This document shows, piece after piece, positions 1-64,000 of a stretch of 64,000 nucleotides of DNA; position 1 is the first letter of the stretch; every line of letters begins with the position of its first letter. The DNA comes from Proteobacteria bacterium SG_bin9. GTDB lineage: Bacteria; Pseudomonadota; Alphaproteobacteria; Rhizobiales; Xanthobacteraceae. A program made the position numbers and the translations under genes. The stretch covers positions 26,032 through 90,031 of the forward strand of contig LWDM01000050.1 of the NCBI GenBank assembly GCA_002083525.1. Reading direction: 5' to 3'. The notes beneath the pieces were generated by a model. It had not been told where the DNA came from. It saw only the letters and a program-made list of their open reading frames with translations, and made no database searches.

Positions 1-111
1 GCGGCTGCAGTTGCGGGCTTTTTCGGCATGGCCCGCAACTTAAGGATTTTGGCCGCGATTGACAGCCCTTGAAGTCGCGATGCCTGTCAGAAACTGACAG
101 GTACTTTGCGG

Positions 112-1164
112 CTACTCCGCCGCCTGCAGTTTCGGCGTGAGCTGTTTCGGCGCGATCCAGAACATCGCGGGCCGCTCGAACAGGAAGCCCAGGCGAAACG
201 CCAGTGCTGCACGCCAGATGGCGACCGCGCCGAACACGCCGATGAGGGTCACGATCAGCGACATCGCGCCGACGTCCGGGATCACACCGGTCTTCAGCAG
301 CGTGGTACGCGTCGTCGCCATCGGCAGAAAGAAGGCAAGATAGACGACGATGGAGTGTTCGCCGAGATAGCGCAGCAGGTTATGCCAGTTGACCATCGTC
401 AGCAGCGTCGCGGCAGTGATGATGGCAATTGCACCGGCATAGCCGAGAAGAAGCGAGAACAACGGCCACTCGCCGATGCCGGCGAACACCAGCACGGCAT
501 TCACGGCGGCCCAGACCACGAGACCGGCCATCGCAAGGCGCGGATGGGCGCGAACACGGTCGGCGAGCGAAAAGATCTGCTCGGCGAAGATGTAGCCCGA
601 GAAGAAGTAGACGTAGCGCGCGGCGAATTCGTCGATCACGGTCCAGCCGCTGGAGATGTGCATCATCTCGAGCGCGGCCGCCGAGGCCCAGACGATCACC
701 GGCGGAATGTTCCGGGTCAGCTTGGTGACGACGAAGAACACCGGCAGCAGATAGATGAACCACAGGGTGCCGAACGGCTCGATGAAAGATTGCAGGAACA
801 ACAGGCCGACCTTGCTCCAGCCCATCTCGGCGGCAAAGGCCGGGGCCTTGAATGCGAACTGGATCGCCATCCACAGCACGTAGAAGTAAACGAAGTGCAC
901 GACCTTGCGGTCGAGATAGGTGCGCCAGTCGCGATCGATCACCCGCGCCAGGAACAGGCCCGAAATCAGGAAGAAGTCCGGCATCCGGAATGGCTTCGCG
1001 AATTCGACGAAGGGATGCATCCAGCCGTGCTGGCCGGCCGCCGCTTCGACGCCGAGCACGGAGTGCATCATCACCACCATGATGATGCAGACGCCTTTCG
1101 CGGTATCGACCCAATCGAGCCGGCCAGGAGGCGGAGCAAAGGTAAATGTGCCGTTTGACGTCAT
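112..1164 (-). CDS. Acyltransferase family 3 integral membrane protein (OafA/OpgC-like)
   Basis: 350-aa ORF that is hydrophobic throughout with about 10 helices. The N-terminal 'RLDWVDTAKGVCIIMVVMMHS' resembles acyltransferase_3 proteins. The overlapping + strand ORF 106..1158 is an Arg/His/Asp-rich shadow. Confidence 0.8.
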   Translation of the reverse strand: MTSNGTFTFAPPPGRLDWVDTAKGVCIIMVVMMHSVLGVEAAAGQHGWMHPFVEFAKPFRMPDFFLISGLFLARVIDRDWRTYLDRKVVHFVYFYVLWMAIQFAFKAPAFAAEMGWSKVGLLFLQSFIEPFGTLWFIYLLPVFFVVTKLTRNIPPVIVWASAAALEMMHISSGWTVIDEFAARYVYFFSGYIFAEQIFSLADRVRAHPRLAMAGLVVWAAVNAVLVFAGIGEWPLFSLLLGYAGAIAIITAATLLTMVNWHNLLRYLGEHSIVVYLAFFLPMATTRTTLLKTGVIPDVGAMSLIVTLIGVFGAVAIWRAALAFRLGFLFERPAMFWIAPKQLTPKLQAAE

Positions 1165-1366
1165 GTTGTACCTGTCCGGGGCAGGTCTGTCTCAGCATCC
1201 GACAGACGGGTTTCTTTCAGGTTTACTTACGCAATCGTTATGCCAGCCCCGGATCGGCCGATTTGACAGGAAAATGAAAGGTTTTCGGCCGGTTTCCATA
1301 CCCGCGAAAAGCGGATAAATACGCACCGCGCGCTCGCGCTGTTAACCAAAACACCCAGAGACATTC

Positions 1367-2686
1367 ATGCGAATTGCGATGATCGGCACCGGCTATGTGG
1401 GTCTGGTCTCCGGAGCCTGCTTTGCCGATTTCGGCCACCACGTCACCTGTGTGGACAAGGACGCCGGCAAGATCGCGGCTTTGAAGCGCGGCGAAATTCC
1501 GATCTTCGAGCCGGGACTGGATGCGCTGGTGAAGACCAATGCGGACGCGGGGCGGCTCGACTTCACGACCGACCTCAAGGGACCGGTCGGCGAGGCAGAT
1601 GCCGTGTTCATCGCGGTCGGCACGCCGTCGCGCCGCGGCGACGGTCACGCCGATTTGAGCTACGTGCATGCGGCGGCGCGCGAGATCGCGGCCGCGTTGA
1701 CAGGCTTCACGGTCGTCATCACCAAGTCGACGGTTCCGGTCGGAACCGGCGATGAGGTCGAGCGCATCATGCGCGAAACCAATCCGGCGGCGGACTTTGT
1801 TGTCGCGTCGAATCCGGAATTCCTGCGCGAGGGCGCGGCGATCCGCGACTTCAAGCATCCCGATCGCATCGTCGTCGGCACTGATGACGAGCGCGCGCGC
1901 AAGGTGACGACGGAGATCTACCGCCCGCTCTATCTCAACCAGGCGCCGCTGATGTTCACCGGCCGCCGCACAGCGGAGCTGATCAAGTACGCGGCGAATG
2001 CATTTCTTGCGACCAAGATCACCTTCATCAACGAGATCGCCGATCTCGCGGAGAAGGCGGGCGCGGACGTGCAGGAAGTGGCGCGTGGCATCGGCCTCGA
2101 CAATCGCATCGGCGGCAAATTCCTGCATGCGGGCCCCGGCTTCGGCGGCTCATGCTTCCCGAAGGATACGCGCGCGCTGGTGAAGACGGCGCAGGATCAC
2201 GACGTGCCGCTGCGCATCGTCGAAGCGGTGCTCGCAGTGAACGATAACCGCAAGCGGGCGATGGCGCGCAAGATTTCCGCAGCGCTCGGCGGCAACCTGC
2301 GTGGCAAGACCGTCGCCGTGCTCGGCCTCACCTTCAAGCCCAACACCGACGACATGCGCGAGGCGCCGTCGATTCCGCTGATCACGGCGCTGCGCGATCA
2401 GGGCGCTGTCGTGCGTGCTTACGATCCGGTCGGCATGGAGCAGGCCAAGCACGAACTGCCGGAGATCGACTACGCGGCCGATCCGTACTCCTGCGCCAAG
2501 GGCGCGGACGCGCTCGTGATCGTCACCGAGTGGGAGCAATTCCGCGCTCTGAACCTCGAGCGGCTGAAGGTCGAGATGCGCCAGCCGATCGTCGTCGACC
2601 TGCGCAACGTCTATCGGCCCGAGGAAATGGCCGAACTCGGCTTCACCTACGAGAGCGTGGGCCGGCCCGCGCCGGCGGCGCGGTGA
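1367..2686 (+). CDS. ugd: UDP-glucose 6-dehydrogenase
   Basis: N-terminal Rossmann motif 'IAMIGTGYVGLVSGACFA', catalytic-region 'GFGGSCFPKD', 439 aa, typical UDP-glucose/GDP-mannose dehydrogenase family. Confidence 0.92.
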   Translation: MRIAMIGTGYVGLVSGACFADFGHHVTCVDKDAGKIAALKRGEIPIFEPGLDALVKTNADAGRLDFTTDLKGPVGEADAVFIAVGTPSRRGDGHADLSYVHAAAREIAAALTGFTVVITKSTVPVGTGDEVERIMRETNPAADFVVASNPEFLREGAAIRDFKHPDRIVVGTDDERARKVTTEIYRPLYLNQAPLMFTGRRTAELIKYAANAFLATKITFINEIADLAEKAGADVQEVARGIGLDNRIGGKFLHAGPGFGGSCFPKDTRALVKTAQDHDVPLRIVEAVLAVNDNRKRAMARKISAALGGNLRGKTVAVLGLTFKPNTDDMREAPSIPLITALRDQGAVVRAYDPVGMEQAKHELPEIDYAADPYSCAKGADALVIVTEWEQFRALNLERLKVEMRQPIVVDLRNVYRPEEMAELGFTYESVGRPAPAAR

Positions 2687-2698
2687 TATAAGGGCGCA

Positions 2699-5176
2699 AT
2701 GCCCCGCAGCTTCGACACGCCGCTTCCGATCGACGAGGTCCTTGGCAACCTCGCGCAAGCGCTGGCCAAAGCCAATACGGCCGTTCTTGTCGCGCCGCCC
2801 GGCGCCGGCAAGACCACGCGCGTGCCGCTGGCGCTGCTCGACGAGCTGTGGCTCAGGGGCGGCAAGATCATTGTGCTGGAGCCGCGGCGGATCGCGGCGC
2901 GTGCCGCCGCCGAGCGCATGGCGCAGACCATCGGCGAACGCGTTGGCGAAACGGTCGGCTATCGCGTGCGATTCGGCTCGAAGGTGTCGAAGGCGACGCG
3001 CATTGAGGTCGTCACCGAAGGCATCTTCTCGCGGCAGATCGTCGGCGATCCGGAATTGCGCGGCGTTGCGGCCGTACTGTTCGACGAATTTCACGAACGC
3101 TCGCTCGATGCGGATCTGGGTCTTGCGCTCGCGCGAGATGCGCAGCAGGGATTGCGCGAGGATCTGCGCATTCTCGTGATGTCGGCGACGCTCGACGGTG
3201 CGCGCGTTGCAAAGTTGCTCGGCGACGCACCGGTAATCGAGAGCGAGGGCCGCGCGTTTGCGGTCGAGACGCGCTACCTCGGCCGCAAGCCCGATGCGCC
3301 GATCGACCGGCAGATGGCGGATGCGATTGCGTCCGCATTGCGCGCGGATGCAGGCTCGGTGCTGGCGTTTCTCCCCGGCGCCGCCGAAATCCGCCGCACC
3401 GAGACGATGCTGAAAGAGCGTGTGCACGATGCCTCCGTCGAGATCGTGCCGCTGTTCGGCGCGCTCGATGCCGCCGTGCAGGATCGCGCGATTGCGCCTG
3501 CGCCGAAAGGTCAGCGCAAGGTGGTGCTGGCAACGTCGATCGCGGAAACCTCCTTGACCATCGACGGCGTGCGCATCGTCGTCGATTCCGGTCTTGCCCG
3601 CGTGCCGCGTTACGAGCCGGATATCGGATTGACGCGCCTCGAGACCGTGCGTGCCGCGCGTGCGGCCGTCGATCAGCGGCGTGGCCGTGCCGGCCGCACC
3701 GAGCCTGGCGTCTGCTATCGGCTATGGGACGAGCCGCAGACCGCCTCGCTCGATGCCTATACGCAGCCGGAAATTCTCTCGTCCGATCTGTCGTCGCTGG
3801 TGCTCGACCTCGCGCAATGGGGCGTCAGCGGTCCGTCATCGCTGGCGTTTCTCGATCCGCCGCCGGTGCCCGCCTGGAAGGAAGCCTGCGTGCTCCTGCG
3901 CGAACTCGGCGCGCTCGATGCGGATGGCCGGATCACCGCGGAAGGCAAGAGCCTGCGCGCGCTGGCGCTGCCGCCACGGCTCGCGCGCATGATCGTGGAC
4001 GCGCATCGCTCTGGTTGCGGCGAGGACGCAGCGATGATCGCGGCCGTCCTGACCGAGCGCGGACTTGGCGGCGACAATGCCGATCTCGATGTGCGGCGCG
4101 ATCAGTTCCGACGTGATCGCTCGCAGCGTGCGAGCGCCGCGCGGCAGCAGGCGGAGCGCTGGGCCTCGCAGGTTGCGGCGGACGAAGGCAAGCCGGCGAA
4201 CGACGAAGCGCTGTCCACGGGCGTGATGCTGGCGCTGGCGTTTCCTGATCGCATTGCGCGCAATCGCGGCAATGGCAGCTTCGTGCTCGCCAACGGACGC
4301 GGCGCGGCGGTGGAACAGACATCGGCGCTGGCGAAAGCGCCGTTCATTGCGGTCGGCGAACTCACCGGCATCGCTGCGCAGGGCCGCATTCTGTTGGCCG
4401 CGCCGATCACGCTCGCGGAGATCGAAACGCATTTCGCCGATCAGATCGAATCCGAGAACGAAGTCACCTTCGATCGTGGCGCGATGGCGCTGCGCGCGCG
4501 CAAGCGCCGCCGGCTCGGCGCAGTGACGCTCAATGAATCGACAATGCCGATCGCGCCGGATGAGGTGACCGCGCGGACTCTCGCTGATGGTTTGGCGGCT
4601 GCGGGCTTCGACAGGCTGCCCTGGTCGAAAACGCTGACGCAGTGGCGCGACCGCGTGATGTTTTTGCGAACGGCCGAAGGTGACGAGTGGCCCGATCTGT
4701 CCGATGCCGCGCTCGCCGAGTCGCGCGAGCAGTGGCTTGTGCCAGCGCTCAGCGACAAGACGTCGTTGGCGTCGTTTTCCGCGTCCGATCTGTCGGACGC
4801 GATGATGGCATTGCTGCCGTGGAACATGCGCGCACGGCTCGATCGCGAAGCGCCGACGCATTTCGAGGCGCCGACCGGTTCGATGGTGCCGATCGACTAT
4901 GAAGCGGAAGAGGGACCGAAGATCGCGATCCGCCTGCAGGAGCTGTTCGGTCTCAACGTACATCCGTCGATTGCAAACGGCCGCCGCCCGCTGGTGGTCG
5001 AGCTGTTGTCGCCAGCGCATCGGCCCGTACAGGTGACGCGCGATCTGCCGGGGTTCTGGAAGGGAAGTTATGCGGCCGTGCGCTCCGATTTACGCGGGCG
5101 GTATCCTCGTCACCCATGGCCAGACGATCCGGCGAACGCCGAGCCGACCCGCCGCGCCAAACCGCGCGGCACATGA
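2699..5176 (+). CDS. hrpB: ATP-dependent RNA helicase HrpB
   Basis: 825 aa with Walker A 'APPGAGKTT', DEAH-type 'FDEFHERS', 'SATL' motif and the long HrpB C-terminal domain. Confidence 0.92.
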   Translation: MPRSFDTPLPIDEVLGNLAQALAKANTAVLVAPPGAGKTTRVPLALLDELWLRGGKIIVLEPRRIAARAAAERMAQTIGERVGETVGYRVRFGSKVSKATRIEVVTEGIFSRQIVGDPELRGVAAVLFDEFHERSLDADLGLALARDAQQGLREDLRILVMSATLDGARVAKLLGDAPVIESEGRAFAVETRYLGRKPDAPIDRQMADAIASALRADAGSVLAFLPGAAEIRRTETMLKERVHDASVEIVPLFGALDAAVQDRAIAPAPKGQRKVVLATSIAETSLTIDGVRIVVDSGLARVPRYEPDIGLTRLETVRAARAAVDQRRGRAGRTEPGVCYRLWDEPQTASLDAYTQPEILSSDLSSLVLDLAQWGVSGPSSLAFLDPPPVPAWKEACVLLRELGALDADGRITAEGKSLRALALPPRLARMIVDAHRSGCGEDAAMIAAVLTERGLGGDNADLDVRRDQFRRDRSQRASAARQQAERWASQVAADEGKPANDEALSTGVMLALAFPDRIARNRGNGSFVLANGRGAAVEQTSALAKAPFIAVGELTGIAAQGRILLAAPITLAEIETHFADQIESENEVTFDRGAMALRARKRRRLGAVTLNESTMPIAPDEVTARTLADGLAAAGFDRLPWSKTLTQWRDRVMFLRTAEGDEWPDLSDAALAESREQWLVPALSDKTSLASFSASDLSDAMMALLPWNMRARLDREAPTHFEAPTGSMVPIDYEAEEGPKIAIRLQELFGLNVHPSIANGRRPLVVELLSPAHRPVQVTRDLPGFWKGSYAAVRSDLRGRYPRHPWPDDPANAEPTRRAKPRGT

Positions 5177-5341
5177 GCGCATAGCCCTGTATTCACGCGG
5201 GATAGACCGGCTTTTGCGAATTCGGTTAACGCTTCTCTCATGCTTTTCGCCAAAATAGGACAGGCTACCCGCGGCCGTTATGCGCATGTTTTCGTCCGGC
5301 ATGATGATATCGCGGGAGTTCAAACAGGCGGGCGTTTTGTA

Positions 5342-5881
5342 ATGCGTAACCTGATGTTTTTTGCGGCCGTGATGATCGGCCTCGGCGTTTATATGGCCCA
5401 GCAGGCTAACGCCATCAAAGCGGCGCCGTCGCAGGCCCAGCCGCAACAGCAGCGGGCGTTCGCCGCCACGCAGCCGCAAGCAAATCCGAAGATGGTCGTG
5501 TCGCAGAACACGCGCAGCGTCAGCCTCGCGAAGGACGGCCGCGGTCACTTCTCAGCCGATGCCCGCGTCGATGGCCGCAACATTTCCGTCATGGTCGACA
5601 CCGGCGCGTCGGTTGTTGCCCTCAACGAGAGCACGGCGGCGCGGATCGGTTTCCGTCCCTCGCGCAGCGACTACACTGCGAACGTTTCGACCGCGAACGG
5701 ATCGGTGAAGGCCGCACGCACCCGGCTCGCCAGCGTCGATATCGGCGGCGTGGTGGTGCGCGATGTCGAAGCGCTCGTGCTTCCGGACTCTGCCCTGTCG
5801 GAAAACCTGCTCGGCATGGCTTATCTCTCGCGCCTCAAGCGCTTCGAGTATGCCAACGGCCGGCTGGTGCTGGAACAGTAG
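5342..5881 (+). CDS. Retropepsin-like (clan AA) aspartic protease, membrane anchored
   Basis: Start chosen at the internal ATG (MRNLMFFAAVMIGLGVYMA = TM anchor). 'MVDTGASVVALN' is the D-T/S-G aspartic protease signature (TIGR02281-like). Confidence 0.8.
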   Translation: MRNLMFFAAVMIGLGVYMAQQANAIKAAPSQAQPQQQRAFAATQPQANPKMVVSQNTRSVSLAKDGRGHFSADARVDGRNISVMVDTGASVVALNESTAARIGFRPSRSDYTANVSTANGSVKAARTRLASVDIGGVVVRDVEALVLPDSALSENLLGMAYLSRLKRFEYANGRLVLEQ

Positions 5882-6053
5882 GCTTTCATTGCCGTTATGA
5901 ATTCCGGCTGAATGAAGACGCGGCCCAGCGCCGCGCTGATGACTGCCCGGCCAGCATATTTTTCGCCCCAATTACCCGCCAATAGCACTCACGCCTTCCC
6001 CAAAGCCATGGCGTTCGCTATGGCTTCCCTGCCCATTCCCCAGAGGATTTCTG

Positions 6054-7553
6054 ATGTTTCCGACGCCGAAGCCGGTTCTGACGCCGAACACCTATGCCTA
6101 TGAATCCGAGCCGATGGTGAAGGCGACGGGCTTTCGCGAGTACGACGCGCGCTGGCTGTTCGGCAAGGAAATCAACCTGATGGGCATTCAGGCGCTGGGC
6201 ATGGGCCTCGGCGCGCTCATCGGTGAAATGGGCGTCAAGCGCGAGATCGTCACCGGCCACGACTTTCGCGGCTACTCGGCGTCGATCAAGTACGCGCTGA
6301 TCTCCGGCCTGCTCGCGGCCGGCTGCAAGGTGCACGACATCGGGCTCTGCATGACGCCGATGGCCTATTTCGCGCAGTTCGATCTCGACGTGCCGTGCGT
6401 CGCCATGGTCACCGCATCCCACAACGACAACGGGTGGACCGGCGTGAAGATGGGCGCCAACCGCCCGCTGACCTTCGGTCCCGACGAGATGACGCGGTTG
6501 AAGGAGATCGTGCTCGGCGCGAAGTTCGATCTCAAGGGCGGCGGTTCGTATCAGTTCGTCAACGACTTTCCGGCGCGTTACATCACCGATCTCACCAATC
6601 GCCCGAAGCTGAAGCGCAAGATTCGCGCAGTGGTCGCCTGCGGCAACGGCACCGCCGGGGCTTTCGCGCCGAAGATTCTGGAGGCGATCGGCGTCGATGT
6701 GATCCCGCTGGACACGGAGCTCGATCACACCTTCCCGAAGTACAATCCGAATCCGGAAGATCTCGAGATGCTGCACGCCATGCGCGACGCGGTGCTGCAT
6801 CACAAGGCCGATGTCGGTCTCGGCTTCGACGGTGACGGCGATCGTTGCGGCATCGTCGACAACACCGGTGACGAGATTTTCGCCGACAAGGTCGGTGTGA
6901 TGCTGGCGCGCGACATGTCGGCGATCCACAAGGATGCGCGCTTCGTCGTCGACGTGAAGTCGACCGGCCTTTTCGTGACCGACCCGGTGCTGCAGAAGCA
7001 GGGCGCGTCGACGACCTATTGGAAGACCGGCCACTCCTACATGAAGCGCCGCACGCACGAAGTCGGTGCGCTCGCCGGCTTCGAGAAGTCGGGCCACTTC
7101 TTCTTCAACAAGCCGTTCGGTCGCGGCTATGACGACGGCCTCGTCTCGGCGATCGCGGTCTGCGACATGCTCGACCGCGCGCCCGGCAAGTCGATGGAAG
7201 ACCTCAAGAACGCGCTGCCGAAGACCTGGTCGTCGCCGACCATGTCGCCGCACTGTGCCGACGAGACCAAGTACGGCATCGTCGCGCAGGTGGTGAAGCA
7301 CTTCGAGGACGCGAAGGCGAAGGGCGCGAAGGTCGCCGGTCAGCCGATCCGCGATCTCGTCACCGTCAATGGCGTCCGTGTCACGGCTGAGGATGGAAGC
7401 TGGGGCCTGGTGCGCGCGTCGTCGAACAAGCCGGAGCTTGTGGTCGTGGTCGAAAGCCCGGTGTCGGAGCAGCGCATGCGCGACATGTTCGAGGCGATGG
7501 ACTCGGTGCTGCGCACCCATCCCGAGGTCGGCGAGTACAATCAGAAGATCTGA
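6054..7553 (+). CDS. Phosphomannomutase/phosphoglucomutase
   Basis: 499 aa with active-site serine loop 'TASHNDNGWTGVK' and metal loop 'GFDGDGDRCG', the alpha-D-phosphohexomutase family. The antisense ORF 6018..7520 is rejected as a shadow. Confidence 0.92.
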   Translation: MFPTPKPVLTPNTYAYESEPMVKATGFREYDARWLFGKEINLMGIQALGMGLGALIGEMGVKREIVTGHDFRGYSASIKYALISGLLAAGCKVHDIGLCMTPMAYFAQFDLDVPCVAMVTASHNDNGWTGVKMGANRPLTFGPDEMTRLKEIVLGAKFDLKGGGSYQFVNDFPARYITDLTNRPKLKRKIRAVVACGNGTAGAFAPKILEAIGVDVIPLDTELDHTFPKYNPNPEDLEMLHAMRDAVLHHKADVGLGFDGDGDRCGIVDNTGDEIFADKVGVMLARDMSAIHKDARFVVDVKSTGLFVTDPVLQKQGASTTYWKTGHSYMKRRTHEVGALAGFEKSGHFFFNKPFGRGYDDGLVSAIAVCDMLDRAPGKSMEDLKNALPKTWSSPTMSPHCADETKYGIVAQVVKHFEDAKAKGAKVAGQPIRDLVTVNGVRVTAEDGSWGLVRASSNKPELVVVVESPVSEQRMRDMFEAMDSVLRTHPEVGEYNQKI

Positions 7554-7555
7554 AA

Positions 7556-7588
7556 CAAAAATGCCCGGCTTTCGCCGGGCATTTTCGT
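7556..7588. terminator. Bidirectional rho-independent terminator between convergent genes
   Basis: 'aaaaatgcccggc tttc gccgggcattttcg' is a GC stem flanked by an A-run and a T-run. It sits between the phosphomutase stop (7553) and the MCP stop (7605). Confidence 0.8.
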
Positions 7589-7604
7589 TTGAGCCGCTGG
7601 TGCG

Positions 7605-9089
7605 TCAGGCCGCGCGGATCGCGTCGATGAAACTGTTGACTTCGGTTCGCAGCCGTTCCGACTGCGCCGACAGTCCCTTCGATGACTGCAGCAATCGCCC
7701 CGCCGCTTCGCCGCTTTCGCGCGAGGCTTGCGTCAGTCCGCCGATGTTCTGATCGACGTCGCTCGATGAGCGCGACGCTTCGAGAATGCTGGCCGCGATC
7801 TCGCGCGTGGCGGCGCCCTGCTGATCGACCGCGGTGGCGATCGAGTTCGAGATGTCGTTGATCTCGCCAATCGTGCTGCCGATCGCTTCGATGGCGCAGA
7901 CCGCATCGGCGGTCTTCGTCTGAATCTCGCCGATCTGGGCGGAGATTTCCTCGGTCGCGCGCGCCGTCTGGTTGGCCAGTGCCTTCACTTCGCTCGCGAC
8001 GACTGCGAAACCCTTGCCGTGTTCGCCGGCGCGGGCAGCCTCGATGGTGGCGTTGAGCGCCAGCAGGTTGGTCTGCGACGCGATGCTCTGAATGAGCGTC
8101 ACCACTTCGCCGATCTTCTGGGTGCCGGTGGCGAGACCTTCGATGACGGCGTTGGTCTTGCGCGCTTCCTCGGCCGCCTTGTTGGCGATCTCGGCGGAGC
8201 GGGTCACCTGCTCGCCGATGGCGCCGATCGAGGCGGTCAGTTCCTCGGTCGCGGACGCAACGGTTGCGACGTTGCGCGAGGCCTGAGCGGAGGCCGATGC
8301 CGCGGCAGTCGACTGACGGGTGGTTTCCTCAGCGCCATGGCTCATCGATTCCGAGGTCTGGCACATGTCGTCCGCGGCTGCGGCGACATCGCCGACGATG
8401 CCGCCGATCTTGCGCTCGAACGAAACCGCAAGCTCCTGCATCGACGACGAGCGTTGCGCGATCGCGGCGCGCTCGAGCTCACCGCGCTCGTGCGTGGCCT
8501 GCTCGGCCGCTGCGCGCGCCGTTTCGGCCTCGGAGGTCTTCTGCACCGTCGTCTCGAACAGCTGCGAGAGCTGCGTCGCGATCCAGATCAGCACGCCGGC
8601 TTCGAGTACGAGAATCGCTGCGTGCAGCACCACACGGCCGAAGTCGGCGCCGCCCGGATAGAGCGCCGCCGGCAGCAGGAAGTTCAGCGAGAGGTGATGC
8701 AGTGCGACAGCGATCGTGGCCACGAGGATGGCGCGGAAGTCGCAATAAGCAACGAGCGTTGCCAGCGCCGCGAAGAAGTACATGTGCATATCGGGCTGCC
8801 AGGGGTGACCTGCCATCTGATAGACGAGCAGCGCTACGTCACCCATCAGCGCGACCGCAACGATCAGCCGCGTTGCCGGCGTGTTGCCGGACATGCGCCA
8901 GCACAGGGTAGCGACGATCGCGAGCGCCGCCATCATGCCCGTTGGCAGCATCCAGTCGGTGCCGCGCACGAGGCCGATCGCGACCGCGGTCGGCACATGC
9001 AGCCATAGCAACGCAACCAGCACCTTGCTTGCAGTTTCGCGCAATGCGTCGAGATCCCGGACGCCGGGATCGCTGACTTCGCTCGTCAT
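7605..9089 (-). CDS. Methyl-accepting chemotaxis protein with multi-TM N-terminal domain
   Basis: C-terminal MCP signalling domain with the highly conserved hairpin '[30 protein letters not shown]'. The N-terminal ~190 aa form about 6 hydrophobic helices. Start placed at ATG 9089 (MTSEVSD), which overlaps the stop of the upstream small ORF as ATGA; the track's alternative start is 9158. Confidence 0.88.
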
Positions 9090-9442
9090 GTTCGCAGTCC
9101 TTCTTTCGGAGTAATGCCTAGGCAGGCATCGAGTGCCTGCGGATCGATCGACACCCATGCACCCGCATCGCGGAGCCGTTTCAGGCCGTCATGCGTGCCC
9201 GGCTCGACGACGATGATGGCGGGAATGCTGCTGGTGCGGACGATGGATGCGCCGGCGGACGCTGCGGCGAGCAGCGACTGCTGCGCGCTCCACCACGGCG
9301 GAAAAACGACGGCGACGGCGACGGAATCGCGATGCGGCTTCAGCGTGAGCGCCGCGATCATCGCGAAGCTCATTGCGAGCAAAATACTGCTCGCAAGCCA
9401 TGCGCGCGTGATCGATGCCGGTGTGTCGGAAGATTGCCCCAT
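9086..9442 (-). CDS. Hypothetical membrane-anchored protein (118 aa)
   Basis: One N-terminal TM helix ([20 protein letters not shown]) followed by a soluble domain. Its stop overlaps the MCP ATG (ATGA), suggesting translational coupling. No family recognised. Confidence 0.5.
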
Positions 9443-9635
9443 TCGCCAAAAGGTGAACGAACAAGGCTAATGCTTGGTAAATTTGCGATCCGGGTTGTAC
9501 CGCATGCGGCGGTACAACTTCTTGAAAAGATTTAGCTAAAAGGATGCATCGACCACACACTAGAATACCGGGAACCGGCGGCTTTCCGGTTCCGGGTTAA
9601 CGATTACGCAACGTTGGAGGGATCGAATTACCGAT

Positions 9636-10166
9636 CTAGGTTGCACTCAATGCCGGCACAGGCAGCGAGGTCACCGATTTGATCTTCTCCATCGCGAATC
9701 GCGAGGTGACGTTCTTCAGTGCGACGGCACCGATGAGCTTCTTGTAGAACACGTCGTAGCTCTGCATATCGGCGACCACCACGCGCAGCATGTAATCGAC
9801 GTCGCCAGCCATCCGGTAGAACTCCATCACCTCCGGCATGGCGCTGACGGCGTCGGCGAATTTCTTCAGCCAGGCTTCCGAGTGGTCGCTGCTCTCGACC
9901 GACACGAAGACAGTGATGCCCAGGCCAATCTTGTTCTGATCGACCAGCGCCACGCGGCGCAGAATGATGCCGTCGGCTTCGAGCCGCTGGATGCGCTTCC
10001 AGCACGGCGTCGAGGAGAGGCCGACGCGGTCGCCGATCTCGGCGACGGAGAGCGAGGCATCCTCCTGCAGGACAGTCAGGATCTTGCGGTCGATGGCGTC
10101 GAGGCGGCGGTTGCTACCTTCGGCAATGGGGGTGGCGAGGTCGGTCATGGAAGAACTTTGTTCCAT
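9636..10166 (-). CDS. Lrp/AsnC family transcriptional regulator
   Basis: 'LDAIDRKILTVLQEDASLSVAEIGDRVGLSSTPCWKRIQRLEADGII' is the HTH_AsnC motif, followed by an AsnC_trans_reg domain. The start could be the internal ATG (MTDLATP). Confidence 0.9.
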   Translation of the reverse strand: MEQSSSMTDLATPIAEGSNRRLDAIDRKILTVLQEDASLSVAEIGDRVGLSSTPCWKRIQRLEADGIILRRVALVDQNKIGLGITVFVSVESSDHSEAWLKKFADAVSAMPEVMEFYRMAGDVDYMLRVVVADMQSYDVFYKKLIGAVALKNVTSRFAMEKIKSVTSLPVPALSAT

Positions 10167-10239
10167 ATGTGAGGGTTGTAGACCTCATATAGGGAAAATT
10201 CTTCTACAACAAGGTGCCTTTCGTCCCTTTTGAGGCCCT

Positions 10240-11172
10240 CTAGGAGGTCAAAGCCGCTGCGGTTGAGCCCAAAAAGGTATCGACTTCAATACGTTGGGGC
10301 GAAGCAAAGGCTCCCCCGAAGCGCGTGCATTTCAGGGCTGCAGTTGCAGAAGCAAAGCGCATCGCCTGTTCGATCGGCTGGCCCTCGGCGATTGCGAGCG
10401 TGAAAGCACCGTGGAAGGCGTCGCCGGCGCCGAGCGTGTCGACGGTGTGCACCGGGAATGCCGGCATGTGCTGCGGCTGTCCGCCGTGCCCAAGCCAGGT
10501 CACGCCGCGTGCGCCGGTGGTCACGCCAAGGAACGCCGGCGAAACGCTTGCCATCTTGCGCAGCGCGCCGATGTCATCCTTCAGTCCGGCGGTCGCGTGT
10601 AGCGCTTCCTCCGAGAAGATGATGTGCGACGACGCATTGAGAATGCCCTCGCGCTGCGACATCACGCGATCGGCGTCGATGACAACGGGGATGCCGCGGC
10701 GTGTTGCTTCGGCGCAGACGTCGGTGACGAACTCGGCGCAGCGGCTCTCGGTGAGGATCGCGTCGATGTTCTGCAGCAGCGTGTCCGGCTTCGGAAGCTT
10801 GACGCCCCACAGCTTCGGGTCGCGAAAGGTCACGATGGTGCGTTCGCCGGATGGGTCGATCATCACATTGGAAATGGGCGTGATCAGACCGTCCATTTCG
10901 ATCAGTCCGCTGGTATCGATGCCTTCGTTGGCCATCGCATCGTAGATCGAGGCATTCGACGCCTCGCGGCCCAGCGGCCCGCACAACGTGACGCGGCCGC
11001 CGAGCCGCGAAATCGTAATGGCGGCGTTCAATGCATTTCCACCGGTGATTTCGGAGAAGCTGGAGGCGCTCACCTTACTGCCGCGCGCGGGCACTTCCTC
11101 GATGCGATAGATGAGATCACGCACGGGAATGCCGATGCAGAGGATGCGCAGCTGCTTATCTGACTGTTTCAT
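10240..11172 (-). CDS. PfkB-family sugar/nucleoside kinase
   Basis: 310 aa with 'GGNALNAA' near the N-terminus and C-terminal 'DTLGAGDAFHGAF' (PfkB signature 2). Confidence 0.85.
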   Translation of the reverse strand: MKQSDKQLRILCIGIPVRDLIYRIEEVPARGSKVSASSFSEITGGNALNAAITISRLGGRVTLCGPLGREASNASIYDAMANEGIDTSGLIEMDGLITPISNVMIDPSGERTIVTFRDPKLWGVKLPKPDTLLQNIDAILTESRCAEFVTDVCAEATRRGIPVVIDADRVMSQREGILNASSHIIFSEEALHATAGLKDDIGALRKMASVSPAFLGVTTGARGVTWLGHGGQPQHMPAFPVHTVDTLGAGDAFHGAFTLAIAEGQPIEQAMRFASATAALKCTRFGGAFASPQRIEVDTFLGSTAAALTS

Positions 11173-11198
11173 GCGGATATGCTCCAGATGACCGTCAA

Positions 11199-11304
11199 TC
11201 CGGGACGCGCGGTACGCGCGGACCCGGAATCCAAATCTCCGCAGGGAGTGATTTGGATAGTTGGATTCCGGGTTCGCTCGCTATGCTCGCGCCCCGGAAT
11301 GACA
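11199..11304. repeat. Intergenic palindromic repeat element (family C)
   Basis: Nested inverted repeats 'cccggaatccaaatc ... gatttggatagttggattccggg' followed by 'ttcgctcgctatgctcgcgccccggaatgaca', between the pfkB start and the nudC stop. This resembles REP-like elements that I recall as common in Bradyrhizobiaceae intergenic DNA. Confidence 0.55.
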
Positions 11305-11361
11305 GGTTTGTTGCGGTGGGCATTATCGATAACCGATCTAACCCCTACCGGTTCCGCTGCT

Positions 11362-12294
11362 TCAGTCTTCCAGCCACTGGCCGAGCAGATGATGCGCGAT
11401 TGCGACCGGATGCGGGCCGGTGAGGCCGTCCGGATGCTCGCGCTTCAGCATCAATCGCGCATCGTCGCGACTGAACCAGCGCGCATCCTCGAGCTCCATG
11501 CGGTCGACCACAATCTCGTCGGTGGTCGCGACCGCCGTGCAGCCGATCATCAGCGATGAGGGATAGGGCCAAGGTTGCGCAAGGTAATAGCCCACATCGC
11601 TGCAGACGATGCCGGATTCCTCGAGGATTTCGCGGCGGACCGCATCCTCGATGGTTTCGGCGACCTCGACAAAGCCGGCGAGACACGACCACATGCCCGG
11701 CGGGAACTGCTTCTGCCGGCCGAGCAGGACCTTGTCGCCCTTCGTCACCAGCATGATGACGACCGGATCGGTGCGCGGAAAATGCTCGGTCTTGCAGTTC
11801 GGGCAATCGCGCTTCCAGCCGCCGTTGCTCATCGACGAGCGCGTGCCGCAGTTGCAGCAGAAGCCGTTGCGCTGATGCCAGCTGACCAGCGACTTCGCCA
11901 TGGCGATGGTCGAGAGCTCCTGCGGCGGCAGCGCGCCTTGCGTGATCTGCGCGCGCAGATCGCCGACCACGACATCATTACGGCCGATCAGTTTTTCGAC
12001 TGCCGGCGCGGGAATGCCCATGCCGAACACGGCTGCGCCATCGCGCAGGCCGAGAAAGATCGTGCCGGGGTTGGCGCCGTAGCTGCGCGCTTCATCGAGT
12101 GTGAGGCAGGCGCGGGGGCCGTCCGCGTCCTGCTTCACCAGGATGGAGTCGCGGTACATCACGTAAGCGCGGGCGTTGCGATGACTTTCGAGCGCGAACA
12201 GCTTCTCGTTGTCGTCGCGCAGATGCGCGGCGCGATCGATCGGGTGCGACACGAACCCCGGTTGCCCCAGCGGAAACGGCTTTGTTGTTGTCAT
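11362..12294 (-). CDS. nudC: NAD(+) diphosphatase (NADH pyrophosphatase), Nudix family
   Basis: Zinc ribbon 'CCNCG...CPNC' followed by the Nudix box 'GFVEVAETIEDAVRREILEESG'; 310 aa. Confidence 0.88.
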   Translation of the reverse strand: MTTTKPFPLGQPGFVSHPIDRAAHLRDDNEKLFALESHRNARAYVMYRDSILVKQDADGPRACLTLDEARSYGANPGTIFLGLRDGAAVFGMGIPAPAVEKLIGRNDVVVGDLRAQITQGALPPQELSTIAMAKSLVSWHQRNGFCCNCGTRSSMSNGGWKRDCPNCKTEHFPRTDPVVIMLVTKGDKVLLGRQKQFPPGMWSCLAGFVEVAETIEDAVRREILEESGIVCSDVGYYLAQPWPYPSSLMIGCTAVATTDEIVVDRMELEDARWFSRDDARLMLKREHPDGLTGPHPVAIAHHLLGQWLED

Positions 12295-12316
12295 CGTTTA
12301 TTTGAGCCTCAAGCCT

Positions 12317-12368
12317 TGGGGCATGATCTGATCCGAAAACCGGTGCCCACTTTTCGGGATCATGCCCC
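12317..12368. repeat. Intergenic palindromic repeat element (family B copy)
   Basis: 'ggggcatgatctgatccgaaaaccggtgcccacttttcgggatcatgcccc' has outer arms ggggcatgatc/gatcatgcccc and inner arms ccgaaaa/ttttcgg. Related copies lie at 24173, 27860 and 27922, with a degenerate one at 49445. Confidence 0.75.
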
Positions 12369-12788
12369 GAGCCAAATCTTACGGCGCAGCGCCGCGATGA
12401 ATGTCTTCACTTCCTCGGGATCATGATCGAGCGCCGGCACCACGCCCCACACCGGACGCGGCCAGGCCGCATCGGTCCTGCGGCGGGCGATGATGTGCAT
12501 GTGGAGCTGCGGCACCACGTTGCCGAGTGCGGCGATGTTGAGCTTGTCCGGCTTGGTGATGTCTTTCAGCGCGCGGGCGACGCGCGTGGTCTCGGTCATC
12601 AGCTGCGCTTGCTCGACTTCATCGAGATCGATCAGATCGACGATGTCGGGCCGCCGCGGCACCAAAAGCAGCCACGGATAATTGGCGTCCTTGATGACGA
12701 GGACCCGCGACAGCGGCAGGTCGCCGATGTCGATGGTGTCCTTGGCGAGTTGCGGGTGAAGCGACCAGTTCGAAGATGAGGCGGGCAT
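12360..12788 (-). CDS. HIT family protein (histidine triad hydrolase)
   Basis: Histidine triad 'QLHMHIIARR'. Start placed at the internal ATG (MPASSSNW) at 12788; the track ORF extends to 12818. Confidence 0.85.
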   Translation of the reverse strand: MPASSSNWSLHPQLAKDTIDIGDLPLSRVLVIKDANYPWLLLVPRRPDIVDLIDLDEVEQAQLMTETTRVARALKDITKPDKLNIAALGNVVPQLHMHIIARRRTDAAWPRPVWGVVPALDHDPEEVKTFIAALRRKIWLGA

Positions 12789-12967
12789 GCCAATCTTTTG
12801 TTGAAAAACACCACGCAACGCAAGCTGTGCCGTTCACAATCGGGGCGGGCAGTAACGTCCGTTTCGGCCCATTTTTGGCAGGATTCCGGGCCTGTTCCAC
12901 ACCTTTTGCCGCGGATTTCCAGGCCGTGCGCGGCTTGCTTTCCGGACCCATTCGGACCAAATAGATG

Positions 12968-13067
12968 CCGGGAGATTGGCAGTGGACGAGCCACTCGCCA
13001 ACCGGGTCAGGTCCGGAAGGAAGCAGCCCTAACGAGATCCGGGTCGGGTCGCTTGTCAGTCTCCTAC
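12968..13067 (+). ncRNA. ffs: Signal recognition particle RNA (4.5S, small bacterial type)
   Basis: Contains the near-invariant domain IV sequence 'GGUCAGGUCCGGAAGGAAGCAGCC'. The flanks 'ggagattggcag' and 'cttgtcagtctcc' can pair as the closing helix. It lies immediately upstream of dnaX, the usual alpha-proteobacterial position. Ends are +/-5 nt. Confidence 0.9.
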
Positions 13068-13145
13068 TAATTTTTGCACGCTCCCGATCCAGCTTGGATT
13101 ATTGCGCAGCGTGTGTCCCAGACGAACTCTATTCCGGACCGCTTG

Positions 13146-14972
13146 ATGGCTGATGCTGGACATTCCGGACCGGATCACCAGAGCGGTTTCGATCTGGGTG
13201 AAACCGGCCCGCCGAAAACCTATCGCGTCCTCGCGCGCAAATACCGCCCTTCCGGCTTCGACGATCTGATCGGCCAGGAGGCGATGGTCCGCACGGTCTC
13301 GAATGCGTTCGAGACCGGCCGTATTCCGCAAGCTTGGATACTGACCGGCATCCGTGGTGTCGGCAAAACCACGACCGCGCGCATTCTTGCCCGCGCGCTC
13401 AACTATGAATTGGCCGACGGCTCGGTGAAGGGCCCGGCGATCCACATGCCCACGATGGGCGTGCACTGTCAGGCGATCATGGAAAGCCGGCACATCGACG
13501 TGCTGGAGATGGACGCCGCGTCCCACACCGGCATCGACGACGTGCGGCAGATCACCGACGGCGTTCGCTATGCACCGTCAAGCGCGCGCTACAAGGTCTA
13601 CATCATCGACGAAGTTCACATGCTCTCGGAAAAGGCGTTCAACGCCTTCCTGAAGACGCTCGAAGAGCCGCCGGAGCACGCCAAGTTCATTTTCGCGACC
13701 ACTGAAATCCGGCAGGTGCCGGTGACGGTGCTGTCGCGCTGTCAGCGTTTCGATCTGCGCCGCGTCGATGCTGACGTACTGATGACGCATCTCGGCAACA
13801 TCGCCGCCAAGGAAAGCGTCAAGGCGGAGCCGGAAGCGCTCGGCCTGATCGCGCGCGCGGCCGAAGGTTCGGTGCGCGACTCGCTCTCGCTGTTCGATCA
13901 GGCGATCGCGCATGCGGCGGGTGAGGTGAAGGCCGACGACGTGCGGCAGATGCTCGGCCTCGCCGACCGCACGCGCGTGATGGATCTGTTTGAGTCGCTC
14001 GCCAAGGGCGACATCGCCTCAGCCTTCAAGGAATTCCGCGACCAGTACGACACCGGCGCCGATCCGGTGGTGGTGCTGAGCGATCTCGCCGAGTTCGTGA
14101 ATTTCGTGACGCGGGTGAAAGTCGTCCCGGCAACCGCCGACAACGTCTCGCTCGGCGAGACGGAGCGGCAGCGCGGACGTGAGTTCGCTTTGAGGCTGTC
14201 GATGCGCGTGCTCTCGCGCATGTGGCAGATGCTGCTCAAGGGCATCGCCGAGGTTCAGGAGGCGACCCGTCCACAGGCGGCGGCCGAAATGGTGCTGGTG
14301 CGGATTGCCTACGTCGCCGACCTGCCGACGCCGGACGAGGCGATCCGGATGATCGATCAGGGCAACGGCGCGTCGACCGTGGGACAAAATGGTGGTGCTC
14401 GTCCAGCGAACGGCGGCGGTGGCGCATCGATGTCCGCGACGCCTCCGGCGCCGCGTGCGGTGGCGCAACGCATCGGCGGCGAGACGCAAGCACGCGCTCA
14501 AATGCCGACGCCTGCTCCAGCTGCTGCCTCCGAGCCGGCCGCGCACCGCCGCATCGATACATATCCGGCGCTGGTGGCGCTGGCCGCCGAGAAACGCGAT
14601 CTGCAGATCAAGGCCGGGCTCGAAGCCGATTTGCGTCTAGTGCGCATGGAAGACGGCCGCCTCGAAGTGGCGCTGGAGCGCAGCGCCGCGCGGACTCTGG
14701 TCAACGAACTGTCGCGCAAACTCGAACAGTGGACCGGGCGGCGCTGGACGGTGGTCGTCTCGAATGAACAAGGCCAACCGACGCTGCGCGAGCAGGCGAA
14801 GGCCGACAAGGACGAACTCACGCGCGGCGTTCACGAAGACCCGCGCATCAAGGCGGTGATGGCGCGCTTCCCGGGCACACAGGTGATCGACGTGCGCAAG
14901 CTCGCACCCGAACTGCCATCGGACGATACTCACGATCCGCCGCCGGACGATCTCGACGGCGACGATCGCTAA
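13146..14972 (+). CDS. dnaX: DNA polymerase III subunits gamma/tau
   Basis: 'YRVLARKYRPSGFDDLIGQEAMV', Walker A 'GIRGVGKTTTARILA', 'IIDEVHMLS' and a Pro/Ala-rich linker. Start placed at ATG 13146 (MADAGHS), downstream of ffs. Confidence 0.92.
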   Translation: MADAGHSGPDHQSGFDLGETGPPKTYRVLARKYRPSGFDDLIGQEAMVRTVSNAFETGRIPQAWILTGIRGVGKTTTARILARALNYELADGSVKGPAIHMPTMGVHCQAIMESRHIDVLEMDAASHTGIDDVRQITDGVRYAPSSARYKVYIIDEVHMLSEKAFNAFLKTLEEPPEHAKFIFATTEIRQVPVTVLSRCQRFDLRRVDADVLMTHLGNIAAKESVKAEPEALGLIARAAEGSVRDSLSLFDQAIAHAAGEVKADDVRQMLGLADRTRVMDLFESLAKGDIASAFKEFRDQYDTGADPVVVLSDLAEFVNFVTRVKVVPATADNVSLGETERQRGREFALRLSMRVLSRMWQMLLKGIAEVQEATRPQAAAEMVLVRIAYVADLPTPDEAIRMIDQGNGASTVGQNGGARPANGGGGASMSATPPAPRAVAQRIGGETQARAQMPTPAPAAASEPAAHRRIDTYPALVALAAEKRDLQIKAGLEADLRLVRMEDGRLEVALERSAARTLVNELSRKLEQWTGRRWTVVVSNEQGQPTLREQAKADKDELTRGVHEDPRIKAVMARFPGTQVIDVRKLAPELPSDDTHDPPPDDLDGDDR

Positions 14973-14991
14973 CCTTTCAACTTAGGAACGG

Positions 14992-15246
14992 ATGATGGCT
15001 GACTTTCTCGGCATGATGAAGCAGGCGGCGCAGCTGCAATCGAAGATGAAGGAAATGCAGGAACAGCTCGACCATATCGAGGTCGAGGGCATTTCCGGCG
15101 GCGGCCTCGTCAGCGTGCGCATGACCGCGAAGATGGACGTGAAGGGCATCAAGATCGATCCGTCGCTGATGAAGCCGGAAGAGGCCGAGATTCTCGAAGA
15201 TCTGCTCGTGACCGCCATGGGCGATGCTCGCCGCAAGGCCGAGTAG
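14992..15246 (+). CDS. ybaB: Nucleoid-associated protein YbaB/EbfC, ending at a premature in-frame TAG (84 aa instead of ~107)
   Basis: '[55 protein letters not shown]' is typical YbaB. After TAG at 15244 the same frame continues '[22 protein letters not shown]' to 15315, which is the conserved YbaB C-terminal tail. Confidence 0.85.
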
Positions 15247-15316
15247 GCGATGCAGCAGAAGATGCAGGAACTGACGGGCGGCTTATCGCTGCCGCCGGGC
15301 CTCGGTTTCTCCTAAT

Positions 15317-15396
15317 CGTCATTGCGAGCGAAGCGAAGCAATCCAGTCGCAACCGAAATCTGGATTGCTTCGTCGCTGCGCTCCTCGCAATGACGA
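15317..15396. repeat. Intergenic palindromic repeat element (family A copy 1)
   Basis: 'tcgtcattgcgagcgaagcgaagcaatccag ... ctggattgcttcgtcgctgcgctcctcgcaatgacga'. The long imperfect inverted repeat shares a ~37-nt arm with the element at 21466..21582. Confidence 0.8.
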
Positions 15397-15422
15397 CATC
15401 AATCGTCTATGAGATTCGTCTG

Positions 15423-16028
15423 ATGTCTTCTTCCGTTGCCGGACCAGAAATCGAACGGCTGATACAGTTGCTCGCGCGGCTGCCGGGGCTTGGCCCCCGC
15501 TCGGCGCGGCGCGCGGCGCTGCATCTGATCAAGAAGCGTGATGCGCTGATGATCCCGCTCGCGGCCGCGCTCGACGTGGCGATCGACAAGGTCCAGGTGT
15601 GCAAGACCTGCGGCAACATCGATACGCAGAATCCCTGCACCGTCTGTACCGATCCGCGGCGTGACGACGCCATCATCGTCGTCGTCGCCGATGTGGCGGA
15701 TTTGTGGGCGCTCGAACGCGCTCGTGCCACAAGCGGGCGCTATCACGTGCTCGGCGCGACACTGTCGCCGCTCGATGGCGTTGGCCCGCAGGACCTCACC
15801 ATCGACGCGCTGGTCGCCCGCGCCCATGACGGCAAGGTGAGCGAGATCATCCTGGCGCTCAACGCGACCGTCGATGGGCAAACCACAGCACATTACATTA
15901 CCGATCTGCTGCAGGACGCCAATGTGCGAGTGACCCGCCTGGCGCACGGCGTGCCGGTCGGCGGCGAACTCGATTACCTCGATGAGGGGACGCTATCGGC
16001 CGCCATGCGGCAGCGAACCTTGTTCTAA
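15423..16028 (+). CDS. recR: Recombination protein RecR
   Basis: '[26 protein letters not shown]' (HhH), Cys4 zinc finger '[16 protein letters not shown]' and a Toprim domain. Start moved to ATG 15423 because the track start 15390 lies inside the repeat. Confidence 0.92.
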
Positions 16029-16047
16029 CTTCAAGAGACCTAGCGAT

Positions 16048-16443
16048 ATGACTTCACGACTGATCACCCGCGTCGCGGTAAGCGCGCTTTCCGCTCTGTT
16101 CATCGTTGCCGCGCAGGCTGACGCTGAGGCCCAGCAAGCCCTGAAGCCGGGCGACGTGCTCTCTGGCAAGCTGAATGCCATGCGCAGCCGCGCCAAGGGC
16201 AAGCGGGTCAATACGTTCCAAATGGTTTCGGAGCCGCGCAAACTGCCGGGCGCCGACGGGCTCTGCAATCTCGAGACCGGGCCGGAGACGTTCCAGATCG
16301 TCACCCACAGCGACGATGAGGCGAAGCAGCTCAAGGGGCTGATCGGCAAGACCGTCTCGATCAAGGTCAGCGAGATGTCGTGCGCGCAGGTCGCCGGCCA
16401 GATGAGCGACGCGATCGTGACGAAGTGGAGCGTTGTGCGCTAG
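16048..16443 (+). CDS. Secreted hypothetical protein (131 aa)
   Basis: The internal ATG gives a signal peptide 'MTSRLITRVAVSALSALFIVAAQADA'. No family recognised. Its stop overlaps the convergent ampG stop. Confidence 0.6.
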   Translation: MTSRLITRVAVSALSALFIVAAQADAEAQQALKPGDVLSGKLNAMRSRAKGKRVNTFQMVSEPRKLPGADGLCNLETGPETFQIVTHSDDEAKQLKGLIGKTVSIKVSEMSCAQVAGQMSDAIVTKWSVVR

Positions 16444-17816
16444 CGCTGTTCGGCGCGCTTCAACTCGCCGAAATGCCCGCGATGCTGCAGCCATGCCAGC
16501 AGCAGCAGGCTCGGGATTGCCACCAGCACGCTTAGGATGAAGAACAGCGGCCAGCCGGTGGACTGCGCCACGAAGCCCGCGCCCGATGAAAGGTAGGTGC
16601 GGCCGATTGCCGAAAGCGCGGTGAGCAGAGCGTATTGGGTCGCGGTGTGCAGCGGGCTTTGGCACATCGATGTGATGTAAGCCAGAAAGATGACTGTGCC
16701 GATCGCGCCGGTGAAGCTTTCCACGGCAATGGTGAGCGCGAGCGCCCATTGATTGACGCCGACGAAGGCAAGCCACGAGAACGCGAGATTCGAGAGCGCT
16801 TGCAGGATGCCGCCGGTCCAGAGACACGCCTGAACCGACCATGCTCGGGCCAGAAAGGCGCCTGCGAAACCTCCCGCCAGCGTGGCGATGAGACCGACAC
16901 CTTTCACGATGGCCGCATAGTCCGTGCGCGTAAACCCCAGATCGATCACGAACGGCGCGGTCATGATGCCGGCGAATGCATCGGTGAACTTGTAAAGCAC
17001 CACGAAGGCCAGTACTGCAAACACGTCCTTGCGCAGCAGGAAATCCTGGAACGCGCCCTTGGTCGCGTTCATGATCCGCAGGAAGCCATCCATGCCCTGG
17101 GTTTCGGCCTCGGCGCGTTTCGATTGTTCGGGTTCGATCGCAAACAGTGTGGCAACGATGCCGATCAGAACCAATGCGGCCATCGTGACGTAGCCGAAGG
17201 TCCATGCCTGCGACTTGATATAACCCGACTTTTCGAAGCCGCTGACGAGAAACAACACACCGGCCGTGGAAACCAGCAGACCGATCCGGTAGGCGTTGAC
17301 GTACGCGGCCATGCCGTCGGCTTGTTCGTTATCCGGCAGGCTCTCGACGCGGAATGCGTCGATGACGATGTCCTGAGTCGCCGATGCGGTTGCCACCATC
17401 AGCGCGCCGATGACGACGGCGAGCGGCGATTGAACCGGATCGGTCAATCCGAGCAGGACGATCGCAGCGATCAGCAGAAGCTGGCTGAAGACCAGCCAGC
17501 CGCGGCGGCGGCCGAGCCAGCGTGTCAGCAGCGGCACATGCAGCGCATCGACCAGCGGTGCCCACAGGAACTTGATCGTGTAGGGCGTGCCGATGAGTGC
17601 AAAAAGACCGATGGTTTTGAGATCGACGCCCGACTCGCGCATCCAGATCGAAAGCGTAGAGCCCGACAGCGCCAGCGGCAGGCCGGACGAGAAGCCGAGA
17701 AACAGCACCACCAGCATGCGCGGGCGCAGATAGATCGTCAGTGCCTCAAACCACGAGGTGCGCGCCTTGATCTTGTCGTCAGCGGTGGAGGGTGACGTCG
17801 CGTCGGGGGCTGTCAT
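16440..17816 (-). CDS. ampG: AmpG-family muropeptide MFS permease
   Basis: 458 aa with 12+ TM helices. The N-terminal 'LVVLFLGFSSGLPLALSGSTLSIWMRESGVDLKTIGLFALIGTPYTIKFLWAPLVD' matches AmpG/PAT-family signatures. Confidence 0.88.
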   Translation of the reverse strand: MTAPDATSPSTADDKIKARTSWFEALTIYLRPRMLVVLFLGFSSGLPLALSGSTLSIWMRESGVDLKTIGLFALIGTPYTIKFLWAPLVDALHVPLLTRWLGRRRGWLVFSQLLLIAAIVLLGLTDPVQSPLAVVIGALMVATASATQDIVIDAFRVESLPDNEQADGMAAYVNAYRIGLLVSTAGVLFLVSGFEKSGYIKSQAWTFGYVTMAALVLIGIVATLFAIEPEQSKRAEAETQGMDGFLRIMNATKGAFQDFLLRKDVFAVLAFVVLYKFTDAFAGIMTAPFVIDLGFTRTDYAAIVKGVGLIATLAGGFAGAFLARAWSVQACLWTGGILQALSNLAFSWLAFVGVNQWALALTIAVESFTGAIGTVIFLAYITSMCQSPLHTATQYALLTALSAIGRTYLSSGAGFVAQSTGWPLFFILSVLVAIPSLLLLAWLQHRGHFGELKRAEQR

Positions 17817-17843
17817 GCCGCAGTGGTAGCAGATTCGAGGGAA

Positions 17844-19082
17844 CTACTCCCCCGCCTGCACCCTGCGGGCGAATTGCGGCGGGAACAGTTCGGTCGGCTG
17901 AGCCGCTCGGCCGCGCGGGGCCGGCTCGGGCGCCGCGTCGGTGCCCTCGAAATCGAGCTCCTCGATCTTGGCGGCGCGCTTGCCGATCTTGGCGACCGAG
18001 ATCAGCACCTGCCGTACGTCCTCGTTGACTTGCTCGAAATGGCTGCCGAGCTTGGACACGCGATCGCGCAGCCGCTCGATGTCGCCCATCATGTTGACGA
18101 CCTCGGTGCGCACCTGATCGGCCGCGTCGCGCATGCGCGCGTCTTTGAGTATCTGCTGCATGACCTGGATCGCCAGCATCAGGAGCGACGGCGACACCAG
18201 CACGACACGCGCGCGATAGGCCTTCTGCACGATATCGTCGAAGCTGTCGTGAATCTCCGCGTAGACCGATTCCGACGGCACGAACATCAGCGCCGTATCC
18301 TGCGTTTCGCCGGCGATCAGATATTTGTCGGCGATGTCGGTGACGTGGCGCATCAGATCCTGCCGCAGCCGCGCCGCCGCAGCCTTGCGATGCTCGTCCG
18401 AACGCGCTGCATGCAGCGCCGTGATTGCCTCCAGCGGAAACTTCGCGTCGATGCAGAGCGGCCGCTGATCCGGCAGAAACACCACGCAATCCGGGCGTTT
18501 TCCGTTCGGAAGCGTGTACTGGAATTCGTAGGAGCCGTTCGGCATGCCGTCCTGAACGATGGCTTCCATGCGTGCCTGGCCGAAGGCGCCGCGCGCCTGC
18601 TTGTTGGCGAGCACGTCGCGCAGCGTCGTCACCTGCGTCGTCAGGTCGGTGAGGTTCTTGTGCGCGTTGTCGATGATGCCGAGCCGCTCGTGCAGCACCC
18701 GCAGCGAATCCATCGTGTTGCGCGTGGTCTGTTCCATCGACTGGCCGACGCGATGTTGAACTGCGTCGAGCCGCTCGCTCACCGCGCGGGACATCTCGGA
18801 CTGCCGCCCGGCGAGCGCTTCGCCCATCGCCTGCATGCGGCCCGAACTTTCTGCCTGAGCGTGAAGCATATCCGCGAGGCGCTGCTCCAGTTCCTCAGTA
18901 CGGGCGGCTTGCGCTGCCGTGGCGATGGCCTGCGTGGTGGCCGCAGTCTCGCTGGCACGGCTGCCGCGCGCGATCACGATGACGATGGCGAGCAGTAGCA
19001 TCAGCGCGATCGCGCTGAACGCAATGAGAGCCATGGCGGTGGTGACGGGCACATCGCCCAGCATGAAGAGGATGTCTTGCAT
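17844..19082 (-). CDS. rmuC: DNA recombination protein RmuC
   Basis: N-terminal TM helix, long coiled coil, and a C-terminal RmuC nuclease-like domain ('FVPSESVYAE', 'VVLVSPSLLMLAIQ'). Confidence 0.88.
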   Translation of the reverse strand: MQDILFMLGDVPVTTAMALIAFSAIALMLLLAIVIVIARGSRASETAATTQAIATAAQAARTEELEQRLADMLHAQAESSGRMQAMGEALAGRQSEMSRAVSERLDAVQHRVGQSMEQTTRNTMDSLRVLHERLGIIDNAHKNLTDLTTQVTTLRDVLANKQARGAFGQARMEAIVQDGMPNGSYEFQYTLPNGKRPDCVVFLPDQRPLCIDAKFPLEAITALHAARSDEHRKAAAARLRQDLMRHVTDIADKYLIAGETQDTALMFVPSESVYAEIHDSFDDIVQKAYRARVVLVSPSLLMLAIQVMQQILKDARMRDAADQVRTEVVNMMGDIERLRDRVSKLGSHFEQVNEDVRQVLISVAKIGKRAAKIEELDFEGTDAAPEPAPRGRAAQPTELFPPQFARRVQAGE

Positions 19083-19231
19083 CTCTCGCTTGTAGCCGAT
19101 TCGGCGGATCGCGCGAACGAAAAGGGAACATTTATGGTTAATAGCAAGCTAATTTTTATGGTTAAGCGGGAGTTAACGCCTGTAGAACGCGGCAATTGAC
19201 CGGTTTCCGCGCGCCCATTACATCCGCGCGC

Positions 19232-19756
19232 ATGGCCATTCGTGAAATCATCGTGCTGCCCGACAAGCAGCTGCGGCTTGTCTCCAAGCCGATCGAAAAA
19301 GTCACCCCCGAGATCCGCAAGCTCGCCGACGACATGTTCGAAACCATGTACGACGCGCCGGGCATCGGTCTTGCGGCGATTCAAATCGCGCAGCCGCTGC
19401 GGCTGATCACGATGGATATTTCCAAGCGCGAGAAGGAAGAGGGCAGCGCCGAGCCGCGCGTTTTCATCAATCCGGAAATCATCGCGGCGTCGGAAGAGCT
19501 GTCGACGTACGAAGAGGGCTGCCTCTCGATCCCCGAATACTACGAGGAGGTCGAGCGGCCGGCGAAGGTGCGCGTGCGCTTCATGGACCTCGATGGCAAG
19601 ATTCACGAAGAGGATGCCGAGGGGCTCTACGCGACCTGCATCCAGCACGAGATCGATCATCTCAACGGCAAGCTGTTCGTGGACTATCTCTCCAAGCTCA
19701 AGCGCGACCGCGTGCTGAAGAAGTTCACCAAGGCGGCGAAGCTCTCGGGCAAATAG
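19232..19756 (+). CDS. def: Peptide deformylase
   Basis: Motifs 'GIGLAAIQI', 'EGCLS' and 'QHEIDHLNG'. Start placed at ATG 19232 ([11 protein letters not shown]). Confidence 0.95.
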
Positions 19757-19785
19757 CACCGGGCTCGCTCTTCAGAAGGGCAACC

Positions 19786-20718
19786 ATGCCGCTTCGTCTG
19801 ATCTTCATGGGCACACCGGACTTCGCGGTGCCGACGCTGCTCGAACTCGCAGGCCACGGTCACGAGATCGCGGCGGTCTACACGCGCGAGCCAAAGCCGG
19901 CCGGGCGCGGCATGAAGCTGCAGCCGACGCCGGTGGAAGTCGAGGCCCGCCGGCTCGGCGTGCCGGTGCTGACGCCAAAGACACTGAAGACGCCCGAGGC
20001 GGAAGCCGAGATGCGCGCGTTCGACGCGGATGCGGCGGTCGTCGTCGCCTACGGCATGATCCTGCCGCAAGCCATTCTCGATGTGCCGCCGCTCGGCTGC
20101 TTCAATCTGCATGCGTCGCTGCTGCCGCGCTGGCGCGGTGCCGCGCCGCTCAACCGCGCCATCATGGCGGGCGATGCCGAGAGCGGCGTGATGGTGATGA
20201 AGATGGACATCGGCCTCGACACCGGCGATGTCGCCATGGCCGAGCGTATGCCGATCACCGACAGCATGACGACGCGCGAACTGCACGATCGCCTGTCGCG
20301 CATCGGCGCCGACCTGATGGTGCGTGCGATGGGCGCGCTCGAGCGCGGGCAACTGCGACTGACGAAGCAAGCGGACGAAGGCGTCACCTACGCCGCCAAG
20401 ATCGACAAGCAGGAAGCGCGCATCGACTGGACGAAACCCGCGCGTGACGTGCTGCGGCATTGTCACGGCCTGTCGCCGTTTCCGGGCGCGTGGTGCGAGT
20501 TTCCGATTCAGGGCGAACAGGTGCGGGTGAAAATTCTCCGCTGCGCGCTGACGAGCAGCTTAGGCGCTCCGGGCACGCTGCTCGACGACAAGCTCACCAT
20601 CGCCTGCGGCGACGGCGCAATCCGCGTTGTCGAGTTGCAGCGCACCGGCAAGCAGCCGATGTCGGCGGATGAGTTTCTGCGCGGCACGCCGCTCAACCCG
20701 CCGCTGGTGGTGATGTAG
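19786..20718 (+). CDS. fmt: Methionyl-tRNA formyltransferase
   Basis: '[14 protein letters not shown]', '[15 protein letters not shown]', 310 aa, directly downstream of def. Confidence 0.95.
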
Positions 20719-21455
20719 TGCCCCGCTACAAACTCACCATCGAATACGACGGAAAGCCTTTTTACGGTTGGCAGCTGCAGGAGACGCTGCCGTCGGTGCA
20801 GGGCGCGCTCGAAGCTGCGGTGAAGGCGATCAGCGGCGAGAATGCGCGCGTCCACGGCGCCGGCCGCACCGATGCTGGCGTTCACGCGCTCGGTCAAGTT
20901 GCGCATGTCGATCTGATGAAGGAGTTTCAGCCGGGCCGTTTGCGCGACGGGCTCAACGCACACGTGCGGCCGCATCCGATCGGCATTCTGTCGGCGGAGA
21001 TCGTGCCGGAGACATTCGAGGCGCGCTTCTCGGCGATCAAGCGCCACTACCGCTATCGCATCGTCAATCGCCGCTCCAATCTCGCGATCGATGTCGGACA
21101 TGCGTGGCGCGTGCCGCTGCGGATCGACAGCGATCGCATGCACGAAGCGGCGCAGCGCCTGCTCGGCAAGCACGACTTCACGACCTTCCGCGATATGGAC
21201 TGTCAGGCGAAGTCGCCGGAAAAGACGCTCGATCAGCTCGATGTCATCCGCAACGGCGATGAGATCGATGTGATTACGTCGGCGCGCTCGTTCCTGCACA
21301 GTCAGGTGCGTTCGATGGTCGGCTCGCTGATCTGGGTCGGGCAGGGCCGCTGGACGCCGGGCGATCTCGCCGCCGCACTTACTGCGCGTAATCGCGCGGC
21401 GTGCGGGCCAGTCGCGCCGCCGGACGGGCTTTATCTGGTGCGGGTGGATTATTGA
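20718..21455 (+). CDS. truA: tRNA pseudouridine(38-40) synthase TruA
   Basis: '[16 protein letters not shown]', catalytic '[11 protein letters not shown]'. The GTG start overlaps the fmt stop by 1 nt. Confidence 0.93.
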
Positions 21456-21465
21456 GACGCTTAAG

Positions 21466-21582
21466 CGTCATTGCGAGGAGCGCAGCGACGAAGCAATCCA
21501 GTCCCGAATGCTGAGCTGGATTGCTTCGTGGAGCTTGTCCTTGGGCTTGCCGAAGGCAAGACCCGGGGGCTCGCAATGACGA
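21466..21582. repeat. Intergenic palindromic repeat element (family A copy 2, with an inserted second hairpin)
   Basis: 'gcgtcattgcgaggagcgcagcgacgaagcaatccag ... ctggattgcttcgtg ... cttgggcttgccgaaggcaagaccc ... ctcgcaatgacga', lying between the convergent truA and ridA-like genes. Confidence 0.8.
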
Positions 21583-21595
21583 TCGACTTAGTAGC

Positions 21596-21979
21596 TCACG
21601 CCGCAGCAATCGCTTCGATCTCCAACAGCCACTTGCTGTCGAAGATGCCGGTGATGATCACGGTCAGCGCCGGCGTGCGGCTGCCGAGCACTTGGGCGCG
21701 CACCGTGCGGTTGGCGATGTTGTACTGCCGGTCCGACAGGAACGTCGTGACCTTGACCAGATTGTCGAGCGTCATGTCGACGGCTTTCAGCTGCGCCTCG
21801 ACGTTCGCCCACGCCAGCTTTGCCTGCTCCTCGAACGTCGCCGGAAGCGTGCCGTCGGCAGTCTCTGGAATCTGTCCGCTGACGAAGGCCAGCCGCTGCG
21901 CGCCAGAGACTTCGACAACCTGCGCATAACCGCCCTTCGGCTGGGTTGCGCTTGGCGCGTTCGCGCTTCTGATTTTCAT
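21596..21979 (-). CDS. RidA/YjgF/L-PSP family protein
   Basis: Internal ATG 21979 gives 127 aa ('MKIRSANAPSATQPKGGYAQVVEVSGAQRLAFVSGQIP'), the typical RidA fold length. The upstream extension of the track ORF is Arg-rich noise. Confidence 0.85.
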   Translation of the reverse strand: MKIRSANAPSATQPKGGYAQVVEVSGAQRLAFVSGQIPETADGTLPATFEEQAKLAWANVEAQLKAVDMTLDNLVKVTTFLSDRQYNIANRTVRAQVLGSRTPALTVIITGIFDSKWLLEIEAIAAA

Positions 21980-21981
21980 GC

Positions 21982-22548
21982 TCAACTCCCGGCTTGGATG
22001 TTCTTGATTGCGTCCCAGAACAGGTCTTCGCCCTTGGCGACGTTCTCCTGCCAGTGATCGGCGGAATTGTCGTCGGCGGAATCGCTGATGAACTTGAAAG
22101 CGCGCCACGGCAGGCTGTGCCGCACGCACACATGCGCGATCGCGAACAATTCCATGTCGACGATGTCGATCTTCTGTTCGGTCATCCACGGATCGGTCGA
22201 GGTGACGAAGCTGTCGCCGGTGCCGCAGGTGACGCCGTCCTGCCCGGAGGCGAAGTGATCGAACTCCGGCGAGTAAGGCGTGCGGCCGCGCGGCGCCAGC
22301 GGCATCGCCATCATGTCGCGCTGGACCACGCGGGAGACTTCGACCAGTCCGTGGACTGACGCATTGAGGCTGCCGGCGGTGCCGTAGTTTATGACGAGGG
22401 ATGGGCGCAGCACCAGCAGCGACAGCGTTGCAGCGCTGGCCGCGTTCACCTTGCCGACACCGGTGTAGATGACCTCGACGCCGTCCGGCGCGCGCGATTT
22501 CTTCAGCTCATCGTCCAGTGCGGTAAGGACGAGGATCTTGCCGCTCAT
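21982..22548 (-). CDS. Nucleoside phosphorylase family protein (MTA/SAH nucleosidase-like)
   Basis: 188 aa with '[12 protein letters not shown]', 'VINYGTAGS' and '[11 protein letters not shown]', the PNP_UDP_1 family. The ATGA overlap with the dapE stop suggests co-translation. Confidence 0.8.
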
Positions 22549-23702
22549 GCAAAGTACCGGTCGAGCACGCCGCGATAAATTTTCGTGAGCTGTTCGAGAT
22601 CGGCGACCGGCGTTCGCTCATCGACTGCATGCATGCTGCGCCCGACGAGACCGAACTCGACCACTTCGCAATAATTCGTGATGAAGCGCGCATCGGACGT
22701 GCCGCCGCCGGTATTGAGGTCGGGGGTGCGGCCGGTGATTTCTTTCACGGCCGCGACGACCGTGTCGATGAACGGGCCGGGCTTCGTGATGAACGACTTC
22801 GCGTTCGACGGCTCCCACTCGATGCGAGCCTTGATGTGATTACCCATCGCCTTGGTCATGCGGCCTTCGACCAGCGCCTTCAGCGAGTCTTCGGTGTGAA
22901 TGTCATTGTAGCGAATGTTGAACTTTGCCTTCACCTGCGCCGGGATCACGTTCGTTGCGCGATTGCCGACGTCGACCGAGGTGAACTCGAGGTTCGATGC
23001 CTGGAAGTGATCGTTGCCGCGATCGAGCGGGTCGGCGAGCAGGGCGGTGATCAGCTGCGCCATGTGCGGGATCGGGTTCATCGCGCGGTGCGGGTACGCG
23101 GCATGGCCTTGCACGCCCTCGACGATCAGCGCGCCGTTGAGCGAGCCGCGACGACCGATCTTGATGCAGTCGCCCATGGTATCGACGTTGCTCGGTTCGC
23201 CAAGGACGCAGTGATCGAATTTTTCGCCGCGATCCGCCGCCCACTTCAGCAGCTTGATCGTGCCGTTGACGGCGATGTCTTCCTCGTCGCCTGTGATCAG
23301 GAAGGAGATCGAGCCTTTCGGCTTTCCGCCGTTCGCGGCGAGGTAGGCGAGCGTTGCGGCCACGGCTGCGCCGATGCCGCCCTTCATGTCGACGGCGCCA
23401 CGGCCGTAGAGAAAGCCGTCCTTCACGTCGCCGGAGAACGGGCCATGCGTCCATGCGGCTTCATCGCCCGCGGGAACGACGTCGGTGTGGCCCGCGAAGC
23501 AGATGTGCGGCACGGATGTGCCGATGCGTGCGTAGAGATTATCGATGTCGGCAGCGCCGGGCTCGGAGAACGTCACGCGATGCACGTCAAACCCGGAGGC
23601 TTTCAGCAATACTTCAAGCACGCCGAGCGCGCCTGCGTCGGCGGGCGTCACGGACGGACAGCGGATAAGATCGCGGGTGATGGTGAGTGCGTCGGGTGTC
23701 AT
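22545..23702 (-). CDS. dapE: Succinyl-diaminopimelate desuccinylase
   Basis: 385 aa M20 peptidase with 'FAGHTDVVP', '[10 protein letters not shown]', 'ITGDEE' and 'GGTSDARF'. Confidence 0.93.
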
Positions 23703-24158
23703 TTAAGGTGCAGAGCCAAACCGGTTGTCGCCCTTGGTGCCGGGCATGAACGCGAGCGAGAGAAGCCCCCACAGGAAAAGGCCAATGGCGTTGATTTGCA
23801 AGAGCAGCGAAAGAATCTCAGCGTTGCGAAACCCTTCGGTGGTATCGGGGAAAAAGACCGGCAGTTTGGCCGATACAAAAAACAAAATGAACGGCAGCGG
23901 ACCGAACACGACGTACCACCAGCCGCTCTTGTCGCGGTCGTGCAGCCGTCCGATCATGATCACAGCCGTGATGTAGAAGAACAGCACTAGCGCAGCGGCA
24001 AGGCGCAGTCCGTCAATCGTCCCGCCTGCCGGATTGAACACGTAGCTGGCAGACACCAGCACACCCAATGCGGCAAGCAGATAGACAATTAATCCGATGC
24101 CGTAGCCGCGCCGGTTCAGCCGCCCTTGAAAGCGAAGGAGCCCGGCGAGGCCGCTCAT
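23703..24158 (-). CDS. DUF805-like inner membrane protein
   Basis: Internal ATG 24158 gives 151 aa with 'RLNRRGYG...RLHDRDKSGWW' (the DUF805/YhaH-like signature) and 3-4 TM helices. The remaining N-terminal part of the 316-aa track ORF runs through repeat DNA and the dapD 3' end. Confidence 0.75.
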   Translation of the reverse strand: MSGLAGLLRFQGRLNRRGYGIGLIVYLLAALGVLVSASYVFNPAGGTIDGLRLAAALVLFFYITAVIMIGRLHDRDKSGWWYVVFGPLPFILFFVSAKLPVFFPDTTEGFRNAEILSLLLQINAIGLFLWGLLSLAFMPGTKGDNRFGSAP

Positions 24159-24172
24159 GGTGTTTTTCTTTG

Positions 24173-24221
24173 GCGCGTGATCTTGCCGGAAAACCGGTGT
24201 CCACTTTTCCGGATCACGCGC
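24173..24221. repeat. Intergenic palindromic repeat element (family B copy)
   Basis: 'gcgcgtgatcttgccggaaaaccggtgtccacttttccggatcacgcgc' immediately after the dapD stop. It may double as a terminator hairpin. Confidence 0.75.
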
Positions 24222-24222
24222 A

Positions 24223-25068
24223 TCAGTCCCGCAGCAATTCGTTGATGCTGGTCTTGGCGCGGGTGCGCTCATCGACGCGCTTGACGATGACGGCGCAGGC
24301 GGTCGAGGGGCCTTGCGAACCGTCCGGCAGCGGCTTGCCCGGCAACGCGCCCGGAACGACGACGGCGTATTGCGGCACCTCGCCGACAAAGGTCTCGCCG
24401 GTCGCGCGATCGACGATCTTGGTCGATGCGCCGAGAAACACGCCCATAGCCAGCACCGCGCCCTTGCGCACGATGACGCCTTCGGCGACTTCCGAGCGCG
24501 CGCCAATGAAGCAGTCGTCTTCAACGATGACAGGCTCGGCCTGCAGCGGTTCGAGGACGCCGCCGATGCCGACGCCGCCCGAGATGTGCACGCGCTTGCC
24601 GATCTGCGCGCAGGAGCCGACCGTCGACCACGTGTCGACCATGGTCGATTCATCGACGTAGGCGCCGAGGTTCACGAACGACGGCATCAGCACCACGTTC
24701 TTGGCGATGAAGGCCGAGCGGCGGACGATCGAACCCGGCACGGCACGAAAGCCGGCGGCGCGGAAACGGTTCTCGCCCCAGCCCTCGAACTTCGACGGCA
24801 CCTTGTCCCACCACGAGGCTTGACCGGGGCCGCCCGGGATCGGGCTCATGTCGTTGAGGCGGAACGACAGTAGCACCGCCTTCTTCAGCCACTGATTGAC
24901 CTTCCACTTGCCGCTTGCTTCGCGCTCGGCGACGCGGGCTTCGCCCTTGTCCAAGAGCTCAAGCGCATGATCCACCGCCTCGCGGGCCTCGCCCTTGGTC
25001 GACGCGTTGATGGTGTCGCGCGCGTCGAAGGCTGAATTGACGGTGGTTTCGAGGGAGGCGAGGGACAT
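24223..25068 (-). CDS. dapD: 2,3,4,5-tetrahydropyridine-2,6-dicarboxylate N-succinyltransferase
   Basis: 281 aa with hexapeptide repeats and '[13 protein letters not shown]'-like region '[21 protein letters not shown]'; typical alpha-proteobacterial DapD. Confidence 0.93.
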
Positions 25069-25175
25069 CTGATTTTCCTGGGATTTTTGCTGCCGCTGTC
25101 CCGGCAGGCGACGAATTTTGCGCGGCTTTTGTCGGAATTTGAGGGGGGAGAGTCAAGCGCGCGGCGTGGGAAAGC

Positions 25176-25871
25176 TCACGGCCGGATGGTCGCCAGAAAC
25201 CCCGCCAGATTGTCGGTGACCCAGTCCACGTGTGCCGCGTCGCGGCCTTCCAGCTCCCATGCCTCGCGCACCACGTCCTTGCTGCCATCGGGCACCACCA
25301 GCACCGTGGTCATGCCGAGATCGTGCGGCACCGTGAGATTGCGCGCGAGGTCCTCGAACATCGCGGCCTTCGACGGATCGACGCCGTGCATGTCGAGAAA
25401 GCGGCGATAGGTCTGCAACGCCGGCTTCGGTTCGAGATCCGCGGCGATGATGTCGAACACCGCTTCGAAGCGGTCGTGGATTTCGAGCCGCTCCAGCACC
25501 TTGGCCGCGTGCGCGATCGTGCCGTTGGTGAGGATCAGCTTGCGGCCGGGCAGTGCCTCGATCGCGGCGCCGAGCGCCGGATTGGGCTCGAGCGGCGAAT
25601 GGTCGATCTGGTGCACGTATTCGAGATACTCATCGGCGCTGATGTTGTGCTTGGTCATCATGCCGCGCATGGTCGTGCCGTAGTCGCGGTAGTATTCTTT
25701 CTGGATCTTGAAGGCTTCCTCTGGCGTGATGCCGAAGAAGCGCGACACGTACTCACGGATGCGCACGTCCACCTGCTGCCACAGGTTGACGTGATGCGGA
25801 TAGAGCGTGTTGTCGAGATCGAACACCCACGTTTCGATGTGGGCGAAGGAACGCTTGTTACTGTCTGTCAT
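25176..25871 (-). CDS. Pyrimidine 5'-nucleotidase, HAD superfamily IA
   Basis: Internal ATG 25871 gives 231 aa. HAD motif I 'VFDLDNTLY' and 'ILTNG', with a C-terminal 'FEDLARNL' region. Confidence 0.85.
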   Translation of the reverse strand: MTDSNKRSFAHIETWVFDLDNTLYPHHVNLWQQVDVRIREYVSRFFGITPEEAFKIQKEYYRDYGTTMRGMMTKHNISADEYLEYVHQIDHSPLEPNPALGAAIEALPGRKLILTNGTIAHAAKVLERLEIHDRFEAVFDIIAADLEPKPALQTYRRFLDMHGVDPSKAAMFEDLARNLTVPHDLGMTTVLVVPDGSKDVVREAWELEGRDAAHVDWVTDNLAGFLATIRP

Positions 25872-25882
25872 TGCGATGTCTG

Positions 25883-26926
25883 TCAGGGGGCCGTGAGGCG
25901 GATTGTCTTGTTGGCGGCGTTGGGGTCTACGACTGCAAAGCCGGTGGGCGCAAGACCGCGCGCCGAGCAGTTGTCCTGCTCGGTGAATTCGAATTTCGTC
26001 TCGCGCGTGCAGAGCACGGTGGTGCCACCCCAGTTCAAGAGCTTGCCCGAGGAGAGCTTGATCGCGCGGCCGTCGCCGTCGATTGCTTCCGCAAAGCTGA
26101 GCACACGCTTCGGCTGACCGGCGACGTCCGGCGTCAGGCATTTCTTCGGCACGATGCGATACCAGCCGCGGCTGGTGACGGCCTTGCCGTCGTCGGTCGC
26201 GATCGCCGCCATCACCGGATGCGACGTATCGTTACACCAGGCGATGCTCGATCCGCCTGGCGTCTGCACGGCCTTCACCATCGTATCGAAGAAGTTCGGC
26301 GCATTGACGATGTCTGCGGTGAGGCCGCGGCTTTTGAGAAAGTTCGCGAGCGCCGCTTGTGTTTTCGGTCCGTCGACGCCATCGATCGGCGAGGCGTCGA
26401 GGCCGGCAATCACGAGCAGGCGCTGAATGGCCGCGAGCTTCGCCTGCTCGTCGTCGTATTCGCTGTCCTCGGCGAGATAGGCGACGAGATGGCCGTCGCT
26501 GCTTGCCGTTGGTTTGATCTCGGTGAACGGCGCCGGCGTCTGGCCGCTGCGGCACTGGCGCGCGGCGGCAATAGTGAAGTTTTCGGGCGCGATGCAGAGA
26601 TTGTGCTGGCCGTTCTGCTGCAGCGGCGTCGATCCGTAAACCGGCAGCGCGCGCGCATGCAGCATCAGACGATCGGCGGAGAGCGTGCCCTGGACGACGA
26701 CGCGGCATTGCGCGGGATCGATCTTGAACCAGCCGCGTGTTGCCGTGCTGCTGCCGCTGTCGATGCCGATCGCGGCTTCGATCACGTAGCTCATGCGGTT
26801 GCAGAGCTTCAGGTCGGCGTGGGCGCCGGTCGCTATCAGCGCGCCGGCCACAATCACCGCAAATCCAAACGTCGCCCGTATTGACGGGCTGACGCGGGAC
26901 TGTGTGCGTGAGGCGTGCAGCGTCAC
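25883..26926 (-). CDS. Secreted protein with two DUF1036-like domains flanking a peptidoglycan-binding-like domain
   Basis: Signal peptide '[16 protein letters not shown]'. Repeated '[12 protein letters not shown]' / '[12 protein letters not shown]' modules and a central '[16 protein letters not shown]' (PG_binding_1-like). GTG start overlaps the argB stop. Confidence 0.7.
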
Positions 26927-27858
26927 TTGTGGATCAGCGTACCCGTGCCCTGGTCGGTGAACAGTTCGAGCAGCACCGCATGCGGCGTCTTGCCGTCGAT
27001 GATGACCACACCTTCGACGCCTGCTTCAAGTGCGTAAATGCAGGTTTCCACCTTCGGAATCATGCCGCCGGAGATCGTGCCGTCGGCGATCAGGCGCCGC
27101 GCGTCCTTGATCGAAATTTCCGGGATCAGCTTCTTCGACTTGTCGAGCACGCCCGGCACGTCCGTGAGCAGCAGCAGGCGCTTGGCCTTCAAGGCGCCGG
27201 CGACCGCGCCGGCGAACGTGTCGGCGTTGACGTTGAACGTCTGCCCGGTCGCGGATGTGGCGAGCGGCGCCAAAACCGGAATCAGCTCATGGCCGATCAA
27301 CTGATTGAGCAGCGTAAGGTCGACCTTCTCCGGCTCACCGACGAAGCCGAGGTCGACCACCTTCTCGATGTTCGAATCCGGGTCGACCATGGTGCGGTTG
27401 GCCTTCGAGGCCAGCACCATGTTGCCGTCCTTGCCGCACAGGCCGACGGCCTTGCCGCCGGCTTCGTTGATGTAGCCGACGAGCTGCTTGTTGATCGAAC
27501 CGGCCAGAACCATCTCGACGATCTCGATGGTCGCGGCGTCGGTAATGCGCAGGCCCTGCGAGAATTCAGACTTGATGCCGAGCCGCTGCAGCATGCTGGC
27601 GATCTGCGGGCCTCCGCCGTGCACGACCACCGGATTGATCGCGGTCTGCTCCATCAGCACGATGTCACGGGCGAACTGGCGCGCCACCTCCTCGGAGCCC
27701 ATGGCATGGCCGCCGTACTTGATGACGATGGTTTCCTCGTCATAGCGCTGCATGTGGGGCAGCGCCTCGGAGAGAATGCGAGCCTGATCGAGCGGGTTGA
27801 TATGGGGCGCGTCGGCCATGACGTTCTTTCGTTTCGGTTTGGCGGGCGAGGGGTTCAT
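26923..27858 (-). CDS. argB: Acetylglutamate kinase
   Basis: '[10 protein letters not shown]', '[10 protein letters not shown]' and '[12 protein letters not shown]'. An alternative start at the internal MADAPH is possible. Confidence 0.93.
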
Positions 27859-27859
27859 A

Positions 27860-27908
27860 GAGCATTTTCCGGCGAAGTGGAAACCGGTTCGCCGTCAGAA
27901 AATGCTCT
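27860..27908. repeat. Intergenic palindromic repeat element (family B, inverted orientation)
   Basis: 'agagcattttccggcgaagtggaaaccggttcgccgtcagaaaatgctct'. The core 'gtggaaaccggt' is the reverse complement of the 'accggtgcccac' core in the neighbouring copy. Confidence 0.7.
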
Positions 27909-27921
27909 AATTATGGAGTAG

Positions 27922-27968
27922 CGCGCATTCTGATCGCAAAACCGGTGCCCACTTTTGCGGAATGCGCG
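27922..27968. repeat. Intergenic palindromic repeat element (family B copy)
   Basis: 'cgcgcattctgatcgcaaaaccggtgcccacttttgcggaatgcgcg', 13 nt from the previous copy. Confidence 0.75.
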
Positions 27969-27998
27969 CGACCCATGATCGGCGAAAGGGGAACGGCT

Positions 27999-28379
27999 TT
28001 ATGACGCTTTGCAGGGCCAGATCGCAGCCAGCGCCAAGATCAGCCAGGCCACGATCAGGAGCGTTCCACCGGTCGGGGCAGCCATGGAAAACAGCGCCCG
28101 GCTGAAAAAGTGACGTATGGTGAGATCGCCCGAAAACAGCGCTGTTCCGAGCACGACTGAAAAGGCGCCCAGCAGTCCGAGCCGCCGCTGCAGCACGCCC
28201 CGGTCCGTCAACGCCGCAGCTCCGAGCACCGCGCAGGCGTGAAACAGCAGGAAGGTGGATGCAGGACCTAGCCTCGCGGCGCCGTCGCCAACATGCGCGG
28301 CCGCAGCCGCCAGCGCCACACCGGACGAACCCATCAGTCCGGCAAGGAACGCGAGAACACGAAACGGAAATTGCGTCAT
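27999..28379 (-). CDS. DUF423-like small membrane protein
   Basis: Internal ATG 28379 gives 126 aa with 4 TM helices ('AAAAHVGDG...FLLFHACAVL...LFSGDL'). ATGA overlap with the engB stop. The rest of the 360-aa track ORF is antisense to engB. Confidence 0.7.
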   Translation of the reverse strand: MTQFPFRVLAFLAGLMGSSGVALAAAAAHVGDGAARLGPASTFLLFHACAVLGAAALTDRGVLQRRLGLLGAFSVVLGTALFSGDLTIRHFFSRALFSMAAPTGGTLLIVAWLILALAAIWPCKAS

Positions 28380-29035
28380 GCGGCGCCGCGCTCCTTCAGG
28401 AGTTGAACCATCGCGGCGCGCAACTGCGGCATGCCGTCGCCGGTGTTGGAGGATGTGACAATGATCTCGGGAAATGCGGCCGGGTGCTTGCTGAGTGCGG
28501 TCTGCGTCGCAGCGATATTGTCCTTCAGCGTGGCGGCCTTCACCTGATCCGACTTCGTCATCACGATCTGGTAGCTGACCGCGGAAGCGTCGAGCGTTTT
28601 CAGGACGTCGTGATCGACGTCCTTTAGCCCATGGCGCGAGTCGATCAGCACGTAGACGCGCGCGAGGCTGGCGCGGCCGCGCAGGAAGTCGTGAATGAGC
28701 GACGTCCAGGCGAGAATCTTTGCTTTTGGTGCGGCGGCGTAGCCGTAGCCCGGCATGTCGACGAGGCGAAAATTCACGCTCTCGGGGCCTTCGAAGAAAA
28801 TCAGCTCTTGCGTGCGGCCCGGCGTGTGCGAGGTGCGCGCCAGTCCGTTGCGGTTCGTGAGTGCGTTGATCAAGCTCGATTTGCCGACGTTGGAGCGGCC
28901 AGCGAACGCGACTTCGAGGCCGGCCATCGGCGGCAGCGCCGCAATCGTCGGCGCAGCCCAGATGAACTTCCACTCGCCGGCGAACAGCTTGCGGCCTTGC
29001 TCGATCAGGGCTGGGTCGGTGTCGGCGGATGTCAT
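28376..29035 (-). CDS. engB: Ribosome biogenesis GTP-binding protein YihA/YsxC
   Basis: G1 'GRSNVGKSSLINAL', G3 'DMPGYG' and G4 'TKSD'; 219 aa; conserved position next to yidC. Confidence 0.93.
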   Translation of the reverse strand: MTSADTDPALIEQGRKLFAGEWKFIWAAPTIAALPPMAGLEVAFAGRSNVGKSSLINALTNRNGLARTSHTPGRTQELIFFEGPESVNFRLVDMPGYGYAAAPKAKILAWTSLIHDFLRGRASLARVYVLIDSRHGLKDVDHDVLKTLDASAVSYQIVMTKSDQVKAATLKDNIAATQTALSKHPAAFPEIIVTSSNTGDGMPQLRAAMVQLLKERGAA

Positions 29036-29061
29036 CCGCGCCGTCCTTTGTGCGGTCCGTA

Positions 29062-29092
29062 CAAAAATCCGGGGCCCGCAAGCGGGCCCCGG
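29062..29092 (-). terminator. Rho-independent terminator downstream of yidC
   Basis: On the minus strand, 'ccggggcccgc tt gcgggccccgg' (11-bp GC stem) is followed by 'attttt'. Confidence 0.85.
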
Positions 29093-29115
29093 TTACTTAT
29101 CAGATTTGCGCTGTG

Positions 29116-31197
29116 TCAGGTCTTGCCTTCGAGGCTCGGATTGCCGAGGCCGGGCTCGGGTTTCGGCGTCTCGGTTTTAGCCGCCTCGGTCTTGGCAGGC
29201 TCGACCTTGGCCTCCGGCGCGGCCTCGGTCTTGGCCGCTTCGGCGATCGTCGCGTCGAGCTTGGCCAGCTCATCGGCCGACACTTTCGTATCCTCGGCCT
29301 TCGCTGTGTCGGCCGCAGGTGCATTGTCCTGCTTCACCTCGGCCTTTTCGACCTTCTTCGCCTCAGGCTTCTTCGTCGGGAAGCTCGACTTGATGTTGTC
29401 GAACAGTTCGATCTTGGCGCCATGGCGGTTCATGATGAAGCCCTGCTGCAAGACCGAGAGCAGGTTGTTCCAGGCCCAGTAGATGACGAGGCCGGCCGGG
29501 AACGAAGCGAGCATGAACGTGAAGATCAGCGGCATCCAGTCGAAGATCATCTTCTGCGTCGGATCCGGCGGCGCAGGGTTGAGCTTCATCTGCACCCACA
29601 TCGTGATGCCCATGATGATCGGCCAGATGCCGAGCATCAGGTACGGACCGATGAACGGACCGAGCGTCATCGGGTCCCACGGAATCAGGCCGAACAGGTT
29701 GAAGATCGTTGTCGGATCGGGCGCGGAGAGGTCCTTGATCCAGCCGAAGAACGGCGCGTGTCGCATTTCGATGGTGACGAACAGCACCTTGTAGAGCGCG
29801 AAGAAGACCGGGATTTGGATCAGAATCGGAAGACAGCCCGCGATCGGGTTTATCTTCTCCTTCTTGTAGATCTCCATCATCTCCTGCTGCTGCTTGACCT
29901 TGTCGTCGGGGTAGCGGTCGCGCAGCGCCATCAGTTGCGGCTGGATCGCCTTCATCTTCGCCATCGAAGCGTAAGACTTGTTGGCGAGCGGGAAGAAAAC
30001 GAGCTTCACCAGCACGGTCACCAGCAGGATGGCGACACCGAAGTTGCCGGCCAGCTTGAAGAACCAGTCGATCATCCAGAACATCGGCTTGGTGATGAAA
30101 TAGAACCATCCCCAGTCGATGAGGAGTTCGAAGCGGTTGAGCTTGAGCTGCTTGTCGTACGCATCGATCAGCTGATTTTCCTTGGCGCCAGCGAACAGCC
30201 GGGTGCTGGCGCTACCGGTGCCGCCGATGGCGATCGTCTGCGGATCGAGCAGGTAGTCGGTCTGATAGGTCCGCAGATTGCCGACGAGGTTCGACGAGAA
30301 TCGCGCTGCAAGCTTCGCGCCGGTGTCCGGCAGCAACGTCGCCGCCCAGTACTTGTCGGTGATGCCAAGCCAGGCGTTCGTGACGTTGAACTCCTTCTTC
30401 TTGTCATCGTCGATCTTGCTGTAGGTGTACTCCTGCAGGCCCTGATCGCCGAGCACGCCGATCAAACCCTCATGCAGAACGTAATAGCCCGACACCTGCG
30501 GCTTGCCGTGGCGTGAGATCAGCGCGTACGGATAGAGCGTCGCCGGTGCGTTGCCCGTGTTGGTGACTTCGTCCTTCAGCGTGAACAGGTAGTTCTGGTC
30601 GACGGTGATGGTGCGCTTGAAGGTGAGGCCTTCGCCGTTGTTCCAGGTCAGCGTCACCGGCTTGTCGACCGAGAGTGTGCCGGTGCCGTCCTGCGACCAC
30701 ACGGTGTCGCGGTCAGGGACCTTGGCGTTGGAGCCGCTGGCCGCGACCCAACCGAACTCGGCATAGAACGGATGCTCGGTGCCTGACGGCGCGAGCAGCA
30801 CGATCGCCGGCGATTTCGGATCGACGGTCTCGCGATACTGCACCAGCGACACGTCGTCGATGCGTCCGCCCTTTAGCGCGATGCTGCCCGACACCTTCGG
30901 GGTGTCGATCTTCACGCGCGGACCGGCTGCGAGCGCAGCGGCGCGGGTGACGATGGTGCTGGCCGCAGGCGCCGTGGCGCCCGGCGCGGGCTGCGACGGC
31001 GTCGCGTTCGGTTGCGGCGTCTGCGATGACGGGGCCGGCGCGGTGGATGGCGTGCCGCTCTGCGTCTGGCCCTGCTGCGTCGCCTGCTGGGCGGCGCGCT
31101 GTTTTTCCATCGCCGGGATGTTGTAGAAATATTGCCAGCCGATCAGCACGAGGCCGGACAGCAGGACCGCGATGATGGTGTTGCGATTGTCGGTCAT
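29116..31197 (-). CDS. yidC: Membrane protein insertase YidC with low-complexity N-proximal and C-terminal extensions
   Basis: 693 aa with conserved '[12 protein letters not shown]', '[16 protein letters not shown]' and '[10 protein letters not shown]'. There is an additional ~90-aa Ala/Glu/Lys/Thr-rich C-terminal tail. Confidence 0.93.
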
Positions 31198-31258
31198 TGT
31201 TCAGGTCTCGTCGGTCAGGTGCGCCTGTGTCGGCTCAAGGGATATCGGATGATTGTGG

Positions 31259-31633
31259 TCAGGTCGCGCCGGGCTCGGGTGCGTTGCCGGATTTGTGACG
31301 CTGTGGCCGCGGCTTTTCGAGGCGGTGAAGTGTCGCCTTCAGATCGTCCAGCATGGTGGCGAAGTCGCGCGTGAGCGCGGTGCGCCGTCCGACCAGAACG
31401 TAGTCGCTGTGCGGGCGCAGCGCCGAGCCGTCAAGTTGTTTGACCAGTTCGCGCAGGCGGCGGCGAACGCGATTGCGTTCGGTCGCGGTTCCAACCTTGC
31501 GGGAGACGGTGAAGCCGACACGGACCGGACCGCGATCGTCGCGGGCGCGGCGCTGGACAACGAAGGCCGGGCTTGCCAGCCGAACGCCGCTGGCAACGGC
31601 GAGAAAGTCCGCCCGTTGCCTGAGCCGTTCCAT
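31259..31633 (-). CDS. rnpA: Ribonuclease P protein component
   Basis: 124 aa with 'VGFTVSRKVGTATERNRVRRRLRE' (RNR motif); located between rpmH and yidC. Confidence 0.9.
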   Translation of the reverse strand: MERLRQRADFLAVASGVRLASPAFVVQRRARDDRGPVRVGFTVSRKVGTATERNRVRRRLRELVKQLDGSALRPHSDYVLVGRRTALTRDFATMLDDLKATLHRLEKPRPQRHKSGNAPEPGAT

Positions 31634-31675
31634 GATGAGAACCGGGTGCTGGTTAAAGAGGGTCTCGGCCGAGGA

Positions 31676-31810
31676 TCAGGCGCTGAGCTTCTTGCGGCCG
31701 CGGGCGCGGCGGGCAGCCAGAACCTTGCGGCCGCCGGCGGTGGCCTGACGCGCACGGTAACCATGGCGGCGCTTGCGCACGAGTTTGCTGGGTTGATAGG
31801 TCCGCTTCAC
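31676..31810 (-). CDS. rpmH: 50S ribosomal protein L34
   Basis: GTG-initiated 44-aa ORF '[43 protein letters not shown]' with GGAG about 10 nt upstream. The longer 91-aa track ORF is an upstream extension. Confidence 0.92.
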
Positions 31811-32118
31811 GGTTCGTACTCCGCTGGGCAATTCGCCGAGGAATGAGTTTAGTCCCAGATGCTTGCGGCCCCTAAAACAGACCGGCCCGGTCGAGCCGGG
31901 CCATCGCGGACAGTTGGCGCGGCTTATACGGGAGCGACCCGTTTTCGTCAATCTTGGCCCGTAATTTCAAGGCGATGGGAAGAAACTGGGGAAAGGATTG
32001 TTTCGTATAGGTATTTGGCTCGTCCCGGCGGCGGCGCGGGCCTACCGGGCGACGTTCCGAATTCCCATCTAGGGAACAGGGGACGGGCGTCTGGCAATTT
32101 GGGGAGCAGGCGATCGGA

Positions 32119-33618
32119 ATGTCGGCGGACAAGTCCGGAAACGGGGCTCCGCGGGATCCGGCACAGCAATCGCTGTGGCGGCGCCTGTGGCCGCGTCCGC
32201 TTGGCCTGTCCGGCAAGCTTTTGCTGCTCACCATTCCGCTGGTGATGATCGCGGAAATCCTGATCTACGTTCCGTCGATTGCCAACTTCCGCGTCAACTG
32301 GCTGAACGACCGCTTGGCTGCCGCCAATACCGCGGCGCTGGTGCTCGACGCCGCGCCGAGCGGCGCGGTGCCGGATTCGCTGGCAAAGCAGCTCCTTGAA
32401 AGCATCGGCGCGCGCGCGGTCGCGATCAAGCTCGGCCAGCAGCGCCGTCTGCTCGCGATCGCCGACATGCCTTCGACCATCGACGACGACATCGACCTTC
32501 GGGAAATCAACATCGGCTCGGCAACGATCAACGCGTTTCGCGTCATGCTCGGCCGCGGCAGCGAGGTGATGCGCGTGATCGGGCCTTCGCGCACCGGCGG
32601 GCAATTCATCGAGGTGGTGCTCGACGAACGTCCGTTACGGCTTGCCATGTACCGCTTCTCGGCGAACGTGCTGCTGTGGTCGCTGGCAATTTCGATTCTG
32701 ACTGCGGGACTGGTGTATCTGGCGCTGCACTTCCTGTTCGTGCGGCCGATGCGGCGATTGACCGAGAATCTCGTCGGTTTCCATCGCGATCCGGAAAGCC
32801 AGGCGCAGATCATCACGCCGTCCGGCCGCGGCGACGAAATCGGCGTGGTCGAGCGCGAACTCTCCGATATGCAGCGCGATCTCAACTCGATGCTGCATCA
32901 GAAGAGCCGGCTCGCCGCGCTCGGGCTCGCGGTGTCGAAGATCAATCACGACCTGCGCAACATTCTCGCGTCGTCGCAACTCATCTCCGACCAGCTCAAC
33001 ACCGTCGCCGATCCGAAGGTGCAGCGCTTTGCGCCAAAATTGATGCGCACCTTGGAGCGCGCGATCGCACTCTGCCAGTCGACGTTGTCTTACGGCCGCG
33101 CGCAGGAAGCCTCGCCGGATCGCCGCGTGGTGCTGATCGATCCGATCGTCAACGAAGTCCGCGAATCCGCAGGCCTCGCGGGCGAGGGGCCGATCGGCTG
33201 GATCTGTGCGGTCGAGCGCGGTCTCACTATCGATGCCGATCCCGACCATCTGTTCCGCGTCCTGCTCAACCTGGTGCGCAACGCCGCGCAGGCGCTGGAG
33301 GCGCAGCCGGAGGGACACGTCGCGTTGCGACAGATCCGCGTCACCGGACGGCGCGAGGGCATCGTCTCGATCATCGAGGTCTCCGATACCGGCCCCGGTA
33401 TTCCGCCGAAGGCGCGCGCGCATCTGTTCGAGGCGTTCCAGGGATCGGATCGCGCCGGTGGCACCGGGCTCGGACTTGCCATCGCCGCCGAGCTCATTCG
33501 CGCTCATGGCGGTGAAATCCTTCTGGTCGAAGGCACCATCGGCGCCACCTTCCGGATCGCCATCCCCGACCGGCCGATCGAATTGCATCAAATGCGGCCG
33601 GAACGCGCCCGGGCCTGA
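32119..33618 (+). CDS. Sensor histidine kinase (two TM helices, HAMP-like linker, HisKA, HATPase_c), no adjacent response regulator
   Basis: H-box 'VSKINHDLRNILAS', N-box 'LLNLVRNAAQA', G1 'DTGPGIP' and G2 'GTGLGLAIA'. Confidence 0.9.
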   Translation: MSADKSGNGAPRDPAQQSLWRRLWPRPLGLSGKLLLLTIPLVMIAEILIYVPSIANFRVNWLNDRLAAANTAALVLDAAPSGAVPDSLAKQLLESIGARAVAIKLGQQRRLLAIADMPSTIDDDIDLREINIGSATINAFRVMLGRGSEVMRVIGPSRTGGQFIEVVLDERPLRLAMYRFSANVLLWSLAISILTAGLVYLALHFLFVRPMRRLTENLVGFHRDPESQAQIITPSGRGDEIGVVERELSDMQRDLNSMLHQKSRLAALGLAVSKINHDLRNILASSQLISDQLNTVADPKVQRFAPKLMRTLERAIALCQSTLSYGRAQEASPDRRVVLIDPIVNEVRESAGLAGEGPIGWICAVERGLTIDADPDHLFRVLLNLVRNAAQALEAQPEGHVALRQIRVTGRREGIVSIIEVSDTGPGIPPKARAHLFEAFQGSDRAGGTGLGLAIAAELIRAHGGEILLVEGTIGATFRIAIPDRPIELHQMRPERARA

Positions 33619-33769
33619 CCTTTCAGCTGGCCAAATTCGGCATAAGTTTATGCCCGAGCAGAACTTGCAAAGCGGGGCCGGAGCCGTTAGGCATGGCCCC
33701 TCCGATGGGCTGCGTCAGACGCCCCCTTCGGATCAGCCGGTGGGATCGAGGTCCCGCAATTTGGCAAAT

Positions 33770-33846
33770 GCGCCCGTAGCTCAGCTGGATAGAGCACCAG
33801 ACTACGAATCTGGGGGTCAGAGGTTCGAATCCTTTCGGGCGCGCCA
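33770..33846 (+). tRNA. tRNA-Arg (anticodon ACG)
   Basis: Hand-folded cloverleaf: acceptor GCGCCCG/CGGGCGC, D arm GCTC-AGCTGGATA-GAGC, anticodon arm CCAGA-CTACGAA-TCTGG, T arm AGAGG-TTCGAAT-CCTTT, with encoded CCA. Confidence 0.93.
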
Positions 33847-33854
33847 TTTCTCTC

Positions 33855-34832
33855 TTACTGCACCGTGACGCCGGCGCTCTTGATGATCGGCACCCACTTG
33901 TCGATTTCCGAACTGACGAGCTTGCCAAGCGCGGCCGGCGTCTGATCGGCCTCGCTCGGCAGTTCTGCGCCGAGTTCGAGCAGCCGCGCGCGCACCTTCT
34001 CGTCCTTCAGCGCCGCGCGCGCGGTGGCGTTGAGCTTCTCGACGATTTCCTTCGGCGTACCCTTCGGCGCGAACAGCGCGTTCCAGCCGCTCGCCTGAAA
34101 CTCCGGCAGTCCCTGCTCCTCGGTGGTCGGCACGTCGGGAAGAATCGGCACGCGCGATTTCACCGCGACCACCAGACCCTTCACTTCCTTTGCCTGTACC
34201 TGCGGTGCGACGCCGACGGTTTGGTCGCAGACGTAATCGATCTCCCCCGACAGAACTGCGTTGAGCGCCGGGCCCGAGCCGCGGAACGGCACATGCTGCG
34301 GTTTCACGCCGAGCAGCGAATCCAGAAACAGGCAGGTCAGGTGCGAGGTCGCGCCGATGCCGCCGGTGCCGTAGTTCATGCGCCCCGCGTTGGCTTTCAG
34401 GTAGACGACGAACTCCTTGAAATCCTTTATTGGCAAATCCTTCTTCGCCACCACCAGCATCGGCGTCGCGGCTGCGTTCATGATCGGCTCGAAGTCGGTG
34501 CGGGGGTCATACGCGAGCTTCGGATAGAGGCCGACGCTCGCGGCCTGGGTGCCGAGATTGCCCATCAGAATCGTGTGGCCGTCCGGCGTCGCCTTGGCGA
34601 CGCGCGTCACGCCGATGGTGCCGCCGGCCCCCGTGACGTTCTCAATCACCACCTGCTGCCCGAGCGTGCGGCCCATGTGGTCGGCGACGACGCGCGAGAT
34701 CACGTCGGTCGCGCCGCCGGCCGCGAACGGAACGACCAGCGTGATCGGCCGCGACGGGTAATTCGTCTGCGCGAATGCCGCGCTTGTTGCGAAACACAAC
34801 GCAGTGGCGAGGGGGAGCAGGGATTTTTTCAT
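33855..34832 (-). CDS. Tripartite tricarboxylate transporter substrate-binding protein (Bug/TctC family)
   Basis: 325 aa with a signal peptide, 'YPSRPITLVVPFAAGGATDV', 'NVTGAGGTIG' and 'PDGHTILMGN'. Confidence 0.9.
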   Translation of the reverse strand: MKKSLLPLATALCFATSAAFAQTNYPSRPITLVVPFAAGGATDVISRVVADHMGRTLGQQVVIENVTGAGGTIGVTRVAKATPDGHTILMGNLGTQAASVGLYPKLAYDPRTDFEPIMNAAATPMLVVAKKDLPIKDFKEFVVYLKANAGRMNYGTGGIGATSHLTCLFLDSLLGVKPQHVPFRGSGPALNAVLSGEIDYVCDQTVGVAPQVQAKEVKGLVVAVKSRVPILPDVPTTEEQGLPEFQASGWNALFAPKGTPKEIVEKLNATARAALKDEKVRARLLELGAELPSEADQTPAALGKLVSSEIDKWVPIIKSAGVTVQ

Positions 34833-34857
34833 GATGTTTCCTCCTGGATCGTACGAC

Positions 34858-35751
34858 TCAAAGAAACGGATCGAGACGCGACATCAGAGCGTCAGGCGCT
34901 TCCTCTTGCGGGCTGTGGCCGCAATCGATCGGATGTCCGTCAACCGTGTTCGCTTTTTCCCGCCACGTTGCCGGGACGTCGTAGAGAGCGCCGACAGTGC
35001 CGCGACCACCCCACAGGGCTAGCAATGGTGCGACGATACGTCGGTCAGCATCGGCGGCGTCATGGACGAGATCAATCGTTGCTGCCGCTCTATAATCTTC
35101 GCAGATGGCATGTCGCGTTGCCGGGTCGGCATAGCAGCGACGATATTCGGCCATCACTCGCGGATCGACCGAGCCGGCGATCTTGATTTGACCGTCGATA
35201 TGCTTCTGCAGGAAGAACTCGGGATCATGTCCGATCATGGTCTCCGGCAGCGGATACGGCTGGATCAGGAAGAACCACCAGAAATAGCGCCGCGCAAAGT
35301 CCATATCGGTGCGTGCATACATGGTCGCCGTCGGAGCGATGTCGATGACAACGAGTTTCTCGACGGCGTCCGGATAATCGAGTGCCATGCGATGCGCGAC
35401 GCGGCCGCCGCGATCATGGCCAATGACGGCGAAACGCTCATAGCCGAGTGCGCGCATCACGATGACCTGATCGGCAGCCATCGCGCGTTTGGAATAATTG
35501 ATATGGTCCGGGCCGCCTTCCGGCTTCGCACTGTCGCCATACCCCCGCAGATCCGTCGCAACGACGGTGAAACGCTTCGCTAGTCGTGGCGCGACCTTGT
35601 GCCAGGTGAGGTGAGTCTGCGGATGACCGTGCAGCAGAAGCAGCGGAGCTCCCTCGCCGCCGATCGCCGTGCGAATGCGAATGCCGTCGGCGTCAATGTC
35701 CTGCCAGCGAAAGCCGGGAAGAATATCCGCGTGTCCCGCAGCCGCGGTCAT
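34858..35751 (-). CDS. Alpha/beta hydrolase, haloacetate dehalogenase/epoxide hydrolase-like
   Basis: 'LLLLHGHPQTHLTWHKVAPRL' and nucleophile elbow 'GHDRGGRVAHR' (Asp nucleophile type). Start placed at ATG 35751, which overlaps the leuD-like stop (ATGA); the track start is 35775. Confidence 0.82.
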   Translation of the reverse strand: MTAAAGHADILPGFRWQDIDADGIRIRTAIGGEGAPLLLLHGHPQTHLTWHKVAPRLAKRFTVVATDLRGYGDSAKPEGGPDHINYSKRAMAADQVIVMRALGYERFAVIGHDRGGRVAHRMALDYPDAVEKLVVIDIAPTATMYARTDMDFARRYFWWFFLIQPYPLPETMIGHDPEFFLQKHIDGQIKIAGSVDPRVMAEYRRCYADPATRHAICEDYRAAATIDLVHDAADADRRIVAPLLALWGGRGTVGALYDVPATWREKANTVDGHPIDCGHSPQEEAPDALMSRLDPFL

Positions 35752-36365
35752 TCGCCCGCTCCTGCCAACAACCACGGAGCCGAAGCAAGATAAGCTTGCT
35801 GGAACGTGCGAATGTCGTCGGCATGGGTAAGCGTCTCGCCGATGCGGTCGAGACCGAGCATCATCGCGCGTCGGCGCGCATCATCGATCTCGAATGCGAT
35901 GTCGAGGCCGCCTCCCGAGATGCTTCGGCGTTCGAGATCGATGCACAGTTCGGTTGGCCGGTCGGTGATCCGATCCGCCAAGAGTGCAATCGTCTGGTCT
36001 GCCAGGGTGACCAGCAACAAACCATTGTTTGCAGCATTGTCTGCAAAGATGCCGGCGAAGCTCGTGCCGATGATGGCGCGGATGCCGAACTGCAGCAGGC
36101 CCCATACCGCATGCTCGCGCGAGGAGCCGCAGCCAAAGTTCGGGCCGACGACGAGAAAACGCGTCTCGCTCCATTCAGGCTTGTTCAGCACGAAGTCAGG
36201 CCGTGGTTGTCCCGGCGCGCTGAATCGCAGATCGAAGAAAGCCCCGTCGCGCAGGCCTGCGCGATCGATGCCCTTCAGAAACTGTTTCGGCATGATGACA
36301 TCGGTGTCGATGTTGGCAGACGGGAGCGCTGCCGCGGCACCGGTGACGATCGTGAACGGCTGCAT
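35748..36365 (-). CDS. leuD: 3-isopropylmalate dehydratase small subunit-like (aconitase-family swivel domain) paralogue
   Basis: Internal ATG 36365 gives 205 aa with 'IDTDVIMPKQFLK' and 'GPNFGCGSSREHA'. Its context (LysR, hydrolase, Bug SBP) suggests a catabolic hydratase rather than the leucine-pathway copy. Confidence 0.85.
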   Translation of the reverse strand: MQPFTIVTGAAAALPSANIDTDVIMPKQFLKGIDRAGLRDGAFFDLRFSAPGQPRPDFVLNKPEWSETRFLVVGPNFGCGSSREHAVWGLLQFGIRAIIGTSFAGIFADNAANNGLLLVTLADQTIALLADRITDRPTELCIDLERRSISGGGLDIAFEIDDARRRAMMLGLDRIGETLTHADDIRTFQQAYLASAPWLLAGAGE

Positions 36366-36367
36366 GA

Positions 36368-37792
36368 TCAGATTTTCCTCGCGAAGTGGCGAACATCGAT
36401 GAGGTGACCTGCGAGTGCTGCTGCCGCGACCATCGCTGGGCTCATCAGATGCGTGCGCCCGCCCGCACCCTGGCGGCCTTCGAAATTTCGGTTGGTGCTG
36501 GATGCGCAGCGCTCGCCGGGCGCGAGCACGTCGTCGTTCATCGCAAGGCACATCGAGCATCCGGATTGACGCCATTCGAAACCGGCATCCATGAAAATCT
36601 TGTCGAGCCCTTCGGCCTCCGCGGCACGGCGCACGCTCGACGAGCCCGGCACCACCATCCCCCGAACCCCGTCCGCAATGCGCTGCCCGCGAACGACTGC
36701 CGCGGCTTCGCGCAGATCGGAGAGCCGTGCGTTCGTGCACGAGCCGATGAACGCACGCTGGATTCGCACATCGCTCAGCGCCATGCCGGGCGTCAGTCCC
36801 ATGTAGCCGAGCGCGCGCTCCATATCGCGGCGGCGGCTCGCGTCCTGCTCGCGCTGCGGATCGGGGATCGTGCTGCCGACGGGAATCGCCTGATCGGGAC
36901 TGGTGCCCCAGGTCACGAGCGGCTCGATCTCGTTCGCCGCGAGTACGACCTCGCGATCGAATGTCGCGTCCGCATCGCTGTGCAGCGTCAGCCAATGCTG
37001 CTTCGCTTGCTCCCAGAGTGCGCCCTTCGGTGCGCGCGGTTTGTCTGCGAGATAATCGAACACGGTCTGGTCGGGCGCGACGATCACACCGCGCGCGCCG
37101 CACTCGACCGCCATGTTGCAGATGGTCATGCGCGCTTCGATCGGCAGTGCCGCGATGCCGTCGCCGGCAAACTCGATGGCGTATCCGGTCGCGCCGCTGG
37201 CGCCGATGGTGCGGATCAGCGACATCACCGCGTCCTTTGCGGTGACGCCGCGGCCGAGCGCGCCGTTAATGCTGACGCGCATGGTCTTGAGGCGGCGATA
37301 ACGCAGCGTCTGCGTCGCGAGGTAATGCTCGATGTCGGACGTGCCGATGCCGAAGCCGAGCGCGCCCAGTGCGCCATAGGTCGTGGTGTGGCTGTCGCCG
37401 GCGGCGACGATCATGCCGGGCAGGATGAAGCCGAGTTCCGGTGCGACCACATGCTCGATGCCCTGCAGCGGGTGCAGCACGTCGAACAGTTCGATACCGA
37501 AGTCGCGACAGTTGCGGTCGAAGTAGGCGACCTGCTCTGCGCCGCCGGCATCGGGCATGGCCGCATCGCGCGTTTGCGCGGTGGAGTTGACATGATCGAC
37601 CACGCCGAGCGCAGCCTGCGGACGCCAGACGTGGCGGTTCGCCTCGCGCAGACCGCTGAACGCCTGCGGGCTGGTGTATTCGTTGAGGACGGTGCGATCG
37701 ATGTAAAGCAGGATCTCGGCGCCGGGGCCGTCACCGCCGAGCTTGCGGACGGTATGGGCGTCGATGATCTTGTCGTAGAGCGTGCGCGGCAC
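36368..37792 (-). CDS. leuC: 3-isopropylmalate dehydratase large subunit-like (aconitase family) paralogue
   Basis: 'TLYDKIIDAHTV', 'DHVNST', 'AAGDSHTTT' and Fe-S cysteines 'GSCTN' and 'GCSMCLAMN'. Start tentatively GTG 37792 (VPRTLYDK), which leaves a ~100-nt divergent promoter region; the track ORF extends to 37897. Confidence 0.85.
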   Translation of the reverse strand: MPRTLYDKIIDAHTVRKLGGDGPGAEILLYIDRTVLNEYTSPQAFSGLREANRHVWRPQAALGVVDHVNSTAQTRDAAMPDAGGAEQVAYFDRNCRDFGIELFDVLHPLQGIEHVVAPELGFILPGMIVAAGDSHTTTYGALGALGFGIGTSDIEHYLATQTLRYRRLKTMRVSINGALGRGVTAKDAVMSLIRTIGASGATGYAIEFAGDGIAALPIEARMTICNMAVECGARGVIVAPDQTVFDYLADKPRAPKGALWEQAKQHWLTLHSDADATFDREVVLAANEIEPLVTWGTSPDQAIPVGSTIPDPQREQDASRRRDMERALGYMGLTPGMALSDVRIQRAFIGSCTNARLSDLREAAAVVRGQRIADGVRGMVVPGSSSVRRAAEAEGLDKIFMDAGFEWRQSGCSMCLAMNDDVLAPGERCASSTNRNFEGRQGAGGRTHLMSPAMVAAAALAGHLIDVRHFARKI

Positions 37793-37852
37793 GGGCGTCC
37801 TCGGACTGTGATAGGCTCGCCTAAGCAAAGGGAATGCGTCGCCGAATGGCCA

Positions 37853-37867
37853 ATGCCGTTTCGGCAT
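37853..37867. promoter_or_regulatory. Candidate LysR-type T-N11-A operator
   Basis: Perfect dyad 'ATGCCG-TTT-CGGCAT' in the divergent leuC-like/LysR intergenic region. Confidence 0.45.
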
Positions 37868-37896
37868 GCGTTGATGCCGGGCGCGGATGGAGAACA

Positions 37897-38838
37897 ATGG
37901 ACGCCGAATGGCTTGAGGATTTTCTGGCGCTCGTGGACCTCGGGCACTTCTCGCGTGCGGCGGAACAGCGCGGCGTGACGCAGCCGGCGTTCAGCCGCCG
38001 CATCCGCGCGCTGGAGGATTGGGTCGGCAGCCCGCTGTTCGATCGCGACCTGCAGCCGGTGGCGCTCACGCCGGCGGGCGAACGCTTCCGGCCGGTGGCG
38101 GAGGAAACGCTGCGCCGTCTTTACCAGGGACGCGAAGCGGCGCGCGAGGCGGGCCGGATGTCGGCGGCGACGGTGCGCTTCGCCTCGACGCAGGTTCTCT
38201 CGTTCAGCTTCTTTCCGAACTGGCTGCGCGCTATCGAAGGTGACGAAGCGAGGGAAGCGGTCGTGTCGCTCACCGCGGCGCATATGGCGGCGTGCGAGCA
38301 GATCATGCTGCGCGGCGAGGCGCATTTCCTGCTGTGTCACGATCATCCGCAGATGTCGCACGCGCTGATGTCGGATCAGTTCCGATCCGTTCGGCTTGGC
38401 GCGGACACGCTTCTGCCCGTCAGCGCGCCCGATGCAGCGGGGACAGGCCCGCTGTTCGCGATGCCCGGGACCTCGGCGGCGCCGCTGCCGCTTCTCGCCT
38501 ATTCGAGCGAGTCGGGTTTCGGCCGCATCCTCGCCGGCGCGCGCGCCATCGAAAAAAGCGAGGCCTCGCTCAAGCCCGTATTTGCGTCGCATCTGGCGTC
38601 GGTCCTGATCGCAATGGCGCGTGAACGCCGGGGCATCGCCTGGGTGCCGATGAGCGTCGTCGCGGACGATCTCGCGCGCGGAACGTTGTTCCGGGCATCG
38701 CACGCACGCGATGACATTCCGGTCGAGGTCAGGCTTTACCGCTCGCGTGCGCGCCAAAGTCCAGCGGCCGAACGCCTGTGGTCGCTGATCCTCAGGACCG
38801 CTGACGCTAACGATCCGGAAAGCTCCAGGGCGGTATGA
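37897..38838 (+). CDS. LysR family transcriptional regulator
   Basis: Start at the internal ATG (MDAEWLEDFLALVDLGHFSRAAEQRGVTQPAFSRRIRALE = LysR HTH), divergent from the leuCD-like operon. Confidence 0.88.
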   Translation: MDAEWLEDFLALVDLGHFSRAAEQRGVTQPAFSRRIRALEDWVGSPLFDRDLQPVALTPAGERFRPVAEETLRRLYQGREAAREAGRMSAATVRFASTQVLSFSFFPNWLRAIEGDEAREAVVSLTAAHMAACEQIMLRGEAHFLLCHDHPQMSHALMSDQFRSVRLGADTLLPVSAPDAAGTGPLFAMPGTSAAPLPLLAYSSESGFGRILAGARAIEKSEASLKPVFASHLASVLIAMARERRGIAWVPMSVVADDLARGTLFRASHARDDIPVEVRLYRSRARQSPAAERLWSLILRTADANDPESSRAV

Positions 38839-38860
38839 AGCCTGTCTGGAGAACTGAGCG

Positions 38861-39607
38861 GTGACATCCAGCAAACGCGACTTCCCTTACTACAATGGTG
38901 AGCCGGTCCTGATTTCGGGCCGCCAATGGCTGCTGGTCATGGCCGCGGTGGTGTGCAGCTACTTCGTCCTGACCGCCCAGCTGCCGTTCTTCGCGACGCG
39001 ATTCGGGCAGTTCATTCCAGCAATCCTCTTCGTTGCCATCCCGCTTGCAGCGCTTGCGGCCATTACGCCGCAGCACTGGACCGCCTTGTTCCGCAGAGTC
39101 CGCGTCCGTGACGTGATGTGGATGATCCTGTTCGCGCTGCTTAATGTCATCGTCAGCATGAGCATCGGCCTAGCGGTGTGGGCCTTGACGGCAACCGCTG
39201 CGAACCCGGCCGTCGGCGCTGTCGGCGGAATGGGATCCGGCGATCTGATCTTCTTTTTCCTGAAGACGATCCCGCAGCTGTTCGGCGAGGAAGTTCTCAC
39301 CATTCTGCCGTTCCTGGCGCTGCTGTATCTACTGCATGCCCGCATGGAGATATCGCGAACGCAGGCTATCGTTGGCGCGTGGCTGATCGCAGCGATGCTG
39401 TTCGGTGTGGTGCACCTGCCGACCTACAACTGGAACTGGATTCAGTGCCTCGTCGTGATCGGCGGCGCGCGCCTTGTGCTGATGCTGCCCTACCTGCTGA
39501 CGAAGAACATCTGGGTCTCCGCCGGCGCGCATATTCTCAATGATTGGATGCTGCTTGGGTTCACCTTGCTCGGGCCTTATCTGCTCAAGGCCGGCGCAGC
39601 ATCCTAA
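38861..39607 (+). CDS. CPBP (CAAX) family intramembrane glutamic endopeptidase
   Basis: Polytopic 248-aa protein with motif 1 'FGEEVLTILPF', motif 2 'LFGVVHL' and motif 3 'GAHILNDW'. GTG start. Confidence 0.78.
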   Translation: MTSSKRDFPYYNGEPVLISGRQWLLVMAAVVCSYFVLTAQLPFFATRFGQFIPAILFVAIPLAALAAITPQHWTALFRRVRVRDVMWMILFALLNVIVSMSIGLAVWALTATAANPAVGAVGGMGSGDLIFFFLKTIPQLFGEEVLTILPFLALLYLLHARMEISRTQAIVGAWLIAAMLFGVVHLPTYNWNWIQCLVVIGGARLVLMLPYLLTKNIWVSAGAHILNDWMLLGFTLLGPYLLKAGAAS

Positions 39608-39610
39608 AAA

Positions 39611-40780
39611 TCAGTTTGCGAACAGCTGCCGCCCTGCGAGATCGAGCATGATCTCTTCGGAGCCGCCGCCGATCGCGTTCACCCGCACCTCGCGATAGAC
39701 GCGCTCGACCTTCGAGCCGGTGAGGAACGACGCGCCGCCAAGCACCTGCGCCGCTTCGCGCGCGACCGCTTCGAGGGTGCGCGTCGCCTGCACCTTCAGC
39801 ATTGCAAAATCGGACGGCACGCCCTTGCCTTCCTTCATCGCCCAGGCGCACTGATCGACCCACGCCTGCGTGGTGCCGATCTGCCGTGCCATGTCCGCGA
39901 GCTTGATGCGGATCGCCTGATGATCGACGAGGCGCTTGCCGAAGGTTTCGCGCTGGCGCGCCCAGTCCGCGGCCTCGGTGAGACAGACGCGAGAGTGCGC
40001 GCAGCAGTTCATCGCCATGCCGAGGCGTTCGCTGTTGAAATTGCGCATGATGCCTGCGAAGCCGCTGTTCTCCGGACCGATCAGGTTCTCCGGCGGCACC
40101 TCGACATTGTCGAAATAGAGCGTCGCGGTGTCCGAACAGCGCCAGCCCATCTTGTCGAGGCGCGTGCGGCTGAAGCCGGGGCGATCCGTCTCGACCAGCA
40201 TCAGCGAAATGCCGGCCGCGCCGGGGCCGCCGGTGCGGACCGCGACGGTGAGATAATCGGCACGCATGCCGGAGGTGATGAAGGTCTTCGAGCCGTTGAT
40301 GACGTACTTGTTGCCGATCTTCTCCGCGCGAGTCTTGATGTTGGCGACGTCGGAGCCGCCGGACGGCTCGGTGATGCAGAGCGCCATGATCTTTCTGCCG
40401 GAAAGCACTTCCGGTGCGATGCGGCGCTTCATCTCCTCCGAGCCCAGAGCCAGCACGGGCGGCAGCGCGATGCCGTGCGTCATCAGCGACGCGTTGAGGC
40501 CGCCGGCGCCGAGGCGCGCAATTTCCTCGGACTGCGTCAGGCGATGGAAGATGTCGAAGCCCTCGGAGACGCCGCCGTACTCTTCCGGGTAGCCGAGGCC
40601 GAGGATGCCCGCTTTCGCCGCTTTCACGTGCAGTTCGCGCGGCAGTTCGCCGTCCGCTTCCCAGCGATCGATATTCGGTGCGATCTCGCGGTCGACGAAC
40701 TTCCGCACCGAGCGTGCGAGTGCGTCATGGGTTTCGTCGTAGTGCGGCGAGCGTGCGCGCCAGTCGTCGAACATGGTCAT
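39611..40780 (-). CDS. Acyl-CoA dehydrogenase
   Basis: 389 aa with 'LCITEPSGGSDVA', 'INGSKTFITSG' and C-terminal 'IGGGSEEIM'. Confidence 0.92.
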   Translation of the reverse strand: MTMFDDWRARSPHYDETHDALARSVRKFVDREIAPNIDRWEADGELPRELHVKAAKAGILGLGYPEEYGGVSEGFDIFHRLTQSEEIARLGAGGLNASLMTHGIALPPVLALGSEEMKRRIAPEVLSGRKIMALCITEPSGGSDVANIKTRAEKIGNKYVINGSKTFITSGMRADYLTVAVRTGGPGAAGISLMLVETDRPGFSRTRLDKMGWRCSDTATLYFDNVEVPPENLIGPENSGFAGIMRNFNSERLGMAMNCCAHSRVCLTEAADWARQRETFGKRLVDHQAIRIKLADMARQIGTTQAWVDQCAWAMKEGKGVPSDFAMLKVQATRTLEAVAREAAQVLGGASFLTGSKVERVYREVRVNAIGGGSEEIMLDLAGRQLFAN

Positions 40781-40914
40781 GGCTGATCATCCGGCAGGTC
40801 TGATCGGCAACGATGGCGTCGGTCGCGGTGAAATGTCCAGCCGGGGCTAGTGGTCCGATTCTAACATTCGCATCACATCTCAGCGCACGCTTAGCGAATG
40901 TCAAATCCACTCCA

Positions 40915-41229
40915 CTAGAGGATGCGGGCGCAGAGCGTCTTGAACATCAGGATCAGCGCCGCCGAGATGATAAGCGGCAGACAGATCGTGCTGGCGATGC
41001 TCGCCCAGATGATCTGATCCTTGCCGTCGAACCCGTCCGACCAGATGAAGGAGGGCAGGACGCGCGAGACATCTCCGGACACGAGGTCGTAGAGCGGTCG
41101 AAACAGCATGAGGCCACCAATGAGGAGGCCGCTGTATTCCCACCAGTGGCCCATCGCCCGGCGGACGAGAAAGATGGTGGCTCCGATAAGAATTGCCGCA
41201 ATGACGATCACCGAGAGCCAGCCCAACAT
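40915..41229 (-). CDS. Hypothetical small membrane protein (104 aa, 3 TM helices)
   Basis: Hydrophobic helices 'WLSVIVIAAILIGATIFLV', 'YSGLLIGGLMLF' and 'ICLPLIISAALILMF'. No family recognised. Confidence 0.45.
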   Translation of the reverse strand: MLGWLSVIVIAAILIGATIFLVRRAMGHWWEYSGLLIGGLMLFRPLYDLVSGDVSRVLPSFIWSDGFDGKDQIIWASIASTICLPLIISAALILMFKTLCARIL

Positions 41230-41291
41230 TCCTTGCCTTCCGCATTTCAGAGTCGCGGTCGTTAGTCGCGGCGAACGGCCGAATGGTTCGA

Positions 41292-42164
41292 TTATTCCGG
41301 CGGAGCGACCTCTCGGCGCGGCAGCTGCGCGCGCTGGCTCAGCCAGACGCTGCCGAGCACCATGACGATGCCGGCCATCTGCATGGGCGTCAGATTCTGC
41401 CCGAGGACCAGCCAGCCCAGAATCACCGCCGTTACCGGACTGAGTAGGCCGAGCGGCGAAATCACCGACGGCTCAAGCCGCGCGAGACCGCGAAACCACA
41501 GGATGTAAGTGAAGGCCGCGCTGATCAGGCCGAGATAAAGAAAGCCGGTGATGTTCGGTGTCGTGAGCGCAGGCAGCGGCGGCTCGAACCAGAGCGCGAC
41601 AGGCACGAGCAGCAATCCGCCTGCGGTCAGTTGCCATGATGCGAAAGTCAGCGGCGACACCGGCGGTTGCCAGAACCGGCTGAGCACAGTCCCCGCCGCC
41701 ATCGATGCGGCGCCGGCGAGGCCCGCAATGACTCCGATGTCGTCGAGTGCGGCTTTTGGTGTGAGAACGAGCAGCGCGACGCCGGCGATGCCCGCGATTG
41801 CGGCCGCAATCGAGAGTGCGCGGATGTGTGTGCCGAGCAGCAGCCGCGCAAACAGGATCACCACCAGCGGCTGGATCGCGCCAACTGTTGCCGCCACACC
41901 GCCTGGCAGGCGATAGGCGGAGATAAAAAGCATCCACCAGAAAATCGAGAAGTTGAGCGCGCCCAATATCAGCACGCGGGCCCACCAGATGCCGTGCGGC
42001 AGCTGCCGTACGAACAGGAGCAGCAGCAGCCCTGCGGGCAGCGCGCGCAGCATCGACACCGTCAGCGGATAACCGGCCGGAAGCAGTTCGGTGGTGACGA
42101 GGTAGGTGCTACCCCAGATCGCAGGGGCGACGGCGGTCAGCAGCAAATCGAGGTTGCGGTTCAT
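41292..42164 (-). CDS. EamA/DMT family transporter
   Basis: 290 aa with 10 TM helices and a duplicated EamA architecture ('AIWGSTYLVT', 'FTYILWFRGL'). Confidence 0.88.
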   Translation of the reverse strand: MNRNLDLLLTAVAPAIWGSTYLVTTELLPAGYPLTVSMLRALPAGLLLLLFVRQLPHGIWWARVLILGALNFSIFWWMLFISAYRLPGGVAATVGAIQPLVVILFARLLLGTHIRALSIAAAIAGIAGVALLVLTPKAALDDIGVIAGLAGAASMAAGTVLSRFWQPPVSPLTFASWQLTAGGLLLVPVALWFEPPLPALTTPNITGFLYLGLISAAFTYILWFRGLARLEPSVISPLGLLSPVTAVILGWLVLGQNLTPMQMAGIVMVLGSVWLSQRAQLPRREVAPPE

Positions 42165-42194
42165 TTTCGGGCTTTTCTGTTGTTATCCGATTTA

Positions 42195-42235
42195 TCTTGA
42201 GGTCAAGATAATGTCTGATATCTTGACGTCAAGAC
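42195..42235. promoter_or_regulatory. Two palindromic operator-like sites in the divergent EamA/MarR promoter region
   Basis: 'ATCTTGA-GG-TCAAGAT' (42195..42210) and 'TCTTGAC-GTCAAGA' (42222..42235), with centres 26 bp apart, located 20-60 nt upstream of the marR-family ATG. Confidence 0.6.
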
Positions 42236-42254
42236 ATCCCGACGCCATCCTGCA

Positions 42255-42758
42255 ATGATGGATCGCGTCGACGACATCCTCGCGCAGTGGCGGCGGGAAC
42301 GGCCTGACCTCGATGTCGGGCCGATGGGAATCATCGGCCGCATGCGCCGCATCTCGCAGCATCTCTTGCGCGGGATGGAGAAGACGTTCGCGGAGCACGG
42401 CCTGCAGGACGGCAGCTTCGACGTGCTGGCAACGCTGCGGCGATCGGGACCACCCTATGCACTGTCGCCCGGTGACCTTCTGCGCACGATGATGATCACC
42501 TCCGGTACGATGACCAATCGCGTCGATCAGCTGGAGAAGGCCGGGCTCGTCAAGCGCACGCCGAATCCGGAAGACGGGCGCGGCTTCATCGTCTCGCTGA
42601 CCAAGAAGGGCTTCAATCTGATCGACGCGACGATGACTGCGCACGTCGAAACCCAGAAGCGGCTGACCTCGGCGCTGTCGAAAGAAGAGAGAGCGACCCT
42701 CAACGCGCTGCTCGGCAAATACCTCGCGAGCTTCGAGGCGGCCGAGCGGGGTGACTAG
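42255..42758 (+). CDS. MarR family transcriptional regulator
   Basis: 167 aa with the winged-helix region 'FDVLATLRRSGPPYALSPGDLLRTMMITSGTMTNRVDQLEKAGLVKRTPNPEDGR'. Confidence 0.9.
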   Translation: MMDRVDDILAQWRRERPDLDVGPMGIIGRMRRISQHLLRGMEKTFAEHGLQDGSFDVLATLRRSGPPYALSPGDLLRTMMITSGTMTNRVDQLEKAGLVKRTPNPEDGRGFIVSLTKKGFNLIDATMTAHVETQKRLTSALSKEERATLNALLGKYLASFEAAERGD

Positions 42759-42837
42759 CACCGATCCTCGTACGCCGACGGTTTGCGGTCGGAGCGATCG
42801 TGTGCATTGATACGCCCGATCCAACCCGGAGCCCACG

Positions 42838-43920
42838 ATGGACGACGCTGTACGGGACGACATCGTGGCGCTGCTGCCGCCGCTCATGCAATCGATCGAA
42901 GCACTGAGCTTCGTCGCGCGTTATCTGCATCCGCCTGATTTCGGCAATGTGATGGAAATGGCCGGCACGCCGGACGATGCGCTGCGCGAGGCGCGGCCGC
43001 GGCTGAATGCCTGGCCCGAACAGCTGAAAGGCGTGGCGACGCTGTTGGGGGCATCGAGCGACGCGGTGATCGCAAGCTTTGACGGTTTGCGGAAGGCGCC
43101 CGAGCAGGAGAACAGCATGGTCGCCGTCTTCCGGGCGCTGCGTTATGTCTCGCGCGCGCAGGAAGCGCTCTATCCGCTCGCGGCCGCGATGCCCGCCATC
43201 AGCCGCTTCTTCATCGTGCCCGATATGCGTGACGATGCCGGACTGCTGGAGCGGATTGCGAAAGCGGAGAAGCGCGACGACACCGGCATTGCGCACGCGA
43301 ACAACGAACCCGGCAGCCGCGGCGGATTTTCGATCTACGTGCCGGAGTACTACACGCCGGACCGCGCATGGCCGGTGGTGTTCGCGCTGCATGGCGGCAG
43401 CGGCAACGGTCGTGCGTTTCTCTGGAGCTGGTTGCGCGATGCGCGCAGTCATGGCGCGATTCTCGTCTCGCCAACGGCAACCGGCTCGACCTGGGCGCTG
43501 ATGGGTGACGATGCGGATTCGCCGAATCTTGCACGTATTCTCGAGATGGTGCGCGGCCGCTGGAACGTCGATGCCGCAAAATTGCTGCTCACCGGCATGA
43601 GCGACGGCGGCACGTTCTCCTATGTCAGCGGCCTCGAAGCGTCGTCACCGTTCACGCATCTCGGTCCGGTGGCATCGTCGTTCCATCCGCTGATGGCGGA
43701 GATGGCGGACAAGCAGCGGCTGCAGGGCCTGCCGATCTATCTCGTGCACGGCCAGCTCGACTGGATGTTCCACGTCGACGTGGCGCGGCAGGCGAAACAG
43801 GCGCTGTCATTTGCTGGCGCGAACGTGACGTATCGTGAGATCGACGATCTCAGTCACACCTATCCGCGCGAGATCAATGCAGCGATGTTGACATGGCTGA
43901 ACGAGATACCCGCAAAATGA
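42838..43920 (+). CDS. Alpha/beta hydrolase (phospholipase/carboxylesterase-like) with an N-terminal extra domain
   Basis: 'VVFALHGGSGNG' and nucleophile elbow 'LTGMSDGG', with 'VHGQLDWMF' and 'DLSHTYP' as candidate acid/His residues. Confidence 0.75.
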   Translation: MDDAVRDDIVALLPPLMQSIEALSFVARYLHPPDFGNVMEMAGTPDDALREARPRLNAWPEQLKGVATLLGASSDAVIASFDGLRKAPEQENSMVAVFRALRYVSRAQEALYPLAAAMPAISRFFIVPDMRDDAGLLERIAKAEKRDDTGIAHANNEPGSRGGFSIYVPEYYTPDRAWPVVFALHGGSGNGRAFLWSWLRDARSHGAILVSPTATGSTWALMGDDADSPNLARILEMVRGRWNVDAAKLLLTGMSDGGTFSYVSGLEASSPFTHLGPVASSFHPLMAEMADKQRLQGLPIYLVHGQLDWMFHVDVARQAKQALSFAGANVTYREIDDLSHTYPREINAAMLTWLNEIPAK

Positions 43921-44450
43921 CCCGCAAGCCGAAAGTGCTGGACGATCCGTTTGCGGATGTCTCGGCAGCGAAGCGCAAGGCAGGGACGCAACCGGGTCAA
44001 GCGAAGGGGCAATGCCTTTGCGGCACCGTCCGCTTCGAGATCGATGTTCCCGCGCGCTGGGCCTGGCACGACCATACGCGCGCCAGCCGTATCGCCCACG
44101 GCGCCGTTTACGCCACCTATGTCGGCAGCTGGCGCAAGCGTTTTCGCGTTACGGAAGGCGAGGATAGCATCACGCGCTACGATGATGCGGCGACGAAAAC
44201 GTCGCGCAGCTTCTGCAGCCGGTGCGGTACGCCGCTGTTTTATGAGCGCGGGCGCTCGAAGCACATGATCAATATTCCGCGCGCGCTGTTCAAGAACCGC
44301 ACCGGGCGCGAGCCGCTCTATCACATCGGCATCGATGAACTGCAAGCGTGGGCGTACATGGGAACGCCGCTGGGGCCCTTGAAAGGATATCCCGGCGTCG
44401 TCTGGGAGCGGCCGAGGAAGAAAAAGGCCTTCGATTTTCCGGGGGCCTGA
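43917..44450 (+). CDS. GFA (glutathione-dependent formaldehyde-activating / CENP-V) family protein
   Basis: 'CLCGTVRFEI' and 'FCSRCGTPLF' zinc-binding cysteines. Start at ATG 43917, overlapping the upstream stop (ATGA). Confidence 0.8.
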   Translation: MTRKPKVLDDPFADVSAAKRKAGTQPGQAKGQCLCGTVRFEIDVPARWAWHDHTRASRIAHGAVYATYVGSWRKRFRVTEGEDSITRYDDAATKTSRSFCSRCGTPLFYERGRSKHMINIPRALFKNRTGREPLYHIGIDELQAWAYMGTPLGPLKGYPGVVWERPRKKKAFDFPGA

Positions 44451-44465
44451 TTTGCTCGGCTGCCT

Positions 44466-45044
44466 CTATGCCTGCATGCGCAACGCGCCGCTCGACGGGG
44501 GCAGGATGTAATCGGAAAGTCCGGCCGGGATGCGAAAGCACGTCCGCGGAACCTGCGGATGCAGCGAGAAGAATTCGGTATCGCTTCCCTCCACCGGCTC
44601 GAAGCCGGAGCGGTCGAGCACATAGACAAAGCCGGACGACCACAGCATCGGATCGCGCCGCCAGAGCATGTGTCCCGGTTCACCGTCAGCCCGGAAATCG
44701 TAGCTCGGCCCGTTTCGGCGATACGTATAGGTTATGGAGCCGAAGCGATCGCGCAACCAGCCGACGTTCAGCAGGGCATGAAGGATGACCTCGACCCAGT
44801 CGACGCTCCCGTACACGGCGCATAGTGAACCGGATGCCTTGTGAAAGTCGGTCGCCTGTCGGGGGTCGAGACAATTCAATGGCGCTGGGTGGTTGCCGCC
44901 GTGAAGGACAAATCCCCCTGTGCCGGTCAAAAGGGCGAGCAACGCGACAATCCGGTCAAGCGGCTCCGCCGTCAGATCGGAATGCCGGTCACCGCTGATG
45001 CGTTTCAGCAGATGCTGCAGGTCGATCGCATCGCTCTCCGGCAT
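44466..45044 (-). CDS. Unknown 192-aa soluble protein, last gene of the rSAM/HExxH operon
   Basis: ATG shares one base with the HExxH gene stop (TAATG). No TM segment and no motif I can assign. It shares the lower-GC3 codon usage of the operon. Confidence 0.7.
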   Translation of the reverse strand: MPESDAIDLQHLLKRISGDRHSDLTAEPLDRIVALLALLTGTGGFVLHGGNHPAPLNCLDPRQATDFHKASGSLCAVYGSVDWVEVILHALLNVGWLRDRFGSITYTYRRNGPSYDFRADGEPGHMLWRRDPMLWSSGFVYVLDRSGFEPVEGSDTEFFSLHPQVPRTCFRIPAGLSDYILPPSSGALRMQA

Positions 45045-46210
45045 TAAGCAAACTCAGTGATCCGCTCGTCCAGAGGCTGGAACAGTCCGCGGCCGAACTC
45101 GGTCAGGGCGGGATTGTCGCGTAGCGGTCTTGCCAGCGTCTCGATGTCCTCGCGCAGGAACTGTTCGTTCGCGTCGACGTAACCGCGATCGTCATAGCCG
45201 GTCTGTTTGATCCGGTTGAAGAAGAGCAGCGTATTTGCGAGCGCGTGGTAGGCCATCAATACGCGATTGATCGGCCGGGCTTTGCGGATGGGCGGCGACC
45301 AGTAGAGTTCGGTATCGGTTCCGTCGTCGATCGGGCCGAGGCGCTCGAGCATATAGTAATACTGATGCGAACATTCGTGCACCAGCAGCTCGGCGATCAC
45401 CACCGGAGCATGCGGATAGGAAGAATGAACATACCCAGGCACTTCCTCCCAGCTTCCGGACACGGTCTTGAACGCAGGCTGGAGTGCGCCGACGACGATC
45501 CCGTTCAAGGCGCGATCGACCCAGGCGCGATACTCTGGGGCAGCCGCGTGCAGCGCTTCAAACCCGCCGCGGAAAGTTGCGATCGCATCGTCATCGATCG
45601 ATCCCACCGTGTGGCATTCGCGGAAAAAATCGGAGCCGCCGCCGACGGGCAGCGCGTAGTTTGGGACCAGGTGCGCGCGGCCGAAAGGGGCAACCGTGTG
45701 CATACGAGGCACAGCGGCTGCCATCCAGGCGCCGCCGATGCGTTCGAAGGCATACGCCGTTCCGGAGGCGTCGACGAGCTTGAGCGTTGCGCCATCCGAA
45801 CCGGATTGTGTGGCTTCGGCGCGAACGACGTCCCGCATCGCGCGGCCGTCGAATATCAGCGGCGCCGGTTTGAAAGAGGCTGACCAGTTTCCGTCGTGGC
45901 CGGTTTCAGTCAGCGCGACTGCCACCCGCACTGCGATTTCCGCCGGATCGACCCTGCCGTCCTTGAGCGCCAGGCCTGCCAGTCCGAACGCCATGGACCA
46001 TCCTGCGCGCGCGCGTTGCGGCGAAGGCGGCTTGCCGAGCCAGCCGCTCAGGAACGCCTGCAGTCCGTCGCCGGCCTCGATGCGCTTGCCATGCACCTCG
46101 AGGAACAGTCCGAGCGTGCCTGTCGCGCTGGTGCAGATCACGGTGTCGAAAAGCGATTCATCGACGGGGCCGCACGGAAGGCTGAACGGTGTGATCAGAT
46201 CGTTGCGCAT
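45044..46210 (-). CDS. HExxH-motif protein (resembles the TIGR04267-type / alpha-KG-HExxH peptide beta-hydroxylase family)
   Basis: 'VIAELLVHECSHQYYYMLERLGP' and a later 'AYHALAN'. The ATG at 46210 is preceded by GAGGAG, which is formed by the last two codons of the rSAM gene; there is a 4-nt gap after the rSAM stop. The track start 46225 is a TTG. Confidence 0.8.
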   Translation of the reverse strand: MRNDLITPFSLPCGPVDESLFDTVICTSATGTLGLFLEVHGKRIEAGDGLQAFLSGWLGKPPSPQRARAGWSMAFGLAGLALKDGRVDPAEIAVRVAVALTETGHDGNWSASFKPAPLIFDGRAMRDVVRAEATQSGSDGATLKLVDASGTAYAFERIGGAWMAAAVPRMHTVAPFGRAHLVPNYALPVGGGSDFFRECHTVGSIDDDAIATFRGGFEALHAAAPEYRAWVDRALNGIVVGALQPAFKTVSGSWEEVPGYVHSSYPHAPVVIAELLVHECSHQYYYMLERLGPIDDGTDTELYWSPPIRKARPINRVLMAYHALANTLLFFNRIKQTGYDDRGYVDANEQFLREDIETLARPLRDNPALTEFGRGLFQPLDERITEFA

Positions 46211-46214
46211 CGTC

Positions 46215-47393
46215 TTACTCCTCAAGCTTGCAGAGCAATTTCTCAGGAAGGTCGCGCCGGATCACGGTCCTCATCCGGTCGGCCAGCGCGAACAAAGCGT
46301 CGCAATAAAGCGAGGGGTTCGAGAAACCCTGTCCGTCGAACCGGTGCGGCAGATAGCCCCCTCCGCACGCCGAAAGGTTCGGGCAGGATGCGCAGGTGCT
46401 GCACAGCGTCTGCAGGTTCATGACCTCGTAGTCGGACGCATGCAGCGACAGCTCGTGCTCGAAGATGTTGAGCCGGTCATGCGAGCAGTCGCCGCCGCAA
46501 AGCCGGGTCACGTCGCTTAGTCCGATGGACCCATCCGACTCGATCACGCAGAGCATTTGCAAATCGCCGCCGAGCGAATCCAGATAGACATCGCCCCCCA
46601 GAAGGCCGGTCATCATCGTCTCTAACATGCGGATGCGAGGGGCCGCTTCCCCAAGCCCGTACCAGCGTTCGAAAGCTTCTAGCAAAAAGCGGCGATAGGG
46701 CTCAGGCCCCTGCCACTCGTCCGGCAGGTTCGCGCGGTTGCCGTTCGGCAGCAGCAGGTCGAACTCGGAGAAGCCTTGCTTCACGAACCAATCGACGATC
46801 TCCGCGCCGTTGGCGATCGGATCGATCACGCACAGGCAACCGCCGAACACGGATCTGAATTCCGGGACGTCGCGCCGCAAGCCGCTGATCACCGCAAGCA
46901 ATTGTTCGGTCGATCCGCTGCCGTCCTGCCGCATCACTCTGCGGCGATCCGCGATCTCGGGCGGACCGTCAATGCTCAATCCGAAGCAAACCTCGAATTC
47001 GTCGAACAGTTCGACCCAGGCACGATCGAGCAGAAGTCCGTTGGTCTGCAGCACGAAGTGAATCGTTACATTTTCGGTGGCGCGCAGAATTTCGAGAATG
47101 CGCCGCATATGCCGGTGCCCGACAAGCAGCGGCTCACCGCCATGAAGCTCGATGGTGAAACTGTCGAATCCGAACTTTCGACAATGCTCGGTGATACGTT
47201 CGGACAAACGCCGGATGACTCGCTCGGAGATCACTGGCGGCCGGTTAGCCCACGAACTGTCGCCGCGATTGTAGACATAGCAGTATGTGCAATCGAGATT
47301 GCAGCGCTGCGCCACCTTGACGATGGCCTGACGCAGCACGCCGTCCTTGAAGCGGCGGGATTTCTGTTCCCGCCCGACCTCATTTGAGGGCAT
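46215..47393 (-). CDS. Radical SAM/SPASM domain peptide maturase (FxsB-like)
   Basis: 'VAQRCNLDCTYCYVY' (CxxxCxxC), 'ELHGGEPLL', and a C-terminal Cys-rich SPASM region 'LCSTCASCPNLSACGGGYLPHR...YCDALF'. SD AAGGAGAG lies 5 nt upstream of the ATG. Confidence 0.88.
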   Translation of the reverse strand: MPSNEVGREQKSRRFKDGVLRQAIVKVAQRCNLDCTYCYVYNRGDSSWANRPPVISERVIRRLSERITEHCRKFGFDSFTIELHGGEPLLVGHRHMRRILEILRATENVTIHFVLQTNGLLLDRAWVELFDEFEVCFGLSIDGPPEIADRRRVMRQDGSGSTEQLLAVISGLRRDVPEFRSVFGGCLCVIDPIANGAEIVDWFVKQGFSEFDLLLPNGNRANLPDEWQGPEPYRRFLLEAFERWYGLGEAAPRIRMLETMMTGLLGGDVYLDSLGGDLQMLCVIESDGSIGLSDVTRLCGGDCSHDRLNIFEHELSLHASDYEVMNLQTLCSTCASCPNLSACGGGYLPHRFDGQGFSNPSLYCDALFALADRMRTVIRRDLPEKLLCKLEE

Positions 47394-47404
47394 GACTCTC
47401 CTTT

Positions 47405-47424
47405 GTCCGCGTGAGAGCGCGGAC
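47405..47424 (-). other. Stem-loop immediately 5' of the rSAM ribosome-binding site
   Basis: 'gtccgcg tgagag cgcggac' forms a 7-bp GC-rich stem. On the mRNA it sits between the precursor ORF and the rSAM SD, and is preceded by a U-run ('ggcuuuuugg'). Confidence 0.6.
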
Positions 47425-47451
47425 CCAAAAAGCCGAGTTGAGCCGGTGGCA

Positions 47452-47497
47452 TCGGACTGTTCGCGTCGGACTATTCGGACTGTTCGCGTCGGACTAT
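47452..47497. repeat. Perfect 23-nt tandem direct repeat (2 copies plus a partial third)
   Basis: 'tcggactgttcgcgtcggactat' at 47452..47474 is repeated exactly at 47475..47497 and followed by 'ttgtgtcggac'. Each unit contains the sub-repeat 'tcggact'. Confidence 0.9.
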
Positions 47498-47510
47498 TTG
47501 TGTCGGACGA

Positions 47511-47720
47511 TCAGCCTTCCCGCTTTGTCACTGCCTGGACTTGATCGAGCAATGCCGTGCGGCTGTAGTTCGAATGATTACTGCTGTGCGAGTTGTGCGC
47601 GGACTCGAGGTTCCCGAGATTGACCTTCGCGCGAGCAGCCACTTGTCTCAGCACCTGATTTTGAATGTGCACGAGATCTTCAAGATCGAGTTTGGACAGA
47701 TCGAGATCCTTATCAGCCAT
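47511..47720 (-). CDS. Candidate RiPP precursor peptide (69 aa)
   Basis: GGAGG lies 6-10 nt upstream of the ATG. Sequence: 'MADKDLDLSKLDLEDLVHIQNQVLRQVAARAKVNLGNLESAHNSHSSNHSNYSRTALLDQVQAVTKREG'. It has an acidic, helical leader-like N-terminus resembling FxsA-type leaders, then a His/Ser/Asn/Tyr-rich core. It is the first gene of the operon. Confidence 0.75.
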   Translation of the reverse strand: MADKDLDLSKLDLEDLVHIQNQVLRQVAARAKVNLGNLESAHNSHSSNHSNYSRTALLDQVQAVTKREG

Positions 47721-47903
47721 GACGTCCTCCCAACAAATATCGGTGAACTAAACGTATTTTCTCAGGGACGGCAGCTCGTAGAGACGGCGGCTCTTATCCT
47801 GGAGCAGACGCTGCGACACGACGCTTGGTCAATGGCAAGTTCTGGGAGGTATTCCGTCACACCATGGAAACAAATTTGAATTGATTGCGAAGACCATGAA
47901 AAT

Positions 47904-47927
47904 GCCGGCCCGAACACTCGGGCCGGC
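47904..47927. terminator. Rho-independent terminator after the aldehyde dehydrogenase gene
   Basis: 'gccggcccg aacac tcgggccggc', flanked by 'aaaat' and 'tgctttt'. On the minus strand the hairpin is followed by 'atttt', just downstream of the ALDH stop at 47958. Confidence 0.8.
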
Positions 47928-47957
47928 TGCTTTTCAACGAGAATAGTGAGTGGTGAG

Positions 47958-49388
47958 TTAAGCCGCGTTGAAGCCGGCGATCGCCTTCACTTCGAGGAAG
48001 TCCTCGAGGCCGAACTTGCCCCACTCGCGGCCGTTGCCCGACTGCTTGTAGCCGCCGAACGGCGCGGTGCGCTCGTTCGGAACGCCCTGCAGGTTGACGT
48101 TGCCGGCACGGATCTGACGGCCGACCTTGCGTGCACGTTCGACGTTGCCGGCCGAGACGTAACCGGCAAGGCCGTACGGCGTGTCGTTGGCGAGCTCAAC
48201 GGCTTCCGCTTCGTCCTTGAAGCCCATGATCGCGAGCACGGGTCCGAAGATTTCTTCGCGCGCAATCGTCATGTCCTTCGTCACGTCGGCGAAGATGGTC
48301 GGACGCACGTAGAAGCCCTTGTTGACGCCCTCCGGCAGACCCGGACCACCGGCGACAAGCGTTGCGCCTTCGTCGATGCCCTTCTGGATCAGCGCCTGGA
48401 TCTTGTCCCACTGGGTGCGGTTGACGACCGGACCGATGGTGGTGCCGTCGCCGCGCGGATCGCCGGCCTTGGTCTTGTCGGCGACCGCCTTTGCGATGGC
48501 CGCGACTTCCTTCATCTTCGCCTGCGGCACGATCATGCGCGACGGCGCGTTGCACGACTGGCCAGAGTTGTTGAACATGTGCATCACGCCGCCGGTGACG
48601 GCCTTGCCGAAATCGGCGTCTTCGAGGATCACGTTCGGCGACTTGCCGCCGAGCTCCTGGCTGACGCGCTTCACAGTGTTAGCCGCCCGCTTCGCCACGT
48701 CGATACCGGCGCGGGTCGAGCCGGTGAACGAGATCATGTCGATGCCCGGGTGCTCGCTCATCACGGCGCCGACATCGAGGCCGAGGCCGTTGATCAGGTT
48801 GAACACGCCCTTCGGCACGCCGGCTTCATGCAGGATTTCCGCGAAGATCAATGCCGAGGTCGGGGTGAATTCCGACGGCTTCAGAATCATGGTGCAGCCA
48901 GCGGCGAGCGCAGGCGCGACCTTGCAGGCGATCTGGTTGAGCGGCCAGTTCCATGGCGTGATCATGCCGACGACGCCAACCGGCTCGCGCACGACCACCG
49001 CTGACCCAATCGTCTCTTCGAAGTGGTAGCTCTTCAGCACATCGAGCGTCGAGGCGAGGTGGCCGAGGCCAGCGCCGGCTTGAAGCTTTTCCGCCATCGG
49101 CAGCGGTGCGCCCATTTCGTCGGACACGGCGGCGCCGATGTCCTTCATGCGCGACTTGTAGACCTCGATGATCTTGGCCAGCAGCGCCATGCGCTCTTCG
49201 CGCGTGGTGACGGAGAACGTTTCGAATGCGCGGCGCGCGGCGGCGACCGCCTTGTCCACGTCGGCCTTCGAGCCGACCGCGACGTCATACATCGCTTCCT
49301 CGGTTGCCGGATTAACGACCGGGACCGACTTCTTGACGGCCGGATCGACCCAGGCGCCGTCGATGTAGAATTGCATGCGATTGACCAT
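47958..49388 (-). CDS. NAD(P)-dependent aldehyde dehydrogenase
   Basis: Start at ATG 49388 with GAGGAA upstream; 476 aa. 'ELGGKSP' and catalytic 'NSGQSCNAPSR', with 'EEIFGPV'. Confidence 0.92.
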   Translation of the reverse strand: MVNRMQFYIDGAWVDPAVKKSVPVVNPATEEAMYDVAVGSKADVDKAVAAARRAFETFSVTTREERMALLAKIIEVYKSRMKDIGAAVSDEMGAPLPMAEKLQAGAGLGHLASTLDVLKSYHFEETIGSAVVVREPVGVVGMITPWNWPLNQIACKVAPALAAGCTMILKPSEFTPTSALIFAEILHEAGVPKGVFNLINGLGLDVGAVMSEHPGIDMISFTGSTRAGIDVAKRAANTVKRVSQELGGKSPNVILEDADFGKAVTGGVMHMFNNSGQSCNAPSRMIVPQAKMKEVAAIAKAVADKTKAGDPRGDGTTIGPVVNRTQWDKIQALIQKGIDEGATLVAGGPGLPEGVNKGFYVRPTIFADVTKDMTIAREEIFGPVLAIMGFKDEAEAVELANDTPYGLAGYVSAGNVERARKVGRQIRAGNVNLQGVPNERTAPFGGYKQSGNGREWGKFGLEDFLEVKAIAGFNAA

Positions 49389-49868
49389 CGTTTCCTCACT
49401 GCTTGCGACGTTGATGTCGGATGATGTGATTGTCTGCGCACCGTCTGATCCGAAAACATCTTTTCGGGGACGTGCCGCATCGGCTCGGGCGGCATCTATG
49501 CATGAATTGCGAGCGGAATGAAGCCGCAAAACTCGCACGCGGCTCCGCTTTGGAAGCCTTGAAAAATGCCGGATGCGACAGGGTGCGTGAGGTCATTCGC
49601 ACGGCGCGCGCCGACGCGATCAGCGCGGTGAGTTTTTTGCGACTTAGTGTCGCCCGCGCCACCGTCCGGAGAGTGCAAAATCTCGCGAACGCCGACGCTG
49701 CAGGCGTTTTTAGCGATCTTGTGTGCGTTGCAAAAATTCCGCCAGGCGAACCGAAGGTTCATGGCACGCAATTGTGCAAGACGGCTGGCGAAGAGTGTGC
49801 TTCGATTACGCATAACCAAATCAAGAAATGCTGGAGACGCGGCCTCGGTCGCGAAGGGAGAACGAACG

Positions 49869-50843
49869 ATGTTTCACCGCAGAACTGTAACGACCCTGTT
49901 GGCCGCGGCGGCGCTCTCGGCGATCGGCGGCGTTGCGCTCGCGCAGGAGTATCCAAGTAAGCCGGTCAACTTGATCGTGCCATGGCCCGCTGGCGGCTCG
50001 ACTGACATTTCGATGCGCGCCATCGCGGACGCGGCGTCGAAGCATCTCGGCCAGCCGATCGTCATCGACAACAGGGCGGGCGGTGGCGGCACCGTCGGCC
50101 CGGCGACGATGGCGGCAGCCGCAAAGCCCGACGGCTACACCATCTCGCAGATTCCGATCACCGTGTTCCGTCTGCCACTGATGCAGCAGGTGTCGTGGAA
50201 TGCCGACACCGACTTCAGCTACATCGTGCATCTGACGGGTTACACATTCGGCGTGACGACGAGTTCGGAGTCGCAGTTCAAGAGCTGGAAGGATGTCGTT
50301 GACTTTGCCAAGGCGAATCCTGGCAAGGTGACATACGCGACGCCGGGTGCCGGCACGTCGCTGCACATCGGTATGGAGCAGATCGCGAAAATGGCCGGCA
50401 TCAAGCTGACGCAGGTGCCGTTCAAAGGCGGTGCGGAAACCAACGCAGCCGCGCTCGGTCAGCACACCATGCTGCAGGCGGACTCGACCGGCTGGAAGCC
50501 GCTGGTCGATGCCGGCAAGCTGAAGCTCCTGATGGTGTGGACCGACAAGCGCTCGCCGAATTTCCCCGATGCGCCGACGCTGAAGGAACTCGGCTATCCG
50601 ATGGTGTACGACTCGCCGTTCGGCATCGCTGGTCCGAAGGGCATGGACCCGAAGGTCGTCGCCAAGCTGCACGATGCCTTCAAGAAGGCGATCGAGGATC
50701 CCGCCGTGATCGCGACGCTCGCGAAGTACGACATGGTGCCGAACTACAAGAGCACCGAGGACTACAAGAAGTTCGTCGCCGAGGTGACCGAGTCGGAGCG
50801 TCAGGTGGTTGACTCAATCGGCCTGTCGAAGAAGACGAACTGA
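49869..50843 (+). CDS. Bug/TctC family substrate-binding protein (paralogue 1)
   Basis: Internal ATG gives a signal peptide 'MFHRRTVTTLLAAAALSAIGGVALA', followed by 'YPSKPVNLIVPWPAGGSTD'; 324 aa. Confidence 0.9.
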   Translation: MFHRRTVTTLLAAAALSAIGGVALAQEYPSKPVNLIVPWPAGGSTDISMRAIADAASKHLGQPIVIDNRAGGGGTVGPATMAAAAKPDGYTISQIPITVFRLPLMQQVSWNADTDFSYIVHLTGYTFGVTTSSESQFKSWKDVVDFAKANPGKVTYATPGAGTSLHIGMEQIAKMAGIKLTQVPFKGGAETNAAALGQHTMLQADSTGWKPLVDAGKLKLLMVWTDKRSPNFPDAPTLKELGYPMVYDSPFGIAGPKGMDPKVVAKLHDAFKKAIEDPAVIATLAKYDMVPNYKSTEDYKKFVAEVTESERQVVDSIGLSKKTN

Positions 50844-51008
50844 TCTGACGTCTATTGGGACGCGTGCGGCGCTCGCGCTGCTGCACGTGGTCCGGTTTCG
50901 TCACACGAACCGCACGACTTTGCTCGCGCTGCTTTTTCGAACACAATGCGCGGGCAATAAGAAGGTCGGGTGCTGCGCCTCACCGATCCGGCAAGGGAGG
51001 ATGTCAGC

Positions 51009-51983
51009 ATGCTTCATCGCCGTATGAAAACGCTCGCCGTCGCTGCTGCTTGTCTGGCTGTGACGGTTGCGAGCGCGCGTGCCCAGGACTTTCCGAGCAA
51101 ACCCATCACGCTGATCGTGCCCTGGGTCGCCGGCGGTTCGACCGACATCGCGCTGCGTGCGATCGCCGATGTCGCCGCCAAGCATCTCGGCCAGCCGATC
51201 GTCATCGATAACCGCGCCGGCGGCAGCGGAACGATCGGCCCGGCGATCATGGCGGCGACCGCGAAGCCCGACGGCTACACCATCTCGCAGATTCCGATCA
51301 CAGTGTTTCGTCTACCGTTGATGCAGGACGTCACGTGGAATGCCGAGAAGGACTTCACCTATATCGTGCATCTCACCGGTTACACCTTCGGCATCACCAC
51401 GAACAATGAGACGCCGTTCAAGACCTGGCAGGACGTGGTCGCCTACGCCAAGGCCAATCCCGGCAAGGTGACGTATTCGACCTCCGGCGCCGGCGGCTCG
51501 CCACATATCGGCATGGAGCAGATCGCCGCCCACAGTGGCATCGCCTTGCGGCACGTGCCGTTCAAGGGATCGGCCGAAGCACTCACCGCTGTGCTCGGCA
51601 ATCACACCATGCTGCAGGTGTCGTCCACCGGATGGAAGCAGCAGGTCGAGGCGGGCAATCTCAAACTGCTGATGGTGTGGACCGAGAAGCGCGCCAAGTA
51701 TTTTCCGGACGTGCCGACGCTGAAGGAGCTCGGCTATCCGTTCGTATTCGATTCGCCCTATGGCGTTGCCGGTCCGAAGGGCATGGACCCGAAGATCGTC
51801 GCGAAACTACACGATGCCTTCAAGAAGGCGATCGAGGACCCCGCCGTGCTCGACATGCTCGACAAGTACGAGATGGTGGCGAACTACAAGAACACCGAAG
51901 ACTACAAGGCGTTCGTGAAAGAACAGATCGAGGCCGAGCGAAAGGTCGTAACGACCGTCGGTCTTGCGAAGAAGTCGAACTGA
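51009..51983 (+). CDS. Bug/TctC family substrate-binding protein (paralogue 2)
   Basis: Signal peptide 'MLHRRMKTLAVAAACLAVTVASARA'; 324 aa, colinear with paralogue 1 and roughly 70% identical by eye. Confidence 0.9.
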   Translation: MLHRRMKTLAVAAACLAVTVASARAQDFPSKPITLIVPWVAGGSTDIALRAIADVAAKHLGQPIVIDNRAGGSGTIGPAIMAATAKPDGYTISQIPITVFRLPLMQDVTWNAEKDFTYIVHLTGYTFGITTNNETPFKTWQDVVAYAKANPGKVTYSTSGAGGSPHIGMEQIAAHSGIALRHVPFKGSAEALTAVLGNHTMLQVSSTGWKQQVEAGNLKLLMVWTEKRAKYFPDVPTLKELGYPFVFDSPYGVAGPKGMDPKIVAKLHDAFKKAIEDPAVLDMLDKYEMVANYKNTEDYKAFVKEQIEAERKVVTTVGLAKKSN

Positions 51984-52481
51984 GTGGGGATGGGGATGAG
52001 CGAGCAGACGAGGACCGGATTCCGGCTCGACAATTCGGAACTGTGGGGCGGTCTGATCGGGCTCGCGCTCGGCGCGTTCGTGATCTGGTCCGGTGTGAAG
52101 TTCAACATCGGTACCATCAACGACCCGGGCTCCGGCTTCGTGTTGTTCTACACCGGCATTCTGATGTGCCTGTTTTCCGGCTCGATCACGTTGGCTTCCC
52201 TGACCGAAGGCGGGCCGAGCCTTCGCTCGCTGTGGGCGGGTACGCGCTGGACCAAGACGGTGATCGTGATCGCGGGCCTTGCGGTGTTTGCGTTTTCGTT
52301 CGACCGGCTGGGTTTCCTGCTGGCGTCGATTCCGTTGATGCTGTTTCTGCTGCGCGCCATCGATCCGGTGCGCTGGACGGTGGCGATCCCGCTCGCGGTG
52401 CTGGTGCCGCTCGGCTCGTGGTGGGTGCTGAAGCGCCTGCTGCTCATCCAGTTGCCGTCAGGCATGTTCGGTATCGGCTGA
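51984..52481 (+). CDS. tctB: Tripartite tricarboxylate transporter small membrane subunit TctB
   Basis: About 160 aa with 4 TM helices, located between the SBP and TctA. The start is uncertain (GTG 51984 or ATG 51990/51996). Confidence 0.8.
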   Translation: MGMGMSEQTRTGFRLDNSELWGGLIGLALGAFVIWSGVKFNIGTINDPGSGFVLFYTGILMCLFSGSITLASLTEGGPSLRSLWAGTRWTKTVIVIAGLAVFAFSFDRLGFLLASIPLMLFLLRAIDPVRWTVAIPLAVLVPLGSWWVLKRLLLIQLPSGMFGIG

Positions 52482-52494
52482 CGGGATCGCGCCA

Positions 52495-54018
52495 ATGGAT
52501 GTTGTTCTTGCCAACGTAGCCCAAGGCCTCGGCGTCGCGCTGCAGCCCGTCAATGTCCTCTACTGTTTCATCGGCGTGTTCATCGGCACGCTGGTCGGTG
52601 TGCTGCCCGGCATTGGCCCGATCTCGGCGATGTCGCTGCTGCTGCCGGTCACGCTCTCCGGCACGCCCGAGTCCGGCATCATCATGATGGCTGGCATTTA
52701 CTATGGCTCGATGTACGGCGGATCGACCACGTCGATCCTCGTCAATATTCCGGGCGAGGCCGCCTCGGTCGTGACATGTCTCGACGGCCACCAGATGGCG
52801 AAGCAGGGCCGCGCGGGTCCGGCACTCGGCATCTCGGCGCTCGGGTCGTTCATCGCCGGCACGTTCGCGCTGGTCGCGCTGATGTTCATCGCGCCGTCGC
52901 TGGCAAGCGTCGCCGTCCGCTTCGGACCCGCCGAATACTTCAGTCTGATGGTGCTCGGCCTCGTCGTGTTGACCTTCCTGACCCAGGGCTCGATGGCGAA
53001 GGCGCTGTTCATGGCCTGCATCGGCGTCGTCCTCGGCTTGATCGGCCTCGACAGCATCAACGCGACGCCGCGTCTCACCTTCGGCCGCATCGAGTTGATC
53101 GACGGCATCGGCCTCGTGCCGGTGGTGATGGGACTGTTCGGCGTCGCCGAGGTCTTGAGCAACATCGAGCAGGTCATCAAGCGTGACGTGCTGACAACGA
53201 AGATTTCGCAGCTGCTGCCGAATAAAGAAGACTGGAAGGCGAGCGCAGGACCGATTTCGCGCGGCACGTTGCTCGGCTTCTTCCTCGGCATTCTGCCGGG
53301 CGGCGGCGCCGTGGTGGCATCGTTCGCGTCCTATGCGCTTGAGAAGCGTCTGTCGAAAACGCCGGAGCGCTTCGGCAAGGGCGCGATCGAGGGCGTGGCC
53401 GCACCGGAAGCTGCGAACAACGCGGCCGCCGGCGGGGCGTTCATTCCGCTGATGACGCTCGGCATTCCGCCGAACGTGGTGATGGCGCTGCTGCTCGGCG
53501 CATTCGTCATTCACGGCCTGCAACCCGGGCCGCTGATGATCACTCAGAATCCGCAGCTGTTCTGGGGCATCATTGCCAGCATGTACATCGGCAACGTGAT
53601 GCTGCTGGTGTTGAACTTGCCGCTGATCGGCATGTGGGTGCAGCTGCTGAAACTGCCCTACAACGTGCTGTTCCCGCTGATCATCCTGTTCACGATCATC
53701 GGCGTCTACTGCTCGAGCAACAACGTGTTCGACGTCTATGTCATGATTGCGTTCGGTGTGTTCGGCTACCTGATGCGTAAACTCGGCTACGAACCGGCGC
53801 CGCTGGTGCTGGCCTTCGTGCTCGGCCCGATGCTGGAGAATAATTTACGCAAGGCGCTGATCCTGTCGCAGGGCGATCTGACGACCTTCATCCTGCCGCT
53901 GAAATTGCGCTGGATCTCGGCTCTCTGTCTGGCGATGGCCTTTATTCTGCTGATCACGCCGCTGTTGCCGGCGCTGCGCAAGAAGCGCGAGATGGTCGCA
54001 CTGGACGAAGGCGCCTAG
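52495..54018 (+). CDS. tctA: Tripartite tricarboxylate transporter large permease TctA
   Basis: 507 aa, polytopic, with 'GVLPGIGP', '[15 protein letters not shown]' and 'GILPGGGA'. Confidence 0.92.
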
Positions 54019-54719
54019 TTAACGCGTTTTTTAACCAGGCCATCGTAGTCGGCGCTGTTGAGCATCGGCAGCATCGGCGCTCTGTCCAGCGTAAGAATGC
54101 GCTCGCGATAGCGCCACAGCTCATCGGTCCGGGCCTCGGTGCTGATCCGGCTCGGGCCATACACGACGAACGGCTCGATCACCGTGAAGCCGCAAAAAGC
54201 GAAAATGCCGCGGTGGATCGGAAACAGCACGTCGTTGATGGGCGCGTAGACGCCGATGTCCGAATAGACCGGCTGTGGCCCGCCGACGGTGACCGAGCAC
54301 ATCGCGCGTTTTCCCGCGAATACGCCGCCGTCGAACCAGCGTCCGCCGCCGTAGGCGCGACCGACCGCGAACACACGATCGACCCAGCCTTTCAGGATCG
54401 CCGGCAGACCAAGCCACCAGATCGGAAACTGGAAGATCATCACGTCGCACCAGGCGACCTTGTCCATTTCGGCCTGCAGCTCCGCGACGTAGCCTTTGTT
54501 GGCGCTGGCATGGCTTTCTTCCGCTTGTTGCTTCAGCACTGCGCTGTCGGCAACGGTCGTGAAGTTGCGCCGATCCGATACCGGGTCGAACTGCATCGCA
54601 TGAAGGTCTGACACGACAACCTCGTGCTCTGCGTCAGTCAGTGCGGTGACCGCCTCGCGCGTCATCGCGCTGTTGAAGCTTGTAGGCTCGTGGTGGGCAT
54701 GAACGATCAGGACGCGCAT
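54015..54719 (-). CDS. NAD(P)H-dependent quinone oxidoreductase, flavodoxin-like fold (NQO1/MdaB-like)
   Basis: 'MRVLIVHAHHEPTSFN' and 'FQFPIWWLGLPAILKGWVDRV'. Its stop overlaps the convergent tctA stop by 4 nt. Confidence 0.85.
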   Translation of the reverse strand: MRVLIVHAHHEPTSFNSAMTREAVTALTDAEHEVVVSDLHAMQFDPVSDRRNFTTVADSAVLKQQAEESHASANKGYVAELQAEMDKVAWCDVMIFQFPIWWLGLPAILKGWVDRVFAVGRAYGGGRWFDGGVFAGKRAMCSVTVGGPQPVYSDIGVYAPINDVLFPIHRGIFAFCGFTVIEPFVVYGPSRISTEARTDELWRYRERILTLDRAPMLPMLNSADYDGLVKKRVN

Positions 54720-54862
54720 CGGGGCACTCTCGTGGAATGCACTGCTTGTCGCGAACGGGGCTTCGTTCGGCCATACACTGTTGCGTGAGAAAACCGGGCA
54801 CAGAACGGTGCCTTAGTACAAAAAGAGATCTGGGCACAGTTAAGGTCGGGACAGCGACGGTC

Positions 54863-55774
54863 TCAGCCGGCGGCTTGGTCGTAGATTGCGGAGCCGAAAT
54901 TACAGGTGCGGCGGATGCAGGCGAGCACGAAGTCTTCGGCCGGCGTGATGCGGGCACGGCGGCGCATGGCGACATATTCGATCGGCGGCAATTGCGGCTC
55001 GGTGGTGACGATCCGCAATTGCTTGCTTCGCAGCAGTGGGCGGGCTGCGTCGATCGGCAGGTAGCTGACGCCGAGGCCCGATGCGGTCAATCCGAGCAGC
55101 GCGATCAGGCTGTTGCTCGACAGCGTTTTCGAGAACGACAGGCCCTCGTTCTCGAACCAGCGGCGATAGATGCGGCCGGAGCCGGAGCGATTGTCCTGCG
55201 TCAGGACGGTGAAGGTGTTGAGCGTTGCCAGCGCGACACGGCCGCGCGGCACCTTCAGGTGCGGACTGCACATCCAGGCGTTGGCGGCTTGTCCCACCTG
55301 GACGGCTTCGAGCTTCGGATCACGGAAAGCGTCGGGCACGACGATCATGTCGACCGAATCATCGAGAAGCCGCGTCAGCAGCGTCTCACTGGACTCGACC
55401 TCCGGCCAGAGTTCGATGCCGGAGTCGCTGTCGCGGACCATCGCGACAAGCCGCGGCAGCCACGTCAGCGCCGTAAGTTCGGTGACGCCGAGTCGTAACC
55501 TGCGGCTGGCGCTGTCCTTCGATTTCATCAAAGCGCGCAGGCGATCGTGCAGAGCGAGAATGTCTGCGCCGACCGCAAGAACGGCCTGCCCGTGCGCGGT
55601 TAATCTGGCGCTGCGGCGGCTGCGATCGAACAGTGGCGCGCGCGACTCTTTTTCGAGCTCCTGCACCCGCTTCGAGATCGCCGACTGCGTCGTGTTGAGC
55701 TTGCGGGCCGCGCGTTCGAAGCTGCCGAGTTGATCGATCCAGTAGAGCGCTTCGAGTTGAGTGAACGACGGCAT
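54863..55774 (-). CDS. LysR family transcriptional regulator
   Basis: 'FTQLEALYWIDQLGSFERAARKLNTTQSAISKRVQELE'. It is divergent from the RraA-like gene. Start taken at the internal ATG; the track start is 55792. Confidence 0.88.
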   Translation of the reverse strand: MPSFTQLEALYWIDQLGSFERAARKLNTTQSAISKRVQELEKESRAPLFDRSRRSARLTAHGQAVLAVGADILALHDRLRALMKSKDSASRRLRLGVTELTALTWLPRLVAMVRDSDSGIELWPEVESSETLLTRLLDDSVDMIVVPDAFRDPKLEAVQVGQAANAWMCSPHLKVPRGRVALATLNTFTVLTQDNRSGSGRIYRRWFENEGLSFSKTLSSNSLIALLGLTASGLGVSYLPIDAARPLLRSKQLRIVTTEPQLPPIEYVAMRRRARITPAEDFVLACIRRTCNFGSAIYDQAAG

Positions 55775-55895
55775 GACGGACAGCCAAATCATCTAGTTTA
55801 GGAATGTAAATTTAGTCATTTAAATCGCTTTTCGTCCAGCAATAGTTCCGTCAGGCTGTGTCCAAAGGAAGGTCGGTCGGACCTGCAATGAGGAC

Positions 55896-56567
55896 ATGCG
55901 TATGTTGACCAGCACAACACCGGTTCTTTCGGCGGCGGGACTCCGGTTTGAGGAGATGATCGCGTTCGGCAGCGCGACGTTGCACGAAGCGCAGGGTCAA
56001 ACCGGTGCAATGACAGGACTCATTCGTCCGCTGGGGGAGGCGATGCGGCTTGCGGGCCCGGCCTTCACCGTCTCGGCGCATCCGGGCGACAACCTGGTGA
56101 TCCACTACGCCATCGCCCGGGCGCCTGCAGGATCGGTGCTGGTGGTCGATGCCGGTGGTTTCCTCGAAGCCGGTGTCTGGGGCGATATCCTGACCGACGC
56201 CGCCAAGGCGCGCGGGCTGATCGGTCTCGTCGTCGATGGCGCAGTTCGCGATGTCGAAGCCATTTGCGCAATCGGATTCCCAGTGTTCGCCCGTGGCGTC
56301 TCGATCAAAGGGCCCGGCAAGAACTACGGCGGTGAAATCGGCCGTACCATTTCGTGCGGTGGAGCTGTCGTACGCAACGGCGATATCATCGTCGGCGATC
56401 GCGACGGCGTCGTCGTGCTTGATGCGGACCGCATCGATGAGACGCTGCAGCGTGCGGAGGCAAGAACGGCGAAAGAGGCGGGCGTGCGTCAGGCGATCCG
56501 CGAAGGCCGTACCACGGTTGAGCTGATGAATCTGTCGCCGCTGCTCGAGCGCGTCGGGCTGACATAA
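55896..56567 (+). CDS. RraA family protein (4-hydroxy-4-methyl-2-oxoglutarate aldolase / oxaloacetate decarboxylase-like)
   Basis: 'GDNLVIHYAIARAPAGSVLVVDAGG', 'WGDILTDAAKARGLIGLVVDGAVRD' and 'GFPVFARG'. Confidence 0.85.
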   Translation: MRMLTSTTPVLSAAGLRFEEMIAFGSATLHEAQGQTGAMTGLIRPLGEAMRLAGPAFTVSAHPGDNLVIHYAIARAPAGSVLVVDAGGFLEAGVWGDILTDAAKARGLIGLVVDGAVRDVEAICAIGFPVFARGVSIKGPGKNYGGEIGRTISCGGAVVRNGDIIVGDRDGVVVLDADRIDETLQRAEARTAKEAGVRQAIREGRTTVELMNLSPLLERVGLT

Positions 56568-56611
56568 CAAACGGGTTTACATAACAAACAAGGAATGGGG
56601 AGGAATTTGCC

Positions 56612-57613
56612 ATGGTGAATGTACGCGGACGATTTGCGCTGTCGCGGCGACGACTTCTCTGGGGTGCAGCGGCGACCTTGGGCGCCGGCATCATGCAAGC
56701 GCGGGCGCAGATTCCGGCGAAGACGATCACGATCGTTGTACCGTTTCCGGCCGGCGGCACCACGGACCTGCTGGCTCGTGCCTTCGGTCAGCGGATGTCG
56801 GTGCTGCTCGGACAGTCGGTCATCATCGAGAACAAGGGCGGCGCCGGCGGATCGATCGGCGCCGAGGCGGTGGCGCGCTCCACGCCTGACGGCACGACGC
56901 TGCTCTTCCACAACCTGACTTTCTCGACGACGACCGTGGCAATGCAGCTCGCGAACCGCTCCAAGCACGATATCTTCAAGGACTTCGTGCCGGTCTCGCT
57001 CGCCGCCAACGTCCCGATGCTGGTCGTCACGAGCGCAGATGTCAAAGCAAAGGATCTCAAGGAATTCGTCAGCTTCGCTAAAAGTTCGACGACGCCGCTG
57101 AATTACGGGTCGACCGGTCCGGGCAGCGTCATGAACCTCGCGATCGAAGTCTTCAAGCGCGACACCAAGCTGCCGATCGAGCATGTGCCGTTCCGCGGCG
57201 CCGCACCGCTGATCCAGGAAATCGTCGCCGGGCGGCTTCAGCTCGGCGGCGATCAATTGTCGACGTCGCTGGAATTCGTGCGCGCCGGTTCGCTGAAACC
57301 GCTGGCGACGCTGGCCGCCGAACGCATCCCGCTGCTGCCGGATGTTCCGACCGTGACCGAGCTTGGCTTTGGCGATATGGAGCTGCGCGGCTGGAACGGG
57401 TTCTTCGCCCCGGCCGGTACGCCGGCGCCCGTGGTCGCAAAGCTTCAGGAGCTGATCAGCCAGATCGCCCGCGAGCCGGAGATCAAACAGAAACTCAGTC
57501 AGGTCGGCGCGGAGCCGGTCGGCAGCGATCAGCAGACGCTGGAGAAGGTCGTTCGCGATCAGGTCAGCAAGATCATGCCGCTGATTTCCGAGCTGAAGCT
57601 CGCCATCAACTAA
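56612..57613 (+). CDS. Bug/TctC family substrate-binding protein
   Basis: Tat/Sec-like leader 'RRRLLWGAAATLGAGIMQARA' followed by 'ITIVVPFPAGGTTD'. Confidence 0.9.
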   Translation: MVNVRGRFALSRRRLLWGAAATLGAGIMQARAQIPAKTITIVVPFPAGGTTDLLARAFGQRMSVLLGQSVIIENKGGAGGSIGAEAVARSTPDGTTLLFHNLTFSTTTVAMQLANRSKHDIFKDFVPVSLAANVPMLVVTSADVKAKDLKEFVSFAKSSTTPLNYGSTGPGSVMNLAIEVFKRDTKLPIEHVPFRGAAPLIQEIVAGRLQLGGDQLSTSLEFVRAGSLKPLATLAAERIPLLPDVPTVTELGFGDMELRGWNGFFAPAGTPAPVVAKLQELISQIAREPEIKQKLSQVGAEPVGSDQQTLEKVVRDQVSKIMPLISELKLAIN

Positions 57614-57637
57614 TTACATCAAAGGATCGAGGCTCTT

Positions 57638-58480
57638 ATGAAGCTCTTACGTTACGGACCGGCGGGACAGGAAAAGCCCGGTCTGCTGGATGCCGCAGGC
57701 GATATCCGCGATCTCTCCGGCGTCATCGGCGATCTCGCCGGCGAGGCGCTGTCGCCGGCTTCGCTCGCGCGCATTGCTGCGGTTGATCCCGAGAGTCTGC
57801 CGCGCGTAACTGGCTCGCCGCGGCTCGGGCCGCCGGTCGCCGGCACGCGCAACTTCGTGTGCATCGGCCTGAACTATGCCGATCACGCCGCCGAAACCGG
57901 CGCGCAGGTGCCGAGTGAGCCGATCGTGTTCCTCAAGTCGCTGAGCGCCATCTGCGGGCCGACCGACGATATTCTGATCCCGCGCAACTCGCGCAAGACC
58001 GACTGGGAGACCGAGCTTGCCGTCGTCATCGGCGCGCGGACCAATTACGTGTCGGAGGATACGGCGCTCGACTACGTCGCGGGTTACGCGGTCGCCAACG
58101 ATGTCTCGGAGCGCGAATGGCAGAGCGAACGCGGCGGCAGTTGGGACAAGGGCAAGGGTTTTGAGAGCTTCGGCCCGATCGGCCCCTGGCTCGTGACCAA
58201 GGATGAGATCGCCGATCCGCATGGGCTCGACATGTTTCTCGATCTCGACGGCAAATCGATGCAGCGCGGTTCGACGAAAACCATGATCTTCTCGGTGCCG
58301 AAGCTGATCAGCTACGTCAGCCAGTTCTTCACACTGTATCCGGGCGACATCATCAGCACCGGAACGCCGCCCGGTGTCGGCATCGGCCGCAAGCCGCAAG
58401 TGTTTTTGTCGGCCGGCCAGACGCTGCGCTTCGGCATCGCCGGTCTCGGCGAGCAAAGCCACCGCACCGTCAACGCATAA
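57638..58480 (+). CDS. Fumarylacetoacetate hydrolase (FAH) family protein
   Basis: 280 aa with 'FVCIGLNYADHAAE', 'WETELAVVIG' and 'GDIISTGTPPGVG'. Confidence 0.9.
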   Translation: MKLLRYGPAGQEKPGLLDAAGDIRDLSGVIGDLAGEALSPASLARIAAVDPESLPRVTGSPRLGPPVAGTRNFVCIGLNYADHAAETGAQVPSEPIVFLKSLSAICGPTDDILIPRNSRKTDWETELAVVIGARTNYVSEDTALDYVAGYAVANDVSEREWQSERGGSWDKGKGFESFGPIGPWLVTKDEIADPHGLDMFLDLDGKSMQRGSTKTMIFSVPKLISYVSQFFTLYPGDIISTGTPPGVGIGRKPQVFLSAGQTLRFGIAGLGEQSHRTVNA

Positions 58481-58484
58481 AAGA

Positions 58485-58520
58485 GCCCGGCGACTCGCGG
58501 GGCTCGCGAATGCGCCGGGC
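58485..58520. terminator. Stem-loop between convergent FAH and GST genes
   Basis: 'gcccggcg ... cgccgggc' has 8-bp outer arms enclosing a second small dyad. No clean T-run. Confidence 0.45.
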
Positions 58521-58525
58521 AAGTG

Positions 58526-58554
58526 ACAACGGCACCGACGCATGGTGCCGTTGT
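58526..58554. terminator. Stem-loop between convergent FAH and GST genes
   Basis: 'acaacggcacc gacgcat ggtgccgttgt' forms a perfect 11-bp stem. Confidence 0.55.
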
Positions 58555-58567
58555 GCGCTCGCTAAAC

Positions 58568-59245
58568 TCAGTTGAGGAAGCTGCGGTCGAGGCCCATGTT
58601 GGCGACGAACGGCTTTTCGTCCTCTAGCGCCTTGCCGTACGCTTCGGTCGCGGCGATGTCCTTCACGTACTTGACGAGCTTGGGATACTTCGCCGCGTCG
58701 AGCTTGTAGCCGATGTACTGGTAGACGATGAAGTTTGAGACGATGGCGATGTCGGCGAGCGTCATCGCGTTGCCGACCAGGTATTTGCCGTCGATCTGCG
58801 ATTCCAGATAGCTCAGAATCTTCGGCTGCACGTTGGTCAGCACCTCGTCGATGATCGCCTTGTCGGTCGGCACCTGCTTGATGTTCGGGTTGACCACGGT
58901 CTGATGGAACAGCGGATGCACGACGTGGCGGAAGATCGTGCCGCCGGCATATGCGTCGAACCACAGCGCACGGCCATAGTCGCGGACGTCGCTCGGCAAG
59001 ATCGACGGTGCGGGCTGCTTCTTCTCCATGTAGAGGCAGATCGCGTTCGAGTCGGCGAGGGTGAAATCGCCGTCCTGCATCGCCGGAATCATGCCGGTCG
59101 GGCTCAGCGAATTCCAGTTCGCCGGCGGATTTCCCGGCACGACGGGAATCACCACCTCGAACTTGTAGTCCATCTTCTTCAGGATCGCGGTGACGATGGC
59201 CTTGCGCGTGTGAACCGAAAGCGGAACGCCGTGAATTGTAATCAT
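58568..59245 (-). CDS. Glutathione S-transferase
   Basis: 225 aa. 'ITIHGVPLSVHTRK' is the thioredoxin-like N-domain with 'IPAMQDGDFTLADSNAI', followed by a helical C-domain. Confidence 0.88.
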   Translation of the reverse strand: MITIHGVPLSVHTRKAIVTAILKKMDYKFEVVIPVVPGNPPANWNSLSPTGMIPAMQDGDFTLADSNAICLYMEKKQPAPSILPSDVRDYGRALWFDAYAGGTIFRHVVHPLFHQTVVNPNIKQVPTDKAIIDEVLTNVQPKILSYLESQIDGKYLVGNAMTLADIAIVSNFIVYQYIGYKLDAAKYPKLVKYVKDIAATEAYGKALEDEKPFVANMGLDRSFLN

Positions 59246-59346
59246 TGTCGTCTCTCCGTTGGAATGAGGCTGCCTTCAGGCAAGCCGGGGGCATTGCCGG
59301 ACGCGCATCGGCGTCCGGATTGGTGAAATGGAAAAGCGTTGGTTAG

Positions 59347-60192
59347 TTAGGCGGCGCGGCGGATCGGAAACTGGATTTCGACCAGCGCGCCTTCAAAGCC
59401 AGGTGGCGCGGTGATGGGTTCGAGAAAGATTTCGCGGCACGCACCCGCGACTTCGTAATTGTTGGCCTCGATCCAGCGGCCGACCGTCGAAAACGCGCCG
59501 TGGCTTTCGGCGTTGGTGCCCGGCCGCACGATGGTTGCCATCGTCTCGACCGCCGGCAGTTCGCTGGCGCGCAGCACCAGATCGCCGGCGATGCGCACGC
59601 TCGCGTTGGACGGACGTGTCAGCGAGAATCCGATATCGAGATCGATCTTTTCGCTGTCGCAGTCGTTGCGTGCGATCACGACGAGCTTGTCGCGCAGCGT
59701 GGGCTTGATCTGCCGTGTGCCTTCTTCCGCGACAGTCCGGACCATCCGCACCACTTCGTCCATGCTTTCGAACGTACCGCTCACCGATAGAAACGGCATT
59801 GGCGGAATCGCAGACTTGACGATGACATCGAAGCCGTCCGCCTTGCCCTCGCGATCGATCTGGGCGATGCGCGATTCGATATGGCGCAGCCGCGATTCTT
59901 CTTCCTGAAGCGAGCGCTCAACCTGCGCGCGTTTCAGCGTCAACATGCTGCGCAGTTCCGCCGGCGAGAGATCCTTTTCGATCAGCGGGGCGATCTGTTC
60001 CAGCGACAGGCCGAGCTCCTTCAGCGCGAGAATGCTGTTGAGGCGCGGCAACTGCCGGATGGTGTAGTAACGATAGCCGGTCTGCTGATCGATATGCGCC
60101 GGCTGCAGCAAGCCGAGCTGGTCGTAGAACCGCAACTGCCTCCCGGAGACCTGCGCGATCTGCGCGAATTCGCCAATTCGAAACATGAACAA
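59347..60192 (-). CDS. MerR family transcriptional regulator with GyrI-like effector-binding domain
   Basis: 'FRIGEFAQIAQVSGRQLRFYDQLGLLQPAHIDQQTGYRYY' (MerR HTH), a coiled coil, and a ~150-aa C-terminal GyrI/SRPBCC-like domain. Confidence 0.88.
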   Translation of the reverse strand: MFMFRIGEFAQIAQVSGRQLRFYDQLGLLQPAHIDQQTGYRYYTIRQLPRLNSILALKELGLSLEQIAPLIEKDLSPAELRSMLTLKRAQVERSLQEEESRLRHIESRIAQIDREGKADGFDVIVKSAIPPMPFLSVSGTFESMDEVVRMVRTVAEEGTRQIKPTLRDKLVVIARNDCDSEKIDLDIGFSLTRPSNASVRIAGDLVLRASELPAVETMATIVRPGTNAESHGAFSTVGRWIEANNYEVAGACREIFLEPITAPPGFEGALVEIQFPIRRAA

Positions 60193-60227
60193 GTCTCCGG
60201 TCGGGTTACGGTTCTACGATGTCAGGT

Positions 60228-61160
60228 TCAGCTTGCGAGGAAAGCCTGCAGATCGGCGGTCACGCGATCGCGCTCGGTGACGACGATGCCGTGCGAGCCA
60301 TCCTGGTAGGCAATCAGCTTCGAGCCCTTGATGCCCGCGGCCGTGGCCTGCCCCTGCTCGAACGACACCGGAATGTCGGCCGTGCCGTGGATGATCAGCG
60401 TCGGCGTCTTGATCGAAGCCAGCTCGCCGCGGAAGTCGGTGGTGCTGAACGCCTCGACGCAGCCGACCTTCGCCGTCACGGTGGCCATCATGGCCATGGC
60501 AACTGCAGAGTCGATCACTTCCTGCGTGACCGGCACGGTGGACGGGCGCTTGGCATCGAAGAACACGTTGGTCAGCAGGCCGGTGAGGTACGCCTTGCGG
60601 TCGCCCTGCACGCCCTGCTTTATGCCGTTGAACAAGCTGACATCCTTGCCGATCGGATTATTCTCGGTCTTGAGCAGATAGTAGCCAGCGCCGCCAACCA
60701 TGCCAGCCTTGGCAACGTTCTTGGCATTGTGTCGCGTCAGGTATCTGACCACCTCTCCGCCGCCCATAGAGTAGCCGACGATGGTCGCGTCGCGCACACC
60801 GGTCTGATCGATGACGGCCGCGAGGTCGTCAGCGAATGTGTCAAAGGTGTAGCCGGTCTCCGGCTTGCCCGAGCGTCCGAAGCCGCGGCGGTCATAGGAG
60901 ATGACGCGGTAGCCGGCCTTCGACAGCGCCGCCGCCTGATAGTCCCAGATATCCGCATTGAGCGGCCAGGCGTGGGTCAGCACGAGCGCGCGGCCGGTGC
61001 CGCCGGTGTCCTTCACGAAGAGTTCGACGCCATCCTTGGTCTTGATGGTGCCGGTCTTGCCGGAACCCTGAGCGTAGGCAAAGCGGGGCAGGGTAACAGT
61101 TGCTGCAGCGGTCGCTGCAAGCAGCGTGGTGCCCAGAAAAGTACGGCGAGTGGTAGTCAT
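60228..61160 (-). CDS. Exported alpha/beta hydrolase (non-haem haloperoxidase/esterase-like) with a Tat-type signal
   Basis: 'TTRRTFLGTTLLAATAAATV' is a twin-arginine motif. 'LVLTHAWPLNADIWDYQ' and nucleophile elbow 'GYSMGGG'. Confidence 0.85.
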   Translation of the reverse strand: MTTTRRTFLGTTLLAATAAATVTLPRFAYAQGSGKTGTIKTKDGVELFVKDTGGTGRALVLTHAWPLNADIWDYQAAALSKAGYRVISYDRRGFGRSGKPETGYTFDTFADDLAAVIDQTGVRDATIVGYSMGGGEVVRYLTRHNAKNVAKAGMVGGAGYYLLKTENNPIGKDVSLFNGIKQGVQGDRKAYLTGLLTNVFFDAKRPSTVPVTQEVIDSAVAMAMMATVTAKVGCVEAFSTTDFRGELASIKTPTLIIHGTADIPVSFEQGQATAAGIKGSKLIAYQDGSHGIVVTERDRVTADLQAFLAS

Positions 61161-61293
61161 TGGAAGCCTCCTCGGTTGTTCGAGGAGCGCGTTATGGCCG
61201 TTTGACGTAGCGTTAAGGTCAAGGAGAAAAACGGCCTCACATGAAAAAGTTTAGTCCGGTATCTTGGTAAGGTTACGGAATGCAGGGACGACC

Positions 61294-62994
61294 ATGACCG
61301 ACACCATGCAAGGCTTCACCTTTCACGAGCATCCGGCGGTTCTGCCGCCGCTCGTGAACGGAAGCGAAGGCAAACGCCACAAGGTGGTGATCGCCGGCGG
61401 CGGGCCGGTCGGCCTCGCAGCCGCATTGGCGCTGGCGACGTACGGCATTCCGTCGCTGGTGATCGAAGCGGATACAACGGTGTGCAAGGGCAGCCGCGCC
61501 ATTTGCCTGTCGCGACGCTCGCTGGAGATTCTCGATCGCCTCGGCACGCTTGCCCCGTTTCTCGCCAAGGGACTCGGCTGGACCGAGGGCCGCAGCTTCT
61601 ACCGGACCGACGAAATCCTGCATTTCCAGATGCCGCATGGGCCGGAGCAGCGGCTCCTGCCGATGACCAATCTGCAGCAGTATTACATCGAGCAGTTTCT
61701 CGTCGAAGCGGCTGAAGCGCAGCGCGATTTGATCGAGGTTCGCTGGGGCACGTCGCTGGACGCGCTGACGCAGGATACGGATGGCGTCACGTTGACGCTG
61801 CGCACGGGCGGCACCTCGTACGAGACAGGCTGCGACTGGCTGATCGCTTGCGACGGCGCGCGTAGCAAGGCGCGGCAGGAACTCGGACTGCGGATGAACG
61901 GTGCGGCGTATGAAGGCCGCTACGTCATCGTCGACGTTGCCGTCGATCTCGATTGGCCGACCGAGCGGCTGGCGTGGTTCGATCCGCCGAGCAATCCCGG
62001 GCGCACGATGCTGATGCATCGCCAGCCCGACAATGTCTGGCGGCTCGATTATCAGCTGCATCCCGGCGAAGACGGCGAGGCGATGATCAAGCCGGAGAAT
62101 GTGCTTCCGGTGGTCGAGGCGCATTTCCGCATGCTCGGCATCGACAAGCCGTGGCAACTGATCTGGTCGAGCACCTATCGCGCCTCGGCGCTGTCGCTCG
62201 ATGATTACGTGCACGGGCGCGTGCTGTTCGCCGGCGATGCCGCGCATCTCGTGCCGATCTTCGGCGTGCGTGGCCTGAACAGCGGCTTCGACGATGCCTT
62301 CAATCTGGCGTGGAAGCTGGCCTATGTGATTCAAGGTCGAGCGCCGCTGGCGCTGCTCGACAGTTACTCGCATGAGCGCCACTTCGCCTGGCGCACCAAC
62401 ATCACCCACGCGATGAAAAGCACCGAATTCATGGCGCCGCCATCGTCCGGCTTTCGGCTGATGCGCGACGCGGTGCTGTCGCTTGCTGGACAGCATCCGG
62501 CGCTGCGTTCGCTGATCAATCCGCGCCAGAGCAGCGTCATTCATTATGACGACTCGCCGCTCAACACGATCTCGGCGGACGATGCGTCGTTCAAGCGCGG
62601 TCCGGCGCCCGGTGCGGCCTTGCCCGAGGTGAAGCTGGCCGATCCTCGTGGAAGTGAGGCGTACCTGACAGCGCAGCTTCGCGATGGCTTCAATCTTCTG
62701 ATTTATGACGCGGATGAACGCATGCGCGGCGCTGTTGCGTCATGGACGGCAGCAGCCGGCCTTCCGGTGCACGCACTGTTCGTGTCATCGGCCGATGATG
62801 CCGATCTGCGCGACGTAGCCGGGCAGTTCGCTGAGACGTATGACGCTGCACCGCATGCCGTGTTTCTGGTTCGGCCGGACGGACATGTCTGTGCGCGCTG
62901 GCGTTCGTTCGATGCCGGTGCGGTCGAGAATGCGATTGCTGTCGCAACGGGCAATGCAGATGTTCAGTCAAGACAAATCAGGGTGGCGTCATGA
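61294..62994 (+). CDS. FAD-dependent aromatic-ring monooxygenase (PheA/TfdB/MhpA-like)
   Basis: 'VVIAGGGPVGLAAALALATYG' (GxGxxG), 'LIACDGARSKAR' and 'FAGDAAHLVPIFGVRGLNSG'. Start at ATG 61294 (MTDTMQG). Confidence 0.9.
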   Translation: MTDTMQGFTFHEHPAVLPPLVNGSEGKRHKVVIAGGGPVGLAAALALATYGIPSLVIEADTTVCKGSRAICLSRRSLEILDRLGTLAPFLAKGLGWTEGRSFYRTDEILHFQMPHGPEQRLLPMTNLQQYYIEQFLVEAAEAQRDLIEVRWGTSLDALTQDTDGVTLTLRTGGTSYETGCDWLIACDGARSKARQELGLRMNGAAYEGRYVIVDVAVDLDWPTERLAWFDPPSNPGRTMLMHRQPDNVWRLDYQLHPGEDGEAMIKPENVLPVVEAHFRMLGIDKPWQLIWSSTYRASALSLDDYVHGRVLFAGDAAHLVPIFGVRGLNSGFDDAFNLAWKLAYVIQGRAPLALLDSYSHERHFAWRTNITHAMKSTEFMAPPSSGFRLMRDAVLSLAGQHPALRSLINPRQSSVIHYDDSPLNTISADDASFKRGPAPGAALPEVKLADPRGSEAYLTAQLRDGFNLLIYDADERMRGAVASWTAAAGLPVHALFVSSADDADLRDVAGQFAETYDAAPHAVFLVRPDGHVCARWRSFDAGAVENAIAVATGNADVQSRQIRVAS

Positions 62995-63182
62995 GCGAAC
63001 GATGGACCGATGCTGCCCGCGATGAAATCTACACCGAGATCTGCGGCGCGTTGACCGACGCGGGCGACAAATCGGAGCTGTTCTTGTCGCGGCTGTGCTT
63101 GCTGCTCGTTGAGGAGCTGAAATCGCCGCAGAAGGCGCGTGAGGCGCTCGCCGCTGCCGCGCTCGATTCCGCGCAAGCTTAG
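62991..63182 (+). CDS. Small DUF2783-like protein (63 aa)
   Basis: ATGA overlap with the monooxygenase stop. The helical 'DEIYTEICGALTDAGDKSELFLSRLCLLLVEEL' resembles the small proteins that commonly follow this class of FAD monooxygenase. Confidence 0.6.
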   Translation: MSERWTDAARDEIYTEICGALTDAGDKSELFLSRLCLLLVEELKSPQKAREALAAAALDSAQA

Positions 63183-64000
63183 GCCGACGCGATATCCTTC
63201 AACAGCGCCGCCTTGTAGCTGCGGCCATCGACCTCCAGCGTATAACGCGCGGAGCTGATGTATGTGCGTTGCTTGCGCTCGTGATGCGCCTGAATCTCGG
63301 CCATCATCTCGGACTGCGAGGGCAGGCGAATGCTGTTCGACAGAATGGCCGCAATCCATCGCGCCTGCACTTCGACCAGCGGAATGGTCGGTCCGATCGG
63401 CTGCACCAGTCCGGCAAAGAACAGGCCCGGCTGGTCGGGCGGCGCAATCCGCCGGAAGAGGTTGACTTCCTCGCCGTCGCGGACTCCGAAGACGATCGGA
63501 TCGAGAAACGGGAACGTGGTCTTGTATCCCGTGGCATAAATCACGGCGTCGAACGGCGCGCGTGAGCCATCGGCGAAGGCGATGTCGTTGCCTTCCAGCG
63601 ATGCAATGTTCGGTTTGATCGCGATCCAGCCATGGCCGACATACGGCAACAGTTCCTGGCTGAGCGTCGCATGCTCGCGCCACATCGGATGCTTCGGCCG
63701 CGGCAGCCCGAACCGCCGCTGATCGCCGACGGCGAAGTAGATTAACCGCGCCATGATCATGCGCGTGAGCAGCGTCGGAAACTTCAGCCTGGCCGACATG
63801 AACGCGGACCAGCGGTCGATGGGAATGCCCATCATGTATTTCGGCATCACATATGCGCCGGTGCGCGTCGAAAGCGTTACGCTCTTCGCGCGCTTGCAGA
63901 GATCGACCGCGATATCGACCGCCGAGTTGCCGATACCGACAACCAGCACGCGCTTGTCGTCGAACGGCGCGGCGGTGCGATACTGGCTGGAATGGATTGC
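63179..64000 (-). CDS. Flavin-containing (Baeyer-Villiger type) monooxygenase, N-terminus outside the window
   Basis: 'VLVVGIGNSAVDIAVDL' is the second dinucleotide-binding motif, with 'IYATGYK' near the C-terminus. The reading frame stays open to the window edge. Confidence 0.8.
   Translation of the reverse strand, partial: AIHSSQYRTAAPFDDKRVLVVGIGNSAVDIAVDLCKRAKSVTLSTRTGAYVMPKYMMGIPIDRWSAFMSARLKFPTLLTRMIMARLIYFAVGDQRRFGLPRPKHPMWREHATLSQELLPYVGHGWIAIKPNIASLEGNDIAFADGSRAPFDAVIYATGYKTTFPFLDPIVFGVRDGEEVNLFRRIAPPDQPGLFFAGLVQPIGPTIPLVEVQARWIAAILSNSIRLPSQSEMMAEIQAHHERKQRTYISSARYTLEVDGRSYKAALLKDIASA

What the first reader, a model, noticed from the sequence alone, without database searches (positions are those of the whole stretch)
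44466..47720. Compact radical SAM/SPASM + HExxH + short-peptide operon: candidate atypical cyclophane (triceptide-like) RiPP system in an alpha-proteobacterium
What the sequence shows: four co-directional minus-strand genes with almost no intergenic space. The order is a 69-aa ORF with a strong GGAGG, a 117-nt structured spacer, a 392-aa enzyme (CNLDCTYC radical SAM motif plus a C-terminal Cys-rich SPASM-like region), a 388-aa protein with HECSH, and a 192-aa unknown. The SD of the HExxH protein is formed by the last two codons of the rSAM gene, and the 192-aa ORF's ATG overlaps the previous stop as TAATG. Established knowledge: rSAM/SPASM and HExxH partners define the FxSxx-COOH (FxsA/FxsB/FxsC, TIGR04268/04269/04267) type of system. 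As I recall, FxsB-like enzymes are three-residue cyclophane-forming maturases and the HExxH partners are alpha-ketoglutarate-dependent peptide beta-hydroxylases, and the family is described mainly from actinobacteria. Inference: this locus is a divergent member. Its precursor does not end in FxSxx, it has a follower sequence, and the operon carries an extra uncharacterised gene. It therefore may make an undescribed product class.
Basis: partly seen in the sequence, partly recalled or inferred. Interest (0 to 1): 0.88.

Follow-up and report, generated by a model that had tools for sequence, protein, structure and literature searches.

The report
Triceptide peptide operon with unknown fourth enzyme
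This is a real four-gene operon for a ribosomal peptide natural product of the known "triceptide" (cyclophane) class, unusual mainly because its fourth gene belongs to an uncharacterised enzyme family that may add a nucleotide-derived group to the peptide.

Summary
The four co-directional minus-strand genes are there as described. A (69 aa) is a genuine precursor. Its core AHNSHSSNHSNYSRTALLD shows only synonymous changes between related loci, and the same leader plus [Y/H]-[D/N]-x-H-x-S-x-H-[S/T]-x core lies directly upstream of the rSAM in 25 of about 30 related genome loci. B is a three-residue cyclophane-forming rSAM/SPASM enzyme: its best families are YhhB and FxsB (both below cut-off) and its best solved structure is ChlB. 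C passes the aKG-HExxH peptide beta-hydroxylase model. The locus is therefore a Yhh/Chl-like triceptide cluster, not an Fxs system proper, in an experimentally uncharacterised clade. D (192 aa) has no Pfam or NCBIfam match. It belongs to a family of about 230 representative clusters with near-invariant His48 and Glu157. Members of that family are repeatedly adjacent or fused to HD phosphohydrolases. A confident model (pLDDT 92) matches no solved fold significantly; the only sensible weak hits are rifampin ADP-ribosyltransferases. An ADP-ribosyltransferase acting on a His-cyclophane triceptide (MicD) was reported in 2026, so D may be an analogous enzyme, but this is unproven. The "structured spacer" is not supported. 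Verdict: new variant of a known kind, moderate interest.

The parts
47511..47720 (-). Gene A: 69-aa precursor peptide. Leader is about residues 1-40, core about 41-58, variable follower 59-65, conserved C-terminal KREG.
   Evidence: ORF with GGAGG Shine-Dalgarno. The same leader/core family lies upstream of related rSAMs in 25 loci. Codon changes against L001/L003: core 0 nonsynonymous and 4-7 synonymous; tail 5 nonsynonymous and 0-1 synonymous. No NCBIfam or Pfam precursor model matches.
47559..47597 (-). Predicted core motifs HNS-HSS-N-HSN-YSR (residues 42-54): four aromatic-X-X units, the candidate cyclophane sites.
   Evidence: Read directly from the sequence. The sister cassette L095 has HDS-HSS-N-HSN-HSR, so position 11 switches between His and Tyr, both aromatic, while S-R is kept. 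Family consensus is [Y/H]-[D/N]-x-H-x-S-x-H-[S/T]-x. Crosslinking itself is inferred from characterised triceptide synthases (PMC11499958, PMC11002830).
47394..47510 (-). A-B intergenic spacer, 117 nt. Contains a perfect 23-nt tandem duplication (47452-47498), a 7-bp GC hairpin (47405-47424) and the Shine-Dalgarno of B, AAGGAGAG (47396-47403).
   Evidence: Tandem Repeats Finder: 2.0 copies, 100% match. The duplication is absent from L001/L003. Folding z-score is -0.24. No Rfam family matches.
46215..47393 (-). Gene B: radical SAM/SPASM three-residue cyclophane-forming enzyme (triceptide synthase), 392 aa.
   Evidence: NCBIfam scores: YhhB 289.7, FxsB 270.9, XyeB 165.9, anaerobic sulfatase maturase 117.6 bits. 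Best solved structure is the ChlB radical SAM domain 9gm3, E 1.2e-55. The CxxxCxxC motif and C-terminal Cys are invariant in 20 homologues.
45044..46210 (-). Gene C: aKG-HExxH-type peptide beta-hydroxylase, 388 aa. The catalytic domain is about residues 214-377 with HECSH; the N-terminal half is unassigned.
   Evidence: TIGR04267 scores 90.8 bits against a cut-off of 40. Best solved structure is ChlH 8s5f, E 0.0017, aligned across the HExxH motif. Homologues follow the rSAM in 21 related loci.
44466..45044 (-). Gene D: 192-aa protein of an uncharacterised family. His48-Gly49, Tyr78 and Glu157 are conserved. Candidate nucleotide-using (ADP-ribosyltransferase-like) tailoring enzyme.
   Evidence: No Pfam, NCBIfam or PHROG match. 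A word-based search found only 5 + 10 clusters. A profile search found 231 representatives. AF2 model pLDDT 92.4. Foldseek gives no significant hit; Arr structures are the best sensible ones. Family members are adjacent or fused to HD domains.
47904..47927 (-). Terminator-like hairpin after the upstream aldehyde dehydrogenase gene. It marks A-D as a separate transcription unit.
   Evidence: 10-bp stem with 9 GC pairs followed by ATTTTC.

Best explanation
The operon makes a multiply crosslinked ribosomal peptide of the triceptide class.

- Step 1, inferred from homology: the leader of A ((I/V)DLSK..L..I.N.VLR) recruits the rSAM/SPASM enzyme B. B forms aromatic-C to C-beta crosslinks within the three-residue units of the core, up to four of them (HNS, HSS, HSN, YSR).
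- Step 2, inferred from the family assignment: the aKG/Fe(II) HExxH enzyme C hydroxylates a beta-carbon in or next to a ring. The Asp that YhhC hydroxylates (ChlH acts on Asp and His) has its counterpart in this precursor family at core position 2, which is Asn in this window. C might also cut off the follower oxidatively, as PflC and PosC do.
- Step 3, hypothesis: D then decorates the cyclised core with a nucleotide-derived group. D belongs to an unannotated family with a conserved His...Tyr...Glu pattern and a weak Arr-like fold. The most likely reaction is ADP-ribosylation of a ring histidine, by analogy with MicD in minviopeptin. In sister clusters an HD phosphohydrolase next to or fused with D would trim that group.

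No protease or exporter is encoded in the operon.
For: Steps 1 and 2:
- Family scores.
- Matches to solved ChlB and ChlH structures.
- The precursor family co-occurs with the rSAM.
- Purifying selection acts on the core only.
- Published activities of YhhB/YhhC, HtkB and ChlBH (PMC11002830, PMC12186529, PMC11499958, PMC12636437).

D belongs to the pathway:
- It is translationally coupled to C by TAATG.
- It occurs in A-B-C-D, A-B-C-HD-D or A-B-C-(D-HD fusion) cassettes in at least four lineages and different genomic contexts.

D as a nucleotide-using, ART-like enzyme:
- His48, Gly49 and Glu157 are near-invariant in 83 diverse members. Tyr78 is invariant in the 15- and 20-member alignments of closer relatives.
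- Two independent AF2 models both return Arr structures as the only hits with sensible geometry: prob 0.28-0.44, TM 0.40, rmsd about 5.3 A over about 136 columns.
- Profile-profile alignment puts H48-G on the H-G-T of Arr and Y78 on the catalytic Tyr of Arr. The His-to-Tyr spacing is 30 residues in both.
- Fusions to HD, HD_4 and GrpB domains, and a RelA/SpoT neighbour.
- Precedent: MicD ADP-ribosylates the His of a His-Ala-Ser cyclophane, and its His and Glu are essential (PMC12912966).
Against: - Nothing here is biochemical.
- B is below the curated cut-offs of both YhhB and FxsB, so ring positions and ring number are guesses.
- Core position 2, the family's usual Asp, is Asn here, so the target of C is uncertain.
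- For D, no ART family is detected by sequence.
- hhalign probabilities against Arr are 1-3%.
- All Foldseek E-values are above 0.3 and TM is below 0.5.
- The only PDB sequence hit (2kxi, E 0.047) is marginal.
- More distant members of the D family sit in contexts without any RiPP genes.
- I could not obtain the MicD sequence, and MicC is a different fold from C.
Confidence: 0.7

Rival explanations
1. Same triceptide pathway, but D is not a nucleotide transferase. Instead it is the missing processing enzyme, a peptidase or amidase that removes the leader or follower.
For: The operon encodes no protease. D has a conserved His/Glu pair that could act in hydrolysis. The follower of A is variable, except for KREG, as expected for a removed segment.
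Against: No peptidase family or fold is detected. There is no conserved Ser/Cys nucleophile and no set of metal ligands: only H48, G49, P61, G138, F148 and E157 are near-invariant. The repeated fusion or adjacency to HD phosphohydrolases, GrpB and RelA/SpoT points to nucleotide chemistry, not proteolysis.
Confidence: 0.12
2. Same triceptide pathway, but D is a non-catalytic accessory such as an immunity or self-protection factor, a chaperone or a peptide-binding scaffold. This would resemble HtkC, which binds its precursor but has no detectable activity.
For: HtkC in a related cluster co-purifies with the precursor but changes nothing (PMC11499958). Many sister clusters work without D.
Against: Strict conservation of a few polar residues (His48, Glu157) across about 230 divergent representatives is typical of a catalytic site. 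Domain fusions are to enzymes. D is translationally coupled to C.
Confidence: 0.13
3. The rSAM is not a peptide maturase but an anaerobic-sulfatase-maturase-like or other protein-modifying enzyme, and ORF A is a chance ORF.
For: The anaerobic sulfatase maturase model is also hit at 117.6 bits, and the solved structures 4k37 and 4k36 at E about 1e-20.
Against: Cyclophane maturase models score 150-170 bits higher, and ChlB matches at E 1e-55. No sulfatase is nearby. ORF A is conserved with a purifying-selection signature and recurs upstream of homologues across phyla.
Confidence: 0.02

Closest known systems
YhhA/YhhB/YhhC triceptide system (Sugiyama et al. 2022, as cited in PMC11002830, PMC11499958 and PMC12186529)
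   Same: Both have a discrete rSAM/SPASM cyclophane synthase acting on Tyr- and His-containing three-residue motifs, a separate hydroxylase that makes beta-hydroxy-Asp, and a small precursor directly upstream. YhhB is the top NCBIfam model for B.
   Different: B scores 289.7 bits against the equivalog cut-off of 445, as do all members of its clade. The core here is HNS-HSS-N-HSN-YSR, with Ser or Asn at X3 in three of the four motifs, whereas the published YhhB crosslinks are Tyr-to-Arg and His-to-Arg. A fourth gene, D, is present.
ChlB/ChlH (ChlBH) from Chlorogloeopsis, a fused rSAM plus aKG-HExxH protein (PDB 9gm3, 8s5f; cited in PMC12636437)
   Same: These are the closest solved structures for both B (E 1.2e-55) and C (E 0.0017, aligned through HExxH). 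The chemistry is cyclophane formation followed by beta-hydroxylation of Asp or His on the cyclised peptide. The native motif YDR resembles the [Y/H]-D-x start of this precursor family.
   Different: Here the two enzymes are separate genes, C has an extra unassigned N-terminal half of about 210 aa, and there is an extra gene D.
FxsA/FxsB/FxsC (TIGR04268, TIGR04269, TIGR04267)
   Same: The architecture is the same: rSAM/SPASM plus an HExxH partner. C passes TIGR04267.
   Different: B is below the FxsB cut-off (270.9 against 370). A has no TIGR04268 match and ends in KREG, not FxSxx. The Streptomyces relatives returned at the bottom of the genome scan are only about 30-35% identical to B; they were not scanned against the FxsB model.
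HtkA/HtkB/HtkC from Pandoraea (SSN cluster C09; PMC11499958)
   Same: HtkB forms a His-C2 to C-beta crosslink. Neighbouring precursor families carry 2-3 His-x-x motifs. The products of the whole cluster are stated to be undescribed. The Pandoraea enzymes are 35-40% identical to B.
   Different: HtkA has a single HTK motif. HtkC has no detected function. No D-type gene is reported.
mic cluster and minviopeptin (MicA/B/C/D; PMC12912966)
   Same: It is a four-gene A-B-C-D triceptide operon. A small (about 23 kDa) accessory enzyme with an essential His and Glu ADP-ribosylates the ring His of an H-x-S cyclophane, but only after cyclisation. An aKG enzyme then removes the follower.
   Different: MicC is a double-stranded beta-helix aKG enzyme, not an HExxH type. 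MicD was annotatable as an ART, whereas D matches no ART model. Homology between D and MicD could not be tested.
Rifampin ADP-ribosyltransferase Arr (PDB 2hw2, 9iba, 9iaf)
   Same: Arr gives the best, and reproducible, structural resemblance to the D model. H-G-[S/T] and Y-x-[S/T] motifs align collinearly with a 30-residue spacing, followed by a G-[F/Y]-[V/I]-Y-[V/I]-[L/V] strand.
   Different: The match is not statistically significant (Foldseek E 0.4-1.3, TM 0.26-0.40; hhalign prob 1-3%). D has an extra N-terminal helical segment and a beta-hairpin insert. The conserved acid in D is a Glu on the next strand.

Membership tests
Triceptide (three-residue cyclophane) RiPP cluster | Radical SAM enzyme with CxxxCxxC and a SPASM-type C-terminal Cys cluster, most similar to characterised 3-CyFEs | tested here: met
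   CNLDCTYC is present, and Cys282/299/334/337/343/364 are conserved. YhhB, FxsB and XyeB are the top models. ChlB 9gm3 matches at E 1.2e-55.
Triceptide (three-residue cyclophane) RiPP cluster | Small precursor gene next to the rSAM whose core has aromatic-X-X motifs | tested here: met
   A has HNS, HSS, HSN and YSR. The precursor family is conserved upstream of homologues. Purifying selection acts on the core.
Triceptide (three-residue cyclophane) RiPP cluster | Aromatic-C to C-beta crosslink actually formed (-2 Da per ring) | not testable with these tools
   Needs co-expression and MS/NMR.
YhhB equivalog (NF041707) | Score at or above the curated cut-off of 445 bits | tested here: not met
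   289.7 bits. Ten clade members score 242-305 bits.
FxsB family (TIGR04269) / Fxs system | Score at or above the curated cut-off of 370 bits | tested here: not met
   270.9 bits.
FxsB family (TIGR04269) / Fxs system | FxsA precursor (TIGR04268) ending in FxSxx-COOH | tested here: not met
   No NCBIfam hit for A at E <= 0.1. The C-terminus is ...TKREG.
aKG-HExxH peptide beta-hydroxylase (TIGR04267) | Score at or above the cut-off of 40 bits, with an HExxH motif | tested here: met
   90.8 bits over residues 214-377. HECSH aligns with HEHRH of ChlH 8s5f.
aKG-HExxH peptide beta-hydroxylase (TIGR04267) | aKG/Fe-dependent hydroxylation of the cyclised peptide | not testable with these tools
   Needs an enzyme assay.
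ADP-ribosyltransferase superfamily (for D) | Significant sequence-profile match to a known ART family | tested here: not met
   No Pfam or NCBIfam hit for D or for 83 relatives. hhalign against Arr gives prob 1.4-3.2%. The only PDB sequence hit is 2kxi at E 0.047.
ADP-ribosyltransferase superfamily (for D) | ART fold (split beta-sheet) by structure comparison | tested here: inconclusive
   Model pLDDT 92.4. Arr structures are the only sensible hits in two searches but are not significant: E 0.4-1.3, prob up to 0.44, TM up to 0.40.
ADP-ribosyltransferase superfamily (for D) | Conserved H-Y-E type catalytic pattern on successive strands | tested here: met
   H48-G49 at the end of strand 45-50, Y78 in strand 75-80 and E157 in strand 157-160. 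H, G and E are near-invariant in 83 members; Y is invariant in the closer sets.
ADP-ribosyltransferase superfamily (for D) | NAD+ binding and ADP-ribose transfer | not testable with these tools
   Needs biochemistry.
mic-type (minviopeptin) cluster | MicC-type double-stranded beta-helix aKG enzyme and a MicD homologue | not tested
   C is HExxH-type, not DSBH.

The most novel reading that the evidence does not exclude
D and its roughly 230 representative relatives would be a previously unrecognised, highly divergent ADP-ribosyltransferase-like family. In these clusters D would ADP-ribosylate a ring histidine of a tetra-cyclophane peptide. In sister clusters the adjacent or fused HD phosphohydrolase would convert the adduct to a phosphoribosyl or ribosyl group. 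That would be a second, independent origin of peptide ADP-ribosylation in RiPPs and a new two-enzyme tailoring module.
Probability: 0.3. Interest if true: 0.75.

Novelty: new variant of a known kind. Interest (0 to 1): 0.55.

Why it matters
Triceptides are a young, fast-growing RiPP class, and products are known for only a handful of clusters. This clade has more than 1,300 rSAM homologues at E <= 1e-20, spread across at least four phyla. Its conserved [Y/H]-D-x-H-x-S-x-H-S-x core has no characterised member that I could find. The D gene gives a concrete handle on an unannotated enzyme family whose only functional clues are its operon partners. If it is a nucleotide transferase, it would extend the single 2026 precedent for ADP-ribosylated RiPPs and provide a small enzyme for site-specific peptide labelling. 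If D proves inert, the locus is simply one more triceptide cluster.

Tried and rejected
- **Fxs membership:** rejected on the curated cut-offs and on the absence of an FxsA-type precursor.
- **Anaerobic sulfatase maturase reading:** rejected.
- **Structured or regulatory RNA in the A-B spacer:** rejected. Folding z = -0.24, there is no Rfam hit, the extra length is a lineage-specific duplication, and the hairpin shows no compensatory change.
- **Phage or defence origin of A, C, D:** no PHROG hits.
- **Sequence link from D to solved structures:** only marginal hits.
- **Assumption that the small (140-160 aa) D relatives were Arr proteins:** they have no NCBIfam or Pfam match.
- **hhalign of the D family against Arr-3 and against a three-sequence Arr alignment:** not significant.
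- **Viral fold library:** one significant hit, to an uncharacterised Megaviridae protein, which is uninformative.
- **Metagenome scans for D-family loci:** The wider context of the family therefore rests on seven look-ups of D-family members.
- **Obtaining MicD/MicC or the Sugiyama 2022 paper:** not held.
- **Full-text search for the core-motif strings:** no paper found.

Full report
**1. Observation**

The region holds four co-directional minus-strand ORFs:
- A, 47720..47511, 69 aa.
- B, 47393..46215, 392 aa.
- C, 46210..45044, 388 aa from the ATG. An in-frame TTG 15 nt upstream is also possible.
- D, 45044..44466, 192 aa.

- GGAGG lies 5 nt before the ATG of A.
- The last two codons of B (GAG GAG) form the Shine-Dalgarno of C.
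- The stop of C and the start of D overlap as TAATG.
- B has CNLDCTYC and C has HECSH.

A strong hairpin followed by a T-run (47927-47904) comes after the upstream aldehyde dehydrogenase gene, so A-D is its own transcription unit.

The one element that does not hold is the "structured" 117-nt spacer:
- Its folding energy equals that of shuffled sequence (z = -0.24).
- Rfam finds nothing.
- About 35 nt of it is a window-specific perfect 23-nt tandem duplication (47452-47498).
- The 7-bp hairpin before the Shine-Dalgarno of B loses a pair in relatives without compensation.

The window matches a metagenome-assembled genome named "Proteobacteria bacterium SG_bin9". There the genes are annotated only as "radical SAM protein" and "hypothetical protein".

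**2. The precursor is real**

The cassette recurs in syntenic relatives (L001-L004, L086). Between the window and these loci:
- Codons 41-58 of A (AHNSHSSNHSNYSRTALLD) carry 4-7 synonymous and 0 nonsynonymous differences.
- Codons 59-69 carry 5 nonsynonymous and 0-1 synonymous differences.

I scanned 80 genome loci for relatives of B. In 25 loci, including almost all whose enzyme is 45% or more identical to B, a small ORF lies directly upstream. It has a shared leader ((I/V)DLSK..L..I.N.VLR..A) and a core of the form [Y/H]-[D/N]-x-H-x-S-x-H-[S/T]-x. Most of the remaining loci in that identity range carry variants such as YGRHSNVHSS.

A more distant A-B-C-D cassette sits in another genomic context (L095/L096). 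Its rSAM is 70% identical to B and its core is AHDSHSSNHSNHSR. The Asn at position 2 of the window core therefore sits where Asp is usual. The Tyr at position 11 alternates with His while Ser-Arg is kept, which is what one expects of the aromatic first residue of a cyclophane unit.

No curated precursor model matches A.

**3. The two recognisable enzymes**

B:
- NCBIfam scores are 289.7 bits for YhhB, 270.9 for FxsB and 165.9 for XyeB, all of them cyclophane-forming maturases. Anaerobic sulfatase maturase scores only 117.6.
- The best solved structure is the radical SAM domain of the triceptide synthase ChlB (9gm3, E 1.2e-55).
- B is below the curated cut-offs of YhhB (445) and FxsB (370). So are ten relatives from Burkholderiales, Neisseriales, Mycobacterium, Streptomyces, Sorangium, Tateyamaria, Pantoea and Pandoraea.
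- The clade is therefore a sister of the characterised families, with more than 1,300 homologues at E <= 1e-20.

C:
- It passes the aKG-HExxH peptide beta-hydroxylase model (90.8 bits against a cut-off of 40).
- Its best solved relative is ChlH (8s5f).

What the literature establishes:
- YhhB makes Tyr-C3-to-Arg-C-beta and His-C2-to-Arg-C-beta links (PMC11002830).
- YhhC makes erythro-beta-hydroxy-Asp (PMC12186529).
- HtkB from Pandoraea makes a His-C2-to-Lys-C-beta link, and the products of its SSN cluster are stated to be undescribed (PMC11499958).
- HExxH enzymes can also cleave the backbone oxidatively (PMC12636437).

The locus is thus a Yhh/Chl-like triceptide cluster. It is not an Fxs system: the FxsB cut-off is missed, and the FxsA-type precursor with its FxSxx end is absent.

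**4. Gene D**

Sequence and family:
- D has no Pfam, NCBIfam or PHROG match.
- Word-based searches of 5.8 billion clusters found only 5 close relatives, plus 10 relatives of a sister clade.
- A full HMM search found 231 representative clusters at E <= 0.001, and 29 at E <= 1e-30.
- His48, Gly49, Pro61, Gly138, Phe148 and Glu157 are near-invariant in 83 diverse members.
- Tyr78 is invariant among the closer members.

Genomic context:
- D lies in A-B-C-D in the window clade and in L095/L096.
- It lies in A-B-C-HD-D in Oxalobacteraceae-type loci L005-L008 and in L085. L009 has A, B, C and D, but an HD gene was not confirmed there.
- It occurs as a D-HD fusion after B and C in L087.
- Elsewhere in the family there are further fusions to HD, HD_4, GrpB, a TehB-type methyltransferase and a transglutaminase-like domain, and one member has a RelA/SpoT neighbour.
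- Two more distant members sit in non-RiPP contexts.
- Many sister clusters replace D (with or without HD) by a second HExxH protein.

Structure:
- With a deep alignment, AlphaFold gives a confident model (pLDDT 92.4, pTM 0.88).
- Foldseek finds no significant PDB match.
- In both searches the only hits with sensible geometry are the three rifampin ADP-ribosyltransferase (Arr) structures. The best is 9iba: prob 0.44, TM 0.40, rmsd 5.5 A over 136 columns.
- I checked that my recalled Arr-3 sequence is exact.
- Profile-profile alignment is not significant (prob 1-3%). It does place H48-G on the H-G-T of Arr, Y78 on the catalytic Tyr of Arr (30-residue spacing in both), and the GFVYVLD strand on GYIYIVE.

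**5. Interpretation of D**

A 2026 paper shows that in the mic triceptide cluster a small ADP-ribosyltransferase, MicD, modifies the ring His of an H-A-S cyclophane. It acts only after cyclisation, and one His and one Glu are essential (PMC12912966). Only four such clusters were found there.

D is not annotatable as an ART, and I could not compare it with MicD. Even so, four things make an ADP-ribosyl (or other nucleotide-derived) transfer the best single hypothesis for D:
- the conserved His/Tyr/Glu pattern;
- the weak Arr-like fold;
- the nucleotide-enzyme partners;
- the MicD precedent.

I put this at roughly 0.3-0.4. The rivals are a processing peptidase and a non-catalytic partner like HtkC. 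Neither is excluded. The fusion partners argue against the peptidase reading, and the conserved catalytic-looking residues argue against the scaffold reading.

**6. Verdict**

- The RiPP/cyclophane interpretation is right in kind but wrong in family: it is Yhh/Chl-like, not Fxs.
- The cluster type (rSAM + aKG-HExxH + His/Tyr-rich precursor) is already known. This clade and its product are uncharacterised.
- The interesting part is D, with HD in sister clusters.
- Novelty: new variant of a known kind. Interest: 0.55.

Noticed in passing
window 47452-47498 (minus-strand A-B spacer): A perfect 23-nt tandem duplication (TCGGACTGTTCGCGTCGGACTAT, two copies) accounts for most of the extra spacer length compared with relatives L001 and L003, which lack it.
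   Followed up: yes
window 44466-45044: In the public record of this MAG (OQW56566.1), gene D is annotated as a truncated 116-aa hypothetical protein. The full 192-aa ORF is conserved in all relatives, so the deposited start is probably mis-called.
   Followed up: partly
L005 (MAG 'Candidatus Paceibacteria') and L006 (MAG 'Bradyrhizobium sp.'), both from metagenome 3300054697: Both carry an A-B-C-HD-D cassette. Its D protein is 74-76% identical to that of Oxalobacteraceae bacterium IMCC9480, a level similar to the 78% seen for Actimicrobium, and its precursor is near-identical. These contigs are probably mis-binned Burkholderiales DNA.
   Followed up: no
P0142 (L087 3684-4931), P0184, P0276, P0279, P0231, P0197, P0196; L088 833-1882: D-family domains occur fused to HD or HD_4 phosphohydrolase, GrpB, TehB-type methyltransferase and transglutaminase-like domains. 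One member lies next to a RelA/SpoT-family gene. Pfam DUF6886 gives weak sub-threshold hits on some members and may be a distant relative.
   Followed up: partly
L010, L013, L015, L017, L018, L019, L021, L025, L029 (gene after C or after B): Many sister clusters carry a second, different HExxH protein of about 360-400 aa (HE[A/S]IH) instead of D. L019, L021, L025 and L029 seem to have only this type.
   Followed up: partly
L019 10388-11470; also L024, L031: In Xanthobacteraceae and other alphaproteobacterial variants, whose precursor core is H/Y-x-x-H-S-N-V-H-S-S-N, a second radical SAM protein (Pfam Radical_SAM, 64 bits) follows the HExxH gene.
   Followed up: no
L091 (Rhodopseudomonas faecalis), compared with window 47958-49388: The aldehyde dehydrogenase in the same 90%-identity cluster as the window's, in a cultured relative, has different neighbours and no A-D cassette. 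The cassette is therefore accessory and patchily distributed.
   Followed up: partly
window 44290-47400, both strands: Many long ORFs overlap B, C and D in other frames or on the plus strand (for example 45245-45883 +, 45696-46520 +, 46776-47387 +). They look like the usual by-product of high G+C content, not genes.
   Followed up: no

Follow-up and report, generated by a model that had tools for sequence, protein, structure and literature searches.

The 192-aa protein encoded by the last gene of an accessory RiPP cassette is, in our reading, an NAD-dependent ADP-ribosyltransferase (ART) of the H-Y-E type which modifies a cross-linked peptide; we put the probability of this at roughly 0.55. 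We favour nucleotide (NAD) chemistry on the peptide because an H-G-[S/T] motif, a Tyr and a Glu are conserved in the protein's family, its best sensible structural neighbours are ARTs, and an HD phosphohydrolase is a recurrent partner. All positions below refer to the window, i.e., the whole 64,000-nucleotide stretch of DNA that was analysed.

The gene and its coupling to a HExxH gene

44466..45044, minus strand: 192-aa family gene, followed up through its ORF, homologues, dN/dS, an AF2 model and Foldseek

The only long ORF in this region lies on the minus strand, starts with ATG and encodes 192 aa. Its product has five close homologue clusters at 75–99% identity, and the gene is under purifying selection, with dN/dS of 0.16–0.24 against two syntenic orthologues. 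The ORF is a real gene, not a chance ORF. Two peptides quoted from it in the initial annotation, 'FVLHGGNHPAPLNCLDPRQATDF' and 'AVYGSVDWVEVILHALLN', are both found in the translation.

That annotation also described an overlap between the stop of the HExxH gene and the start of this one, and the overlap is indeed present. Plus-strand positions 45042–45046 read c-a-t-t-a, i.e., TAATG in the mRNA, and base 45044 is common to the TAA of the 393-aa HExxH gene and the ATG of the 192-aa gene (the annotation gave no strand; it is the minus strand).

The protein was said to have no signal peptide or transmembrane segment, and this essentially holds, with a polar, acidic N-terminus. It has one hydrophobic stretch, at residues 32–50 (KD19 1.67), which in the model described below is a buried helix plus the strand bearing the invariant His-Gly. 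We considered a transmembrane protein and rejected it, since a helix and a strand of the core account for this single stretch.

A self-contained accessory cassette

44451..47957, minus strand: whole accessory cassette (promoter region, precursor, rSAM, HExxH and 192-aa genes)
45044..46225, minus strand: aKG-HExxH-type peptide oxygenase gene (TIGR04267, 1e-25, 90.8 bits against a cut-off of 40)
46215..47393, minus strand: radical SAM/SPASM three-residue cyclophane-forming enzyme (NF041707 YhhB, 3e-86, and TIGR04269 FxsB, 1.6e-80, both under their equivalog cut-offs; PF04055 also matched)
47511..47720, minus strand: precursor peptide of 69 aa, whose core is AHNSHSSNHSNYS and whose tail has 16 residues, conserved in syntenic loci
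47904..47927, no strand given: GC hairpin of 10 bp flanked on either side by T-runs, serving the upstream aldehyde dehydrogenase gene as its terminator

On one side the cassette is bordered by a convergent GFA gene, on the other by an aldehyde dehydrogenase (Aldedh) gene whose 3' end faces it. Three genomes from other species of the same genus have a GFA–Aldedh gap of 84–149 bp and none of the four cassette genes, and their homology to the window breaks at ~44443 and ~47955–47962. Because GFA and Aldedh are adjacent in these three congeneric species, the precursor, rSAM, HExxH and 192-aa genes constitute a single 3.5-kb indel. The hairpin at 47904..47927 terminates the aldehyde dehydrogenase gene, and the cassette therefore needs its own promoter, within 47721–47903.

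Within this self-contained accessory RiPP cassette, the 192-aa gene is a dedicated member and comes last, in fourth place. It is co-inherited with the rSAM/HExxH genes and, as the initial annotation had proposed, almost certainly co-expressed with them. The same annotation noted that a peptidase and an exporter were missing. For the 3.5-kb cassette this is correct, and the EamA, MarR and esterase genes nearby belong to the core, being found also in relatives that lack the cassette.

Genomic contexts of family members

Nine independent contexts (the window plus L007, L009, L010, L011, L012, L018, L032 and L034) place the family gene beside a cyclophane-type rSAM gene and/or a TIGR04267 aKG-HExxH gene. 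Homologues in these contexts reach down to ~30% identity, and the flanking genes differ in all nine. L032 and L034 are limited by their contigs and show HExxH and HD genes only, with no rSAM gene or precursor. A homologous precursor rich in His (H-x-S-H-x-x-x-H-S) is present wherever the contigs are long enough to include it. The window's 69-aa precursor is homologous to those of distant clusters bearing the family gene, H42 and H49 are invariant among the precursors of such clusters, and the family gene co-varies with one precursor family.

Homologues that were widespread without rSAM/HExxH neighbours had been named as the sign of an unrelated hitch-hiker gene. Such homologues do exist among distant, basal relatives (in CPR-like genomes, and one gene in a pentose-phosphate operon), but in the window protein's own clade all informative contexts are rSAM/aKG-HExxH clusters, so the 192-aa gene is no hitch-hiker. 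In this clade the family is a fixed companion of clusters with an rSAM gene, an aKG-HExxH gene and an H-x-S-H-x-x-x-H-S precursor.

HD phosphohydrolases recur beside the family. In L009, L032, L033 and L034 the gene immediately upstream of the family gene is a separate HD gene, and in P0030 (family domain plus HD, in an rSAM/HExxH operon) and P0061 (family domain plus HD_4) the two are fused. The HD_4 fusion raised the idea of a RelA/SpoT-like synthetase, which we rejected after finding no such motifs or matches. No HD orthologue turned up in a search of the rest of the window's genome.

Such contexts also bear on whether the protein might be a leader peptidase or follower-trimming hydrolase acting on the precursor. 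The cassette has no recognisable peptidase, and the family's invariant His, Asp and Glu could in principle make a hydrolytic site. However, the sister clusters L011 and L012 bring their own S41/PDZ peptidase besides the family gene, and a peptidase role would leave the HD fusions and neighbours unexplained. Oxidative cleavage of peptide backbones is itself within the reach of HExxH enzymes like that of the cassette (PMC12636437), and no family or fold match to a peptidase was significant or sensible, the Foldseek/PDB lists holding only spurious weak peptidase entries. We consider a peptidase improbable.

A small family with one distant relative

The initial annotation could match the protein to no family, and searches agree: Pfam, NCBIfam, PADLOC and PHROG gave no match (E<=1–10), nor did PDB sequences. 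A sensitive search of 1.84 billion representatives recovered a family of 74 representative clusters at E<=1e-3, and the protein founds a small, hitherto undescribed protein family. Within the genome contigs, a profile search with the close-homologue alignment found no related loci.

Pfam DUF6886 (PF21820) is the sole described family with a sequence link to this one (hhalign P = 1.1e-3 over 122 columns). The window protein has no match to DUF6886 at E<=1 and falls under its gathering threshold of 27 bits, which L038, a basal relative, alone passes (27.2 bits); the window protein is therefore distantly related to DUF6886 and no member of it. The two families have in common His48, Pro61-Arg62, an aromatic residue at 78, Tyr141, Phe148 and Pro166. 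They differ in that DUF6886 has Phe for Gly49, Trp for Tyr78 and no counterpart of Glu157, carries its own 'PRDCPR' motif, is separated from the 192-aa family by a very long branch and was not seen within RiPP clusters. A literature search on DUF6886 returned no papers. A superfamily profile of 87 sequences (the family, CPR-like proteins and DUF6886) against PDB sequences returned only noise, i.e., PAF1 and beta-2-microglobulin.

Conserved residues and predicted fold

44901..44903, minus strand: His48 codon, in the 'VLHG[S/T]' motif at the end of strand 45–50; proposed NAD-binding His
44811..44813, minus strand: Tyr78 codon, in the 'AVY[A/G][T/S]' motif of strand 75–80; proposed nicotinamide-stacking Tyr
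44574..44576, minus strand: Glu157 codon, in 'E[Y/F/W]x[S/A/C]', first residue of strand 157–160; proposed catalytic Glu

AF2 run on six close homologues gave a pLDDT of 40, and we instead used a model from a 52-sequence alignment (pLDDT 91.2, pTM 0.88). Among those 52 family members, H48 and G49 are present in all, [S/T]50 in 50, and Y78 and E157 in 51 each. The model's secondary structure puts H48 on a strand end, Y78 on a strand before a helix and E157 at a strand start; strand 75–80 is followed by helices 83–91 and 94–101 (also given as helix 83–101). Canonical ARTs carry their catalytic residues on strands 1, 2 and 5 (PMC13617354), and the model suggests that the H48/Y78/E157 layout matches that of canonical H-Y-E ARTs. 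The window protein also has an F67-X10-Y78 pair, comparable to the nicotinamide-stacking Phe-X10-Tyr pair reported for MicD, the RiPP-modifying ART discussed below. As a family trait, such an aromatic-X10-aromatic pair fails against the A3/A4 consensus, because 'QANDAAK' reads Ala at 67, after D66; only Y78 is conserved.

This pattern matters for the idea of a non-catalytic partner of the rSAM and HExxH enzymes, namely a scaffold or an RRE-like chaperone that binds the leader. A related cluster offers a parallel: htk (HtkA/HtkB/HtkC), another of the His-type triceptides, likewise has His-X-X cyclophane precursors and an rSAM enzyme of a related clade, and its further gene, HtkC, encodes an unassigned third protein that binds the precursor, co-purifying with it and causing no detectable change (PMC11499958). 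However, the 192-aa protein and its relatives have no PqqD/RRE match in Pfam or NCBIfam, and the model is a ~190-residue alpha/beta enzyme-like fold with no winged helix. An invariant His-Gly and near-invariant Tyr and Glu, kept at 20–35% identity, point to an active site, and basal members of the family occur without any RiPP genes. A chaperone is in our view very improbable. The initial annotation had offered a new tailoring, peptidase or chaperone function; its first suggestion stands, the protein being a candidate tailoring enzyme, and the other two are not supported, no peptidase or PqqD/RRE signal having been found.

Similarity to ADP-ribosyltransferases

Foldseek on an AlphaFold model, a check that the initial annotation had proposed, revealed no housekeeping fold. 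Against the PDB, all matches had E above 1e-3, with TM-scores normalised to the query of 0.30 at best. The matches that combined ~6–10 Å rmsd over ~140 columns with a probability of at least 0.14 were all ARTs: TreTu 8s2n_B (probability 0.44, TM 0.41 on the target), TreX 9gco_B and 8s2m_B, and Arr-2 9iba (probability 0.30). All of these are below significance (E 0.3–1.1, TMq 0.26–0.30, TMt 0.36–0.41). Structural similarity was significant for one protein alone, which comes from Megaviridae and is uncharacterised (BFVD, E 1e-5). TreX and TreTu are ART toxins (PMC13617354), and their ART domains are of the R-S-E type, unlike H-Y-E. Relative to minimal ARTs (Arr, TreX, TreTu), the family carries additional helices at its N-terminus and, at residues ~102–130, an insertion made up of a hairpin and a helix.

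The family profile against PDB sequences gave one biologically meaningful echo, 2kxi_A (E 0.26), where the aligned fragment covers 'G-Y-I-Y-V-L-N-R-D-L-F...E-Y' and falls in Pfam NarE, an ART family. The order of motifs is that of Arr (PF12120): Arr has 'YHGT', then 'VY[L/F]T' and a helix, then 'G-R-I-Y-I-V-E-P' before its acidic residue, and the 192-aa family has 'LHG[S/T]', then 'VYAT' and a helix, then 'G-x-V-Y-V-L-D-R'. We aligned the family with Arr using hhalign, taking as targets a single sequence and a 22-sequence profile in full, core-only and insertion-trimmed versions. The expected register was obtained (H-G-[S/T] on H-G-T, and V-Y-A-T plus helix on V-Y-L-T plus helix), but at P = 0.03–0.2 it is not significant. 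Described ART families in Pfam and NCBIfam gave no match to the protein or its 52 relatives, and for the Pfam ART families the count was 0/52.

A rival reading is a new, DUF6886-related fold that is not an ART and performs some other nucleotide or phosphate transfer on the core (e.g., AMPylation, phosphorylation or phosphoribosylation from another donor), with the HD enzyme trimming or removing the group. The family's significant sequence links are to DUF6886 only, its ART links all fall short of significance, an HD partner would suit any phosphoester chemistry, and the invariant polar set of H48, D66 and E157 is compatible with such a fold. Conversely, H-G-[S/T], Y and E at matching strand positions are an ART signature, the sensible PDB neighbours are all ARTs, and the protein has no P-loop, nucleotidyltransferase or kinase motif and matches no such family. 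We judge a non-ART fold unlikely, but a contender.

Comparison with MicD

The first report of ADP-ribosylation of a RiPP dates from 2026 and covers one cluster and four orthologues (PMC12912966). The enzyme, MicD, is a ~23-kDa ART with essential His and Glu residues from the minviopeptin (mic) triceptide pathway of Mucilaginibacter inviolabilis; its gene follows the rSAM and aKG-oxygenase genes, and its target is a His within a cyclophane, which it ADP-ribosylates once the ring has closed and not before (PMC12912966). Set beside the 192-aa protein by its published description, MicD appears to be the nearest precedent.

The likenesses are several. Both proteins are small and encoded after genes for a three-residue-cyclophane rSAM enzyme and an aKG oxygenase, both clusters have His-X-X motifs in the core, and neither MicD's system nor the 192-aa protein has an RRE. 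The His and Glu that are critical in MicD are invariant or near-invariant in the 192-aa family. There are also differences: MicD is recognised as an ART by annotation, whereas the 192-aa family matches no ART model; the MicD His is residue 7, whereas ~45 residues of helices come before the His here; and an insertion of ~30 residues separates the Tyr helix from the Glu strand in the 192-aa protein. The oxygenases differ as well: here the partner is an aKG-HExxH enzyme, whereas MicC, the partner of MicD, is described as a different aKG non-haem-iron enzyme. A back-translated, degenerate DNA pattern of the MicA core had no match in the genome contigs.

MicD also raises the question of purpose. 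An ART-fold protein could serve to protect the producer, either by inactivating the peptide (self-resistance like that of Arr) or by acting on a cellular target; the chemistry would be the same as in the tailoring reading, and only the purpose departs from it. One of the best structural matches, Arr, is itself a resistance ART, and self-protection was raised as a possibility for minviopeptin, where the cyclised peptide without ADP-ribose is weakly antibacterial and the ADP-ribosylated product is inactive (PMC12912966). Against this, the 192-aa gene has a fixed, translationally coupled position in a biosynthetic operon, the family gene co-varies with one precursor family, and ADP-ribosylation in the mic pathway is an obligatory intermediate step ahead of the oxygenase (PMC12912966). 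A protective role is, we think, doubtful.

Proposed mechanism

For the preferred reading, ADP-ribosylation as a tailoring step, we infer the ART fold, NAD+ as the donor, which residue is modified and the sequence in which the enzymes act. The rSAM enzyme would first form the cyclophane rings on the precursor. His48-Gly49 and Tyr78 would then hold NAD+, with Glu157 activating the ribose C1'', and ADP-ribose would be transferred after cyclisation to a nucleophile in the core, most plausibly an invariant His. In sister clusters, the HD phosphohydrolase, encoded by the neighbouring gene or as a fused domain, would then trim the ADP-ribose; in the window's cassette, this trimming step would have been lost or never acquired.

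Legionella SidE effectors combine a mART with a phosphodiesterase that cuts the ADP-ribose pyrophosphate. By analogy, such a mART/phosphodiesterase pairing may explain why the family and HD recur together. The analogy has its limits: the SidE effectors are large, are directed at eukaryotes and have ubiquitin as their substrate, whereas the proteins here are small, have a putative RiPP substrate and, in the window's cassette, have no HD partner.

A more speculative and rather unlikely extension is that the family and HD together perform ADP-ribosylation of a ring His followed by pyrophosphate cleavage, yielding phosphoribosyl or ribosyl His. The family would then be an ART branch unseen by current sequence models, with its origin in free-standing, DUF6886-like proteins encoded by CPR-like bacteria, and its recruitment to rSAM/aKG-HExxH clusters would have been independent of MicD. 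To our knowledge, phosphoribosyl (or ribosyl) histidine has not been described in ribosomal peptides.

Significance

If the family is an ART, it would be a second, apparently independent enzyme lineage for RiPP ADP-ribosylation, tied to a distinct, widespread cluster type with an H-x-S-H core, a YhhB/FxsB-like rSAM enzyme and an aKG-HExxH enzyme. The HD hydrolase found in some clusters would then make a further new modification. If it is not an ART, the protein is still a conserved enzyme in a well-defined RiPP pathway and a good target. A family that databases do not name, and its distant relative DUF6886, gain a testable function, and genome mining gains a marker gene along with a four-gene, 3.5-kb cassette small enough for direct expression.

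The gene and its cassette

The 192-aa gene lies last in a cassette of minus-strand genes, flanked by GFA and aldehyde dehydrogenase genes.

Features of the cassette (window positions)
44466..45044, minus strand: 192-aa gene, an ORF with an ATG start
45044..46225, minus strand: aKG-HExxH-type peptide oxygenase, 393 aa (TIGR04267, 1e-25; 90.8 bits, cut-off 40)
46215..47393, minus strand: radical SAM (rSAM)/SPASM cyclophane synthase (YhhB-like 3e-86, FxsB-like 1.6e-80; under the equivalog cut-offs)
47511..47720, minus strand: precursor, 69-aa ORF, MADKDLDLSKLDLEDLVHIQNQVLRQVAARAKVNLGNLESAHNSHSSNHSNYSRTALLDQVQAVTKREG
47904-47927: 10-bp hairpin, perfect and GC-rich, with a T-run on either strand; it separates the stop of the aldehyde dehydrogenase gene from the cassette promoter region

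The initial annotation had the ATG overlapping the stop of the HExxH gene, and the sequence bears this out: in the TAATG at 45046..45042 (on the mRNA), the stop codon that closes the upstream 393-aa gene has one base in common with the 192-aa start. That overlap, together with a conserved order of genes, is the basis for probable co-transcription with the cassette. With a dN/dS of 0.16-0.24 (versus two orthologues), the gene is under purifying selection. With its TTG start as listed, the HExxH gene overlaps the 3' end of the rSAM gene, stop included, by 11 nt; an in-frame ATG five codons further in (Met6), just past that stop, would be an alternative. Orthologue calls of 389-390 aa leave a doubt of a few codons over the true start.

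None of 60 related genomes has the family, four other species of the genus among them. In three of these four, only 84-149 bp lie between the GFA-family gene and the aldehyde dehydrogenase gene, and the spacers (L029:3563-3647, L030:3235-3380 and L031:2889-3038) contain hairpin-like sequence. Homology between the window and congeneric genomes ends at about 44443 and about 47955-47962, and a 3.5-kb RiPP cassette (44443-47962) occupies the place of the short spacer, i.e., relatives carry a clean empty site. Because the flanking genes adjoin there and homology breaks at these points, the precursor, rSAM, HExxH and 192-aa genes form one 3.5-kb presence/absence unit. EamA, MarR and esterase genes nearby belong to the core. 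The strong hairpin at 47904-47927, a bidirectional terminator, ends the aldehyde dehydrogenase gene; the cassette therefore has a promoter region of its own.

A small family in RiPP and other contexts

The protein had been described as matching no known family, and this stands: Pfam, NCBIfam, PADLOC and PHROG gave no match, even at permissive thresholds, and a search of PDB sequences found no relative. No more than five close clusters (75-99% identity, all syntenic) turned up in a word-indexed search. When all 1.84 billion representatives were searched with an HMM, 74 clusters reached E<=1e-3, 36 of these E<=1e-10; most are 150-230 aa long. In a 52-sequence alignment, H48 and G49 are invariant, and Y78, G138 and E157 (51/52 each), [S/T]50, G72 and F148 (50/52 each) and D66 (47/52) are nearly so. 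The consensus motifs are VLHGSN, LEPRQAND, K-SGN-x2-AVYAT, DG-VYVLDR-x2-F and E[Y/F]-S-x2-P-x2-P.

We sampled the contexts of distant members (25-39% identity), whose flanks differ in each case.

Gene order at loci in other genomes
L007/L008: 68-aa ORF, rSAM, HExxH, family gene
L009: 72-aa ORF, rSAM, HExxH, HD, family gene
L010: 62-aa ORF, rSAM, HExxH, 124-aa ORF on the opposite strand, family gene
L011, L012: family gene adjoining a cluster of two rSAM genes, two HExxH paralogues, an S41/PDZ peptidase and 2-3 short precursor-like ORFs
L018: 66-aa ORF, rSAM, 388-aa ORF, family-HD fusion
L032: HExxH, HD, family gene
L033: HD, family gene (1.4-kb contig)
L034: HExxH end, HD, family gene

In L007 and L009-L012 the middle genes are TIGR04267 matches, the two second HExxH paralogues, in L011 and L012, score slightly under its cut-off, and the L032 and L034 genes were matched to HExxH proteins by tblastn. 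The precursors are homologous, with a common leader (DLS-L-x3-DL-x2-I-x-N-x2-LR-x-V-x2-RAK) and core (H-x-S-H-x3-H-S/N, two His invariant). An IS66 element lies beside the L011 cluster and IS3-type transposase genes lie on both sides of L012, which suggests that the whole cluster is mobile.

Other members have unrelated neighbours of a housekeeping kind. P0024 (L013:7001-7594, GCA_027347685.1; E 2e-19) sits in an operon of TIM, RpiB, PGK, GAPDH, the family gene, Rpe, LOG and transketolase, with no RiPP genes nearby, which suggests an ancestral or alternative role apart from peptides. Low-GC, CPR-like members adjoin rpoB/rpoC, rfbB/rfbC or recQ. In a maximum-likelihood tree rooted on DUF6886, a single 46-row clade (support 97/90) holds every member with a RiPP context; the CPR-like members without one branch basally, and P0024 sits inside one of the subclades. 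Homologues lacking rSAM/HExxH neighbours, which the initial annotation named as the mark of an unrelated hitch-hiker gene, are thus seen only among distant relatives; in the window protein's own 6-row subclade the known contexts are all RiPP. We therefore regard the window gene as a dedicated cluster component.

HD domains, which are phosphohydrolases, recur beside the family. Two proteins are C-terminal fusions: P0030 (415 aa, HD at residues 271-364), in an rSAM/HExxH operon, and P0061 (344 aa, HD_4 at residues 209-341), in the basal, non-RiPP clade. Separate, mutually homologous HD genes lie directly upstream of the family gene at L009:6391-7011, L032:1396-1900, L033:18-284 and L034:228-758; no such gene was found in the window's cassette or genome. 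This recurrence implies that family members produce or use a group containing a phosphoester, and it fits an ADP-ribosyl adduct that is subsequently trimmed. SidE-type effectors pair an mART domain with a phosphodiesterase likewise.

Fold and likely chemistry

An AF2 model built with a deep alignment (pLDDT 91.2, pTM 0.88) has N-terminal helices at 3-18 and 29-41, a strand (45-50) ending in H48-G49 and followed by the PRQA-D loop, Y78 on strand 75-80, helices at 83-101, a hairpin (106-119), a helix (121-128), strand 138-144 (GFVYVLD), E157 opening strand 157-160, and a last strand at 168-172. The protein was said to lack a signal peptide and TM segment, and we agree: no signal peptide is present, and residues 32-50, the sole hydrophobic stretch, form a helix and a strand of the core in the model.

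Foldseek found nothing significant in the PDB. The only matches of sensible geometry, all below significance, are ADP-ribosyltransferases (ARTs): TreTu (8s2n_B; E 0.33, prob 0.44, TMt 0.41), TreX (9gco_B and 8s2m_B) and Arr-2 (9iba, prob 0.30); the rest have an rmsd of 10-20 A or a short aligned stretch. The sole statistically significant neighbour is BFVD A0A5J6VI63 (uncharacterised, 317 aa, Megaviridae environmental sample; E 9.7e-6, prob 1.0, TMq 0.43), so the modelled fold may also be present in nucleocytoplasmic large DNA viruses. Two annotated phage ARTs are among the weak BFVD matches. Against PDB sequences the family profile gave only E 0.15-0.6; one such match, 2kxi_A, aligned over G-Y-I-Y-V-L-N-R-D-L-F...F-E-Y, belongs to Pfam NarE (7.4e-16), an ADP-ribosyltransferase of Neisseria. 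An Arr-type rifampin ADP-ribosyltransferase (135 aa, L014:1417-1824) from a same-genus genome, G003, but absent from the window's genome, served purely as a yardstick and has the family's motif order (FYHGT, IYFTATLDAA-helix, GRIYIVEP, acidic residue); hhalign places H-G and V-Y-x-T plus helix in that register at P of only 0.03-0.2. These lines, from separate methods and each weak, all point toward an ART fold and none toward another. The sheet of canonical ARTs is split, and their catalytic residues sit on its strands 1, 2 and 5 (PMC13617354).

The main rival, which we consider rather improbable, would be an enzyme akin to DUF6886 that carries out a different nucleotide or phosphate chemistry. 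By sequence, DUF6886 (Pfam PF21820, function unknown) is the nearest described family: a basal member scores 27.2 bits against its cut-off of 27, comparing the two profiles gives P = 1.1e-3 (122 columns), and H48, P61/R62, an aromatic at 78, Y141, F148 and P166 are common to both. G49 and E157 are not shared. The window protein itself falls outside DUF6886.

Comparison with minviopeptin

The nearest precedent for an ART in such a pathway is MicD of minviopeptin biosynthesis (about 23 kDa, essential His7 and Glu101, leader-independent and without an RRE), which acts after the rSAM enzyme MicB has formed three cyclophanes and ADP-ribosylates a His inside a ring, on the fully cyclised peptide only; MicC, an aKG/Fe enzyme, then oxidatively removes the C-terminal tail (PMC12912966). 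Hydroxylation and oxidative cleavage of C-terminal tails are both possible for aKG-HExxH enzymes (PMC12636437). The window cassette follows the same logic: its precursor has a His-rich core and a tail of 16 residues, and beside the rSAM enzyme and the aKG oxygenase it encodes a small His/Tyr/Glu enzyme.

We favour, at a probability of roughly 0.55, an ART-fold protein of the H-Y-E (His/Tyr/Glu) clade that would modify the cyclised peptide in an NAD-dependent reaction; what the DUF6886-like alternative leaves is divided among an immunity-type ART, a peptidase and a chaperone. We are highly confident that the gene is real, that it is dedicated to a mobile triceptide cassette of four genes and that its product founds an undescribed family.
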